The notes: a model not told the origin generated them from the sequence alone. A DNA stretch of 63,970 nt, filler included, from Octopus bimaculoides (GCF_001194135.2; 5 parts of 4 records of this genome joined end to end with filler, not necessarily neighbours in it), one strand, 5' to 3'; counted from the first letter of the whole stretch, positions 1 to 63,970 are shown. Program-made: numbers and translations.

Positions 1-120
1 ACCCAGTTTTGACAGAAATTATTCGCCAGGAGCTGCACAAAGCCGGATTTCATGGGAAGGCTGCAATCAGAAAAGCACTACTTTCAAAAACAAACGTTGG
101 AAAGCGTTTAGAGTGGGGAA
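1..120 (+). mobile_element. Tc1-family transposase fragment
   Basis: Translation IIRQELHKAGFHGKAAIRKALLSKTNVGKRLEW matches the Tc1 pattern 'IRRRLHEAGLHGRxAxKKPLLSxxNxxxRLEW'; similarity is lost after about 120. Confidence 0.75.
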
Positions 121-682
121 TAAATGATTTTTCCCGCACGAGGTTTTTTCACGCTAGCTACTTGATAAATTCTTGTAAAAATTTTATCCTATTATTGAAT
201 TAATTAAATATATAACCGGAACATATTCAGTGCTGAATTTTATTCTGGAAAAAAAAAAACACATGTACCGAGATGCAATTCAATAAAAGCCCGCCTCTTA
301 CATAGATATATAGGGATAAACAATCTTCTATGTACTATGCTGGATACAAGAGGTGTTTGTTTGTTTGGTATGTTGAATTTTTGTTTATTTTTATGTATTT
401 TGACCATACTGTACTGATGAGCAGAGGTTACATATTCCTGTAATAACTGCGAAATCGACGATATATAGTTTAGTCTGTTTTTAAGAGGCCGGCTTTGAGA
501 ATTGCATTTCCTCGCGTTCAGTAAAAATGTGTTTATTATGGTAGTTTGACCTTAGAGTCCCTCATAGCGGGAAAGCTCATTTTTAATACTGACAGGGATG
601 ATAACAGCCCCACAGCGAAGCTAGATCAGTATACTTGACTAGTTTCGAATTTTTATACAGGCTGAGGGATAATTCTTTTCTA

Positions 683-850
683 CTTTTCTACTCGAGGCAC
701 AAGGCCCGAAACTTTTTGGGAGGAGGGGGCCAGTCGATTAGATCGACCCCAATACGCAACTGGTACTTAATTTATCGACCCCGAAAGGATGAAAAGCAAA
801 GCATTTCGCCTGGCGTGCCAACATTTCTGCCAGCATGCAGCCTTAGGCTG
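683..850 (-). mobile_element. tRNA-derived SINE family B (Deu/Nin-like central domain), internally deleted copy
   Basis: Contains the reverse complement of 'ctttgc(c)tttcatcctttcggggtcgataaattaagtaccag', shared with about 10 copies in the window. Confidence 0.8.
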
Positions 851-1603
851 CTGGATAATTGCGTAATTGCGATATCGGTGATGTCACAAGTATTAATTTA
901 CTCGGAGCATAAGCTCATTCAAACAATGTCTAACCCTCAACACACTAGATTAACCCACCGGTAACAAGACATTTTTTTATTTCATTCTTCTATCTGATAA
1001 GGAAGATTTTGCCCGAAATATTAAGAGATCATTAAACAATTTAGGCAGGTTAATATATTTTCTTCTCGTTATTTTCATTTATTGACATAAACTTAATATT
1101 TTACTATATATGTGTTAGATAGATAGATAGATAGATAAGAGAGAGAGGGGTAATCGAGAGAAAGAGAAAAAAGGGAAGTAGAAATTTCCTTATACAATCA
1201 TTGCTGCCACTTCGTATCTCTTCAAGCCAATGATGGAGTTTTTACGAAGTCACTCGACTTGCTGGATATAGTAGTCAAATAGCCCTTAAATAACATTTGG
1301 ATGTCTTAAATAGAGAAAACATTAGCCAAGGTAATCCTAAATATATCTCTTTTACCATATCACAAATCTTGCTCCTTGAAGTTAACCTGAGGTTAAACAA
1401 CAACACTAGCAACAACTACAAACCAACAGCCAAAGCAACATTCACCACCTACTGTCACCAAAACAACACGACCTCACATTATTATTGTCATCACCATCAT
1501 TATTTCACATCACATCCACCACCACCCTGCCAACAACTGCACGACCACTAACGCGAAAACCAGTATTGCCAGCAACAACAACAACAACAACGTCGCCACT
1601 TAC

Positions 1604-1709
1604 TTCACGATATGTGCTATGAGAAAATCAAAGATACTTTGGTTAGGTTCCGGTAGTCCTCTCAGTAACATCTGTATAACTTTCGCCTGCCTCTCTGTGG
1701 TCTTTATAT
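1604..1709 (-). CDS. RhoGAP-domain gene (BCR/ABR-like), exon d, 106 nt
   Basis: Acceptor ttgatttacag|AT, donor AA|gtaagt; reads DIKTTERQAKVIQMLLRGLPEPNQSIFDFLIAHIV, fitting the RhoGAP 'LLxxLPxxNxxxLxFLxxHL' helix; phase-compatible with exon 3352-3486. Confidence 0.9.
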
Positions 1710-1766
1710 CTGTAAATCAATTTAAAATATATCAGTAAAAATATATATCACCTGGGGCACATTTTT

Positions 1767-2185
1767 AGGCGCAAGAGTAGCTGTGTGGTAAGTAGCTTGC
1801 TTACCAACCACATGGTTCTGGGTTCATTTCCACTGCGTGGCACCTTGGGCAAGTGTCTTCTACTATAGCCTCAGGCCGACCAAAGCCTTGTGAGTGGATT
1901 TGGTAGACGGAAACTGAAAGAAGCCTGTCGTATATATGTATATATATATGTGTATGTATGTGAGTGTATATGCCTGTGTGTCTGTGTTTCTCCCCCCAAC
2001 ATCACTTGACAACCGATGCTGGTGTGTTTACGTCCCCGTAACCTAGCGGTTCGGCAAAAGAGACCGATAGAATAAGTACTAGGCTTACAAAGAATAAGTC
2101 CTGGGGTCGATTTGCTCGACTAAAGGCGGTACTCCAGCATGGCCACAGTCAAATGACTGAAACAAGTAAAATAGAGTAAAGAGAG
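1767..2185 (+). mobile_element. tRNA-derived SINE family A (CORE-like 'ccttgggcaagtg' domain, internal TA/TG microsatellite), full length
   Basis: A-box-like tagctgtgtggtaag, B-box-like gggttcatttcc, tail aaacaagtaaaa(gagtaaa)n; near-identical copies at 10382, 15942, 17148, 40372 and 45543. Confidence 0.85.
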
Positions 2186-2257
2186 TATCAATAAAAAAAA
2201 ACATCAATCATTGCACTTACAAAGATGCAGGCCAAACTGCACCAATGATTCATACAC

Positions 2258-2318
2258 AATATTGGTTTCAAATTTTGGCACAAGGCCAGCAATTTTGGAG
2301 GAGGGTATAAGTCGATTA
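2258..2318 (-). mobile_element. SINE family B 3' end, truncated by a gap
   Basis: ggtttcaaattttggcacaaggccagcaattttgg is the reverse complement of the tail at 45060-45097. Confidence 0.65.
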
Positions 2319-3351
2319 NNNNNNNNNNNNNNNNNNNNNNNNNNNNNNNNNNNNNNNNNNNNNNNNNNNNNNNNNNNNNNNNNNNNNNNNNNNNNNNNNN
2401 NNNNNNNNNNNNNNNNNNNNNNNNNNNNNNNNNNNNNNNNNNNNNNNNNNNNNNNNNNNNNNNNNNNNNNNNNNNNNNNNNNNNNNNNNNNNNNNNNNNN
2501 NNNNNNNNNNNNNNNNNNNNNNNNNNNNNNNNNNNNNNNNNNNNNNNNNNNNNNNNNNNNNNNNNNNNNNNNNNNNNNNNNNNNNNNNNNNNNNNNNNNN
2601 NNNNNNNNNNNNNNNNNNNNNNNNNNNNNNNNNNNNNNNNNNNNNNNNNNNNNNNNNNNNNNNNNNNNNNNNNNNNNNNNNNNNNNNNNNNNNNNNNNNN
2701 NNNNNNNNNNNNNNNNNNNNNNNNNNNNNNNNNNNNNNNNNNNNNNNNNNNNNNNNNNNNNNNNNNNNNNNNNNNNNNNNNNNNNNNNNNNNNNNNNNNN
2801 NNNNNNNNNNNNNNNNNNNNNNNNNNNNNNNNNNNNNNNNNNNNNNNNNNNNNNNNNNNNNNNNNNNNNNNNNNNNNNNNNNNNNNNNNNNNNNNNNNNN
2901 NNNNNNNNNNNNNNNNNNNNNNNNNNNNNNNNNNNNNNNNNNNNNNNNNNNNNNNNNNNNNNNNNNNNNNNNNNNNNNNNNNNNNNNNNNNNNNNNNNNN
3001 NNNNNNNNNNNNNNNNNNNNNNNNNNNNNNNNNNNNNNNNNNNNNNNNNNNNNNNNNNNNNNNNNNNNNNNNNNNNNNNNNNNNNNNNNNNNNNNNNNNN
3101 NNNNNNNNNNNNNNNNNNNNNNNNNNNNNNNNNNNNNNNNNNNNNNNNNNNNNNNNNNNNNNNNNNNNNNNNNNNNNNNNNNNNNNNNNNNNNNNNNNNN
3201 NNNNNNNNNNNNNNNNNNNNNAGGAGGCAGGGGAGGAGGAGGAGGAGGCAGGGGAGGAGAAGGACGCAGGGGGAGGGGCAGCAGCAGTAGCAGCAAAAAA
3301 ATTTGAAGGATTGGAGGTGGCGTAAATACAGAAGTCAGTAAAGTAACTTAC

Positions 3352-3486
3352 CATCAGAGCTTACATAAAATTTCGAATTGTCTAGAAGCGGGTGTGGTAG
3401 ACTCAAGAGGAAATTCATAAGCAGATTGGTTATATCATGTACAGAATATTTTCTGTCCTTGATGGAAAGCGCCCCAGTAAAACTGC
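3352..3486 (-). CDS. RhoGAP-domain gene (BCR/ABR-like), exon c, 135 nt
   Basis: Acceptor tttttctatctgtattcaatcag|GC, donor G|gtaagt; reads (C)SFTGALSIKDRKYSVHDITNLLMNFLLSLPHPLLDNSKFYVSSD, matching RhoGAP 'DVHxVAxLLKxFLRxLPEPLL'. Confidence 0.9.
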
Positions 3487-3648
3487 CTGATTGAATACAG
3501 ATAGAAAAACACATAAAAATGGCCATACCATGCCCACTTACCATTTAGAGAGAAAAAAAAAAGAAAACACTCGATTAAGGCATCTCAAATATCTCCATCT
3601 ACCCCTATATCTCCACCTCCTAAGATCTGCTACTCCTTCTTCCTCTAA

Positions 3649-4085
3649 TTTCTTTATTGCCCACAAGGGGCTAAACATAGAGGGGACAAACAAGGACAGA
3701 CAAGGGATTAAGTCGATTAGATCGAGCCCAGTGCGTAACTGGTACTTAATTTATCGGCCCCGAAAGGATAAAAGGCAAAGTCGAACTTGGCGGAATTTGA
3801 ACTCAGAACATAACGGCAGACGAAATACGACTAAGCATTTCGCCCGGCATGCTAACGTTTCTTATTTCTTTATTGCCCGCAAGGGGCTAAACATAGAGGG
3901 GACAAACAAGGATAGACAAAGGGATTAAGTCGATTACATCGACCCCAGTGCGTAACTGGTACTTAATCTATCGACCCCGAAAGGATGAAAGGCAAAATCG
4001 ACCTCGGCGGAATTTGAGCTCAGAACATAAAAACGGAAGAAATGCCGGTAAACATTTTTTCCAGCTTGCTAACGATTCTGCCAGA
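3649..4085 (-). mobile_element. Two head-to-tail SINE family B copies (3649-3860, 3861-4085) in a RhoGAP intron
   Basis: Repeated ttctttattgccc(a/g)caaggggctaaacatagaggggacaaacaagga...gtactta...cgaaaggat...ctaacg. Confidence 0.85.
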
Positions 4086-4150
4086 GTATTTTCAATTTAA
4101 AGAGGCGTCAAACGTCTTAATCGACCACTAGTTGATCAAATGGTACTTAC

Positions 4151-4228
4151 AGAGATCAAATACTCCCATTAGTTCTTCCACATGACTCTCGTTGCCAGGA
4201 ATTAAGTAGATATTTTCAACATCCAAAC
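4151..4228 (-). CDS. RhoGAP-domain gene (BCR/ABR-like), exon b, 78 nt, arginine-finger exon with Arg replaced by Leu
   Basis: Acceptor tttcgtttcttcttaaaacaaccgcaag|GT, donor T|gtaagt; reads (G)LDVENIYLIPGNESHVEELMGVFDL versus consensus GLxxEGIYRxSG; TTA (Leu) at 4203-4205. Confidence 0.9.
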
Positions 4229-4917
4229 CTTGCGGTTGTTTTAAGAAGAAACGAAAGAAAAAGTAGAGCAATTTAAATATAAACCTCCTATTGTAAAACA
4301 GTGTAAGATGCAGGACTAGAAGACAGTGGACATTATTCGTGGGTGAATGCTTCGTAACGGAGTTTGTAGTGGTGGTATACGTTGTAACGATAGTTATAGT
4401 AGTGGTGATCTTATGGTAGTGTTGGTGGTGTTGGTGTTGTTGTTGGTGATGGTGGTGATAGCAGCGGCAGAAACGGTGTTTTTTGAAGTGGTGGTGTTGA
4501 TGTGTAAAGACATTGGCAAGAGAAAATGATCAACCTTACGCTTAATATCATTTTGCACAGTCACAAGTACGTCATGAGGACAAATATAGGACATTGTTGT
4601 TATGCTACAGAGTGATGTGATATGGGGATATGTGACGTAATGCGGTGTGATATTTTTGCTCTATACCAGATCAATCCTTCGATAGAAAACTTGTTAAGGT
4701 TATCTCTACAGATTTTTCTATAGAGATTATAGCCAGCACTGATTTAGTTACACCATTTCATATCCAAAACACCTGATGTAAACAACAATGAGATCGAAGA
4801 TCAAAAATGGATAATGGGTGTATATGACATATTTCAGGAGATTTTGCTCCTTCGTCAGAGGCACATCAGACCCATTAATCATCCACTAAGTAACGCAGTA
4901 TAGAAGAAGATAGAGAA

Positions 4918-5424
4918 GGCACTCCATCGCTTACGACGTCGAGTGCTCCAGTTGATCCGATCAACGGAACAGCCTGCTCGTGAAATCAACGTGCAAGTGG
5001 CTGAGCACTCCACAGACACGTGTACCCTTAAGGTAGTTCTCGGGGAGATTCAGCGTGACACAGTGTGACAAGGCTGACCCTTTGAATTACAGGCACAACA
5101 GAAACAGGAAGTAAGAGTGAGAGAAAGTTGTGGTGAAAGAGTACAGCAGGGTTCGCTACCATCCCCTGNNNNNNNNNNTCAGCGTGACACAGTGTGACAA
5201 GGCTGACCCTTTGAATTACAGGCACAACAGAAACAGGAAGTAAGAGTGAGAGAAAGTTGTGGTGAAAGAGTACAGCAGGGTTCGCTACCATCCCCTGCCG
5301 GAGCCTCGTGGAGCTTTAGGTTTTTTCGCTCAATAAACACTCACAACGCCCGGTCTGGGAATCGAAACTGGGATCCTATGACCGCGAGTCCGCTGCCCTA
5401 ACCACTGAGCCATTGCGCCTCCAC
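4918..5424 (-). mobile_element. tRNA-Arg-like-headed SINE family C
   Basis: Minus strand begins gtggaggcgcaatggctcagtggttagggcagcggacTCGcggtcatagg...gtttcgattccc (A and B boxes, TCG in the anticodon position); a second 3' copy is at 5581-5775. Confidence 0.8.
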
Positions 5425-5580
5425 ATCGCAGTGTAATGTTATTGGATACCAGACTTACATATTAAACACATTCCTGGAAGCTGGTACATAAACATTAATG
5501 ACAGGTAAGGACATGCTATTTCGTTATGCAACCATAATATGCTACAAAGTATATTAAACGTTTTTATAATATACTTTGTA

Positions 5581-5775
5581 GTCATCGTGGCTCCGTCGGT
5601 TGCGACGACGAGGGTTCCAGTTGATCTGATCAACGGAACAGCCTGCTCGTGAAATTAACGTGCAAGTGGCTGAGTACTCCACAAACACGTGTACCCTTAA
5701 CGTAGTTCTCGGGGAGACTCAGCGTGGCACATAGTGTAACAGGACTGGCTCTTTAGAATACAGGTACAACAGAGA
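5581..5775 (-). mobile_element. SINE family C, 3' portion
   Basis: High identity to 4918-5110 (gatcaacggaacagcctgctcgtgaaat...gtgtacccttaa). Confidence 0.8.
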
Positions 5776-5814
5776 CATATTATTAGCATTATCCAATGAG
5801 TCCTTTTAGATGAG

Positions 5815-6330
5815 AAACGGACGTGATATGAAACGTGAGGATAATGTGACGTGATATGACGTTATATCGAGAACTTCACTGTGGGGAGATATGATGCTGC
5901 GTATAAAGTGATGTGATATCGATTGCTGTGATATGGTGAGATATAATTTAGTGTAGTGTCAAGTGATATAGCTTTATGTTGTGAGATACGATTCGGTATT
6001 TATTATGTGATATGATATCAAGAACTGATATGTTAAGATGTGTTGTGCTGTGTAAAAGAAATGTGATATCGCGTATTTTAATGTGATTGGATGTGATGTG
6101 GTGCAATATCCTGTGACAACCAGTGGTGTGAGGAAATTAGATGTGATGTGAGGAGAGTGGCATGTGATAATAATTACTATAAAATGATGTTACATAATAT
6201 GGCCCAATATTGTGTAATATCGAGTTCTGTCATGCGATGAGATACGACGAGATGTAATGTGAACTGATATCGTGTGTTCTGATGTGATATGATACTGCAT
6301 GCTCCGATGTAGTGACTTACGAGGTGGGAA
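5815..6330. repeat. Degenerate (GTGAT/ATGAT)n simple-repeat tract
   Basis: Dense recurring gtgat/tgata/atgtg units; similar tracts at 4610-4655 and 7365-7430. Confidence 0.65.
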
Positions 6331-6581
6331 TAATTTGATATCGAAGGTGTGTGGCCTAGGGATTAGGGTGCTGCACTGACAATGGAGCAGAGCTTTGTGT
6401 TCTTGAACGAAACCCTTCATGTGACATCGCATCAGTCAATTCATTTATGAATGAGTACTCTTGCGATAGATCTTGTATTCCGTTCAGGGGTAATGTTGTT
6501 ATTACGGTCACTCACACGCCATGGAGACCGAGAAGCCGGCCCCCATGACTCAAGTGAGCAGTGTCCAGGGGTTGAAGATAA

Positions 6582-6583
6582 TA

Positions 6584-6644
<61 letters not shown>

Positions 6645-6765
6645 CGACGACGACGACGACGGTGATGATGATGATCATGATGATCATGATGATCATGATG
6701 AAGATAATGAAGGGGATGAAGAAGATGATGACGTCGACGACGACGACAACGATGATATAATGTGA
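6582..6765. repeat. (GAT)n/(GAC)n microsatellite
   Basis: Directly visible. Confidence 0.95.
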
Positions 6766-7061
6766 TATNNNNNNNNNNNNNNNNNNNNNNNNNNNNNNNN
6801 NNNNNNNNNNNNNNNNNNNNNNNNNNNNNNNNNNNNNNNNNNNNNNNNNNNNNNNNNNNNNNNNNNNNNNNNNNNNNNNNNNNNNNNNNNNNNNNNNNNN
6901 NNNNNNNNNNNNNNNNNNNNNNNNNNNNNNNNNNNNNNNNNNNNNNNNNNNNNNNNNNNNNNNNNNNNNNNNNNNNGTAAACTTGAACAGATTCTGGAAG
7001 TGTTATAAGGTAATGGGGCAAAGAACCTCTTTCTCAAGTCTACAACACTTATGTGTCCTAC

Positions 7062-7123
7062 CTCTTTCTTCTATAAACTTAACACAACTTTCGAGAATTA
7101 GAGGAACGTCTCTCTTTTCACGT
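7062..7123 (-). CDS. RhoGAP-domain gene (BCR/ABR-like), exon a, 62 nt
   Basis: Acceptor tccttgatatttgcag|A, donor G|gtagga; reads REKRDVPLILESCVKFIEER(G), aligning with BCR/ABR-type RERSKVPYIVRQCVEEIERRG (recalled sequence). Confidence 0.85.
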
Positions 7124-7429
7124 CTGCAAATATCAAGGATATTAGGATAAGTATAGAGGTACTACGAAGATTATGCATGGATACATACATACATGCATAC
7201 ATATATATGTATACACAAACACACACACACATGTATATACATACATACATACATACATACATACATACATNNNNNNNNNNGTGATATGATATTGAATGTT
7301 TTTTTGTTTTTTTTCGTCGAGTAACATGAGAATCTCGAATGCTATAATGAGGTAAAAACGTGCTGCACTCTAATGTCATGTGATATCGGGTGATATGAAA
7401 TGGTGAGGTGTGATGCAGGATGAAGTGAT

Positions 7430-7610
7430 GTAAACTTGAACAGATTCTGGAAGTGTTATAAGGTAATGGGGCAAAGAACCTCTTTCTCAAGTCTACAACA
7501 CTTATGTGTCCTACCTCTTTCTTCTATAAACTTAACACAACTTTCGAGAATTAGAGGAACGTCTCTCTTTTCACGTCTGCAAATATCAAGGATATTAGGA
7601 TAAGTATAGA
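7430..7610 (-). other. Identical duplicate of 6977-7157, including RhoGAP exon a (7515-7576); probable assembly redundancy
   Basis: Exact copy at offset 453, with both copies abutting N gaps; the flanking CATA microsatellite is also repeated. Confidence 0.75.
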
Positions 7611-7808
7611 NNNNNNNNNNNNNNNNNNNNNNNNNNNNNNNNNNNNNNNNNNNNNNNNNNNNNNNNNNNNNNNNNNNNNNNNNNNNNNNNNNNNNNNNNN
7701 NNNNNNNNNNNNNNNNNNNNNNCATACATACATGCATACATATATATGTATACACAAACACACACACACATGTATATACATACATACATACATACATACA
7801 TACATACA

Positions 7809-7844
<36 letters not shown>

Positions 7845-7997
7845 TATAAATTTATTTCCCAAACGCATGGATAATTTATCCTGATCACGCTATTTATTAG
7901 CATTATCACGCGTTTGGGAAATAATTTTATTTCTGTATCTTACAATACATCTCAACGCTTCTGAAAAAGAACAAACTTTGTTTACTTTCATCGTAAA

Positions 7998-8097
7998 NNN
8001 NNNNNNNNNNNNNNNNNNNNNNNNNNNNNNNNNNNNNNNNNTTAATTAATTAANNNNNNNNNNNNNNNNNNNNNNNNNNNNNNNNNNNNNNNNNNNN
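7998..8097. other. Artificial scaffold spacer: 44 N + TTAATTAATTAA + 44 N
   Basis: The 12-mer gives stops in all six frames; exactly 100 bp; same construct occurs four times in the window. Confidence 0.95.
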
Positions 8098-8472
8098 GAA
8101 GTTATGTTGTTGGTGATATTCATGGTGGCGCTGGTGGTTGTGGGGCGACGGCGGCGGCGATTGTGGTTGTGGTGGTTGTGGTGGCGGCGGCGGCGGCCTT
8201 GGCGGCGGTGGTGCCTATGGTAATAATACAAATGTGGCTTTTTTAAACACCGTGTTCAACCACGAGTCAATCCTGACCAATTTTACCTATGGGTGCAAGA
8301 CCTTCTAGTCGTGGCCATCACAATCACTTAATTGAGTCATTTCATTGTCTATCAAGGAATGCATTACTCAAAAGTCCCCTTACATTGTAAAAGACAGCGT
8401 ATATATATGATTCGATGCAGTTTTTGACTGCTACATCCAGCATATCGAAAGACCACATGAAAGCCAACACAT

Positions 8473-8473
<1 letters not shown>

Positions 8474-8522
<49 letters not shown>

Positions 8523-8540
8523 TGTAGTAGTAGTAGCAGC

Positions 8541-8571
<31 letters not shown>

Positions 8572-8720
8572 TAGCTGTTATTGGAGTTGATATTGGCGGT
8601 GATGATTGTGATGGTAGTGGTGGTGGTGGTGGTGGTTATGGTGTTATTGGAGTTGATGTTGGCGGTGATGATTGTGGTGGTGATGGTGGTGGTGATGATG
8701 ATGGTTGTGGTGGGGGCAGA
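8474..8720. repeat. (TAG)n / (GGT)n microsatellites
   Basis: Directly visible. Confidence 0.9.
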
Positions 8721-9340
8721 GGGCGGGTGCTACTGATGGTCTGTACGTTAGTTAGACAGTTACAAGAGAGCTCTACAGTTGCCATATCNNNNNNNNNNNN
8801 NNNNNNNNNNNNNNNNNNNNNNNNNNNNNNNNNNNNNNNNNNNNNNNNNNNNNNNNNNNNNNNNNNNNNNNNNNNNNNNNNNNNNNNNNNNNNNNNNNNN
8901 NNNNNNNNNNNNNNNNNNNNNNNNNNNNNNNNNNNNNNNNNNNNNNNNNNNNNNNNNNNNNNNNNNNNNNNNNNNNNNNNNNNNNNNNNNNNNNNNNNNN
9001 NNNNNNNNNNNNNNNNNNNNNNNNNNNNNNNNNNNNNNNNNNNNNNNNNNNNNNNNNNNNNNNNNNNNNNNNNNNNNNNNNNNNNNNNNNNNNNNNNNNN
9101 NNNNNNNNNNNNNNNNNNNNNNNNNNNNNNNNNNNNNNNNNNNNNNNNNNNNNNNNNNNNNNNNNNNNNNNNNNNNNNNNNNNNNNNNNNNNNNNNNNNN
9201 NNNNNNNNNNNNNNNNNNNNNNNNNNNNNNNNNNNNNNNNNNNNNNNNNNNNNNNNNNNNNNNNNNNNNNNNNNNNNNNNNNNNNNNNNNNNNNNNNNNN
9301 NNNNNNNNNNNNNNNNNNNNNNNNNNNNNNNNNNNNNNNN

Positions 9341-9372
<32 letters not shown>

Positions 9373-9382
9373 GTCGCCATGC

Positions 9383-9655
9383 TTGACCGCTAAATCCACA
9401 AGGGTTTTTATTCTCTCTCTGGTTATTTTCTCTTATTTCTTTCTGTTGAAGAGCATAGACTCGAAACGTAAAAGACTTTCTCCCTTTCCTGAGCGTCAAA
9501 CTAATACATCTGCTTGTTGTTCATACACCTGTCTTCGTCTTTCGTTTTTCAACTATATATATTTATATGGTGTGATGGGTAAATTGTCCCCATTTTGTAT
9601 TTTTAACTTCGCACATGCGCATGGTTGCTTATGATTTTGTCGATTACACAGTATA
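9383..9655 (+). mobile_element. Penelope-like terminal-repeat-derived element carrying a minimal hammerhead-like motif
   Basis: ctgttgaagagcatagactcgaaacgta motif; homologous to the minus strand of 14060-14230 (shared aaactaat(a/g)ca(t/c)ctgcttgttgttc). Confidence 0.5.
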
Positions 9656-9927
9656 GTAGGGTCATTTTGACATCGTCTGTGAGAAAAACAACACCATAAC
9701 GCAATTTACTCTGCCAGAAATTTGGAAACGATATGCTGCACCGCTTGGTATTCGTGCTGGAAGCTCCAGTATGAAGATTTCAGAGTGATTGGGTGTCAAT
9801 CTGAGGACAGGGCAGTGGTTTCGGACGAGTTTCATGGTGATTACGAAGGTGCGGCAGCTCGGGGAACTCACTTCTGATAAGAAAAGAACTCTTGAATTCC
9901 GGCCATATAATTGAGAAAAAGGAGCTC

Positions 9928-10067
9928 GTCAGGATTTTGGATAATACTCCATTAGCGCGTCCGTTCGTTTAGTGAACTCGTCAAAACAAAATTTTGATCT
10001 TGATTTTGTCTTTTCGAGTTCGCTAAACGAACAAAAGCGCTAATAAAGAATTATTCCAAATTCTGAC
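9928..10067. mobile_element. Fold-back MITE-like element, about 65-bp imperfect inverted arms
   Basis: gtcaggattttggataat...gttcgtttagtgaactcg is the reverse complement, with mismatches, of cgagttcgctaaacgaac...attattccaaattctgac. Confidence 0.7.
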
Positions 10068-10121
10068 TGCCTTCTTTTTTTTCAATATACAATATCTGTA
10101 CACCACTTCAAACACTTCGTG

Positions 10122-10159
<38 letters not shown>

Positions 10160-10381
10160 NNNNNNNNNNTTAAAACCAGTGGTCTAGCATATAAAAAAAT
10201 CTGATAATTCAGAAAAATTTTATTAATGCGTATAAGAAGGGATGATATCTAGGTGGACATCCAATATGCTACAAAGAGGTCATCAACATATATATATATA
10301 TACATATATATATACATATATATACATATATACATATATGTGTGTGTGTGTGTATGTGTGTGTGTGTGTGTGTGTGTGTAT

Positions 10382-10768
10382 AGGCGCAGGCGTGACTGTG
10401 TTGAAAGAAGCTTGCTCTCCAACCATATGGTTCCGGGCTCAGCCTTACTGCGCGGCACCTCGGGCCGACCAAAGCCATGTGATTGGATTTGGTAGGCGGA
10501 AACTGAAAGGAACCCGTCGTGTATATATATATATATTTATGTGTGTGTCTCTTTCTGTCTGTGCTTGTCCCACCACCACCACCACCACCACCATCGCTTG
10601 ACAACTGACGCTGGTGTGTTTATGTCCCCGAAAACGTTTGCGGTTCGGCAAAAGTGACCGAAAGAACAAGTACTAGGCTTACAAAGAATAAGTCCTGAGG
10701 TCGATTTCTTCGTCTAAAGGAGGTGCTCCAGCATGGCCGCAGTCAAATAAGTGAAATGGGGAAAAGAG
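10382..10768 (+). mobile_element. SINE family A, full length
   Basis: Colinear with 1767-2185. Confidence 0.85.
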
Positions 10769-10773
10769 TTTAA

Positions 10774-10820
<47 letters not shown>

Positions 10821-11707
10821 NNNNNNNNNNNNNNNNNNNNNNNNNNNNNNNNNNNNNNNNNNNNNNNNNNNNNNNNNNNNNNNNNNNNNNNNNNNNNNNN
10901 NNNNNNNNNNNNNNNNNNNNNNNNNNNNNNNNNNNNNNNNNNNNNNNNNNNNNNNNNNNNNNNNNNNNNNNNNNNNNNNNNNNNNNNNNNNNNNNNNNNN
11001 NNNNNNNNNNNNNNNNNNNNNNNNNNNNNNNNNNNNNNNNNNNNNNNNNNNNNNNNNNNNNNNNNNNNNNNNNNNNNNNNNNNNNNNNNNNNNNNNNNNN
11101 NNNNNNNNNNNNNNNNNNNNNNNNNNNNNNNNNNNNNNNNNNNNNNNNNNNNNNNNNNNNNNNNNNNNNNNNNNNNNNNNNNNNNNNNNNNNNNNNNNNN
11201 NNNNNNNNNNNNNNNNNNNNNNNNNNNNNNNNNNNNNNNNNNNNNNNNNNNNNNNNNNNNNNNNNNNNNNNNNNNNNNNNNNNNNNNNNNNNNNNNNNNN
11301 NNNNNNNNNNNNNNNNNNNNNNNNNNNNNNNNNNNNNNNNNNNNNNNNNNNNNNNNNNNNNNNNNNNNNNNNNNNNNNNNNNNNNNNNNNNNNNNNNNNN
11401 NNNNNNNNNNNNNNNNNNNNNNNNNNNNNNNNNNNNNNNNNNNNNNNNNNNNNNNNNNNNNNNNNNNNNNNNNNNNNNNNNNNNNNNNNNNNNNNNNNNN
11501 NNNNNNNNNNNNNNNNNNNNNNNNNNNNNNNNNNNNNNNNNNNNNNNNNNNNNNNNNNNNNNNNNNNNNNNNNNNNNNNNNNNNNNNNNNNNNNNNNNNN
11601 NNNNNNNNNNNNNNNNNNNNNNNNNNNNNNNNNNNNNNNNNNNNNNNNNNNTATATATATATAGTATATTGTATATATATGTGTGTATGTATATATATGT
11701 GTGTATG

Positions 11708-11758
<51 letters not shown>

Positions 11759-13369
11759 GGTGCTATAACAAGATGCATATATGTGTGTGTGTGTGTGTTT
11801 GTTGTGTCTATGTGTTTATGTGAATGTGCGGGTGGATGGATTGATGAATGTATACATCAACAATAACAACAAAAACAAAGCGAATCCATAAGAACATCAG
11901 CAGCAGCAACAATCACGCTGCACGTGAGCTACGTAACCACGAGGTCAAGATCCGCCAGTTGCGAAGTAAAATACAAATATTCCTTTATATGCGCGCGCAA
12001 GTGTGTATGTGTGTGTGTGCATTTGTGTATTTCTGTTTCTGTGTGCGTAACACCAATTCAACCCTGGTGGCATTAGCTATTGACTCCGTCAATTACGCTG
12101 TCAAATATGTCAGTTTTGTGTTCCTGCGTCAAAACAGTCATTTTCAATCTTTCAACGCCAAAAACTGTGTAACTGTAGAGTCTCTTATATCCTGGAATGC
12201 ATGGCTTTAGTATTATTCCATTAAATCCAATCACTCATGTTGAATCTTTTTTCAGTTTAAACTGCGGCTTTGAATCTGATCGGAGTTTTCTCTCTTCAGT
12301 ATTTCTCACCGAAGAAGGCTAAAGAGTCAGAAACGAGCATCTGGGTATTGGTTAGAGGGAAGCACTGAGCAGATACGGTGTTTTCACACATTTCTACCGT
12401 AAAAGAGCATTTTATTTTTCTCCGCGTTCTCTGCAGTGAATTTGTCGTTAGAAGTAAAAATATGTTAGAAACGTATTTTAACTAACCTAAAGTTAGATCA
12501 TGGGATTGCACCTAGAAAGTTACCCTTTGAGGCACAAGATCGACGCTCTAACCACTGAGCCATGCATATATATGTACTCATATANNNNNNNNNNNNNNNN
12601 NNNNNNNNNNNNNNNNNNNNNNNNNNNNNNNNNNNNNNNNNNNNNNNNNNNNNNNNNNNNNNNNNNNNNNNNNNNNNNNNNNNNNNNNNNNNNNNNNNNN
12701 NNNNNNNNNNNNNNNNNNNNNNNNNNNNNNNNNNNNNNNNNNNNNNNNNNNNNNNNNNNNNNNNNNNNNNNNNNNNNNNNNNNNNNNNNNNNNNNNNNNN
12801 NNNNNNNNNNNNNNNNNNNNNNNNNNNNNNNNNNNNNNNNNNNNNNNNNNNNNNNNNNNNNNNNNNNNNNNNNNNNNNNNNNNNNNNNNNNNNNNNNNNN
12901 NNNNNNNNNNNNNNNNNNNNNNNNNNNNNNNNNNNNNNNNNNNNNNNNNNNNNNNNNNNNNNNNNNNNNNNNNNNNNNNNNNNNNNNNNNNNNNNNNNNN
13001 NNNNNNNNNNNNNNNNNNNNNNNNNNNNNNNNNNNNNNNNNNNNNNNNNNNNNNNNNNNNNNNNNNNNNNNNNNNNNNNNNNNNNNNNNNNNNNNNNNNN
13101 NNNNNNNNNNNNNNNNNNNNNNNNNNNNNNNNNNNNNNNNNNNNNNNNNNNNNNNNNNNNNNNNNNNNNNNNNNNNNNNNNNNNNNNNNNNNNNNNNNNN
13201 NNNNNNNNNNNNNNNNNNNNNNNNNNNNNNNNNNNNNNNNNNNNNNNNNNNNNNNNNNNNNNNNNNNNNNNNNNNNNNNNNNNNNNNNNNNNNNNNNNNN
13301 NNNNNNNNNNNNNNNNNNNNNNNNNNNNNNNNNNNNNNNNNNATATATATATATATACATATATATATA

Positions 13370-13734
13370 TCAGGTTGAGTAAAAAGTATGCAACGTTTTG
13401 AACCATGAAGAATGTGCACCGGATTTTTGCAGTTTTTAATCTTTTTTAAACATTTTTCTTTTTGTTTTTGCAATTGTATGATAATACAGACAAAGACTTG
13501 CCCAAATGCATCAATAAATTAACATTGATACTTTTATCGCTGTTGTCACAATCATCTGAAATGGAACTGTCGAAGCGCGATATTCGAGTAATTTTGCTAT
13601 TCAACTTCAAAAAAGGACGTAAAGCAGCTGAAACTAATCGCGACACCAACAAAACGTTTGGTGAAGAAATGACCAGTGAGTGGTCAGTTCAAAAAAGGTT
13701 TAAACGATTTCGCAATGGAGACCTGAGCCTTGAA
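13370..13734 (+). mobile_element. Mariner (Hsmar1/cecropia-like) 5' fragment with TIR and N-terminal HTH
   Basis: TIR-like tcaggttgagtaaaaagtatgcaacgttttg; ATG at 13561 reads MELSKRDIRVILLFNFKKGRKAAETNRDTNKTFGEEMTSEWSVQKRFKRFRNGDLSLE. Confidence 0.85.
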
Positions 13735-13946
13735 TATGTACGTATTCATGTACGGATATATAATATAATATGTACGTATATATAAATATGTACGTACATG
13801 TGCCAGTAAAGTTACTCACCACATCAAAGTGGCCGTCTCCTGTTACAACTAGTTTAACCCCAGGCAGATCTCCCGCCAGTTGGTAATCGGTGAAACCTGT
13901 ACCCTGTACATATACACGTATGTGTATATGTGTGTGTATATATATA

Positions 13947-13991
<45 letters not shown>

Positions 13992-14059
13992 GTTTGTGTG
14001 TGAGTGTGTGTGTGTCTATATATATGTGTGTGTGTATATATGTATATAGTTCAAATATA

Positions 14060-14290
14060 CAGTAAACAGAACACGAATAAAGGTGAAGGAACAACAAGCA
14101 GGTGCATTAGTTTACCGCTGATTAATGGAATAATCTTCGACGTTTCGAGGCTACGCTCTTGAATGGATTGAGAGGAGGGGAAACGGAGAACGAAATAAAA
14201 CGGAGTGAGAAAAAGTGTGTAGGTATTAACGGTTCAATATAATGAAATATATATGTATAGTGTAACTAGTGTTGACATAGATGTACGACA
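14060..14290 (-). mobile_element. Second, degenerate copy of the 9383-9655 element family
   Basis: Minus strand aagagcgtagcctcgaaacgtc...taaactaatgcacctgcttgttgttcc. Confidence 0.5.
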
Positions 14291-14929
14291 GCTACTGTCA
14301 AATATGTATGTATGCAATTCAGTTTATTTCAAGATTTCTTGCCAATAGAGAAAGAACCGGTTTCTAACCTAGATCTAAANNNNNNNNNNNNNNNNNNNNN
14401 NNNNNNNNNNNNNNNNNNNNNNNNNNNNNNNNNNNNNNNNNNNNNNNNNNNNNNNNNNNNNNNNNNNNNNNNNNNNNNNNNNNNNNNNNNNNNNNNNNNN
14501 NNNNNNNNNNNNNNNNNNNNNNNNNNNNNNNNNNNNNNNNNNNNNNNNNNNNNNNNNNNNNNNNNNNNNNNNNNNNNNNNNNNNNNNNNNNNNNNNNNNN
14601 NNNNNNNNNNNNNNNNNNNNNNNNNNNNNNNNNNNNNNNNNNNCAATTCAGTTTATTTCAAGATTTCTTGCCAATAGAGAAAGAACCGGTTTCTAACCTA
14701 GATCTAAAGTTCCTTCTTTGGAATTTCAACAGCAACAACAGGGTATTTTTGTTTGTATGTATGTATGCATTTATGCCTGTATGTATGTGTGTATGTATGA
14801 ATGAATGAATGAATGAATGCATGTACGCATGTATACAAAGAGACACTGAGTGCGCATGTCAGTGTAGAAGAATGTCACTCAATGTTTTCAATGTCACTTG
14901 TAGTTGTTTCTCTTTGCTTGTTGTGGTTC

Positions 14930-15841
14930 TTGATGACGACGACGACGACGACGACGATGACGATGATGATGATGATGATGACGATGGTGATGATGATAAT
15001 GATGATGATGATGATGATGTTACTGTTGAAACTTACTGTTCTTATTGTTTTACGTTTTCTTTTTTTTTGTTGCTGCTTTTTTTTTTTCCTGGCTGCTATT
15101 CTTTCCTGTCGCTGTTGCTATTGTTATTGTTGTTGCTCAGTGTTGCTTTTATTGTCATTGTTGCTATCGTCATCGTCGTCGTTGTTGTTGTTTTTGTTGT
15201 TGCTGTTGTTCTTAGCACGTCCACCATTTTCACCACTTTTTCCACCGTATTAATCTGGTCGCCACTAAATTACACAGTTGCCTGGTGAGCACCAGGCCTT
15301 TAACACTGAATTATAATATACATCGCAGGTCCGCACGCCGCTCAGGCACACTCACCGTCTTAACCGTGTGGCTACCGAACTCACGTGCTCTCTACTCCCA
15401 CCTTTCTCTCCCTCCCTCTCCTTAACAATTCACACTAATATACTGAGGGACTATTGAACATGCACACGTACGTTTGTATGTTTGTGGTGTATGGGTGGGT
15501 ATATGTGCTGTTGCGTATGGAAAGGATATATATATATATGTGTATGTATGTATATAGATATGTGTATATGTATTTATGTACGTATGTATACATGTACGTA
15601 TGTATACATGTACGTATGTATGTAGGTAGGCTTGTATGTGTGTATGTATGTAGGCTTATGTGTATGCACGTATGTATGTATGTATGCACGTATGTACGTA
15701 CGTATGTACGTCCGTATGTAGGTGTATATATGTATGTAGGCATGTATGTATGTATGCATGTATATATGCAAGTATGTTCGTATGTATGTATGTATCTACG
15801 CATGTACGTACGCATGTATGTATGTATGTATGTATGTATGC
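14930..15841. repeat. (GAC/GAT/GTT)n and (TATG)n microsatellite tracts
   Basis: Directly visible at 14930-15200 and 15470-15841. Confidence 0.85.
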
Positions 15842-15941
15842 NNNNNNNNNNNNNNNNNNNNNNNNNNNNNNNNNNNNNNNNNNNNTTAATTAATTAANNN
15901 NNNNNNNNNNNNNNNNNNNNNNNNNNNNNNNNNNNNNNNNN
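15842..15941. other. Artificial scaffold spacer (44 N + TTAATTAATTAA + 44 N)
   Basis: Same construct as 7998-8097. Confidence 0.95.
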
Positions 15942-16195
15942 ATTGGTTGTCAAGCGATGTTGGGGGTGGGGGTGGGGGGACAAACACAGACACACAAACA
16001 CACACATATATATATATACATATACATGTATACAATGGGCTTCTTTCAGTTTCCGTCTACCAAATCCACTCACAAGGCTTTGGTTGGCCTGAGGCTATAG
16101 TAGAAGACACTTGCCCAGGGTGCTACTCAGTGGGACTGAACCCGGTACCATGTGGTTGGTAAGCAAGCTACTTACCACACAGCCACTCCTGCGCC

Positions 16196-16196
<1 letters not shown>
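15942..16196 (-). mobile_element. SINE family A, 5' half
   Basis: Reverse complement of the family A head and CORE-like region. Confidence 0.85.
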
Positions 16197-16249
<53 letters not shown>

Positions 16250-16375
16250 TATATATGTAAATTTGTTATGTAAATAATAATAATAATATCTTATAAGCAA
16301 ACGCTGTGTATTGACTGAAGAAAATAGTTTAATATTGGAGCATATAAACCTTCAACAGAAAAAGGCAGAGTTTTC

Positions 16376-16447
16376 CTTACACGTGGGACTTGAACCCACA
16401 CCAATATTATTTTGCAATTAGTGTGCTACCATTACACCAACGTGCCC
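16376..16447 (-). pseudogene. Degenerate tRNA-like sequence (probable SINE head or tRNA pseudogene)
   Basis: Minus strand tggtgtaatggtagcac (A box) and gtgggttcaagtcccac (T arm/B box); anticodon and acceptor stems do not pair well. Confidence 0.45.
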
Positions 16448-16538
16448 TCTCGCTTCTTTCCATCAGCCTTAAGAACTATAATTTCATAATGTTGTTTTTA
16501 TAAACAAATGTGTGTTTTCTGCAATGATTTGGTAAGTA

Positions 16539-17500
16539 CAGACTGTTCTCATTTAACAACATTTAACAACGTCTAAAAACATTAAACTACCTTTAACAAC
16601 AAATTTAATGACCACTTGGAGTTACGACGAACTTTACGAGCCGTCATTACATATTTTACAAAATAGAACTTGAGGCAATGGATCTAAATTTTGAGCAATT
16701 TTCCAAGGTGGAAAGGCAGACAACTGAATTTTTCCTATGTTATCGAGATATTTATGATGAAAAAAAGAAGATAACAAAGCAAACAACACTGACAGGATTT
16801 TTAATGCATTTTGATTTCAAGAATGAGTTGTTTTTGTAATTTTTATCCAAAGTAAAACAAAGTTATTATGTTTGAGTTTCCTTTAAACCTTTTCACCTTT
16901 TCTACATAATCCTGAGAAAAGTTTATTAGGCATCTTATGTACTGGGCCTGGAATCACAAACATACTTACGATGTCTGAGCTACAATAATACAACATCCAT
17001 ATCCTAACTTTCAAGGTTTTCCTTGTGATAATCTTACTGTTACTTATTCATTTTTCAACAATTTATGTTAGTGATTCTTGGCCCTGTAATGCATATACTT
17101 TATACAGTACGGTATTCTGTTTTTATATGTACGTACAGTACACTATACTCTTTTACTCTTTTACTTGTTTCAGTCATTTGACTGCGGCCATGCTGGGGCA
17201 CCGCCTTTAGTTGAGCAAATCGACCCCAGGACTTATACTTTGTAAGCCTAGTACTTATTCTATCGGTCTCTTTTTGCCGAACCNNNNNNNNNNNNNNNNN
17301 NNNNNNNNNNNNNNNNNNNNNNNNNNNNNNNNNNNNNNNNNNNNNNNNNNNNNNNNNNNNNNNNNNTAGTAAGCAAGCTACTTACCACACAGCCACTCCA
17401 AAAAAAAAAATACGTATCCTATGAATATTCGTTTAACGACAAATTTGCTTAACGACAGGGCTGTTGGAACGTAACTCGGTCGTTAAATGAGGACAGTCTG
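16539..17500 (+). mobile_element. Tigger/pogo-type non-autonomous element with TIRs and TA TSD
   Basis: ta|cagactgttctcatttaacaac ... gtcgttaaatgaggacagtctg|ta (22/24 match including TA); internal LEAMDLNFEQFSKVERQTTEFFLCYRDIYDEKKKITKQTTL resembles the Tigger/TIGD C-terminus. Confidence 0.85.
17148..17399 (-). mobile_element. SINE family A nested in the Tigger element
   Basis: Family A tail and head flank an N gap. Confidence 0.8.
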
Positions 17501-17529
17501 TAGTGTCAATTTTACAATTCTGTAAATAA

Positions 17530-19028
17530 TCTATATATATAAAGATGAGAATGTGTGTCTGTGAGTCTGTCTGTGTGAATCCCTAAAACTTGAGAACTAC
17601 ACAACCAATTTCATTCAAATTTTACACATGCCTTACTTAGGGTCCAGGTAGTGTTTTAGGCCAAAAATTTTTTTTAACTTCTTGCCTAGTGCGAGCCCAG
17701 TGCAATATCACATCTCCTCTACTATTGCAGTATTGCGTCTCAAAAGTGAAACAATAACATCTCTCTATTCTAATGTCAGACACTTTCACTTTAATAGTTT
17801 CTCTTTAATACTGAAACTAATAAAGTGAAACTATTATCTCACATATATACATTAACTATAAAAACAGTCTGGTAACAAAATATAAACTGAAGCTAGAACT
17901 TATTAAAATATTCTTATTGTTTCTTCAACTTACCGGACAAGGGGTCCTGGGTCCTTTTACTGCAGGCAAAGGAGTAAAAAAGGAAGATATTTTGACTTGT
18001 CTGGGCAATGCTATTACAGACAAACTAACAGTTCAACTCAAGAGATAGACACAAATCACCTCGTGCTGACTGCAAAACTCCCGCCAAATTAGCCAGAAAC
18101 ACACACACACACATACGCATGTGCACATCCATTTCATATATCTTCTTTCAATTTTTTCTCTCTGCAAATAAAATTTTTACGGATACAACTGCTTACAAAA
18201 ATAGGGATTAATATATAATTTCTTTCTATGTTCATAATCAAATCAATGTTTTCATGATTAGACACAGGTATAATACAATAACTCTCACAAACACACTACG
18301 TACAAATTCGTTCTTCAGGAGTTTTCAAACTACATAATAGGCACAGTTGTCGGATTAAGACACGAGGGTGTTTTGAGGGAGATTTGGCTGCTATTTCTAC
18401 CAGGTCTACCTACCATGTAGAGGTCTGATCTTAATTTTCATTCACATATTTGCATTTCAAAAATTAAACATAATCCTTTCCATAAATCAACTATCGTAAA
18501 CATTTTCTATGATGACATTTTCTATGTATGTGTGTGTACCTTAAAAGACATCAATCATCATGACATACACCTTCACTCACTCACTCAAACTCTCTTTCTC
18601 ACCCTCTTTCTCTTTCACATACACACACGCATGCATGCACACACATACACACATCCATTTCATATATCTTTCAATTTCTGCCCTCTGCAAATAAAATTTT
18701 TTACGGATACAATTGCTTACAAAAATAGGGATTAATGTATAATTTCTTTCTATGTTCATAATTAAATCAATGTTTTAATGATTAGAGAGATATCCAATAG
18801 AATAGCTCTCAGAAACACACAACATACAAATTCGTTCTTCACAACTCCTGAAGCTGTTTTCTAACAAGAGGGTGGGGAGTCAGGAAATTTTCATACAGCT
18901 GGCGGCTCCAATCGAAACAGGGGACACGAAATGAGGGTTGAGAAATGCTGTTATAGATTATACCTAACTGAAAACGATCATGGCCACATCATTCAAACAG
19001 ACCCAGTGAAACCGGGCTTAGCTGCTAG
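17530..19028 (+). mobile_element. Non-autonomous Helitron
   Basis: 5' a|TCtatatatataaag; 3' GC-rich hairpin-like cccagtgaaaccggg followed by gctgCTAG|t; inserted between A and T with no TSD. Confidence 0.7.
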
Positions 19029-19299
19029 TATTTTATAAAACTTAAAACTTTTAAGCATACACAGAGGAAGCTTGTATTCATTCACTTGTTCTATGAGCAA
19101 GTGTTAGGGTGAATATGTGATCTATCGTACTATAGTTCTTATGGAAACCTGCCTGCTGTTACGGTTGTTGTCATCACAGTGTTTTGATAGTCTGGTGACT
19201 ATGACGTTTGCAAACAGCTTTTAGAGATGAGACAAGAGGCATATAGAACAATAGTTTTAAAAATTTTCTTTCTTACCCTTCTTATGAAGCAGGATGGTA

Positions 19300-20355
19300 T
19301 TTGACTCTTTCCACAGTGAGGGTACTTTAAGTGTTAATATTTCCAATGAGAAAAAACTCAAGCTTATCTAAGGAAGAAGTAGATATACTGGTTGCTAAAA
19401 AATCCATAATTGAATTTGAAGGAAAATAGTGGGTAAGGAAAGATAGACCTGATCAGTTCAACATTACCATGGTCTCCAGTGATTCTACTCAAGTAATGGA
19501 CTTAATGGGAATTTATATTTGAAAATATATTAACAGTGAATTTGCGCAATTGGGCAGGGGTGAGGGGTGGATTATGTAGGGTTGTTGCTTTCTAGTAATG
19601 TCAATAAAGAAAAATTCTGGAAAAAACTCTTTAAATCATTTAAGATCTAGTTCTGCCTAAGTGAAACTTCGTAGTATTTTCGAGCGAGATCGTTGCCAGT
19701 GCCCCTGGACTGGCTCTTGTGCGGGTAGCACATAAAATACACCATTTTGAGCGTGGCCGTTGCCAGTACCGCCTGACTGGCCTTCATAGGATTTTTGAGC
19801 GAGATCGTTGCCAGTGCCCCTGGACTGGCTCCTGTGAGGGTGGCACATAAAATACACCATTTTGAGCATGGCCGTTGCCAGTACCGCCTGACTGGCCTTC
19901 GTGCGGGTGACACGTAAAAGCACCCACTACACTCTCTGAATGGTTGGCATTAGGCAGGGCATCCAGCTGTAGAAACTCTGCCAAATCAGATTGGAGGCTG
20001 GTGTTGCCATCCGGTTTCACCAGTCCTCAGTCAAATTATCCAACCCATGCTAGCATGGAAAGCGGACGTTAAACGATGATGATGATGATGATGATGATGA
20101 TAATGTAGACTTTCTAGATGTTAATTTGGATTTTGGGTATGGGAGCATACCAACCAAACCACAAACCCAATGATAACCTTAAATGTATAGATAATAACTC
20201 AAATCATCCTAAAAATATATTACGGGTTCTATCATTAACAATATTTCTCTTCATATATCTAGGCTGTCCACTAATGAAGAAATATTCAAGATTAATGAAA
20301 GGTTCTATAATAATGCCCTAGCAGAAGCTGGGTATAAAGATAAAATTTATTATAT
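19300..20355 (+). mobile_element. Penelope-like element RT relic, interrupted by an RTE 3' fragment
   Basis: Frame-broken peptides FNITMVSSDSTQVMDLMGIYI (cf. FDVTMGSYDGAEVCELVGLYI), DFLDVNLD, YQPNHKPNDNLKCIDNNSNHPKNIL and SRLSTNEEIF...YNNALAEAGYK. Confidence 0.75.
19678..20102 (+). mobile_element. RTE LINE 3' UTR fragment with a 115-bp tandem duplication and (GAT)n tail
   Basis: Reverse complement of 24868-25150; ends catgctagcatggaaagcggacgttaaac(gat)n. Confidence 0.85.
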
Positions 20356-20565
20356 AAATGTGAGTGTATGTGGTTATGAATGTATGTTTAGCCCCAAAAG
20401 GCTTAGAAACAGTGCTAACTCAAGAAAAACAAATTCAATTTTTGAAATCTGCATCTCACTATCTCTCTTTCTCTATTATTTACCATACTCTTTGACATAC
20501 TCCCTTTGTATATGTAATGATTCTCATGCATAGCTCTCAGTTTGTTAAATTCTGTTCTTCTAATG

Positions 20566-23490
20566 CAGTGTTTTCCAAACTTTTCTTACCAAATTACAGT
20601 ATCACCTACCTAACGGCCAAAAAAATGCTCCATCACCCACCTGTGTAAAAAAAACCCTTACACAACCCCCCACCCCTGTATCATTTGACACATGCTATAT
20701 CGTAGACTCGTTGCCCTGTTAGTGCCATTTGTACTAAATATGTGGTTATTGCGGATTTAGTTTTGCCATTAGTGTCAATAAAATTTGACGTTAACTCTAT
20801 ATTTTTCAGACAGATTAACTTCTAGAAACTTGCGCTTTCTTTTACACAGATTTTCATTTTCACAAATGAACCATTGATCAGAACTACCAATGCACAAATG
20901 ATTAATGATTGTATTATAAAGGAAAAAAATAAAACTTTTTAATGAGAACCATGTGTCTGGTGCAATGCAGCTAGTGCCGATAGATTCGGTTTCAAACTTG
21001 TCAACTTTAGCCACAAATCTCCTCACTGTGTCACATCCAGTTCAATTCTTTTATGGGAAAGTAAAGTTCCACCTTGGTTAAAACCTGATTCAACTAGGTA
21101 TGAGGTAGGGAAAGCAAACAAAAGTAATTTCAGATGTTTTCACCGACTGGGGTAGGAATTCAATATACTCTGGTGGTACCACAAACCTTCTTTGCCATTA
21201 CGGCAATATCACATTGTGGTGTCATTGTCATTTTGTAATTCTGTCATCCTCACAATCGACTGCATCGACCGTAAACAGATTGCTACACCAATTTGGAATA
21301 TTCAGCGCAATAACATCTTGAAATCACTCCACCATGTTATTGTGCAATTGTTGTAAATAGCTGCAATATGTAGTTAAATCCTTGTCAACTAATTCAACTT
21401 TCAAAGAATCAAGTTGTGAAAATTGATGGAATTAACATTTTGAAATGTTAGTCTTAAGCAACATCAATTTTGAAATGAAGGTAGTGATAAATGATTTACA
21501 ATCAAGAGAGTTTTTCTCTTTCCTTGCAATAACTTGTTCAAATAATTTAATTTTGTGAATATATCACAAAGAAAAATGACATCGCACCTTGCAACCATCA
21601 ATGAAGTGGATAGTGGAGTATCTTCAAAGAAAGATATGATTATATGAAACAGTTCAACAAAGTATAAAACATAGTTTCTTTTTGACAGCTAACACACTTC
21701 GGTATGGTATAAAAGTTTAGTATGGTCTTCATCATTTCTCAGACAGAGTTGGTAGAAATTCGATCAAACAAGGGACTGGACTTCAATTTGTTCACAGTCT
21801 TGATAACTAACTGTAGGGCATCATTCAACCTACCATTTATATTTTTTGCCACTAAATACTGTCAGTGTGCCAAGCAACGAACAGTTAGTATCTGGTGGGA
21901 AATTTCATGCTTTAGGAGAGATGAAAAATCTCTGTATCTTCCTATCATCGAAGGGACTCCATAAGATGCACAGGCAAGAATATTACTGAGTGGGATGTTA
22001 TGTTCAAAAAGGAAATACTTGAGAGTGTGAAAAATAGTTGCACCTCTTGAATCAAGCGGCAATTTCTCTGTGAACAGCATTTTCTCACAAGGTTGAAGGT
22101 CTTCGCTAAAATACTGAACATATACCATCATCAAACATTGATTGTCCACAACAGTTGATTCATACACTTATATAGAAAATTCAGAACACTGGAGAATATT
22201 AACGAGCTGATATTTGACATCGTTGGCCATTTCATCGATGCTTCGAGAAATTGTATTATTATTAAGTGGGATCTTCTTCATAATGTTATCAAGTTTTTCA
22301 TGCATAACAGTTGACAAAACCTCTTTGATAACTGGGTGAAGTAATGTTTCTCCAATTATGTGAAACTTCCCAGCAACAAGCAATGCAGTGTTGTATGATG
22401 CAATCAACCCGTCATTCTCCTATTTACTAGTTTCCAGGAGCAGCGTGTTGAATGTTTGTATTTACTTTTTGAAAGAGGAGCTCCATTGCAAAAAGTATGA
22501 TAATGGCTTGTCCTTCTTGTCAGAATGCTTTGCATCAAACTGATACTTCAAGCATGAAGGTTTCATTGCTTCATTGGTCAACAGTTCTGAGGAGAAGGAA
22601 TAAATCCAAATGATAAATAATCACTACTGTACTGTCAACAAATATTCTTGACTGGAGACATCAGTAAAGTGAAATTGTGAAAACGAATTTCTACAGATGG
22701 CATCAGAAAGGCAGTATGGTATTCCCAAAGAGAAGAAGTCAATAGAACAGAGTCAGATGACATGTCTTTACTGGAGCAAATACGGATCTAGTTCGTTTGG
22801 CTGCCAGCATTTTAAAAATTAAAGATTATTGAAAATTTAAAAATTCAGTACATTAATGTACCTTTCCAAGCTAAATTGTTGGAGTTATTCAACTTTTTCC
22901 AGAAAAATGTTTTTAAAAAGTTATAGAGGTTTAAAGTTTGATCATTTTCACCCAGTCAAGAAACATTATTTCAAAGCTGTCATTTTGTGCATGACATCCT
23001 GAAAATAGTACTTGTGTTTTGATATGAAACCACAGAATTACGCATGACATATAACCCCTCATAACTTTTTTATTTTTCGGAGATTTCGGAAAATTTTTGC
23101 GAATTTGAATTCTACACGCGATACTTCATATGATTAAGCCAAAAGAAAAAGAAATTTGTAGTGGAGTGTGATTTAAGGCCTAGGACTATTTGGCTGCTAT
23201 TTCTAGTACGCATGACAACCATCTCAATGATTGACAAAAATATTCAATCGATAAACAAGTCTGCGTTTTTAATACAAAGGGGCACCTTATACGAGTAGTC
23301 AAATCGATAAAAGTGCATCCTTATTCTCAGCATGCCTAGATATCAGTAAATGCAGACTTAATTTCTAAAAATTCATTGTCACCCACAAAATGTTCATATC
23401 ACCCACGAAAATCTCAGATTGACCACCATTTTCTAGAAATTCGCCCATCGCTCACATGTAAGTTGAAATTGCCCACTTTGGGATGCTATG
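20566..23490 (-). mobile_element. Buster-type hAT transposon, both ends present, transposase degraded
   Basis: 8-bp TSD ttcTAatg at 20558-20565 and 23491-23498; TIR-like cagtgttttccaaac / ctttgggatgctatg; minus-strand peptides IGETLLHPVIKEV...IPLNNNTISRSIDEMANDV and MLFTEKLPLDSRGATIF...YGVPSMIGRY (ZBED5/SCAND3-like). Confidence 0.9.
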
Positions 23491-23959
23491 TTCTAATGTT
23501 TACTTTCATTTTATGACAGCTATTACATACAAATCCTGTTTCCTGATTTGGTAAAAATGATCAAACTTTGAACTTCTGTAACATTTGCCTCAAATTTTTC
23601 TGGAATAAATGAATCACAAGTGCAGATTACGCATGAAAAGGTACATTAATATACCAAATTTGAATTTTTTTACTTAATTTTAAATTCTCAAACTCTGTAA
23701 CAGAGACAGTTAAGATCTCTCACCCTCTATTTGTCTATCTGTTTCATTTTCTCTTGGTAAACTTTCTCACTTTCTATAAAAGTATACTGCTTCCACTGAA
23801 TGTGTATGTGTATGCATATGTGTAAGGAATTTCATTACGGTGACAGTGATTTAAAAAAGGTATGTAAAGGATAATTTATTTTAATAGCATACTTTTCTGT
23901 TAATGAATATGATTTTCTTACATACACACGTACACACAAATTCACTTGATGTGGGATAG

Positions 23960-24490
23960 GGTAAAAGATTTAAATAAATTTTTGGTGGAATTCTGGTTTA
24001 AGTACCCCATATAACCCCTCATAACTTTTATATTTTGGAGAATTTTCAGAAAATTGTTACAAATTTGTGTTCTACGTATGGGAATTCATATGATTATGAA
24101 AAAAATTTTTTTCTTCGCTTTTTTGAATTTAAAAAACATTAAAAAAACTTTTTGTTGTTTTTTTGTTGAAAATTTAGTGTTTAAAATATGGACAGACAGA
24201 ATTTTTTGCTTAAATCCCAGCAATGGACCATTAAATGTGTTTATGGGGAAAAAAACTGTGAGAAACATCAATACGTGTCAGAGTGACAAAGAAATGAGGG
24301 AGGTAAATAACCCTCAAATCACACAAAAAAGTTTTTATTTTGGTTTTTGCATAATCATATGAATTCCTGTGTGTAGAATATAAAATTCATGAAAATTTTC
24401 TGAAAATTTACAAAAATAAAAAAATTACGAGGGATTATTTGGGGTGCTTAAACCAAAATTCTACCACTAAATCTCCCTTAAATAACCTTT
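23960..24490. mobile_element. Large fold-back MITE, about 130-bp imperfect TIRs
   Basis: 23981-24105 is the reverse complement, with mismatches, of 24345-24470; a third direct copy of the arm lies at 23040-23140. Confidence 0.75.
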
Positions 24491-24867
24491 CCATCTGAAA
24501 ATTATTTTGAAATTATAAACAGAAACAAATTGCAGATTTGGATTGTCTGTATCTTAAAACCATGATTAAAAGACAATTTTTAAAAAGCCAAAATTTTAGG
24601 ATTTATTTTTAAGAAAATTTTTTTTTTAAATTTCACTATTCTAAATTAAATTTCATTTTCTGTTTGAAAATGAAGCAAGTGGGAGTTGTAATAGCAATTG
24701 CCAATTTCCAAATTTCTTTTTTGTTTTAGCCTTCAAGGCTTCTCACATTGTTTTTAAGTATGTAGTGCAAAAAAAAAAGACATTGGCCAAAATTAATACT
24801 GAGTGGGAGAAGGGAAGTTGGAAAAGATTCATAAATTTTCTGAAAATTTACAAANNNNNNNNNNGAT

Positions 24868-26389
24868 TCATCATCATCATCATCGTTTAACATCCACCTT
24901 CCATGCTAGCATGGGTTGGATGATTTGACTGAGGACTGGCGAACCAGATGGCTACACCAGGCTCCAATCTGATTTGGCAGAGTTTCTACAGCTGGATGCC
25001 CTTCCTAACGCCAACTACTCCAAGAGTGTAGTGGGTGCTTTTACGTGCTGCTGGCATGAAGGCCAGTCAGGCGGTACTGGCAATGGCCATGCTCACAATG
25101 GTGTATTTTACATGCCACCTGCACAGGAGCCAGTCCAGCGGCACTGGCAACGATCTTGCTAGAATGTTTTTTCATGTGCCACCAGTACAAGTGCCAGTAA
25201 GGCGACGCTGGTAACGATCACGCTCAAATAGTGCCATTTACATGCTACTGGCACGGGAGCCAGACAGCTGCTCTGGCAATGATCATGCTCAGACGGTGCT
25301 CTTAGCACTCCACTCGTACAGGTGTCAACATGATTTCGATTTCACTTGCCTCAACAAGTCTTTGCAAATGGAGTTTAGTGTCCACTGAAGGAAAGGTACG
25401 CATAAGTGGGCTGGCTACACCCCTGACAGAGGCCACGGATTATGGTCTTACTTGGCTTGCTGGGTCTTCTCATGCACAGCATATTTTCAAAGGTCTCGGT
25501 CACAAGTCATTGCCTCGGTGAGGCCTAATGTTCGAAGGTCGTGCTTCACCACCTCATCCCAGGTCTTCCTGGATCTACCTCTTCCACAGGTTCCCTAAAC
25601 TGCTAGGGTGGGGCACTTTTTCACACAGCTATCCTCATCCATTCTCGCCAAATAACCATACCAGCGCAATCGTCTCTCTTGCACACCACAACTGATGCTT
25701 CTTAAGTTCAACTTTTCTCTCAAGGTACTTACACTCTGTTGAATATGCACACTGACATTACTCATCCATCGGAGCATACTGGCATCATTCCTTGCGAGCT
25801 TATGCATGTCCTCAGAAGTCACGGCCCATGGTTGTTCGTACACATGCGTCATGCAGTCTGCCTTTTACTCTGAGAGAGAGGCCCTTTGTCACTAGCAGAG
25901 GTAAGAGCTCTCTGAACTTTGCCCAGGCTATTCTTATTCTAGCAGCTACACTTTCAGCACACCCTCCCCCACTACTAACTTGGTCATCTAGACAACGGAA
26001 GCTATCAACTACGTCTAGTTTTTCTTTCTGGAATGTGGCAGAAGTTGTTTTCTGCACATTTTCAGTGATTATTGCACCTGAACATCTGCTACATACAAAA
26101 ACTAACTTCCTAGTTAGCCTTCTTTTGATATTGCTGCACCTCTTATGTGTCCATAGCTTACACTGGGTACATCTTATAGAGTTTCTACCTACGCCTTTTC
26201 TACAGATTGAGCAGGGCCATCTACCTGAAGGGGTTTGTGTTTTGTCTACCTTCCTACTTATTAGGACTTTGGTTTTAGCTAGGTTGACTCTAAGGCCCTT
26301 CGATTCTAGTCCTTGCTTCCACACCTGAAACTTCTCCTCTCATTCTGATAGTGACTCAGCAATTAGCACAAGGTCATCAGCATAGAGGA
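24868..26389 (-). mobile_element. RTE-clade LINE, 5'-truncated, RT C-terminal part plus 3' UTR
   Basis: ORFs 25812-26324 (RVNLAKTKVL...RIAWAKFRELLP) and 25595-25852 (ERRLRWYGYLARM); LYADDL at the truncation point; (CAT)n tail. Confidence 0.9.
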
Positions 26390-27394
26390 TTTTTCAAAAA
26401 TTATTTTCATAAAAAGCTTCCCCCCATCACTTGCAAAGGCATGGTGAAAAACAAATTTGAAAAATCCTTGTCAAAGTGGAGAAAATCTAACTTATGTGGG
26501 TGTACTATTCCACAAATCCACCAAGGACAAAAAATTGGACAAAATTGATCCATATGGTAAAGATTTTCTTGATTAGTCAGTTTCAAGAAAGAATGACAAT
26601 AACTACAACAACAATGACAGTGATGAAGAAAGTAAAAAAAGAATCAAAATAATAATAATAATAATGGCAACAATACTGCTACCACCCACTGCTTTCACCT
26701 CTGCAATGACAAGTAGTTCCTTTTGTTGATCAGAAATGCCTCTCACAGATAGGCTACTGTCTGTGAATTTTGTTTTTGATTTCATATTATGATTGTTATA
26801 AAATTACACTTCAAAAATCATTGTTTGTTTTGTTAATAGGTTATTTTGTGGTATAGTTGGTTGATATAGTTTAAGTGGCATGTGACTACAGGAATTATCA
26901 GCAACAAGAGCATAAACAGCACTCACAGCAAGATGGTTTACTCCTGCGCAAGAGCTGCAAAATTAATTGATCAAGTCTCTCTGGAAGAGAAACATGTAAA
27001 CCTAAAAGAGGCCTAAAAGCTTGTCTGGAGAGACATTGAGAGAGTCAAACTCCCATGCTCCCAGAGCTCTTAGAGTAAATGATTAGAGGATTTTTCAAAT
27101 TTGTTTTTCACCATGCCTTTGCAAGTGATGGGGGGAAGCTTTTTATGAAAATAATTTTTGAAAAATCCTCTATGCTGATGACCTTCGCTCCTTCTCCATC
27201 TCTAACTCTCCTCCTACACTCTTACAGCTTCTACCCACCTTCACTCTCTGTGCTTCTATCTCCTCTCACTCCTATTCCCCTTCTTGTACTTTTAGAGTCC
27301 ATCCTGACACTCCATTACCACTATTTGATCTCTCTTTCCAGCCCTACCTGGGTTATTTCCACCTACTCTTCTATAATGTGAGTAGCCAAGTAGC

Positions 27395-27550
27395 TCCTCT
27401 ACAGCAGGAAATCTGTTCTGTTATGGCTCCAGCTATAGAAACCATGCCAAAGCAGACATTGGACCATGATGCAGTCTTCAAATCTGTTGGATCCTGTCAA
27501 ACCATCCAACTCTTGCCAGCAATGGAAATTAGAAGATGATGATGATGATT
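27395..27550 (+). mobile_element. Degenerate RTE 3' tail
   Basis: ccagctatagaaaccatgccaaagcaga...atccaactcttgccagcaatggaa...(gat)n. Confidence 0.6.
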
Positions 27551-28754
27551 AATAGTGATATATCAGTGCATATCAGATAAGAGCACTAGGTAGAAAGAGC
27601 CACACATACCTAGATGGAGACGTTTGTGAGACATATGGACTGACATTGATTTTATCATTGAGCCAAGTAATATGAGACTGTGGAAGTGAGATTCCTCTCG
27701 GAGTTTGTCCTCATTCCAACATAGTATGGTCAGTGAATGTTTTGGATGTCCTGCAAGAAATGAATATCTGGTAGGTGGTGACATGCATTATAAAATAAAA
27801 ATCACTATCATAAAAATTGGTCTGGAATTGAGATAGAAGTTCTGACCTAGGTACAACCTGAAAGGCTTGATAAGATTATAGTTCTAATAAATCTCCAAAT
27901 GGCACCCAAGTAAATGTTATGGTGGAAGTCAGAAGTTGCACCAATCAACTGAGGGACTTCTGCTTGCTGCAGAATGTAAGGCACTGCAGCTAACACCACT
28001 ATTACATCAACCACAGTACCAACACCAACACTAACAACTTCAATAGCACTAACAGAAACAACAGCAATACCATCACCACAACCTCTGCAGCAGTTATACC
28101 AACAACAATAATATCATCTCTTTGAATAAAGCATTAACAACAACATTAAAGACTGTTACAACAATGACAATAGAAGTAGAAACCAATGCCATAGCACAGG
28201 ACAGCTCCAGCATCACTACTACCTAAGAAAGTCTTTTCTTATTTACAAGTTTTCTGAGATACAAAACCTTATAGACAGGCACTACTTCCCTCTAGCTCAA
28301 GTCTCAGAGATCCTAAGATACAAGACGCATTACCAGGTGAAAGAACAATAGACAAAATGGCTTGGAACAGCAGAAATATTGACCAACCAATCACCAGTAG
28401 CAGCAGCAGTAGTAGCACCATCAAATAACAACACAAATATAACTACTACTAAAGAAAGAAAATCAAAAACAAATATATGAACAACAGCAGCAACAAAACC
28501 AATAACCAACAACCTCCACTCTTTACTTTACAGTCATTTGAAAATGAGCCACAGTGATTTTATGGACAAGGTAATGATTAATAAAAACTGTATTTACCAA
28601 AGAACTCTTCCACCCCACCCCCCAAAAAAATAAACAGAGAAGTCTATCCATATAAACATACTCAAGCATCTAGTGATTAGAAGTTTTCTGTGAAAGAAAA
28701 AAACTTAGAGGTGCCTTGGATATTGAATTGCCACTCTTCTCCAAGTGATCTCTC

Positions 28755-29110
28755 CCTGTGTTTTCTCTAACCAATGTGAGATGTAAAAATGTACATGGCC
28801 TAGAGTTGGTTAGAGAGCAAGGTCACTTGCTGAAAGACCTCAGGTCATTAGATATAGATGTAACTATCATTTATAGTAACCATGGAGATGTGCAAGACCA
28901 GGATTTCCAAGATACATGCTCTAATCCTATCATTAATGACTATAAAGTGTATGCATCTTATGTTTAATATTGACAACATCTGGCCAGGATCAAACCAAGT
29001 ATTGTTTCAAAAGGAGCTTGGATTTTGAAGCACTGATGGTCTTCCTGGACTTGGACAGTAGCAGCGGTGGTACCTTCAGACTATTAGTTTGAACAATGTA
29101 GACACAAACC
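28755..29110 (+). mobile_element. Possible LINE apurinic-endonuclease relic (L1/Tx1-like)
   Basis: NVRCKNVHGL...QGHLLKDLRSLDIDV and LDLDSSSGGTFRLLV resemble APE motifs (NVRGL...QET; FRLVAVYAP); heavily degraded. Confidence 0.4.
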
Positions 29111-29739
29111 AGGCTACTGATCCCTCAATTTTATTCCCAGTATACTGTAGCCTTCAGGCCTTCAGTAACCTGTTTAGCAAACTCAAACTGAGCTGATGGT
29201 AACAATTGGCTGTGAAATGCTCTGAAGATGGTAATTAAGAATACAACTTCTAATGAATAAGTCTTCCTAGCAACAGCAAAAAACAGGAAGAAATGCCTAG
29301 AAATACAACTGTAGCATCAATTCTTTCTGTTCATTTGAATGAAGAAGATGCCAAGGGCAATCAGAAAGTTGTGAAAAATAACAAAGAGTGGTATGAGCAA
29401 CAAAGAGGAACTGGAGAGGGTCAAGTAAAAATATAGTGGAATGACTACCNNNNNNNNNNNNCCCCCCAAAAAAAACCCCTACTTTACCAGTATCAGCAAA
29501 CAAAGATGAAGAAGATGTGGCCAGACAAACAACTCAGTGAATAGTCCGCAAACAACAATAGTAACAAGAACAACATTAACAATGCAAACTTTTACAACCC
29601 GAGCAGATATGTATATGACAACGACCATCTCATCCATTATGATGTGATGGAGGACAGAGCTGGCTTCAGTGGAACAATTTGTATCAGTCTTACTGAGCGC
29701 CACAAGCCAAATTTATGGTTGATATAAAGTTCCAACCAT

Positions 29740-30843
29740 AGTGGTGAAACAGTATAGTAGACAGGGCCATTAGAGCAAAGAAACAGGCCTGGAAGAACTG
29801 GAAGAGCATTGCTAGCAGAGAATTATATCAGGTTGCTAGAAGAGAAGCTAGGAGATAGATATACTTAGCCAGAGGAGAAGCAGAAAGGAAGAAGTTTGTC
29901 AACGTTCTGCAGCATGAGGACCAGGGGCTTGAGGTGTTTCAGGTGGCAAGACAGTGTCAGAGAAAATCATGATGTTGGAGAGAAATGCATTCGCAGAGAT
30001 GATGGTTCACTTGCAGTTAGTGATTCTGCAAAGAAAGAGGCTTGAAAGTGCTTATGTGAAAGGCTGCTGAATATAGTGAATCCATGGGAGAAGGAGAGCC
30101 TCCCTAACCTTAAACCAATAGAGGGACCAGCTATTCGAATAGAAAGTTGCTTGGTAGATAAAGCAATTAAGGATATGAAGACAGGGAAAGCCCCTGGCCC
30201 ATCAGGAATCACTGCTGAGATGCTTTAATATCTGGCAAAATGTGATATGGCCTAGTCACCTGTCTAGTTAATCGGTAGTCCACAAGTTAGTCATACCCAA
30301 TGACTGGTGTAGCAGCAGAAATAATTACAGAGGTAGCAAATTGCTGGACCAGGTCGTGATGGTCAAAGCTCAACTAATTAGGTGGAGAGTGAGTCAAGAT
30401 GAGACACAGTTTGGTTTTGTGCCAAGGAGAAGCACTACTGATGTTATACTCCTGGTAAGGCAACTGCAGCTGAAGCATTTAGCCAAAAATAAACCTCTGT
30501 ACTTAGTTTTTGTTGACATGGAGAAGCCTTTGATAGATCCCCTCACTCCTTTATCTGTTGGTCAATGTGGAAGCTAGGGATAGATTAGTGGTTGGTGAGA
30601 GTTGCCCAAGCCATGTATAGGGATGCTGTCAGTAAGGTGAAAGTTGGCAATGAGTATAGCAAGGAATTTAATGTACAGGTAGGAATCCACCAAGGTTTGA
30701 TTCTCAGTTCCTCTTGTTCATCAGAGTCCTTTAGGCCATAACAAAGGAATTTAAGACTTGCTGATGACCTTGTTTTTATAGCTGAATTACTGTCAGAATT
30801 AAAGAAGAAATTTTAGGTATGGAAGCAAGGTCTGGAATCTAAA
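29740..30843 (+). mobile_element. RTE LINE internal RT fragment
   Basis: Reverse-complement homology to 37190-38340; QFGFVPRRSTTDVILLVRQLQ.KHLAKNKPLYLVFVDMEK. Confidence 0.85.
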
Positions 30844-30844
30844 A

Positions 30845-32480
30845 CTTTTTGGCTTTACAGCTTCACAAAGATACATAGATTCAAACATAGCTAAAATCGA
30901 AGAGCCTGATGTGAGATCAGAAGGTAAACAGGAAGTTACTTGATCTAGAATGATTCAAGATCCAGTTCTTTGAAGTCTTCCTTAGCTGGGGAGTTGAACT
31001 TCAGCTCAAGAAATTCTTCTTGCACTTCATCCAAAACAACAATCACTTCACACTGAAATGGGTTCCTGATGAATTTCCAAGCTTCATGCTTTTCTTCTAT
31101 ATCTGGGAAGTATCTAATGAATTCTGTTTTCAAGTCGGATGAATGATTATTTGTTTCTTTAACTCAGGATCAAGGTTACCATGAATGAGAGCAGAATCCA
31201 AATACTAAAACTGGCTGTATTTCCCTGCTGAATGCAACATTTCCAGTGGTCAAGTTTGGCCACGAAGGTTTGAATGGTGCATGAGAATGTTGATATTTTT
31301 CCTTTGTAGTTTAAGGTCGAGAGCATTCAACACTTTGAAGATGTCCACCAGGTAAGCTAGAGCTAGCTGAAAGCCTTCAGACTCGAACTTGTTATGGAGA
31401 TCTGTCTTCTGCTGCAAATCAAGAAATATTGCTACTTCTCATAGTTCATAAAGCAGTCCAAGCATATTCCCCTTTGATAGTCATTGTACATTCATGTGAA
31501 AAAGCAATGGTTCATGTTCAGATTCCATATCTTTACACAACAGTTTGAAAAGACGACTGTTTAAGGTTTCACCTTTAATAAAATTGACAACCTTGATAGC
31601 CATATTCAGGACATTTCTCATTTCAGTAGGTTAGCTTCTGGATGCTGTAGCTTCATGATGAAATATGCTGTGTGTACCTACAACAGATGGATTTTTTTCT
31701 TTCACCCTAGTAATGAATCCAGACTGCAGACCAAGCATGGCTGGAGCTCCATCAGTGCACACCCCTACAAGTGAATCCCACGAAAGTTGGTTTTTCTGAA
31801 AGAAGTTTGATACATCACGAAAAATAGCTGTTGCTGTTGTACAACTATCCATAGGGTGACAGAACATTTCCTCTTTTACACAGTTGCCTGACGCAAAATG
31901 AGTACATACCAGTAGCTAAGAACACTGAGCAATGTCAGTCATTTTGTCACACTGGATGGCAAAAATAGGAGAATCTCTTACTTGGTTGAGAATTTGAGCT
32001 TTGATGTCTTGAGACAAGTCATCAATCCTTCTCTTGACTGTATTTGTATTGTTTGATAGTGAAATCTGAGAAAGCTTGTTTGCACTATCTTTCCCCAGAA
32101 CGAGTTCTGCTTCATGAAGTAGACTTGGTTTGACGAGAGACTCTCCGATGTTATGGCTCTTCTTGCTCTTTGTAATCAACATGGCGAACTAATAGGAAGC
32201 CTCAACAACCATTGAAGTTTGTTGCCGAAATGCCCCACTACCATCCAACTTAGCTTGCTTCAAGGAATGTCGTTTTATTTCAAAGAATGCCTTGGGCTCA
32301 TCTGCAAGAGCAGGATGTGTTGTTCCAAGCGAGAGGGTTGCATCCCACCATTGCTCAAAGTAATGTAACATATCACACATTAGGGTACTTTTGTATCACC
32401 CTTTTGTACGGACATGAATCCAAATCGAATATATTCACCAAGATACTTCTGTTTCTTTGCACTCATTGTGAATTATTTGA
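30845..32480 (-). mobile_element. Buster-type hAT transposase relic (ZBED8/FAM200-like)
   Basis: Peptides KSKKSHNIGESLVKP, ISLSNNT.TVKRRIDDLSQDI, VCTDGAPAMLG...HS/CIFH, AMFESMYLCE (hAT dimerisation motif) and a BED-finger-like YIRFGF...CVIC. Confidence 0.9.
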
Positions 32481-32930
32481 TGTGCAGTGGATAACACAAA
32501 TATGTGAACAAAAGATAAGGCATGTGTAAGGTAATGTCACAGCCCAAGTTAGAACACTAGCCCAAGTTAGAATGCTTGGAGTAAAAAGTTCTGAAAAAAA
32601 TTTTAAACAAAATAATTTGGAATAAAAGTTAAATTAAAAGAAAAGTTATACTAAAAATTTGTACAATAAAATATTGTATTTATTTTGTATGCAAATAATA
32701 AAAAAAAGTATTTTTTAAAAAGAAAAGATTTTGCATAGCTTTTAGTTTTACCTAGTACTTTTTGTAATATTTAAATCTGATAAGTTAATATTTTTTAGTA
32801 TGGTACTATAATGATGTGATAATGTTTCAGCATGTCTCTTGACTTTTAAGAATCACATTATTTCATATATATGAAAACTGTGAATCAAACTTGTTTATAA
32901 TCTATTAACAGAAGATGTTTGTCTTTACAC

Positions 32931-33939
32931 TGTAAAGAACGACTGTGCGAACCAAAGGAGAATGGCGACAAACGGGAGGAAGCTCCTTGTAAACGTGTCG
33001 CACGGCCGCCACAAGACATGTAATATGACATAAGGAGGTGGGCTCACATGTGTGATGCAAGCGAGTGCCAGCAATGAAAGGAGAGAGACAGACAACCGTT
33101 AGATATATATAAAGAGTAGGTTTATTAAGGTAGTCAACTGTGCATCTGTGTGTGCGTGCATGCGGCAATATAAGTAATAATAACACTATACATAAGACAG
33201 GCCTTCGTGTGAACAATAGTATGTATACAAAAATGTGTGTGTGTGTGAGTATTACAGAACATGGAATAAGCGTCTGTAACAGACTATAAGAGTCCTGAAC
33301 ACAAAGATAAGAAAGTACCAGTTCATAGAAGAGTTTCACAGTAGGTAGAATGTCTGTACAAGAGGTTGTGGCCGAATAGCAGAGCTGTGGTGTCACTTGT
33401 CGTTTGTGAAGTTTGAGTGTCGATGCTGTAACCAGTTACTTGGTACAGAATATTCTCGCAGGTTGCTCTGGCTGTTATTTTCGAGGTGGAAACAATCCAC
33501 ACAAACAGTGTTGAGACGGAACTGCGGTTGCTGTTGGTAGCGTGTACTCTGGTGGTGGTGTTGGCGCTGGCGATGACATTGTAGTAGACAGTAGATTGGT
33601 GGTGTTGACGTCGTCGCTGGAAACTGGCTGGAGCTGTGTTCTGTGAGATGATCAACAACCAGACCTGTAAGAGGTCTGAAGTCGAAGACAAACTGGCATG
33701 GATGAAGCAGAGCTATTTATAGATAAAAAAGGGCTCCGGAAAAAGCAGAAAAACCTCTCTTAATAGAAGGCCACGATTGGTTGATATGCACCCTGGCGCG
33801 AAACAGAACTGTTGACAAATGCCGTGCAAATAAGAGCCAATCAGGATGATGGACACAGCGGTCCAAGCGGCCAAAGGCTAGATGTTAGCCGCTACGTTAT
33901 CATTCGTAAATAAATACCCGAGAGAGAGGTTTCACTACA
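32931..33939 (-). mobile_element. Solo LTR (1009 bp) with 4-bp TSD
   Basis: acac|TGTAaag...cacTACA|acac; on the minus strand it has CCAAT boxes, a TATA box and a downstream AATAAA in U3-R-U5 order. Confidence 0.7.
33713..33841 (-). promoter_or_regulatory. Putative LTR promoter (two CCAAT boxes plus TATAAATA)
   Basis: ccaat at 33837-33841 (+), gattgg at 33775-33780, ctatttatag at 33713-33722 (TATAAATA on minus); AATAAA on minus at 33121-33126. Confidence 0.5.
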
Positions 33940-34271
33940 ACACGATAATAATATCTAAGCTTTATACTAGTGATTCTTAACCTGAATCTTGTAACAAAAA
34001 AAAATTACAAAAATAAAGGCAAATATTAAAACTACAATTCAGAATTAGTGAGGGATTTGAAGGGGTGGGGGTATAGAAAAATGGTAAGCGGCACTAAGAT
34101 AGTAGAATAAGAAACTAAAGGTATAAGGTGATACTTATGTATTTTTTCATAAACTTCTCATTATTTGACCAGGCTCTCATTAAGAGAATAACAAATATAA
34201 TTAGAGAAATTCCTGCTTTTTCTCAAGGGCTTGCATGCCTCCCAGGTTAAGAACCCCCAGTCCAAGGGGAT

Positions 34272-34935
34272 CCTTAGAAGTAGTAGATAGCTTCTGCTAC
34301 CTAGGTGACCAAGTTATCAGTAGAAGAGAATACTCTGAAAGTGTAGTTGCTGGAATAAAAATGAACTGGGCAAAATTCAGAGCTTCTATCTTTGTTAGTA
34401 ATAAAGGGTCTCTCCCATAGAGTGAAAGGCAGATTGTATAATGCCTGTATATGAACAGCTATGCTACATGGTAGTGAAACATGTAAAGTAGCTGCAGTGA
34501 CCATGTGAAGGCTTGAAAGAAAAGAAACCAGTATGCTCCATTGGATGAGTAATGTCAGTGTGCATGTACAATGGAGTGTAAATGATTTAAGAGAAAATTG
34601 GGTATCAGAGGCATCAGATGTAGTGTACAAGAGAGAAGACTGCAGTGGTGTGGTTATGTGATGCATTTGAATGAAGACATCTGCACAAAGACATGCTGAT
34701 CTCTAATTTTGAGGGAACCTGTGGAAGAGGTACATCCAGGAAGACATAGGATGAAGTGGTGAGAAATGACCTTCAGATATTAAGCCTCACAGATGAGATG
34801 ACAAGGGACTGTGATCTCTGGCAATTTGCTGTGCTTGATAAGTCAAGGTAAGTAAAATAGTGTCATCCATACATACAGGCATGTTCTCTATGACCATACC
34901 CCTCACCACTCACAGGCACATAATCTGTCCTCTGT
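34272..34935 (+). mobile_element. RTE LINE 3' fragment, degraded
   Basis: LEVVDSFCYLGDQV...NWAKFR; homologous to 36330-36960 (reverse complement). Confidence 0.85.
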
Positions 34936-35151
34936 TAAAATACCCCTACAATTCATCTTCCTCATCCCACTACCCATGATTACCACCCACTACAATCTCT
35001 CCATGTTTTAACATTTCTACCATGCCTACCTCCCAACCACTCCATTTTTTCTTACCATCACTCACTACAGCCATATCTTCCCCATTTATAAACATCTCCC
35101 CTTACACTCTCATGGAATATGCCCCTAACTCCAATACATCTACACCATCTG

Positions 35152-35172
35152 TTCTCTCTGTCTCTCTCTCTG

Positions 35173-35204
<32 letters not shown>

Positions 35205-35210
35205 TCTCTG

Positions 35211-35276
<66 letters not shown>

Positions 35277-35513
35277 NNNNNNNNNNNNNNNNNNNNNNNN
35301 NNNNNNNNNNNNNNNNNNNNNNNNNNNNNNNNNNNNNNNNNNNNNNNNNNNNNNNNNNNNNNNNNNNNNNNNNNNNNNNNNNNNNNNNNNNNNNNNNNNN
35401 NNNNNNNNNNNNNNNNNNNNNNNNNNNNNNNNNNNNNNNNNNNNNNNNNNNNNNNNNNNNNNNNNNNNNNNNNNNNNNNNNNNNNNCTCTCTCTCTCTCT
35501 CTCTCTCTCTCTC
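35152..35513. repeat. (TC)n/(TCTG)n microsatellite spanning a gap
   Basis: Directly visible. Confidence 0.95.
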
Positions 35514-36245
35514 ACTTTAACTGTCTCTCTATCTTACTCTACCTCAAAGGTTCTCAATGGGGGCCACAAAACAGACACTAGCAAACACACAGTAATGAAT
35601 AAAGGCAAAAAGATGAGTGTGTGTGTGTGTGTGTGCAAATATATAAAGAATGGTGGTCAGAATTTTGGATCAAACTGGCTTTTAGGAGTGGCTGATAGGT
35701 ATGTATTTGTGTATGTGTGTATATGTATGGGTATGTTTGTATGTATATGATGGCATGTGTTACTGTTTTGAATTCCTTTCTGTGATTGAACTTAAATTGA
35801 CTCCTGGCTATTAAAGACCCAGCCACACACACACACATTTGTTTTAGGTTTTTTACCCATTTGAACTGCCTTTGAATTTGTTTTAATTATAAAATTATAC
35901 CCAAGCTAAAAACACATCTTTTGGTCTTGGAAACAGAACCTTTTTTTTCTAAGTTAGAATTTCTTTGTTTTGGTCAGGATTTTCCAATTTCCTGTATCAA
36001 GCAATGGACAGAAGCATTCAAAAAAATTAAATTCATAGAGCCAATCAAAATCAAAAATATTAATCTTAATCGTAATGATGGAGAGGAGTAAATATTTTTC
36101 CTTTCCTTAATACTAACAAGAGCATAGTATAAGGAAGATTTAGCTGTTATTTCAAGCAAATTGAATAAACCACACAGAGAGTACCTCATTGGCCCATTTG
36201 TTGATGTGTATAAGTAAACAAAACAGGCACTAGCAAAAACACATG

Positions 36246-38801
36246 CATCATCATCATCATCATTGTTTAACGTCCGCTTTCCATGCTAGCATGGGTTGGA
36301 TGATTTGACTGAGGACTGGTGAACCAGATGGTCTATCCCTGGCAGAGGCCTTGGATTTTGGCCTCACTTGGCTTGCCGGGTCTTCTCACGCACAGCATAT
36401 TTCCAAAGGTCTCGATCAGAAGTCATTGCCTCGGAGAGGCCTAAAGTTCGGAGGTCGTGCTTCACCACCTCATCCCAGGTCTTCCTGGGCTTGCCTCTTC
36501 CATGGGTTCCCTCAACCGCTAGGGTGTGGCACTTTTTCACACAGCTATCCTCATCCATTCTCGCCACATGTCCATACCAGTGCAATCGTCTCTCTTGCAC
36601 ACCACAACTGATGCTTCTTAGGTTCAACTTTTCTCTCAAGATACTTACACTCTGTCGGGTATGCACACTGACATTACTCATCTATCGGAGCATACTGGCT
36701 TCATTCCTTGCAAGCTTACACATGTCCTCAGTATTGAAGGCCCATGTTTCACTGCCATGAAGCATGGCTGTTCGTAGACATGCGTCATACAGTCTGCCTT
36801 TTACTCTGAGCGAGAGGCCCTTTGTCGCCAGCAGAGGTAAGAGCTCTCTGAACTTTGCCCAGGCTATTCTTATTCTAGCAGCTACACTTTCAGCGCACCC
36901 ACTCCCACTACTAACTTGGTCACCCAGATAGTGGAAGCTATCAACTACCTCTAGTTTTTCTCCCTGGAATGAGACTGAAGTTGTTTTCTGCATATTTTCA
37001 GTGTTTATTGCACCTGAACATCGGCCACATACAAAAACTAACTTCCTAGTTAACCTGCCTTTGATATTGCNNNNNNNNNNTTTCTACATACTGAGCAGGG
37101 CCATCTACCTGAAGGGGTTTGTGTTTTATCTACCTTCCTACTTATTAGGATTTTGGTTTTAGCTAGGTTGACTCTAAGGCCCTTCAATTCTAGACCTTGC
37201 TTCCACACCTGAAACTTCTCCTCTAGTTCTGATAGTGATTCCGCAATTAGGGCAAGGTCATCAGCATAGAGGAGCTCCCAGGGGCAACCTGTCTTGAACT
37301 CCTCTGTGATTGCCTGGAGGACTATGATAAATAAGAGGGGGCTGAGGACGGAACCTTGGTGGACCCCTACCTCTACCCGGAATTCTTCGCTATACTCATT
37401 GCCAACCCTCACCTTACTGACAGCGTCTCTGTACATTGCTCGCATAGCTCTCACTAACCATTCTTCTATCCCTAGTTTCCTCATTGACTACCAGATAAGG
37501 GATCGGGGGACACTGTCAAAGGCTTTCTCCATGTCAACGAAAGCCAGGTACAGAGGCTAGGTATTTCTCCTGCAGCTGTCTTATCAGAAATATAGCATCA
37601 GTGGTGCTTTTCCCTGGCACGAACCCAAGCTGCATCTCATCTAAGCTGACTCGCTCCCTAATTAGTTGGGCTATGAGCCTCTCCGTGACTTTTATTACCT
37701 GATCCAACAACTTGATATCTCTGTAATTATTTGTATCTAAGGTGTCACCTTTACCTTTGTAACAGTTGACTATGGTGCTGCTACTCCAGTCATTGGGTAT
37801 GACTCCTTTGTGTATCACCTGGTTAACAATATAGGTGACTAGGCTATAGCCGACACTGCCAGATATTTTGAGCATCTCTGCAGTGATTCCTGATGGGCCG
37901 GGGCTTTCCTTGTCTTCATACTCATAATTACTTTATCTACCATGGAACTGTCAACTTGGATAGCTGGTCCCTGTGTTGGGTTGACATTTGGCAGACTCTC
38001 TTTCTCCCATTTATTCTCTTTATTGAGCAATCTTTCAGAGTGGCATCTCCAAGCCTCTTTCTTTGCAGCCTCATTTAGAGCAAGCGTACCAACATCGATG
38101 CGAACACATTTCTCTCCCACGACATCACGATTCTCTCTCTCACACTGTCTTGCAACACGAAATACTTCAAGTCCTTGGTCCTCATGGTGCATAACATTGG
38201 CAAACTTTTTCTTATCTGCTTCCCATCTGACTAGATAAACCTGTCTCCAACTTCCCTTCTAGCAGTCTGATACACTTCCCTGCTACCTCTGTTCTTCTAG
38301 TCCTCCCAAGACTGTTTCTTTTGTCTAATAGCCCTGTCAACCACATTGTTCCACGACCAAGTTACTTTGGGTCGAGAGGGGACTTTACACCAGCCACAGA
38401 TCTGCTCGGTGGCACTGAGTAGGTTGTCTCGTAGGAACCTCCAGTTGTCTTCCATTTTGTATGATGCTATATCCCCTTCTATTTCGTCAAATGCTTCAAG
38501 TAGTATGTCTCTAAATCTCTGTCCGTTTGCTGGATCTTTAAGTTTCCAAACCCTTCTCCTCCAAGTCGGTCTACTTCTGGGCATCCTTTTTGCCTTGATC
38601 CCGAAGTCGCTAACTACTAATCTGTGTTGAGGGGTACATTCTTCGCCAGGGAAGGTTTTGGCATTTATAAGCTGCCCTCTTTCCCTATTTCTGGCAAGGA
38701 TGTAGTCGATTTGGCTAGAGTGTCTGCCAGAGCGGTAGGTGACTAGGTGACAGGCAGGTTTCTTGAAGTTGGTATTGCAGACCATAAGATCATTTGCATC
38801 A
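36246..38801 (-). mobile_element. RTE-clade LINE, about 2.5 kb, APE C-terminus + RT + 3' tail, frameshifted
   Basis: Successive ORFs: TYRSGRHSSQIDYIL...QHRLVV (APE), MQLGFVPGKSTTDAIF, GVHQGSVLSPLLF...LLYADDL (RT), RRLHWYGHVARM; (CAT)n tail. Confidence 0.95.
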
Positions 38802-40271
38802 NNNNNNNNNNNNNNNNNNNNNNNNNNNNNNNNNNNNNNNNNNNNNNNNNNNNNNNNNNNNNNNNNNNNNNNNNNNNNNNNNNNNNNNNNNNNNNNNNNN
38901 NNNNNNNNNNNNNNNNNNNNNNNNNNNNNNNNNNNNNNNNNNNNNNNNNNNNNNNNNNNNNNNNNNNNNNNNNNNNNNNNNNNNNNNNNNNNNNNNNNNN
39001 NNNNNNNNNNNNNNNNNNNNNNNNNNNNNNNNNNNNNNNNNNNNNNNNNNNNNNNNNNNNNNNNNNNNNNNNNNNNNNNNNNNNNNNNNNNNNNNNNNNN
39101 NNNNNNNNNNNNNNNNNNNNNNNNNNNNNNNNNNNNNNNNNNNNNNNNNNNNNNNNNNNNNNNNNNNNNNNNNNNNNNNNNNNNNNNNNNNNNNNNNNNN
39201 NNNNNNNNNNNNNNNNNNNNNNNNNNNNNNNNNNNNNNNNNNNNNNNNNNNNNNNNNNNNNNNNNNNNNNNNNNNNNNNNNNNNNNNNNNNNNNNNNNNN
39301 NNNNNNNNNNNNNNNNNNNNNNNNNNNNNNNNNNNNNNNNNNNNNNNNNNNNNNNNNNNNNNNNNNNNNNNNNNNNNNNNNNNNNNNNNNNNNNNNNNNN
39401 NNNNNNNNNNNNNNNNNNNNNNNNNNNNNNNNNNNNNNNNNNNNNNNNNNNNNNNNNNNNNNNNNNNNNNNNNNNNNNNNNNNNNNNNNNNNNNNNNNNN
39501 NNNNNNNNNNNNNNNNNNNNNNNNNNNNNNNNNNNNNNNNNNNNNNNNNNNNNNNNNNNNNNNNNNNNNNNNNNNNNNNNNNNNNNNNNNNNNNNNNNNN
39601 NNNNNNNNNNNNNNNNNNNNNNNNNNNNNNNNNNNNNNNNNNNNNNNNNNNNNNNNNNNNNNNNNNNNNNNNNNNNNNNNNNNNNNNNNNNNNNNNNNNN
39701 NNNNNNNNNNNNNNNNNNNNNNNNNNNNNNNNNNNNNNNNNNNNNNNNGGGAGGGCGAGCTAAGAGAGCTTCGTCGTAGTTCCGTCAGCGGAGAGATTCG
39801 AAGACAAATTAGGATGAAGTTGGAAATTGAACTGGTTATATAGAGTTAGGGTTACGTACGAGTCGAAGAGGGAGAGGGGGAGAGAGAAGTAGTGATGCAG
39901 AGAGAGAGTGGGAGAGAGGGAAATAGTGGTGCAGAGAGAGTGAGGCAGAGAGAGAGAAAGAGGTATAGGCAACAGTACATCACGCTGGTTAAATGCCTTG
40001 GGTTTTTAGAACAAAGTTGAAAGAGACAGCAGTGTATAAATCGTGAGATTAAATGCTTAAATCGATAACATAATTGAATGAGAATTAAATCGTAATTTTT
40101 AAAGGGAGGAGAGACAAAATTTTAGACAGGTTTGGGCTTAGAGGAGCATAACTTGAATAAAGTAAAGAAAAAGCGATAACTTGAATAAGGTAAAGAAAAA
40201 AATACATAAATAAGCATGAATTTAAGACAAAACAAAGATCGAGTGTTGTTTACATGGAAAGAAATATATAG

Positions 40272-40371
40272 NNNNNNNNNNNNNNNNNNNNNNNNNNNNN
40301 NNNNNNNNNNNNNNNTTAATTAATTAANNNNNNNNNNNNNNNNNNNNNNNNNNNNNNNNNNNNNNNNNNNN
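40272..40371. other. Artificial scaffold spacer (44 N + TTAATTAATTAA + 44 N)
   Basis: Same construct as 7998-8097. Confidence 0.95.
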
Positions 40372-40546
40372 GGTGTGTTTACGTCCTCGTAGCTTAGCAG
40401 TTCGGCAAAAGAGGCCGATAGAATAAGTACTAGGCTTACAAAGAATAAGTCGTGGAGGCGATTTGCTCGACTAAAGGCGGTGCTCCAGCATGGCCGCAGT
40501 CAAATGACTGAAACAAGTAAAAGTGTGAAAGAGTAAAGAGTAAAGA
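40372..40546 (+). mobile_element. SINE family A, 3' half
   Basis: Colinear with 2020-2185. Confidence 0.85.
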
Positions 40547-42101
40547 GTATATATCCAAGAAAGGGGTTGTGAATCCAACCCACTAAGGAATAATATCTAT
40601 CCAATATACTGCCGGAAGAATATCCAATTATTATTACACTAGTGTTTTTTCTTTATATTACCAAGTACAATAAATGGGTGCGGGTAAAAAGATATTTTAC
40701 CATTGATTTATATAGAAATAAGAAGATGGAGGGGAATAGGTGGTATTCATCAACTTGCAAACATTGTATTGTGTCAATTTACTTGTTTATTTGTTTACTA
40801 AAAGGACAATAATCACAATATACAATCACATGCGACAAAACAGAGTAACTCATCACAGGTTTATAGCAGTTTGGATATTATTGTTAGAATTCTCACGAAC
40901 TAATTGTATAAATTCCTCCATTATAAATATAATTTTGTTAGAATTATAACGATACGAACCAATGCACCAGTCCTCCATTCCAAACGCAACTAATGCGTAT
41001 GTACCAATGAAGATGTCTATACGAAAATGTTTATGTATACATACGTGTATGTATGTATGTATGTATGTATGTATGTATGTATGTGTGGGTGGGTATATAT
41101 ATGTGTCCTACTCATGTATAATAACACTATTAATTGACTCATTGGTGTGCATGTATGGACATTTGTGTATGTACATCTAAATGTACATATATGTATTTAT
41201 GTATTTATGTTTATTTATGTATATTTATGTATATGTTAAAGTATGCATATATATGTAAGTCTTTACGGCTTTTATATTTTTATATTTGGATATTTTAAAA
41301 TAACCTTATGAACTTTATAAAATCTCTGAAGAGGCCGAGAGAACCATCCATGTACCTCTATTTCATCTATTTCATCTATTTCATCTATTAATTACGTCAG
41401 CCTACTGGAGTTATATAGATAGAATGAGGCATGTCACCTCTAGACTAAAAAAGCTGTAAGTCATTGTCCCATTTTCTGTCACTGGATGTCCTTTTTTAAT
41501 TACTGATATGACATAATGTCGCATGTGTTTGTATATTGTTATTATTGTCCTTTTAGTATGTCATCAAAGTGACACTGGAGTACAAATACATGAAACCCAA
41601 TATACCTATCATGACTACCCGTCTGATAAGAGTACACCGGGCACATGGATCACAGCCATATGTGCGTGACATAGTGATCTCATATCAAGATAAACAGCAC
41701 ATGACTAGAAGGTGGGGTCCAGTTAGAATTTTCTTCAGGTTGAGTAGCTCATCTCGCTAAAAGGTCCTTCAATAAGGTTTGTTTAAGGATGAACAAAAGA
41801 CCCATGTTTCCAGAGATGAATCATCCAAACCCCAAAGCATTCCTCTCAACACATGCCTGTGATGCTCCCTCACTAATCCTGCTCCTGATCAGAGATGTAC
41901 ATTTCGTCAACCACTTGTTTAAGGTCAAACAACTGACAAAGCAAAGCTGTGGTGTTGAGCAGAATATGTGTTGTAGCCCATCTTTTATACCAAGGCGAAA
42001 CATATACATGATAACATTTCCAATAAGCTAAGATCAGAAGCCATGAGAGCTAGTGCCTAGAACTGCATCAGTGCATTTATTATTGTTGTTGTTGTTGTTA
42101 A

Positions 42102-42301
42102 GGCGGCGAGCTGGCAGAAACGTTAGCACGCTGGACGAAATGCTTAGCGGTATTTCGTCTGCCGCTACGTTCTGAATTCAAATTCCGCCGAGGTCGATTT
42201 TGCCTTTCATCCTTTCGGGGTCAATTAAATAAGTACCAGTCATACACTGGGGTCGAGGTAATCGGCGTAATCCCCTTCCCCAAGCTACCTTGTGGAAAAA
42301 C

Positions 42302-42368
<67 letters not shown>

Positions 42369-42600
42369 CATCATCATCATTATTATTCAGGTGGTGAGCT
42401 GGCAGAGTCGTTAGCACACTGAAGGAAATGCTTAGCGGCATTTCGCCCGTCTTTACGTTCTGAGTTCAAATTCCGTCGAGGTCGACTTTGCCTTTCATTC
42501 TTTCGGGGTCGATAAATTAAGTACCAGTGAAACACTGGGGTCGGTGTAAACGACTTAAACCCTCCCCCCAAATTTTAAGCCTTGTTCCTATAGTAGAAAG
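42102..42600 (+). mobile_element. Two SINE family B copies (42102-42300, 42390-42600) separated by (TTA)n
   Basis: Heads ggcggcgagctggcagaa / ggtggtgagctggcagag, B box gttcaaattcc-like, Deu/Nin-like core. Confidence 0.85.
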
Positions 42601-43789
42601 GATTATAATTATTATTATTATTATTGAAATTTCTAATCCTTTTCCAAGATATGCATGGTCAAATCTCTGACTGTTTCGTGATAATTTTATCAATCCAATA
42701 CACTGTTTTGATTTAGATAGGTTTTCATAACAATATATAAATAGATAGCGGAACTCGTACAACGCTGGACATAATGAAATATTTAATTACGTCCTTCATA
42801 TTCTGATTTAAATCATACATTTTATAGCTGCGTCAGGGAGACATACTGTTCCCATTAACTTCCGTAGAATCCGAACCCAGAAAGTTTGGTGCTGTTTATA
42901 TTCAACATAGACATCTGCAAGTCGACGTCTTAAAGAATATATGTGAGTGGAAATGGTTTTCAGGAGAGTTAATATTCTAAGGTGAATTCGAAATTGTGTA
43001 ACGCCAAGATAGTAAGACACAACAATGTGACAACTAGGAAATACACGGATATTTTTAGTGGATTTGAAAGGTGTTATGAATCTACGCTGTTCAAGAGATC
43101 AGAGGCCGTTGTGGTGTCTCCAGTATCGTTAAATTTAGTTACAGTCAATTATTGAAAAAGGATTTTCTATTGTCTGTGCCCTCCAAGCAAATTTTCAGCC
43201 ATTGTTATTAGAAAACGTTAGAAGTTAATGGATTTCAAAATCATGATTTCCATCTCAAACCCGATGCTACGATAAGTCACCTTGAATACAGCATAATTTA
43301 TTTCATAACATTAAGAGCTATTCTTTTAATTTAACATTAGCATCTTTACAATCAACGTTAGGGAAGAACAAATTTAGCAAAAAATATTAGCAAAAAATAT
43401 TTAGCAAAAAATGATTAAGGTTTTCCTCTGAAAACCATTTTTTTTTTTTTTTTTTTTACCTAAAGACTGAAATTTCCTTCAGATTAAGAATTGCGGATTT
43501 AATCAAACAAATGTAACAACATAACAGCAAAATCATATTTTATTTCCACGTCAATAATTTCTCACATGAAATATAGTTTTTAAAAAATACGAATTATTTG
43601 GTAAAAAAAAATGTGAATTCACATAGTATTAAACGAGTACAATTGAACCAACGAAGGAGATCTACTTGCTGTAAATAGCAATCAAGTTTCTCACAAACTA
43701 CGCACTATTTTCTTTAAAAGAAGACATGATGTGGACAATTTAGCCATAGATATTACAAAAAAGACGGTCTGAATTTCTCAAGTGAGAAA

Positions 43790-43953
43790 TTATTGTTATT
43801 CGTACCCGTAATTTAGTGGTTCAGCAAAAGAGACCGATAGAACAAGTACCAGGCTTTCAAAAAATAAGTATTGGGGTCGATTCATGCAACAAAAAACTCT
43901 TCAATGCAGTGCCCCAGTATGACTGCAGTCTAATGACTGGAACAAGTAAAAGG
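43790..43953 (+). mobile_element. SINE family A-related 3' half
   Basis: gttcagcaaaagagaccgatagaacaagtacc...aatgactggaacaagtaaaag. Confidence 0.7.
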
Positions 43954-44469
43954 TAAGGTTTATTAGTTCAGAACACACAACGGGACTAAGCAAGATCTAG
44001 TGGTGATGGTGGGGATGAGGTGGTGGTGGTGGTGGTAGTTCTGTGGGTTGCAGGCGATTAAAATTTTTTAGGTGTAGTACGAATCGTGGTAGTCTGCATT
44101 TCGTTGTTGTCCCGAATGTTTCCAAGTTTTCTGGAGATCCTAGATCTATATGCTTATTAAGTTTGATTAGTGTAAAAAAAAAATCGCGTGTTGGACGTTC
44201 ACAGCGCTCAGTTTTAAAGCCTCTGCATCTCTAGCCACAACCGTGTTGAGATAATTGACAATCAATCCGGTTGTAGAGAGATGCTGGTGACACAGTCTGT
44301 CGTGGTCCTATCTACCATCTTATTTCAGTCGATAAATTAAGGACCAGGGCAGAACGGTAGATCGGCAGCATCGTTAGGAAGTTGGATAAAATACCTTTCA
44401 GTATCCGTTCCCGCTCTTTGTGTTTCAAGTTCAATTCTACCCCCAGGATTCGAAATAATGCATATATCG

Positions 44470-44620
44470 TTTATTTGTTACAGTCACTTGGCTACAGCCA
44501 TGCTAAGGTACCGCCTTGAAGAATTTTAGTCGTGCGAATCGACTCCAGTACTTAACCATTTTTAGTCTGGTACATATTCTATCGGATTCTTGGGCCGAAG
44601 CGCTCACTTGGACGTAAACA
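44470..44620 (-). mobile_element. SINE family A 3' half, degenerate
   Basis: cagtcacttggctacagccatgctaaggtaccgcc...gtacatattctatcgg. Confidence 0.6.
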
Positions 44621-44782
44621 ATACAATATTGTTGCGATAAAATTGCAAAAACTTCAAATAATCTCTGAAAATCTTGCAAGAGAAAATTTTTAAGAAATAA
44701 AAAAAAAACATTGCTTAGATTTGAATACAGAAAAGTTAAACGGATGAAGTGTGAGTCAAAATACTATAAGTTTCTGATATAC

Positions 44783-45097
44783 TTTTCTACTCTAGGCACA
44801 AGGCCCGAAATTTTGGGGGAGGAGGCCAGTCGATTAGATCGACCCCAGTGCACATTTGGTACTTAATTTAAGTTTGTAATATAGAGAAATATAAGACAGC
44901 GAGCTGGCAAAATCGTTAGCACGGCGGGCGAAATGTTTAGCGGCATTTCAACCGTCTTTACTTTTCTCAGTTCAAATTCCGCCGGGGTCTACTTTGCCCT
45001 TCATCCTATCGGAGTCGCTAAAATAAGTACCAGTTGAGTACTGGAGCCGATTCAATCTCCCAAAATTGCTGGCCTTGTGCCAAAATTTGAAACCAAT
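44783..45097. mobile_element. Inverted pair of SINE family B copies (44783-44875 minus, 44898-45097 plus)
   Basis: ggcacaaggcc...gtacttaatt versus ataagtacc...ggccttgtgcc. Confidence 0.75.
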
Positions 45098-45459
45098 ATA
45101 GAGAAATATAACGAAGACGTCTCTATTTGTCCTACCAGTGAAGCCAGCCCTTAACTCCAAATGTAGCAGTTTAAAACCGATCAGAGATATAACCCAGGGA
45201 ATAAAACATACATTTGAAACTGTGTGGTTGAACCACTTGCTAAAAATAGCAGCCAAATATCCTGCTACATAAACACTATCGATTTTAAAAAAGAATGTAT
45301 TTGGAAATGTAAACGTAGATAACGCCAAAAGTTGGAATGATCAAGGGTGAGATGCTTTTGATCATAAGGTTGCTTACCCAAGGATGGCCTTAAGCTAACC
45401 AACTACAGCAGCAACAATAACAACAAAGAATACGACACAATAAAGATGGAAACTCTGCA

Positions 45460-46117
45460 TCAATCATTTTTGACCTATGGACCCCTTTGATTCGCATTGT
45501 ACTCTACCGGACCCCATACACATTCGATGCTTTAAAAAGTTCCAGGAGTGGCTGTGTGGGAAGTAACTTGCTTACCAACCACATGATTCCGGGTTCAGTC
45601 CCACTGCGTGGCACCTTGAGCAAGTGTCTGCTACTATAGCCTCGGGCCGACCAAAGCCTTGTGAGTGGATTTGGTAGACGGAAACTGAAAGAAGCCCATC
45701 GTATTGATATATACATGTGTGTGAGTGTATGAATGTATGTATGTGTATATGTTTCTGTGTCTGTGTTTGTCTCCACGCGCCAGAATCGCTTGACAACCGA
45801 TGCTGGTGCGTTTACATCCCCATAACTCAGCGGTTCGGCAAAAGCGATCGATAGAATAAGTACTAGATTTACAAAGAATAAGTCCTCGGTCGATTTGCTC
45901 GACTAAAAGTGGTGCTCCAGCATGGCTGCAGTTAAATGGCTGAAGCAAATAAAAGAATATAAGAATAAAAGAACATTTTCATAATTAGATAGTATTAAAA
46001 AAATTGTTGAAATATTTTGTGTATTGTAAAAATTATAAACAAACTGCACATAACTTTTAACAGCAGAATCTTATATGGACTTTCAAGGCTTACATGGACC
46101 CCGGTTGAGAACCACTG
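45460..46117. mobile_element. hAT-type MITE split by a SINE family A insertion (45543-45972)
   Basis: Both halves align to the intact MITE at 57369-57608; right end ggttgagaaccactg. Confidence 0.6.
45543..45972 (+). mobile_element. SINE family A, full length
   Basis: Colinear with 1767-2185. Confidence 0.85.
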
Positions 46118-46125
46118 ATCTGCTT

Positions 46126-46370
46126 GTGGAGGTATGTGGCTTAATGGTTAGGGTATCGGACTCATGTGGTTTCGATTCCTGGACCGGGTGACGCGTTGTG
46201 TCCTTAAGCAAAACACTTTATTTCAGGTTGTTCCAGTCCATTCAGCTGGCGAAAATGAGTAATTCTGCAACGGACCGGTGTCCCATCCAGGTGGGGAATA
46301 TATGTGCCATGAAACCGGGAAACCATAGCCCTTATGAGTCGGTATGACTCGAGAAAATAACTTTACTTTA
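46126..46370 (+). mobile_element. tRNA-derived SINE family D (Meta/V-domain-like)
   Basis: Head gtggaggtatgtggcttaatggttaggg, similar to the family C head; body ttgtgtccttaagcaaaacac and ggaccggtgtcccatccagg; ctgatct occurs on both flanks. Confidence 0.6.
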
Positions 46371-46394
46371 CTGATCTACATGGACACTAACCTT

Positions 46395-46885
46395 GCTACC
46401 ATCAGCGGCCAAGTTCCTTCAAATCACACTCTCAAAAGAAGTAAGGACATATTGAATAACAGTCTTGGATATGCACTGTCTGAATATAAGAACGGATGGT
46501 CGTACATGGAACGCTGTTGATCATGTCTGCTCTACCAGTGCTGACCTGGAGCTAAACAACTACAATAACAGCCACCGTGCGCAGATAAGGGAAACTTGAC
46601 ATGGTCACCCGATCTACAAGAAATAGCACACAAATCTCCCTCAAATCACATCCTATCGTTATGAAAAAAAAAAAAGGCAGGATACATTGGCTAATGTAGT
46701 CCTAGATATATGATGGCTGAAAATAAACTGGAGGCGGTTATCGCTAGAATACCATTATTCATATTTGATTGATCAGGATTGATCTTAGGCTAAACAAAAA
46801 CAGACACAGTTATTACCTCGAACCAACGAGGGAAGGCCTCTATGCGGCCACCCGACCTACTAGAAATAACAGCAAAATACCCTTA
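46395..46885 (+). repeat. Cluster of an unclassified interspersed repeat (family E)
   Basis: Motifs aaatagcagccaaatctccctcaaatcacac and ...gctaaacaac recur at 18370-18410, 23185-23225, 43645-43765, 45145-45270 and 55990-56170. Confidence 0.5.
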
Positions 46886-46919
46886 ACGCACACCCTGAAA
46901 TACCCTTAAACCACAGCGC

Positions 46920-47035
46920 CACTAACACCACCCTGGCCGCACAAATACTATCACTGTAACACTCACCGCACCAATACTGCTACCAGTAACACCACCACCA
47001 CTACACCAATACTACGACCAGCACCAGCATTGTAA

Positions 47036-47077
<42 letters not shown>

Positions 47078-48296
47078 AACTACCACTATTATCACCACCA
47101 CATCTATGCTACCACCACCACTAATACTATCATCACTACCAAACTAATTCTGTCACAAAAACCATCATTAACTAACCCATTAGCTCGCTTAAAGAAGAGG
47201 AAGACAAGAAGGAGGAAGAGAGAGTAGGTGAAAGAAGAGAAGGGCAGTGGGAAGGGGAAGAGGTGGGCACGGAAGCGAAAAGGGAAGCGTGGAAGAAGAT
47301 AAAGGAAGGAGGAGTCCTAAATTATAAAAATTATAGAAGGCGCTAAGAAAGAGAAAAAAATTGGTCGTTGTCCTCCCCTATCACAACCCCGCGCCCTTCC
47401 CAACACCTTCAAAAACACAAACAAGCCATTAATTGGGGGACTTTGGTTTATTTTGAAGGTTTAGGGTTACTGTCTTGTATATAGGGAGAGAGAGAAAGGG
47501 CTGGAAACGTAAACAGGGGAATTAATCTGATGGGTCTGACGGATTTCGGCGAACGGGTACGTTTGTAATAGAAACGTTGTGTAGGAAGCAATTTAATGGG
47601 CCTCCCTCCATCGGCTGGTCGGCGGCGGTGGCGGCAGCGGCGGTGGTGGTGGCGGCAGCGNNNNNNNNNNNNNNNNNNNNNNNNNNNNNNNNNNNNNNNN
47701 NNNNNNNNNNNNNNNNNNNNNNNNNNNNNNNNNNNNNNNNNNNNNNNNNNNNNNNNNNNNNNNNNNNNNNNNNNNNNNNNNNNNNNNNNNNNNNNNNNNN
47801 NNNNNNNNNNNNNNNNNNNNNNNNNNNNNNNNNNNNNNNNNNNNNNNNNNNNNNNNNNNNNNNNNNNNGGTGATAGTGATAGCATAGTGCTCGTCAAGTC
47901 GTTGTTGTGATAGCGGCGATGGCTGTGGTTGTAGTGGTGTTGGTTGTCGTTGACATGTGGTGGTGATGATGATGATGGTGGTGGTAGCGGTGATGCGAAG
48001 ATGGCAGGAGCGGTTGCCGCTGCCGCTGTTACTGATGATGATGATGACGACAATGCCAAAGATGTTGATGATAACGATGATGATGATGACGACAACGTTA
48101 ACGATAATGAAGATCACGATGATTACCACGACGACGACGACGATGTCAATGATGATCGTGATCATGATCAAGATTATGATGATGATTGTGGCAGCGGAGG
48201 TCTTGGTATAATTGTTGTTGTAGTGGCTATAGTGGGTGTGTGTCGGCGGTGACATTGTAAGTAATATTTATAGGTAAGAGGCAGGGACAGAAAAAA

Positions 48297-48364
<68 letters not shown>

Positions 48365-48410
48365 GAGAGAGACAGAGAGAAGGAAAGAAGGAACGAACGA
48401 ACGAACGAAT
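46920..48410. repeat. Low-complexity block: (CAC/CTA)n, (GGC)n, (GAT)n, (GA/GACA)n
   Basis: Directly visible; explains the repetitive ORFs at 47448-48255. Confidence 0.85.
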
Positions 48411-49188
48411 AAGAATAGCGAGGGGTGTACAACATCTTGAAGATAAAGACTATTTCGGTCTTTATCTCATATTATTTTCAAATACTGCCGACACTCACAA
48501 ATGTAATAACAGTGGTTATTAAAGAAAAAAAAACTCGTTCTCGATTATCTTCTTTGATTGTTGTATTTACTTTTACAGGGCTGCCAATGTAAAGCTTTTC
48601 GCATTAAAATATTGTGCGTTTTTACTAAATTCAGTGGCAAAATCCATTGAGTTATGAACCTGTGTAATTTTAGTGCTTTTTATATATATATATAATTTAA
48701 TGTTAAGGATAATGCTTTTCCATTAAAGTGAAATCAGAATCTCTGAATTTCTACAGGAATTTTAGTCAAAATCAGAAGCTTAGAAATACTTGAAAATCGT
48801 CAAAGACTGAAAATGTTTGAAGGACGAATACCACTAAATAAAGAACGATTCTTTTTTTGTTTCTCCCTTTTTCCAATACTTTTAATTTCTTTATTACATA
48901 CAAACTTAAAAACCATGCTCCACTAGAACTAGGCTTACACTTGTTGAGGACTACTTGAGCCTTTGGCTTATATAGCTAAGGGTTTACAGTAATAAATATC
49001 ATTTTAATGAGCAAACAATTTATTGAGGTAAACAATAAAAACTATAAAATATAGCTATCACAAACAATTTGAGATCATTCGAAGGAAGCGGGGTAAAACA
49101 ACATTTTGACTATTTATTATTTATATAAATTAGAAATAACGAATTTCTAAATCTCTCAGTGAGACTTAAGCAGTAGTGATGCGATAAA

Positions 49189-49550
49189 GTAGTTGTATAC
49201 TGCCAACTTAACGTGACAGTCCCAATAAGGGAATATACTACTGCTGTTTAGCCCTAATTTCTGTTACCAGTGAATAATATCTCACTGAAATAGTATATCC
49301 TTACGAAGCTTAGACAGATTTCTTCAGCTAGCCGGTCATGCTACTTCAGGCTGATGACGAGCAAAGACTCAGAAACATGTCCCTGAATGCAGGCTGGGCT
49401 GGCTGGAGGCGTTTGTCTCCCCTTCGTAAGGATAAGGGCACAGAAAGTGTGTCAAGGCCTAATAGGAAGCGGTCTGGCTTCCTAGGGCTAAACAGCAGTA
49501 GTATATTCCCTTATTGGGACTGTCACGTTAAGTTGGCAGTATACAACTAC
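49189..49550. mobile_element. 362-bp fold-back element with perfect 68-bp inverted arms
   Basis: 49189-49256 is the exact reverse complement of 49483-49550; inner 13-bp IR at 49296-49308/49422-49434; no TSD seen. Confidence 0.85.
49345..49387 (+). ncRNA. Type I hammerhead ribozyme (variant core)
   Basis: Stem I ttcagg(49345-50)/cctgaa(49382-87); CTGATGA 49351-57; extra C; stem II gag-caaaga-ctc; extra A; GAAA 49372-75; palindromic stem III ACATGT; GUC cleavage triplet ending at 49381. Confidence 0.7.
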
Positions 49551-49774
49551 ATTATTTATATAGATATTTCAAAAGATTATTTTACTCCTCTACCTTTTAA
49601 TTTCCGATTTGCGGTGCTTAATCTTTAACTTCCAATTTTCAGTTCTTAATTTACAGCGTTTAATTATTAATTTTTTTTTAAACATCTCTTTCCCCTTTTT
49701 AATGTCCCTGCCAGTTACTCTCTCTCCGTTAAACTTGAGTGCTTCTTTTAATAGAACAGATCCTTTCGTCTTCA

Positions 49775-50176
49775 CTATTTGAGCGAGAAATTGCGAATGA
49801 AAAGAGTTGCAGCAAAATTTGTGCGTCGCTTGTTCACAGAAGATCAAAAGCAGTCACGACTGAATGCGTGTCGTGAACTGAAAGAATAGTTGAAAGTTGA
49901 TCCGGACCTTTTTTCGAAGGTCGTCACTGGTGATGAAAGCTGGTACTACAGAATTTGCAAATGTGGAAGACATGAAGAAAAAAGAAACGATGGAGGCGTT
50001 AAAAGGCATCAATTCACAAGAGTTCCAGCACTGCTTCCAACCGTGGAAAACGCGGCTGGATCAATGCTTTGCTTCAAATGGAGAATACTTTGAAGGTGAT
50101 AAAAGTGTAAACATGTAAAATTAAGTGAATAAAATAGTATTGCAAAATTCCGATTTCTTTCGGGTACCCCCTCGTA
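49775..50176 (+). mobile_element. Mariner (irritans-like), internally deleted 3' part with TIR
   Basis: LRMKRVAAKFVRRLFTEDQKQSR...VVTGDESWYY joined directly to FQHCFQPWKTRLDQCFASNGEYFEGD; ends gtaccccctcg|ta. Confidence 0.9.
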
Positions 50177-50954
50177 TAGGTAGGCACAGTTTTTTCGTTT
50201 AGAGATAGTTGCACTTTCATTTATATAATATTTCGGTACGTGGCTTCGATTAGAAAATTTATTTTTAAAGGGTGGACAACGCGGTGGTGGGAGGGACACC
50301 AACTCCCGAAACTGCAAGGAATGAAGAACGTTTGCTACGCAGCTAAAGTCCTATAATTAATGTAGTGCGAAAAGAAAAACTTTTTTTTTTTTACTCTTTT
50401 AACAGCAAATGGTTCTCGAAGTTCAAACATTTTAGAAAGATTTTGAAGCAGAAACACAAGACACCCCCCACCTCTAAATTATTGAATGATCTTCAGCATC
50501 TCATTGATTCATTCAGTTCAATAATTACAATACTAGGGAAGAAGCTTAATGAAAATTATTCAATGCAGCATTGTTTAGGCCGGAAGCCATATCGTAGTTA
50601 TCAATTTGAGAAGGAAATCTCAGAAAGTAAATTTCCTAAGCCAGATAAAATGGGCATAATGCATAAGAGAAAAACAAGGTTGATCTGAGCTAAACGACAA
50701 TACGTTTTAGTTGATATACAGTGACTAGGAGGAGGGTGCATTGATGTTTAACTCCAAGTCAGCTCTAGTCGAGGAGATGGCCTCTTACATCAACCATCTT
50801 TCTGAAGCATTGAATTAGAAGTAGCTCATGTCTCACGCCACCTCTGTAAAGGAATGGAATAGACAGCGTAAGAGAGAGCAAGATTGTTGTTTTCAGACAA
50901 ACGAGAATATCGTCAAGTCTGCGTTCATTGTTGTCTAACAATATTTTCTCCTCA

Positions 50955-51169
50955 AAAGGCGGCGAGCTGGTAGAATCGTTAGCACGCCGGGCGAAATGCT
51001 TAGCGGTATTTCGTCTGCCTTTACGTTCTGAGTTCAAATTCCGCCGAGGTCGACTTTGCCTCTTATCCTTTCGGTGTCGATAAATTAAGTATCAGTTGCG
51101 TATTGGGGGTCGATCTAATTGACTGGCCCCTCCCCCAAAATTTCGGGCCTTGTGCCTATAGTAGAAAAG
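50955..51169 (+). mobile_element. SINE family B, full length, with 15-bp TSD
   Basis: aatattttctcctca at 50940-50954 and 51170-51184. Confidence 0.9.
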
Positions 51170-51479
51170 AATATTTTCTCCTCATATGAGGAGACATCGG
51201 TCTCCATCGAGAAGACTACCTGCTGTATCACAGCTTCACAATATCTTACCCAACCCTCACCCCATTTAAGATGACGTCGAAATATGTCAGCTGATTTGGC
51301 TATGCAACAATAAATTTTCTGCATGGTCGCTAGACTTGCTGAAAATAACTTGCAAATTTTTCTCGAGTCACAACCTACTGTTTGTCTTTAAGAATAGTTA
51401 GTCACTGTAATCTAGATATGAAAAAAAAAAGGAGTCGGAATTTCACCACTGAAATACTTTTCATCATAGGTCTTATTAA

Positions 51480-51785
51480 TCAGGTGGTTTGACCAATGTC
51501 TTCTGAATAAAGTTAGTAGACGAAAACTGTCCGAAAGCTCGTCGTTTATGTATATGTTTGTGTGCATTGTGTGGGAGAGGGAGTTTGTGCCTTTGTATTT
51601 GTACCATCACTCCCTCCCCCGCCCACACACACACACACTCACTGTGCGGTTCGGCAAAAGAAACAGATAGAGTAAGTTTCAGTTGTAAAAAGTAAGTACT
51701 GTGGTTGACTTGTTCGACTAAACCCTTCAAAGTGGTGCCCCAGCATGGCCGCAGCCCAATGACTGAAACAAGTAAAAGATAAAAT
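51480..51785 (+). mobile_element. SINE family A, degenerate
   Basis: gcggttcggcaaaagaaacagatag...ccccagcatggccgcagcccaatgactgaaacaagtaaaag. Confidence 0.7.
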
Positions 51786-51966
51786 ATATCAGATCTCTTC
51801 ATAACCTGAAAAATGTCACGGTTGATCTATACAGACGAAAATATTCGTCGCTTATTCATAACAGGAATTTCTTCTGTTTGTATATGAATCAGACAACTGC
51901 AAAACAAAAATCTTAACCTTGAGATCAGTCGTAAATCAGGTTCGTGCTTTTGAAATTATCATAAAA

Positions 51967-52022
<56 letters not shown>

Positions 52023-53416
52023 AGAAAACTATGCAATCTCCTCTGCAAAAGTGATTAGGNNNNNNNNNNTCTCTCTCAACAGAAAACTATGCAATCTCCT
52101 CTGCAAAAGTGATTAGGAAGAAATTTAGAAAACTGAAATGAATTAGATCTTGTGTCCAGGTGCACCTCGTCAAATGTGTTGCACCATTTGCTGCTATTGT
52201 CCAACCTTGAAACTATTTGTTTCAATTATAAAAATATGAATACATTTCAAAGGTTTGTGACCTTTGAAAGCAAAAAAAAAAACAATAAAAAAAACAGTAA
52301 GCATTTCTATTTTGTCTCTCTCTATCTTCTGCGTTAAAAACTCTATTATTGACATAGATAGTTCCGCCAGTTATATATTTGAATTGTGTTTAAACTAAGG
52401 TTTAAGGGTGTGTTGTCAGTGGCTTCAGATAAATTGACTGCATCAACCAATAAATATTGTGAATGAAACTTAAAGGTAAAAAATCGTTCGTACTTCCAAA
52501 TGTGACACGTTGTAATACTTGTAACAACCACGCTGCCACTCAAACGTTATTCAATGAGTTTAATCAAATGTCATTCATGAGTTTAATCGATCAGAGATGA
52601 ATAAGATACTCAAAGAAAACATAACCGAAACAAGTAATTCACTCTGGTTTAGAGTAAGTATATGCTATTAAAGGTAACAAACATAAAAGTGTGTTGGGGC
52701 TAGTAGGTGACATCTCTGAAACATAAATATAATCCAACTTCTTTGTAGCATTTTTTCATCGACTGTCATTTTCCTTTCATTTTTTAAAGTCTTTTACTTG
52801 ACCAAGGTATTTTCTAGTTTCATTTAATCTATATACGCCCATTTAGATCGAAATACTTCCTTTAGGTCTTACGAACTGAAGATTTTCTTATATGATAAGA
52901 GTGTCCCAACTAGTCACACTTCCTCAAGCGTTATGTTGCTATAGTTTAGAAAACTGTGACATTACCTCTAGAGTCTAAACATGTACTGATCCCCGCATAG
53001 GAATCAGTTTCTCTTAAGACTTTACATTGGGTACGATTCTTGTTATGTTCATCAACGAACTCAACACATAATGAACTTCTCTCCGTTTTTACTCGAAACA
53101 CAGCTACAAGAATGAACATACTGATCTACCTTTCTTTAACTGGAAAGTTTTGGTTGTGGAAGCACATAGGTAATAAAGATGATCATTTAGTCAAAGTCGT
53201 TGAGAATTTTGTTGGAATCCAATTCCAACAAAATTCCTTTTCCCACGATTTCAGAAGTTACCGTAGCAATTAGAAGCTTCGTCTCATAAAAAGATAACCC
53301 AGCTATGGTCAACGTCGAGCATGATGAAAGTACCCTAGTAGAACATTCCTGAAAATTACTTCGACTTCTCTGCACTGATTCCTGATAAAGCAGCACACAC
53401 ACACATACACACACAT

Positions 53417-53460
<44 letters not shown>

Positions 53461-53469
53461 GCATGTATG

Positions 53470-53960
53470 TATGAATGTATGTATGCATATGAAAGGTTTC
53501 TTTCAGCTTCCCTCAATCAAATCCACTCAAAAAGCTTTAATCGGCCCGGGGTCTATAGTAAAAGACATTTACCAAGATCACATGGATGAGAAGCAAGCTT
53601 CTTATCACACAGCTTCACCAGCATCTCGAGAACATTTTTGCGATATTGTTCTAACGATTTCCTTTTGGTCAATTCTATTGTAAAATATTGTATGAAGGAG
53701 TTTTCTTTTTTTATTTTAAAAGAATGCGATTATCCTATGCTAATATAATGGTTTCTAATTTAGGTACGAGGCTAGTTATTTTGAGAGGAGGGGTTTAGTT
53801 GATATTATCGACTACACTAGTTGACTTATACTTTATTTTATCGACCCCAAGAAGGGATGAAAGGCCGAGGTAACTTTGGCAAGATCTGAACACACAGTGT
53901 TAATAAACAAAGAAAAATATTGCAAGGCAACTTTTTCGTGGTTCTAACGATTGAACCAGC
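53470..53960 (-). mobile_element. Degenerate SINE family A head (53470-53620) and family B copy (53755-53960)
   Basis: tttctttcagcttcc...aaatccactc and tatcgaccccaagaagggatgaaaggc. Confidence 0.55.
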
Positions 53961-54390
53961 TCAGTATCCTGGTTCTATACGCTTGCATTAACTATAGAAA
54001 TGATTGAATCGCCAAGAGATTCTGCACCTGTTGCCTACTGTTGTTGCATTACCTCATCTGATATTGTTTTAAATGTTATATAAACAGCTATTTCTGACAG
54101 TTTTGTCAATAGAAATCAGTTGAACATTTTCTGAATTAAATTCTGCTTCAAATTAACTTGTCTGTTGGATTATTCGGACTTCAAATGGTTTAATGAAAGA
54201 TTTCTTCCAGAAGAGTCATAATTCCAGACTCATATGATATTGATTACTGGCGCTTTGAGAAGTCTTTTTTTTTTTTTTTCTATAATTAATGTTTTCATTT
54301 ATCCAGTCTGCAATTCGAAAATATCTAGTACAGAGATACGAAATATTTAACAGATTTAACCCGTAAGTATGTGAGTTGTATATATATATA

Positions 54391-54490
54391 NNNNNNNNNN
54401 NNNNNNNNNNNNNNNNNNNNNNNNNNNNNNNNNNTTAATTAATTAANNNNNNNNNNNNNNNNNNNNNNNNNNNNNNNNNNNNNNNNNNNN
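54391..54490. other. Artificial scaffold spacer (44 N + TTAATTAATTAA + 44 N)
   Basis: Same construct as 7998-8097. Confidence 0.95.
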
Positions 54491-54541
<51 letters not shown>

Positions 54542-54607
54542 AATATATATAATATATATATATATATATACACATATATACATACATATACATACGCACA
54601 CACACAC

Positions 54608-54638
<31 letters not shown>

Positions 54639-54780
54639 TATCTGTATACATATACACAGGATCAGTGACTAGATCGCAGTTGTGTAATAATAATTTTCAT
54701 CCTCATGAAATAATTTTAAGTGAATCTTTTGTCCGTTATTAAAAAAACTAGGCTGGCTCATCCATAATTTAATTGTATTG

Positions 54781-55580
54781 CACGTGGTCCGACCAATAAG
54801 TATCTAGACTGTTGTTCTAATAACAAAGCTAAAGCATACATAGTGGAGCCACTTTCGCACTACGTTTGAACATTTTATGTCACTTCTGCTATTTCCAGCA
54901 GTGCTTGGAAGGAATGTATGCAGTATGTTACTGTTGCATTGACCATGACAGAGAAAGTTGAGCAGAGAATCTGCATCAAATTTTGCCAAAAGCTTGGCAA
55001 TACCAGCTCAGAGGCCTACGCAAAGTTTTCATTGTTTTTGACACATTGATGGAGATCTTGTGTGACTGAACCCCAAGTGTGTTTTCGGTCAGCTGAAAGC
55101 AGTTTTGGCACAAACTTGGCAGACACACATCTCATACCTAAATCTTTAGTGATAATGGACTGAACTGTAACTAATCTGCATATCAACTGATAACTCACAG
55201 ATGGTGATTCGACGATTTCCCCTTACAGCTGCACGCACATCTGCAATGTGTTTCTCAGTTCTGCTGGTCTCCCAGAACATTCGTCACTATTGCCATTTTT
55301 ACGGCCTTCTTGGAAACGTCTGACCCACTCATACACTTGTGTGTGGCTCATACATTCCTCTCCATACACTTTCTGCAACTTTGCGTAATGCCTCTGAGCA
55401 GATATCACCATAACAACTTTCTCTGTCATAGTTAATGTGAAAATGTTAAAACTTGGTGCGTGTGCACAGCAGAGTCCAAGGTGGACTCTGTACCAAGTGG
55501 CTTTATTCTGTGTGCTTTAGCTTTGTTACTATGGTATTTTCTATATTAGCCTTAGTTGTTTGATTTGATGGTCTCACATG
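54781..55580. mobile_element. Mariner derivative made of two inward-facing 5' ends
   Basis: Plus ATG 54945 reads MTEKVEQRICIKFCQKLGNTSSEAYAK; minus ATG 55429 reads MTEKV...YAKLQKVYGEECMSHTQVYEWVRRFQEGR then SAKFVPKLL; upstream leaders are mutually inverted. Confidence 0.8.
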
Positions 55581-55654
55581 CATACATATATCCATATATA
55601 CACAAAGAAAATTGTGCCATGAAAAAGAGCCTGTGCAATCCTACGTAAAAGCAT

Positions 55655-55825
55655 CCAGCACACTCTGTAAAGTGGTTGGCATTCAGAAGAGCATCTAGCT
55701 GTATAAACCATGCCAAATCAGACTAGAGTTTGGTGCAGCTCCCCAGCTTACCAGCTCTGGTCAATCTGTCCAACCCATGATAGCACGGAAAATAGACATT
55801 AAAGGATGCTTATGATGATGATGTA
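55655..55825 (+). mobile_element. Degenerate RTE 3' tail
   Basis: taaaagcatccagcacactctg...ccaacccatgatagcacggaaa...(gat)n. Confidence 0.7.
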
Positions 55826-56215
55826 TTCACACAAAAGCTTAATTTTCTTATCAAAGAAGTTACTGTAGTATAATTATAGGAGGGAACACATTTGAACACA
55901 GGTCAACTGGATTAGTCTAACCCAGTACAAGCACAATAGGTAATATAGGCCTAGAACTATAATGCGTAGACAAAAGAAAGAATGGTGACAGCTGGTACAT
56001 TTTTGATACTAGGTTTGCTGAGTCATGTCTGACTCAGATATGCAACAAGGAAGTAAGGATACATTAGAAAAAACAGTTATGGATACATTACATCTGAATA
56101 AAAGACAGGATGGTCACGGCTGGAAAAATTTGATCACAACCAGAGATTAATCATGAACAACATTAAATGTTAATCCTACAACACAAAGTGTCATTGGAGA
56201 AGAAAAAAAACCTAC

Positions 56216-56389
56216 CCCATTCCTGTCTCCAGAGAAATTCCAGTTCTTTCTTCTTTGCTAAGTATTTCTTGACAGAGTAATGGACTCTTTGAATCAGCAT
56301 GTTCTTTAGACCCATCTGTTTCAGCAGGTATGCCATTGTTGGAGACAGTCCAAATGGGTCAATAGACCAGCCAGCCTGAGGTTTTACAC
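56216..56389 (-). CDS. MAN2A1: Golgi alpha-mannosidase II (GH38; MAN2A1/MAN2A2-like), internal exon, 174 nt, phase 1-1
   Basis: Acceptor tttgtttctttctatcaccag|GT, donor G|gtaggt; reads [58 protein letters not shown], including the W-x-I-D-P-F-G nucleophile motif. Confidence 0.95.
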
Positions 56390-56596
56390 CTGGTGATAGA
56401 AAGAAACAAAAACACAATATATAAGTAAGAACCATAATCAAATATAAAAAAGAAAAGGAAACAGAATAGAACCTCTGTTGGTTTCAGTGAGTTCTCACTA
56501 GGAATTTCCCACTGGTATTTTAGTTGATACCTTTTCTTAAAGTACCTTCATACTCTAACACACATTTTCATATTGTTTTTTTCATTTTAGAAAATG

Positions 56597-56804
56597 TTAA
56601 CTTTTAAGTATTTAAACCAGCCATATCCAGCGAAAATATTCTACCTGTTTTAAGTTCAAACTGACAAGATGTAACCTCACATTGTAAAAATAAACAGATA
56701 CTTCCTCAAAATCTCAAGGCTACAACATAATACATGATTGATTTAAAACAACATGAATAAATAAGTTTACATTTGATAGAATAATGTGAATGCTGAAATG
56801 TTAA
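56597..56804. mobile_element. Possible piggyBac-type MITE (TTAA-flanked), degenerate
   Basis: ttaa|cttttaagtattta ... tgaatgctgaaatg|ttaa, with imperfect terminal complementarity. Confidence 0.45.
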
Positions 56805-57368
56805 ACAAATATATGACTGAGTTATTGTTTTACAGTGGGATACTCTTCCTGTCACTAACTCTTTATCAGTTTTTCAAGTAAGGGATATCTTTATTCCACA
56901 CATTTTTGAAGTGAAAAACCAGTACACAATGCATTGACAGAGGAAATAACAGTAACATCACTGCACATAGCTGAGTGGTTTCCAGGAAGCACAAATATAA
57001 ACAAACAAACACACATTATGAGAGGCCTCTTTCAGTTTTCATCTGCCAAATCCATTCACAAGAATTTGATAGGCCCAGGACTTCATCTTCACTGAGGATC
57101 TCTTCAAGCTAACACATGTCTTCAACACTGAAAAGAATGCACTATAAAGATAAAAACCTTTCCCATCAGGAACAAAAGAATACTTGAGTTCCCAATAACA
57201 GCTAACTCATTACAAAGTCTAGATGAGACCTGGTTAAGAAATTCACTTGGTTGCTATGAGGTCCTAGATTCAATACATTGTATGGCATTTTGGTGAAGTA
57301 CATTTACCCTAACACTAGACTGATCCAAGCCTTGGAAGTGAAACTGGATAGACAGGAGTTGTATAGAG

Positions 57369-57608
57369 CAGTGTTTCTCAACTATTTTTCTTTTTTTGCC
57401 TGTGGATCTCTTTGATTCCTATTTTACTCAGATGAAACCTTAAAACTATTTAATGCTTAAAAAATTCTATTATAGTTTTATAATTAAATATTATTAGGAA
57501 TTGCATTAAACAAATTGTTAAAATATTTTGTGTATTGCAGAAGTAAAACCAATTTATTGTACATAAATTGTAACATAATCTTACATGGACCCCACTTGAG
57601 AATCACTA
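57369..57608. mobile_element. hAT-type MITE with 8-bp TSD
   Basis: gtatagag|cagtgtttctcaac ... cttgagaatcacta|gtacagag (TSD 7/8). Confidence 0.75.
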
Positions 57609-58777
57609 GTACAGAGCCTTGTGGGTAAAATTGGGTTGACAGAAACTGTTGAATGGACTCTACCAGGAATTCAAAGGTCAAGTCTTGTTACATTGGTGTC
57701 AAACTAAATCTGCCTGAAAATTACATTGAGGGTACACATATCCATAGAAAACTTGGCAGATATGCATGCTAATTCAATGATTAAGTAGTGCATATGAGTG
57801 AACATATGGCTGCTCATGCAATGATATCAACATCAAATACCTAAATGTTAGACTTGGATGAGGAGAATGAATAGGGTGCATATAAAAAAAATAAATGAAC
57901 AAATAAAAGAAAACCAAAGAAAATATATATGCACACAAGTATAGAAAAACCATGCAAAGAATATGAAGTGCATAAACATATATATCTATTTGAATAAAAT
58001 ATATCAATATGAATAAAAAATATATCATTACATATACCTATCCTTTGTAACCCTAACTTTAGTAACTCTACAAGATGCATGAGGTGAACTAGATGTAATC
58101 TGCTTTCACCCTCTCTTCACCCTCAATATTCAGAACAGGTTACCTAAGTAATGTTTTACTTCATTGGAAAAACACTTCCCTAGTTCTAATAGATACAGAA
58201 AAATCTTTACTCCCCACCACGATCAAGCTACCATACTTGACTACATGTAACACTGTTGACATTATATGTCATTTCAATAATAAGAAATTACCTCATCTAC
58301 TTAAGTGTAATCAACTTAACTACTCTTGGGTAAGAGTATAAAAATTGCACCCTCTGCCAAGGTATGTTGAGCCAATGTGGCAGAATAAGCTCATCAAACC
58401 AGTACTGTCTCAAGCTCAAATTCAAAGCTTCCACATCAGACTGTGGATGGTAGTGAAAACATGCTGAGGTCTTCATCCTGCAATGGACTGAACATAGGCA
58501 ATCCAATCCAAACCAAAACCTAAGTGTACACATAGTAACATCTTTATGATACCCTACAGCCCTAGCCCCATACATAATAACTCTTCAGACTTTCTTCATT
58601 TTGGGAGAGAGACTGACACTTACTTTGTTGATGCTGAGTTGAGCACACAGCTCTCTCCACATAATGGGCCTAGAGATATGTCTATGCCAGTCAACAGTTA
58701 CACACATAATAGGGGTGGTACTGTTAACAGTATTAATATTAACAATACATAATATAAAGTGTAGTTTCTAGAAGAAC

Positions 58778-59598
58778 AAGGCTGTGACAAAGTTTAGAGA
58801 ACTACTACCTTTGTTGGTAACAAAGAACCTCTCCCTCAGAGTAAAAGGCAGATAGTATGATACCTGTATACAAACACCTATACAACATGGCAGAGAAATG
58901 TGACTGCAGAAGACATGCAAAGGCTTGAAAGAAATGAAGCCAGTATGCTCCGCTGGATGGGTAATGTCAGTATGCATGTACGACAGAGAGTAAATGATTT
59001 AAGAGAAAAATTGGGTATAAGAACAATCAAATGTAGTGTGCAAGAGAGAAGACTGTAGTGGTATGGTCATATGAGGTATATGGATGAGGACAGCTGCATA
59101 AAGTGCTGGTCTCTAATTGCAGAGGGAACCTGTGGAAGGTGCATATTCAGGATGATGTAGGATGAAGTGGTGAGAAAGGATCTTCAGATATTGAGTTTCA
59201 CAGAAGAGATGACAAGGGACTGAGACTTCTGGTAATTTGCTGGGCATGAGAAGATACATCAAGCTAAGTAAAATCGTAGCCATCCATGTATAGAGGCATG
59301 CCATTTACAATCCCCACCCCATCCACAAACACATAATCTGTCCTCTGTGCACAAAAAGCACCTGTGTTGACCCATGTAAATAGCACCTGCACTTGAGTCA
59401 CATAAAAAGCACCTGTGCTGGTGACACATAAAAGGCACCCAGTGTGCATTGTAAAGTGGCTGTCATTAGAAAGGGCATCTAGCTGTAGAAATCATACCAA
59501 AACAGACAACTGGAACCAGGTGCAGTGTTCCAGTTTGCTCCTGTTGAACTTTTCAGCTCATGCCAGCATGAAAAGTGGATGTTAAATGATGATGATGA
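58778..59598 (+). mobile_element. RTE LINE 3' end, degraded
   Basis: Homologous to 34380-34935 and to the reverse complement of 24868-25900; (GAT)n tail. Confidence 0.85.
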
Positions 59599-59773
59599 AT
59601 ACTTACCCTGGCAACCCTGTCAGCTCATGTAACTCAGTCTATATAAAGACTGGGAACAAGAGCTCCCTTCGCACCCCACCTGTGAATGTGGAATAACTTT
59701 ATAACTGTATATACCCACCCTCCTGCTCCTTGGACAATAAATGTATGATTACATACTTATGTACATATGTCTA

Positions 59774-60095
59774 TCATCATCATCATCATCATCGTTTGAT
59801 GTTTGCCTTCCATACTGGCATGGGTTGGCTGTTTTGACAGGAGCCGACCAGGCAGAAGACTGCCCCTGACTTTTGTGTCGGTTTTGGCACAGTTTTTTTT
59901 AGCTGGATGCCCTTCCTAACACCAACCACTCTGTAGGGTGGACTGAATGCTTTTTATGTGACACAAGCACAGGCGAGGTCAGTTTTCGCATGGTTTTTAA
60001 GCTGGATGCTCTTCGAAACGCCAGCCACTTTACAGTGTAGACTGGATGCGTTGTATGTGGCACCAGCACTAGCAGGGTTACCAAGTGACTTGCAA
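59774..60095 (-). mobile_element. RTE 3' tail
   Basis: (cat)n cgtttgatgtttgccttccatactggcatgggttgg...agctggatgcccttcctaacaccaaccactc. Confidence 0.75.
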
Positions 60096-60744
60096 GACAA
60101 GGAATCTTTGAGAGGGGAGTGGGGAATTGGAGGATGTGATCTTCTGTCAGATGATGAAAGGATAGAGTGTGACAGAGAGACAAAGACAGAAACAGGTGTC
60201 TTGCTGTAGAGGAGGCACATGGTTACTTGGCGAGAGAGAGAGAGAGAGACACATAGACAAACAGACAGAAGGAGAGAGAGTTAACAAGAATGAGGACAGA
60301 AACAGATGTGCTGCTGTAGAGGGGTTACCCAGCCAGAGGGAAGACAAAGAGAAATAGAGTGGGAGGCAGCAAGAGTGCAAGAGAGAGCAGTAGAGAGATG
60401 GTGGAAAAGTGCCAGAGTATACTCACAAGGAATAGGGATCAGAGAATAGATGGGATGGTAGAGTAAAGAAGTGAGAGATAAATGAAGGTCATAATATATG
60501 TGACAGGGTATTGCCAGGAAGGCACAAGTAGGGAGTAGGGGTGGAGAAAGCAACGATAAAGTGAGCAAGTGAGCGGGGCAATGAGGACAGGATTGGGGAG
60601 TGGGAGATAATCACAGTGTATGAAGAGGAAATGTAAGGAAGAGAAGAGATGCAATTTGGTTTGTTGGAGTTTGGTGTGTGAAAATTTTATTGTTACATGT
60701 GGCTTGTAGAACTCAGTTTTTCTGACTGAGTGGGTGTTCTCTAG

Positions 60745-62865
60745 AACCTCATATTGCCAGATATCTCAGTCCATTGTCATTTCCTCCATAAGTCACAACA
60801 TCCTGAGATGGTCCTCACCACTTCATCCTGTGTCTCTCTCTCACAGTGATCAGCACTTCTTTATATAGCTATCTTCATTCATATGCATCACATATCCAAA
60901 CCAACAGAGTCTCCACTCCTTCATGTTGCATTTAATTCCTCTTCTGCCCAATTTTTCTCTCAATACATTTGCACTTTGGCATTCATGCACACTGATTCTG
61001 CACATCCAGTGGAGCATACTGCCTTCATTCCTCTCTCGTCTACGCATGCCCTCTGCATTTAGAGCTATGTCTCACTACCAAGGAGTATAACTATTCACAC
61101 ACAAGCATCATACAGTCTACCTTTTACTCAAAGAGACAGTCCTCTTGTTGCCAACAAAGATAGTAACATTCTAAGCTTCCCCCATCAAATTCTTATTCTA
61201 TACTTTCAGAGCATCCAGCACCACTGCTAATTTGGTCACCTAGGTAACAGAAACTATCTACTACCTCAAGAGAGCCTCTTGCACATTTCAGAGAGACTAA
61301 ATCTGCATGCTCTTACTGTTTATTGTTCCTGTACATCTGCCACATACGAAGGCAAGCCTATCGGTTAATCTACTAGTGATTCCAGTGCATCTCTTATGTG
61401 TCCATAGCTTACACTGGGTGCAGTGAATGGAATTACTTCCTACTCCTTCCCTACATGTTGAGCAGGGCCATTTTCCTGACAGAAAGAGAGGCTTATCTGC
61501 TTTCTTGTTAACAACTTTGTTCTTTGCTAGGTTAAATTTAAGGCACTTTGATTCCGTATTTGGAACTTCGCCAATTCTGCATCAGATTCTGCAATAAGAG
61601 CAAGGTCATCAGCATATAGTAGTTCCCACAGGCATCCAGTTTTGAATCTTTCTGTTATGACCTGGAAGACTATGATGAATAAGAGTGGCTTGAGAACTGA
61701 ACCCTGGTGAATCCCTACTTGTACACTAAATTCATCACTGTATTCATGGCCAACTCTCACCTTAGTGACTGTGCTTGAAAGGCACATGGCTTGAAAGGCT
61801 CGAATAAGCTACTCTTAGCTTTCTTAGAGACCACCATATAACAGCAGGGGACTTTGTCTAAAGCTTTCTCCAAGTCAAGAAAAGCTAAGTAGAATGGCTT
61901 ACTTTTGGCCAGACACTTTTCCTGCAGCTGTCTAACTAGGAAGATGGCGTCTGTAATACTCCTTCCAAGTACAAGACCAAACTGTATCTCATCGAGCTTA
62001 ATTCTATTCCTAATCAATTGAGCTATAACTCTCTCTGATCTAGTCCAGCAATTTGATACCTCTGTAGTTGTTTCTATCCTAGACATCACCTTTACCCTTA
62101 TAGCAGCTAACTATAATACTACTACACCAGTTATTGGTGATAACACTTTCCTCTAGGCTGAATACCACACTGCCAGTTATTTTAATCATCTCGGCAGTGA
62201 TTCCTGATGGTCCAGGGGCTTTCTCTGTCTTCATATCCTTAATTGCCATATCTATTATACTACTGCCAACTCTGATGGCTGGTCCCTCAGTGGTTCAATA
62301 TTTGAAAGACTTTCCTTCTCCCATTCATTTTCCACATTTAATAACCTTTCATAATGGCATCTCCACACATCTTTCTTCTCTGAGTCACTAAGTGCAAGCA
62401 TGCCATTATCCATTCTCACACATTTCTCACCCACCACATCTCTGTTCTCTCTAATACACTGCTTTGCTATCCTGAACACCTCATGCTGCAGAACATTGGC
62501 AAACCTCTTATCTTCAGCTATTCCTTTTGCTATGTAAACCTAGCCTCCCTTCTGGCTACTTGATATAATTCTGTTTCCACCATTTTTGCAGTCTTTCCAA
62601 GCCTGTCTCTTTGCTTTTATAGTGCTGTCCACCTCCTTGTTCCACTACCATGTCACCCTTGGCCTAGCTGGGACTTTGCACCAACCATAGATTTGGTCAG
62701 TAGCCCTCAGTAGATTGTCCTACAGGAACTTCCAATTGTCCTACAGGAACTTCCAATTGTCCTCTAAGCTATATGTCCTTATCTCCTCCTCACTATCATC
62801 AGAGGCTTCCATTAGAATGTCTCTAAATTTCTGTCGGTTTGTTGGGTCTTTGAGGTCTAGTAATT
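60745..62865 (-). mobile_element. RTE LINE, degraded RT region
   Basis: GIHQGSVLKPLLF...LLYADDL, QFGLVLGRSITDAIFLVRQLQEK, CIRENRDVVGEKCVR. Confidence 0.9.
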
Positions 62866-63970
62866 ACAAATTTAGCCTGATACGTTTATATGGGTGCCTG
62901 CAACACAGACCTTAAGGTGAGATTGTATAACCACTACTCTAGCTATTAGTCAGAAGCTAAGAATAATTAAATCTCTTTGTCGAAGTACATTTGGAATTTA
63001 AAGGACTCAGTTGATGAAATGGTCTGTGTTCAATGTGCAAAAACATATAGTGGGTAAACTAACAAATGTCTTAACTATTATGGAATGTAAGGATAGTATA
63101 AAGTAGTATAGCCACCTTATTTAAAATGTAGACATCGATTAAGCAAGACTTTAAGATATAAACCATAATTCCTTCTTAATACTTGTCTACTCTCCTAATT
63201 GTTTTACCTATATTTCTTTCTTCTTCTCCCTAGCTCCTCAGCTTTCCTTTTTTTTTTACTTTTCTTTCCTACTTTTTCATGCTTCACCCTGATAATTCAC
63301 CCTAACTTTTCTAATGTCCAAAACACTCGGACCTTAAGTCACTCTGTTGCTTTTGCTAAATATTAATAAAAGTATACTCATATTTCGAGTTCTATTTTTC
63401 CTGTTTGCATCACTGCAAATGTGTGTGTGTTCACTTCTTTATATTCTTTGCATGGTATTTCTGTAATGTTTGTGTGTATATTTTCTTTGGTTTTCTTTTC
63501 TTTATTTTTTGTATGCACCTGTTTTTATACTGATACACTTTTATGTGCATTGATACATTCTATTTATATGTGTATATGTTTAGACACTTTTTTATATTTA
63601 TTTATTATTTATATTTTTCAAAAAAATCTATGTTTAGATTTTTGTAATATGCAACAGGCTTTACTAGTATTTGCAATTGTTGTAAGCATGACATTGTAAA
63701 CTATTTCTCTTAATAGTTACACCTAATAGTGTACTGTTTATTTATTGTTGCCTTTGGTAAACAGACTTCCTTAAACACATCTCTTTCATCCTGTTGCTTG
63801 TCTACTAATAATAAATTTTATTGGTCATTTGACCTACTTGTTTTTACCTACTATTCTCCTGTGGCTAAAATAGCAAATTCTTCACTGCTGTCCTTGCAAT
63901 ATTGACTTACAACTACAGGTAATTCAACCTGAAGAAAAACTAAGCTATATATATATATATATATATATAT

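What the first reader, a model, noticed from the sequence alone, without database searches (positions are those of the whole stretch)
1604..7123. BCR/ABR-like RhoGAP that has lost its arginine finger (candidate pseudo-GAP)
Seen: four exons (62+78+135+106 = 381 nt) with canonical GT-AG sites and matching phases give REKRDVPLILESCVKFIEERGLDVENIYLIPGNESHVEELMGVFDLCSFTGALSIKDRKYSVHDITNLLMNFLLSLPHPLLDNSKFYVSSDDIKTTERQAKVIQMLLRGLPEPNQSIFDFLIAHIV with no stops. The catalytic Arg of G-I-[YF]-R-x-x-G is Leu (TTA, 4203-4205), and the conserved Lys and Arg of L-K-x-[FY]-x-R-x-L-P are Met (3416-3418) and Leu. Known: these residues are needed for GTP-hydrolysis stimulation and GTPase binding. A-to-I editing, pervasive in coleoids, cannot restore Arg (TTA becomes TTG, still Leu). 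From memory, human BCR exons 19, 20 and 21 are 140, 135 and 106 nt, matching 62+78, 135 and 106 here. Inference: an intact, probably expressed but catalytically dead paralog that may act as a scaffold or effector.
Basis: partly seen in the sequence, partly recalled or inferred. Interest (0 to 1): 0.8.

Follow-up and report, generated by a model that had tools for sequence, protein, structure and literature searches.

The report
Octopus ABR-like gene with dead GAP domain
These four exons belong to a real, already annotated Octopus bimaculoides gene copied from the ABR/BCR Rho-regulator family, whose GTPase-activating domain lost its catalytic arginine long ago; it is one of three neighbouring copies like this, so it adds a member to the known class of 'pseudo-GAPs' rather than a new kind of system.

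Summary
The three assembly gaps lie in introns. The gapless O. vulgaris orthologue has the same exons and no alternative Arg-bearing exon.

The gene is Octopus bimaculoides A0A0L8GCV6 / XP_014782265.1, annotated 'breakpoint cluster region protein-like'. ABR/BCR ancestry holds:
- A C2 domain precedes the GAP domain.
- The rebuilt O. vulgaris orthologue has a DH domain.
- Exon lengths and phases match canonical Argonauta ABR (110,62,78,141,106) and sperm-whale BCR (110,140,135,106).

The finger Arg is Leu (TTA) in O. bimaculoides, O. vulgaris and O. sinensis, Asn in the Argonauta orthologue, and Ile in two tandem paralogues within 200 kb. Argonauta also keeps a canonical Arg-bearing ABR 285 kb away.

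The ORF is maintained: no indels against 13.7 expected, and overall dN/dS is 0.52. This gene's GAP domain evolves nearly neutrally (0.84), whereas a paralogue's does not (0.40).

Expression and loss of activity were not tested. This is a new member of a known kind, of moderate interest.

The parts
7062..7123 (-). Exon A (62 nt): start of the RhoGAP domain, REKRDVPLILESCVKFIEER(G). It corresponds to P0001 residues 272-292.
   Evidence: The acceptor is cag| and the donor is |gtagga. Argonauta canonical ABR and paralogue psi3 have a 62-nt exon at the same position and phase.
4151..4228 (-). Exon B (78 nt): (G)LDVENIYLIPGNESHVEELMGVFDL(C). It carries the finger loop.
   Evidence: The boundaries are caag|GTTTGG ... 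GATCTCT|gtaagt. It aligns to GIYRVSGNKS of p190A.
4203..4205 (-). Codon TTA = Leu300 at the arginine-finger position (Arg282 in p50RhoGAP numbering).
   Evidence: O. vulgaris has the same TTA codon.
3352..3486 (-). Exon C (135 nt): SFTGALSIKDRKYSVHDITNLLMNFLLSLPHPLLDNSKFYVSSD.
   Evidence: Sperm-whale BCR has a 135-nt exon here, and Argonauta ABR a 141-nt one.
3416..3418 (-). Codon ATG = Met341 at the conserved Lys position (Lys319 of p50RhoGAP).
   Evidence: The position is Val in O. sinensis/vulgaris and Lys in the Argonauta orthologue.
3404..3406 (-). Codon TTG = Leu345 at the second basic position (Arg323 of p50RhoGAP).
   Evidence: This position is Ser in the active GAP p190A, so on its own it is not diagnostic.
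1604..1709 (-). Exon D (106 nt): DIKTTERQAKVIQMLLRGLPEPNQSIFDFLIAHIV(K).
   Evidence: Argonauta ABR, psi3 and sperm-whale BCR all have a 106-nt exon here. The last coding exon (220 nt) lies outside the piece, at L002 38811-39030.
7430..7610 (-). Second, 100% identical copy of exon A plus flanks (exon copy at 7515-7576). This is an assembly artefact.
   Evidence: One search shows 6977-7157 = 7430-7610 and 7184-7270 = 7723-7809, each abutting N runs. One search shows the two contigs map to overlapping O. vulgaris intervals 49909-50207 and 50028-50355. O. vulgaris has a single exon A.
4229..7061 (-). Intron A-B. It contains the gaps 5169-5178 and 6769-6976, interspersed repeats and a (GAT/GAC)n tract.
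   Evidence: The gapless orthologous intron holds no further coding exon.
1710..3351 (-). Intron C-D. It contains the gap 2319-3221 and a repeat copy (about 1759-2187).
   Evidence: The orthologous O. vulgaris intron is 531 nt with no extra exon.

Best explanation
The four exons are the middle of the RhoGAP domain of a real, conserved Octopus bimaculoides gene, which I call psi1 here. The gene arose by duplication of the octopod ABR gene and keeps the ABR layout of DH (RhoGEF), PH, C2 and RhoGAP.

What has changed in the GAP domain:
- The catalytic arginine finger is replaced by Leu.
- The paired Lys is replaced by Met.
- The FGP motif reads LGY.

The domain therefore most likely keeps the RhoGAP fold but cannot stimulate GTP hydrolysis. 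That makes it a pseudo-GAP.

The loss is old:
- Three tandem paralogues (psi1, psi2, psi3) lie within 200 kb, and all lack the Arg.
- The Argonauta orthologue lacks it too.
- A canonical Arg-bearing ABR is kept alongside in Argonauta.

Inferred mode of action: the protein works through its membrane-binding C2, its DH-PH module and its C-terminal tail. It would act as a GEF-only or scaffolding derivative of ABR, with the dead GAP domain serving as a structural or binding module.

Shown versus inferred. Shown: gene structure, ancestry, residue losses, conservation and ORF maintenance. Inferred: catalytic death, expression and the scaffold or GEF-only role.
For: Identity of the gene.
- The peptide is 100% identical to residues 272-397 of P0001 = UniProt A0A0L8GCV6. 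That protein clusters with XP_014782265.1 and XP_052824455.1, 'breakpoint cluster region protein'.
- The window maps to CM046606.1.

Domains.
- P0001 matches RhoGAP at 1.2e-27 and C2 weakly.
- The rebuilt 827-aa O. vulgaris orthologue matches RhoGEF at 1.3e-09, 38.9 bits against a cutoff of 27.6, and RhoGAP at 2.2e-28.

Ancestry.
- P0001 aligns to Patella ABR over C2 plus GAP, E=4e-38.
- Exon lengths: psi1 146,62,78,135,106,220. Argonauta canonical ABR 110,62,78,141,106,229. psi3 110,62,78,135,106,184. Sperm-whale BCR 110,140,135,106,163. Phases are the same throughout.

Residues at the finger position.
- L in O. bimaculoides, O. sinensis and O. vulgaris psi1; N in Argonauta psi1; I in psi2 and psi3.
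- R in all five canonical ABR/BCR sequences aligned.
- R in at least 90% of the 48 aligned sequences.
- The literature treats RhoGAP-domain proteins without the finger as catalytically inactive, and names Arg282/Lys319 as the functional pair (PMC8305018).

Canonical copy retained. Argonauta P0044 has GIYRVSG, LKLYFRELPEPL and NKMTNGNLAVIFG. It lies on the same contig, 285 kb from the psi1 orthologue.

Maintenance of the ORF.
- O. bimaculoides against O. vulgaris over 438 codons gives dN/dS 0.52, bootstrap interval 0.35-0.80.
- There are no indels where the intron indel rate predicts 13.7 (P=1e-6). P(no stop) is 0.009.
- The Argonauta exons are intact and keep their splice sites.
- The psi3 GAP domain has dN/dS 0.40, interval 0.18-0.83.

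Fold. The AlphaFold model has C2 and GAP cores at pLDDT 85-93. Foldseek matches solved RhoGAP domains at TM 0.80-0.85.
Against: - This gene's own GAP domain has dN/dS 0.84 (interval 0.47-1.8). Its dN of 0.098 equals the intron divergence of 0.094. Constraint on the residues of this particular domain is therefore weak or mixed.
- No transcript evidence was obtained. The protein's cluster holds only genome-derived models.
- The AlphaFold alignment was dominated by canonical ABR/BCR sequences, which biases the model towards the canonical fold.
- A canonical Arg-bearing ABR was not retrieved from O. bimaculoides itself. That search also failed to return its own 1483-aa source protein, so it is not informative.
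- The DH domain scores far below the canonical ones (38.9 bits against 78-116). GEF competence is therefore uncertain.
Confidence: 0.8

Rival explanations
1. Decaying pseudogene: a duplicated ABR copy that is no longer used and merely has not yet acquired stop codons.
For: - The GAP-domain dN/dS of 0.84 has an interval that includes 1, and dN is about equal to the intron divergence.
- No transcript-derived sequence is in the protein's cluster.
- Gene models are fragmented or inconsistent in three species.
Against: - Whole-CDS dN/dS is 0.52, with an interval that excludes 1.
- Over 1314 nt there are no indels against 13.7 expected (P about 1e-6). P(no stop) is 0.009. Even for the GAP domain alone, P(no indel) is 0.004.
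- All splice sites are canonical in O. bimaculoides, O. vulgaris and Argonauta, and the Argonauta orthologue has an intact ORF at about 45-60% identity.
- A full 827-aa ORF can be rebuilt in O. vulgaris.
Confidence: 0.08
2. Still an active GAP that uses a non-canonical mechanism. Another residue, or the GTPase itself, would supply the catalytic function, as RapGAP uses an Asn thumb and RanGAP needs no finger.
For: - The predicted fold is intact.
- psi2 has an Arg two residues downstream (FIYIMRG), and Argonauta psi1 has Asn at the finger position.
- Some substitutions on the binding surface also occur in active GAPs: Ser for Arg323 in p190A, and Ser for Asn391 in ARHGAP12/15.
Against: - The finger residue differs among orthologues and paralogues (L, N, I). 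This argues against a conserved substitute catalytic residue.
- The paired Lys is also lost in all Octopus copies (M, V, T, L), and FGP reads LGY, LAI or LCA.
- Human RhoGAP-domain proteins without the finger are reported inactive (PMC8305018).
Confidence: 0.07
3. Artefact: the missing Arg results from a sequencing or assembly error, or the real Arg-encoding exon is hidden in an assembly gap.
For: - The piece has several N gaps and clear mis-assembly around exon A.
- The newest RefSeq model is visibly corrupted by that mis-assembly.
Against: - The same TTA codon and the same four exons are present in the gapless O. vulgaris assembly and in the O. sinensis protein model.
- The only exon-A-like and exon-B-like sequences in the orthologous introns are the ones used. 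The single motif hit sits in a frame full of stops.
- Argonauta and two paralogues also lack the Arg.
Confidence: 0.02

Closest known systems
ABR / BCR (DH-PH-C2-RhoGAP regulators of Rac/Cdc42); closest sequenced canonical relative is Argonauta hians ABR GAB1608419.1
   Same: - C2 lies directly upstream of a C-terminal RhoGAP domain, with DH-PH further upstream.
- Intron positions and phases through the GAP domain are identical: 62+78 (=140), 135/141 and 106 nt.
- In Argonauta the orthologue of this gene is genomically linked to the canonical ABR.
   Different: - The finger Arg is Leu, the paired Lys is Met, the second Arg is Leu, and FGP is LGY.
- There is no long N-terminal region: 827 aa against about 1500.
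- The DH and C2 domains are much more diverged.
- Identity to molluscan ABR is only 28%.
- The gene occurs as three tandem copies.
Human RhoGAP-domain pseudo-GAPs without an arginine finger (ARHGAP36, DEPDC1A/B, OCRL1, INPP5B, FAM13B, CNTD1; p85alpha/beta lacking binding determinants)
   Same: They have a RhoGAP fold in which the catalytic Arg is replaced. They are reported catalytically inactive and are used for binding or scaffolding (PMC8305018). About 7% of the 150 best RhoGAP representatives here also lack the Arg.
   Different: - None of them derives from the BCR/ABR lineage.
- The octopod genes keep a DH domain, so a GEF half may remain next to the dead GAP half.
- The octopod family is lineage-restricted and tandemly arrayed.
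ARHGAP12/15 and p190RhoGAP (ARHGAP35/5) GAP domains, the best solved-structure matches
   Same: They give the highest sequence and fold similarity among PDB entries: E=4e-22 to 4e-17 and TM 0.79-0.84. They also share Ser at the Asn391 position (ARHGAP12/15) or a non-Arg residue at the Arg323 position (p190A).
   Different: They are active GAPs with GIYRVSG and the paired Lys. Their domain context and exon structure are different. No BCR/ABR GAP domain appeared among the PDB matches, which is why these rank first.

Membership tests
RhoGAP domain superfamily (Pfam PF00620) | Significant match to the RhoGAP profile | tested here: met
   The 126-aa peptide scores E=1.9e-22, 80.2 bits against a cutoff of 24.5. 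Full protein P0001 scores 1.2e-27.
RhoGAP domain superfamily (Pfam PF00620) | All-helical RhoGAP fold | tested here: met
   The AlphaFold model has its GAP core at pLDDT 85-91. Foldseek gives TM 0.80-0.85 to 3fk2, 3iug, 1tx4 and 5irc. Caveat: the alignment used for the model was dominated by canonical ABR/BCR sequences.
Catalytically competent RhoGAP | Arginine finger (Arg282 of p50RhoGAP) in G-[ILV]-[YF]-R-x-S-G | tested here: not met
   The motif reads N-I-Y-L-I-P-G, with Leu encoded by TTA. 139 of the 150 best representatives have Arg here.
Catalytically competent RhoGAP | Paired Lys (Lys319 of p50RhoGAP) in L-K-x-[FY] | tested here: not met
   The position is Met341; 138 of 150 representatives have Lys. 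The functional pair Arg282/Lys319 is named in PMC8305018.
Catalytically competent RhoGAP | Stimulation of GTP hydrolysis on a Rho-family GTPase | not testable with these tools
   This needs a biochemical assay.
BCR/ABR family | C2 domain immediately N-terminal to a C-terminal RhoGAP domain | tested here: met
   - BLAST alignment to Patella ABR spans C2 plus GAP (392 aa, E=4e-38), whereas other RhoGAPs align over GAP only.
- Pfam C2 is weak (0.0023, below cutoff).
- The model shows a beta-sandwich at residues 111-234 with pLDDT 80-93, and Foldseek hits the PKC-epsilon C2 domain at TM 0.74.
BCR/ABR family | DH (RhoGEF)-PH module upstream | tested here: met
   The orthologue rebuilt from O. vulgaris locus L001 matches RhoGEF at 1.3e-09, 38.9 bits against a cutoff of 27.6, with weak PH hits. 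In O. bimaculoides the upstream exons lie outside the window and are annotated as a separate model, so the feature is shown for the orthologue and not for this assembly.
BCR/ABR family | Family-specific intron positions and phases in the GAP domain | tested here: met
   The exons are 62+78, 135 and 106 nt with phases 1,1,1,2. This matches Argonauta ABR (62,78,141,106) and sperm-whale BCR (140,135,106).
BCR/ABR family | Groups with ABR/BCR in a phylogeny of GAP domains | tested here: inconclusive
   In the NJ tree the pseudo-GAP clade (100% support) sits inside ABR/BCR, next to Argonauta ABR. That placement has only 25% support, and the branch is long.
BCR/ABR family | Active Rac/Cdc42 GAP with GIYRVSG, LKLYFRELPEPL and NLAxxFGPTL | tested here: not met
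   All three motifs are altered: NIYLIPG, LLMNFLLSLPHPL and SICLTLGYVF. The gene is therefore filed as a derived paralogue, not as a functional ABR/BCR orthologue.

The most novel reading that the evidence does not exclude
Octopods carry an old, tandemly arrayed subfamily of at least three ABR-derived genes. In these the GAP half of a dual GEF/GAP regulator has been permanently disabled, while DH-PH-C2 is retained. A self-limiting Rac/Cdc42 regulator would thereby become a GEF-only activator or a GTP-Rho-binding effector. The relaxed or diversifying GAP-like surface in psi1 would then reflect recruitment to a new binding partner in a lineage known for neural and cytoskeletal innovation.
Probability: 0.3. 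Interest if true: 0.5.

Novelty: new member of a known kind. Interest (0 to 1): 0.35.

Why it matters
RhoGAP-fold pseudo-GAPs are an accepted class, but none is known to descend from BCR/ABR, the only family that joins a RhoGEF and a RhoGAP in one chain. A natural series of ABR copies with the GAP half disabled would show what the GAP domain does besides catalysis. The series comprises three paralogues and orthologues in at least four octopod species, next to a canonical copy in Argonauta. It would also show how a dual regulator can be turned into a one-way one.

There are practical consequences for annotation:
- The genes are currently labelled 'breakpoint cluster region protein', which implies an activity they probably lack.
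- The newest O. bimaculoides model carries an artefactual 21-residue duplication.
- The O. sinensis, O. vulgaris and Argonauta models are mis-spliced or truncated.

Tried and rejected
1. The search for homologous proteins with the 126-aa peptide found nothing. The exhaustive representative search was needed to find the annotated protein.

2. The last word-indexed search, using the Patella ABR C-terminus, was meant to retrieve a canonical O. bimaculoides ABR. It returned 90 proteins and no cephalopod. It also missed its own 1483-aa source protein, so the absence is not informative. The canonical octopod ABR came instead from the representative list.

3. Exact-protein look-ups for P0164, P0001 and P0002 were not on record. 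P0165, P0151, P0007, P0153, P0155, P0044, P0006 and P0179 worked.

4. No next RhoGAP exon lies in window 1-1603. It lies outside the piece.

5. The neighbouring C2-containing gene in L001 (69044-76157, minus strand) was considered as a possible paralogue or canonical ABR. No ABR-like tblastn hit was found there, so it was rejected.

6. My first splice-refinement routine failed on most junctions and was replaced.

7. A first hybrid of the O. vulgaris and O. sinensis models went out of frame after the 186-nt DH exon, which suggested a decayed DH. This was rejected after finding an AG acceptor 23 nt upstream (L001 19118). That acceptor gives a 105-nt exon and an intact 827-aa ORF.

8. Rfam and tRNA scans of the piece found nothing.

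9. A p190/ARHGAP12-type origin, suggested by the PDB ranking, was rejected because of the C2 domain and the exon structure.

Full report
1. THE OBSERVATION

Exons. The piece was read in full. From the flanks printed, and independently from spliced mapping of the annotated protein, the exons are:
- A: 7062-7123 (62 nt)
- B: 4151-4228 (78 nt)
- C: 3352-3486 (135 nt)
- D: 1604-1709 (106 nt)
Each has an AG acceptor and a GT donor. The phases are 1, 1 and 1, then 2 into the next exon.

Domain match. The joined 381 nt have no stop in the coding frame. The peptide matches Pfam RhoGAP at E=1.9e-22, profile positions 1-118 of 148.

Key residues. Against p190A the finger motif GIYRVSGNKS aligns with NIYLIPGNES.
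- Leu is TTA at 4203-4205.
- The Met replacing the conserved Lys is at 3416-3418.
- A-to-I editing of TTA gives TTG, which is still Leu.

Gaps. All three gaps inside the finding lie in introns, and none abuts an exon. Whether the sequence is continuous across them was tested with the orthologous O. vulgaris locus L001, which has no N at all. It carries the same 62/78/135/106 exons. Between the flanking exons, the only sequences resembling exon A or exon B are the ones used. The one motif-like match sits in a frame full of stops. An Arg-bearing alternative exon hidden in a gap is therefore not supported.

2. WHAT THE GENE IS

Identity. An exhaustive profile search found a 471-aa protein that is 100% identical to the peptide over residues 272-397. 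It is Octopus bimaculoides A0A0L8GCV6. It clusters with RefSeq XP_014782265.1 and XP_052824455.1, named 'breakpoint cluster region protein(-like)'. The window maps to chromosome CM046606.1 of GCA_001194135.2. The last coding exon lies just outside the piece.

Domains. The protein has a C2 domain directly upstream of the GAP domain:
- Pfam C2 is weak.
- BLAST alignment to Patella ABR covers C2 plus GAP over 392 aa, E=4e-38. Other RhoGAP families align over the GAP domain only.
- The AlphaFold model shows a confident beta-sandwich followed by the helical GAP domain. Foldseek gives TM 0.80-0.85 to solved RhoGAP domains and 0.74 to a PKC C2 domain.

Exon structure. This is the strongest evidence of ancestry.
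- This gene: ...146, 62, 78, 135, 106, 220
- O. vulgaris orthologue: identical
- Paralogue psi3: ...110, 62, 78, 135, 106, 184
- Canonical Argonauta hians ABR: ...110, 62, 78, 141, 106, 229
- Sperm-whale BCR: ...110, 140, 135, 106, 163, 87
All have the same phases. The 62+78 split is shared by the canonical octopod ABR.

Upstream DH domain. The O. sinensis and O. vulgaris gene models disagree in the DH region. Using an AG acceptor 23 nt upstream of the one in the O. sinensis model gives a 105-nt exon and an intact 23-exon, 827-aa ORF in O. vulgaris. That ORF has a Pfam-significant RhoGEF domain (1.3e-09, 38.9 bits against a cutoff of 27.6), weak PH and C2 hits, and RhoGAP at 2.2e-28. The gene therefore keeps the ABR layout DH-PH-C2-RhoGAP.

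3. HOW OLD AND HOW WIDESPREAD THE LOSS IS

Orthologues.
- O. sinensis (84% identical) reads NIYLTNG. O. vulgaris has the same TTA codon.
- In Argonauta hians only the last 152 residues are annotated (GAB1608410.1). The upstream exons are present and intact in locus L005: 62, 78, 138 and 106 nt, all AG/GT. They encode ENTYNVDGD, that is Asn at the finger position.

Paralogues. Two further O. bimaculoides paralogues have Ile at the finger position: psi2 = XP_014790547/8 reads FIYIMRG, and psi3 = XP_014782258 reads SLYISKG. They lie within 200 kb of this gene on the same chromosome.

Phylogeny. A neighbour-joining tree puts all pseudo-GAP copies in one clade with 100% support. Argonauta psi1 groups with Octopus psi1 at 76%. 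This suggests the duplications predate the Argonauta-Octopus split. Placement of the clade next to Argonauta ABR has only 25% support.

Canonical copy. Argonauta keeps a canonical ABR of 1515 aa, with GIYRVSG, LKLYFRELPEPL and NKMTNGNLAVIFG. It lies 285 kb from the psi1 orthologue on the same contig. I could not retrieve the canonical copy from O. bimaculoides. The only remaining search was uninformative.

4. IS THE DOMAIN DEAD, AND IS THE GENE ALIVE?

Residue losses.
- In an alignment of this protein and its O. sinensis orthologue with 46 ABR/BCR proteins, at least 90% of sequences have R, K and R at the three basic positions, plus N and FGP. This protein has L, M, L, S and LGY.
- Among the 150 best RhoGAP representatives, 139 have Arg at the finger and 138 have the Lys.
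- A review states that RhoGAP-domain proteins lacking the finger are catalytically inactive (ARHGAP36, CNTD1, DEP1/2, FAM13B, INPP5B, OCRL1). It names Arg282/Lys319 as the functional pair (PMC8305018).

A caution. The second Arg is Ser in the active GAP p190A, and the Asn is Ser in the active GAPs ARHGAP12/15. Those two changes alone are not diagnostic.

Selection, O. bimaculoides against O. vulgaris.
- 438 codons: dS 0.14, dN 0.073, dN/dS 0.52 (bootstrap interval 0.35-0.80).
- C2 region: 0.34.
- GAP domain: 0.84 (interval 0.47-1.8).

Neutral benchmark. Syntenic intron sequence has K=0.094 and 0.0104 gap openings per nt.
- Neutrality predicts 13.7 indels in the CDS (P of none = 1e-6) and 5.4 in the GAP domain (P=0.004).
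- P(no stop) is 0.009 for the CDS.

Reading. The reading frame is clearly maintained. The amino-acid sequence of this gene's GAP domain, however, changes at about the neutral rate. In paralogue psi3 the GAP domain is constrained: 0.40 (interval 0.18-0.83).

My conclusion is a maintained gene with a catalytically dead GAP-fold domain. In psi1 that domain is under relaxed or mixed selection. Transcription and activity were not tested.

5. MECHANISM

Shown:
- An ABR-derived DH-PH-C2-GAP gene
- Finger Arg and paired Lys lost
- Fold predicted to be retained
- ORF maintained
- Family old and tandemly arrayed, alongside a canonical copy in Argonauta

Inferred:
- The GAP-like domain no longer accelerates hydrolysis.
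- The protein acts through C2, DH-PH and a conserved C-terminal tail (S-x-H-S-x-x-S-x-x-S-F in Octopus and Argonauta), as a GEF-only or scaffolding derivative.

Rivals. A decaying pseudogene, a non-canonical active GAP and an assembly artefact are each given low weight, for the reasons listed in their entries.

6. COMPARISON AND NOVELTY

The closest family is ABR/BCR, by ancestry. The closest functional class is the RhoGAP pseudo-GAPs. Two full-text searches found no paper on octopus BCR-like genes or cephalopod RhoGAP expansions.

The gene itself is already annotated. What is new is:
- its pseudo-GAP status
- the three-gene family
- the age of the loss

I rate it a new member of a known kind, with interest 0.35.

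7. ASSEMBLY AND ANNOTATION SIDE FINDINGS

Exon A with its flanks occurs twice at 100% identity (6977-7157 = 7430-7610), and 7184-7270 = 7723-7809. All of these abut N runs. The two contigs map to overlapping O. vulgaris intervals, and O. vulgaris has one exon A. They are therefore overlapping contigs placed in the wrong order.

RefSeq XP_052824455.1 consequently contains the exon-A peptide twice, joined by RTHK read from intron sequence.

Noticed in passing
window 6977-7157 and 7430-7610; also 7184-7270 = 7723-7809: These are 100% identical blocks that abut N runs. They come from two overlapping contigs scaffolded in the wrong order, which duplicates exon A. RefSeq XP_052824455.1 (P0151) therefore contains REKRDVPLILESCVKFIEERG twice, joined by 'RTHK' read from intron sequence.
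   Followed up: yes
window 5050-5168 = 5179-5297: A 119-nt block is repeated exactly on both sides of the 10-N gap. It looks like another uncollapsed contig overlap inside intron A-B.
   Followed up: partly
window 3-173 (+): A fragment of a Tc1/mariner-type transposase: Pfam HTH_Tnp_Tc3_2, E=3.2e-07, 31.0 bits, just under the 31.5 cutoff. It lies in the intron downstream of exon D.
   Followed up: partly
window 683-801, 3644-3862, 3860-4079; 1759-2187; 4918-5425 and 5591-5777: Interspersed repeats. A roughly 220-nt element occurs in tandem at 3644-4079, with a partial copy at 683-801. Two other elements each recur several times elsewhere in the 49-kb locus L002 at 82-96% identity. There was no tRNA or Rfam match.
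   Followed up: partly
window 6580-6760; 7184-7270 and 7723-7850; 3222-3300: Long (GAT)n/(GAC)n, (CATA)n and purine-rich (GGAGGA/GCAGCA)n microsatellites lie next to assembly gaps. They are a likely cause of the assembly breaks.
   Followed up: no
L001 17565-19222 (O. vulgaris orthologue): The O. sinensis model XP (P0164) reads the 186-nt DH exon out of frame, and the O. vulgaris model (P0165) skips exons. Using the AG acceptor at L001 19118 (a 105-nt exon) gives an intact 827-aa DH-PH-C2-GAP ORF.
   Followed up: yes
L005 2378-6476 (Argonauta hians): The Argonauta orthologue is annotated only as a 152-aa fragment (GAB1608410.1). Intact C2 exons and exons A and B lie unannotated upstream.
   Followed up: yes
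L002 1-3093; L004 1-7334; L008 1-2240 (O. bimaculoides): Upstream of each of the three paralogues there is a separate gene model on the same strand that runs off the locus. The one upstream of psi2 carries a RhoGEF hit. These are probably the DH-PH halves split off by assembly gaps.
   Followed up: partly
protein P0005 (Venturia canescens, XP_043288185.1): A parasitoid-wasp protein has three tandem RhoGAP domains (Pfam 1.2e-77), all without the finger Arg (LLYMKDG, FLYKQDG, ILYERDG). It is an unrelated pseudo-GAP case that ranked among the best matches to the octopus peptide.
   Followed up: no
protein P0003 (1771 aa, source not looked up): This gene model has about ten near-identical RhoGAP-like repeats reading STEGIFLVTAS, with Leu at the finger position. 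It is either a tandem array or a collapsed or expanded assembly.
   Followed up: no
C-terminus of psi1 proteins (outside the window; L002 38811-39030, L005 11298-11529): A tail motif, S-x-H-S-x-x-S-x-x-S-F, is conserved between Octopus and Argonauta psi1. It is unlike the canonical ABR/BCR tail, and its function is unknown.
   Followed up: no
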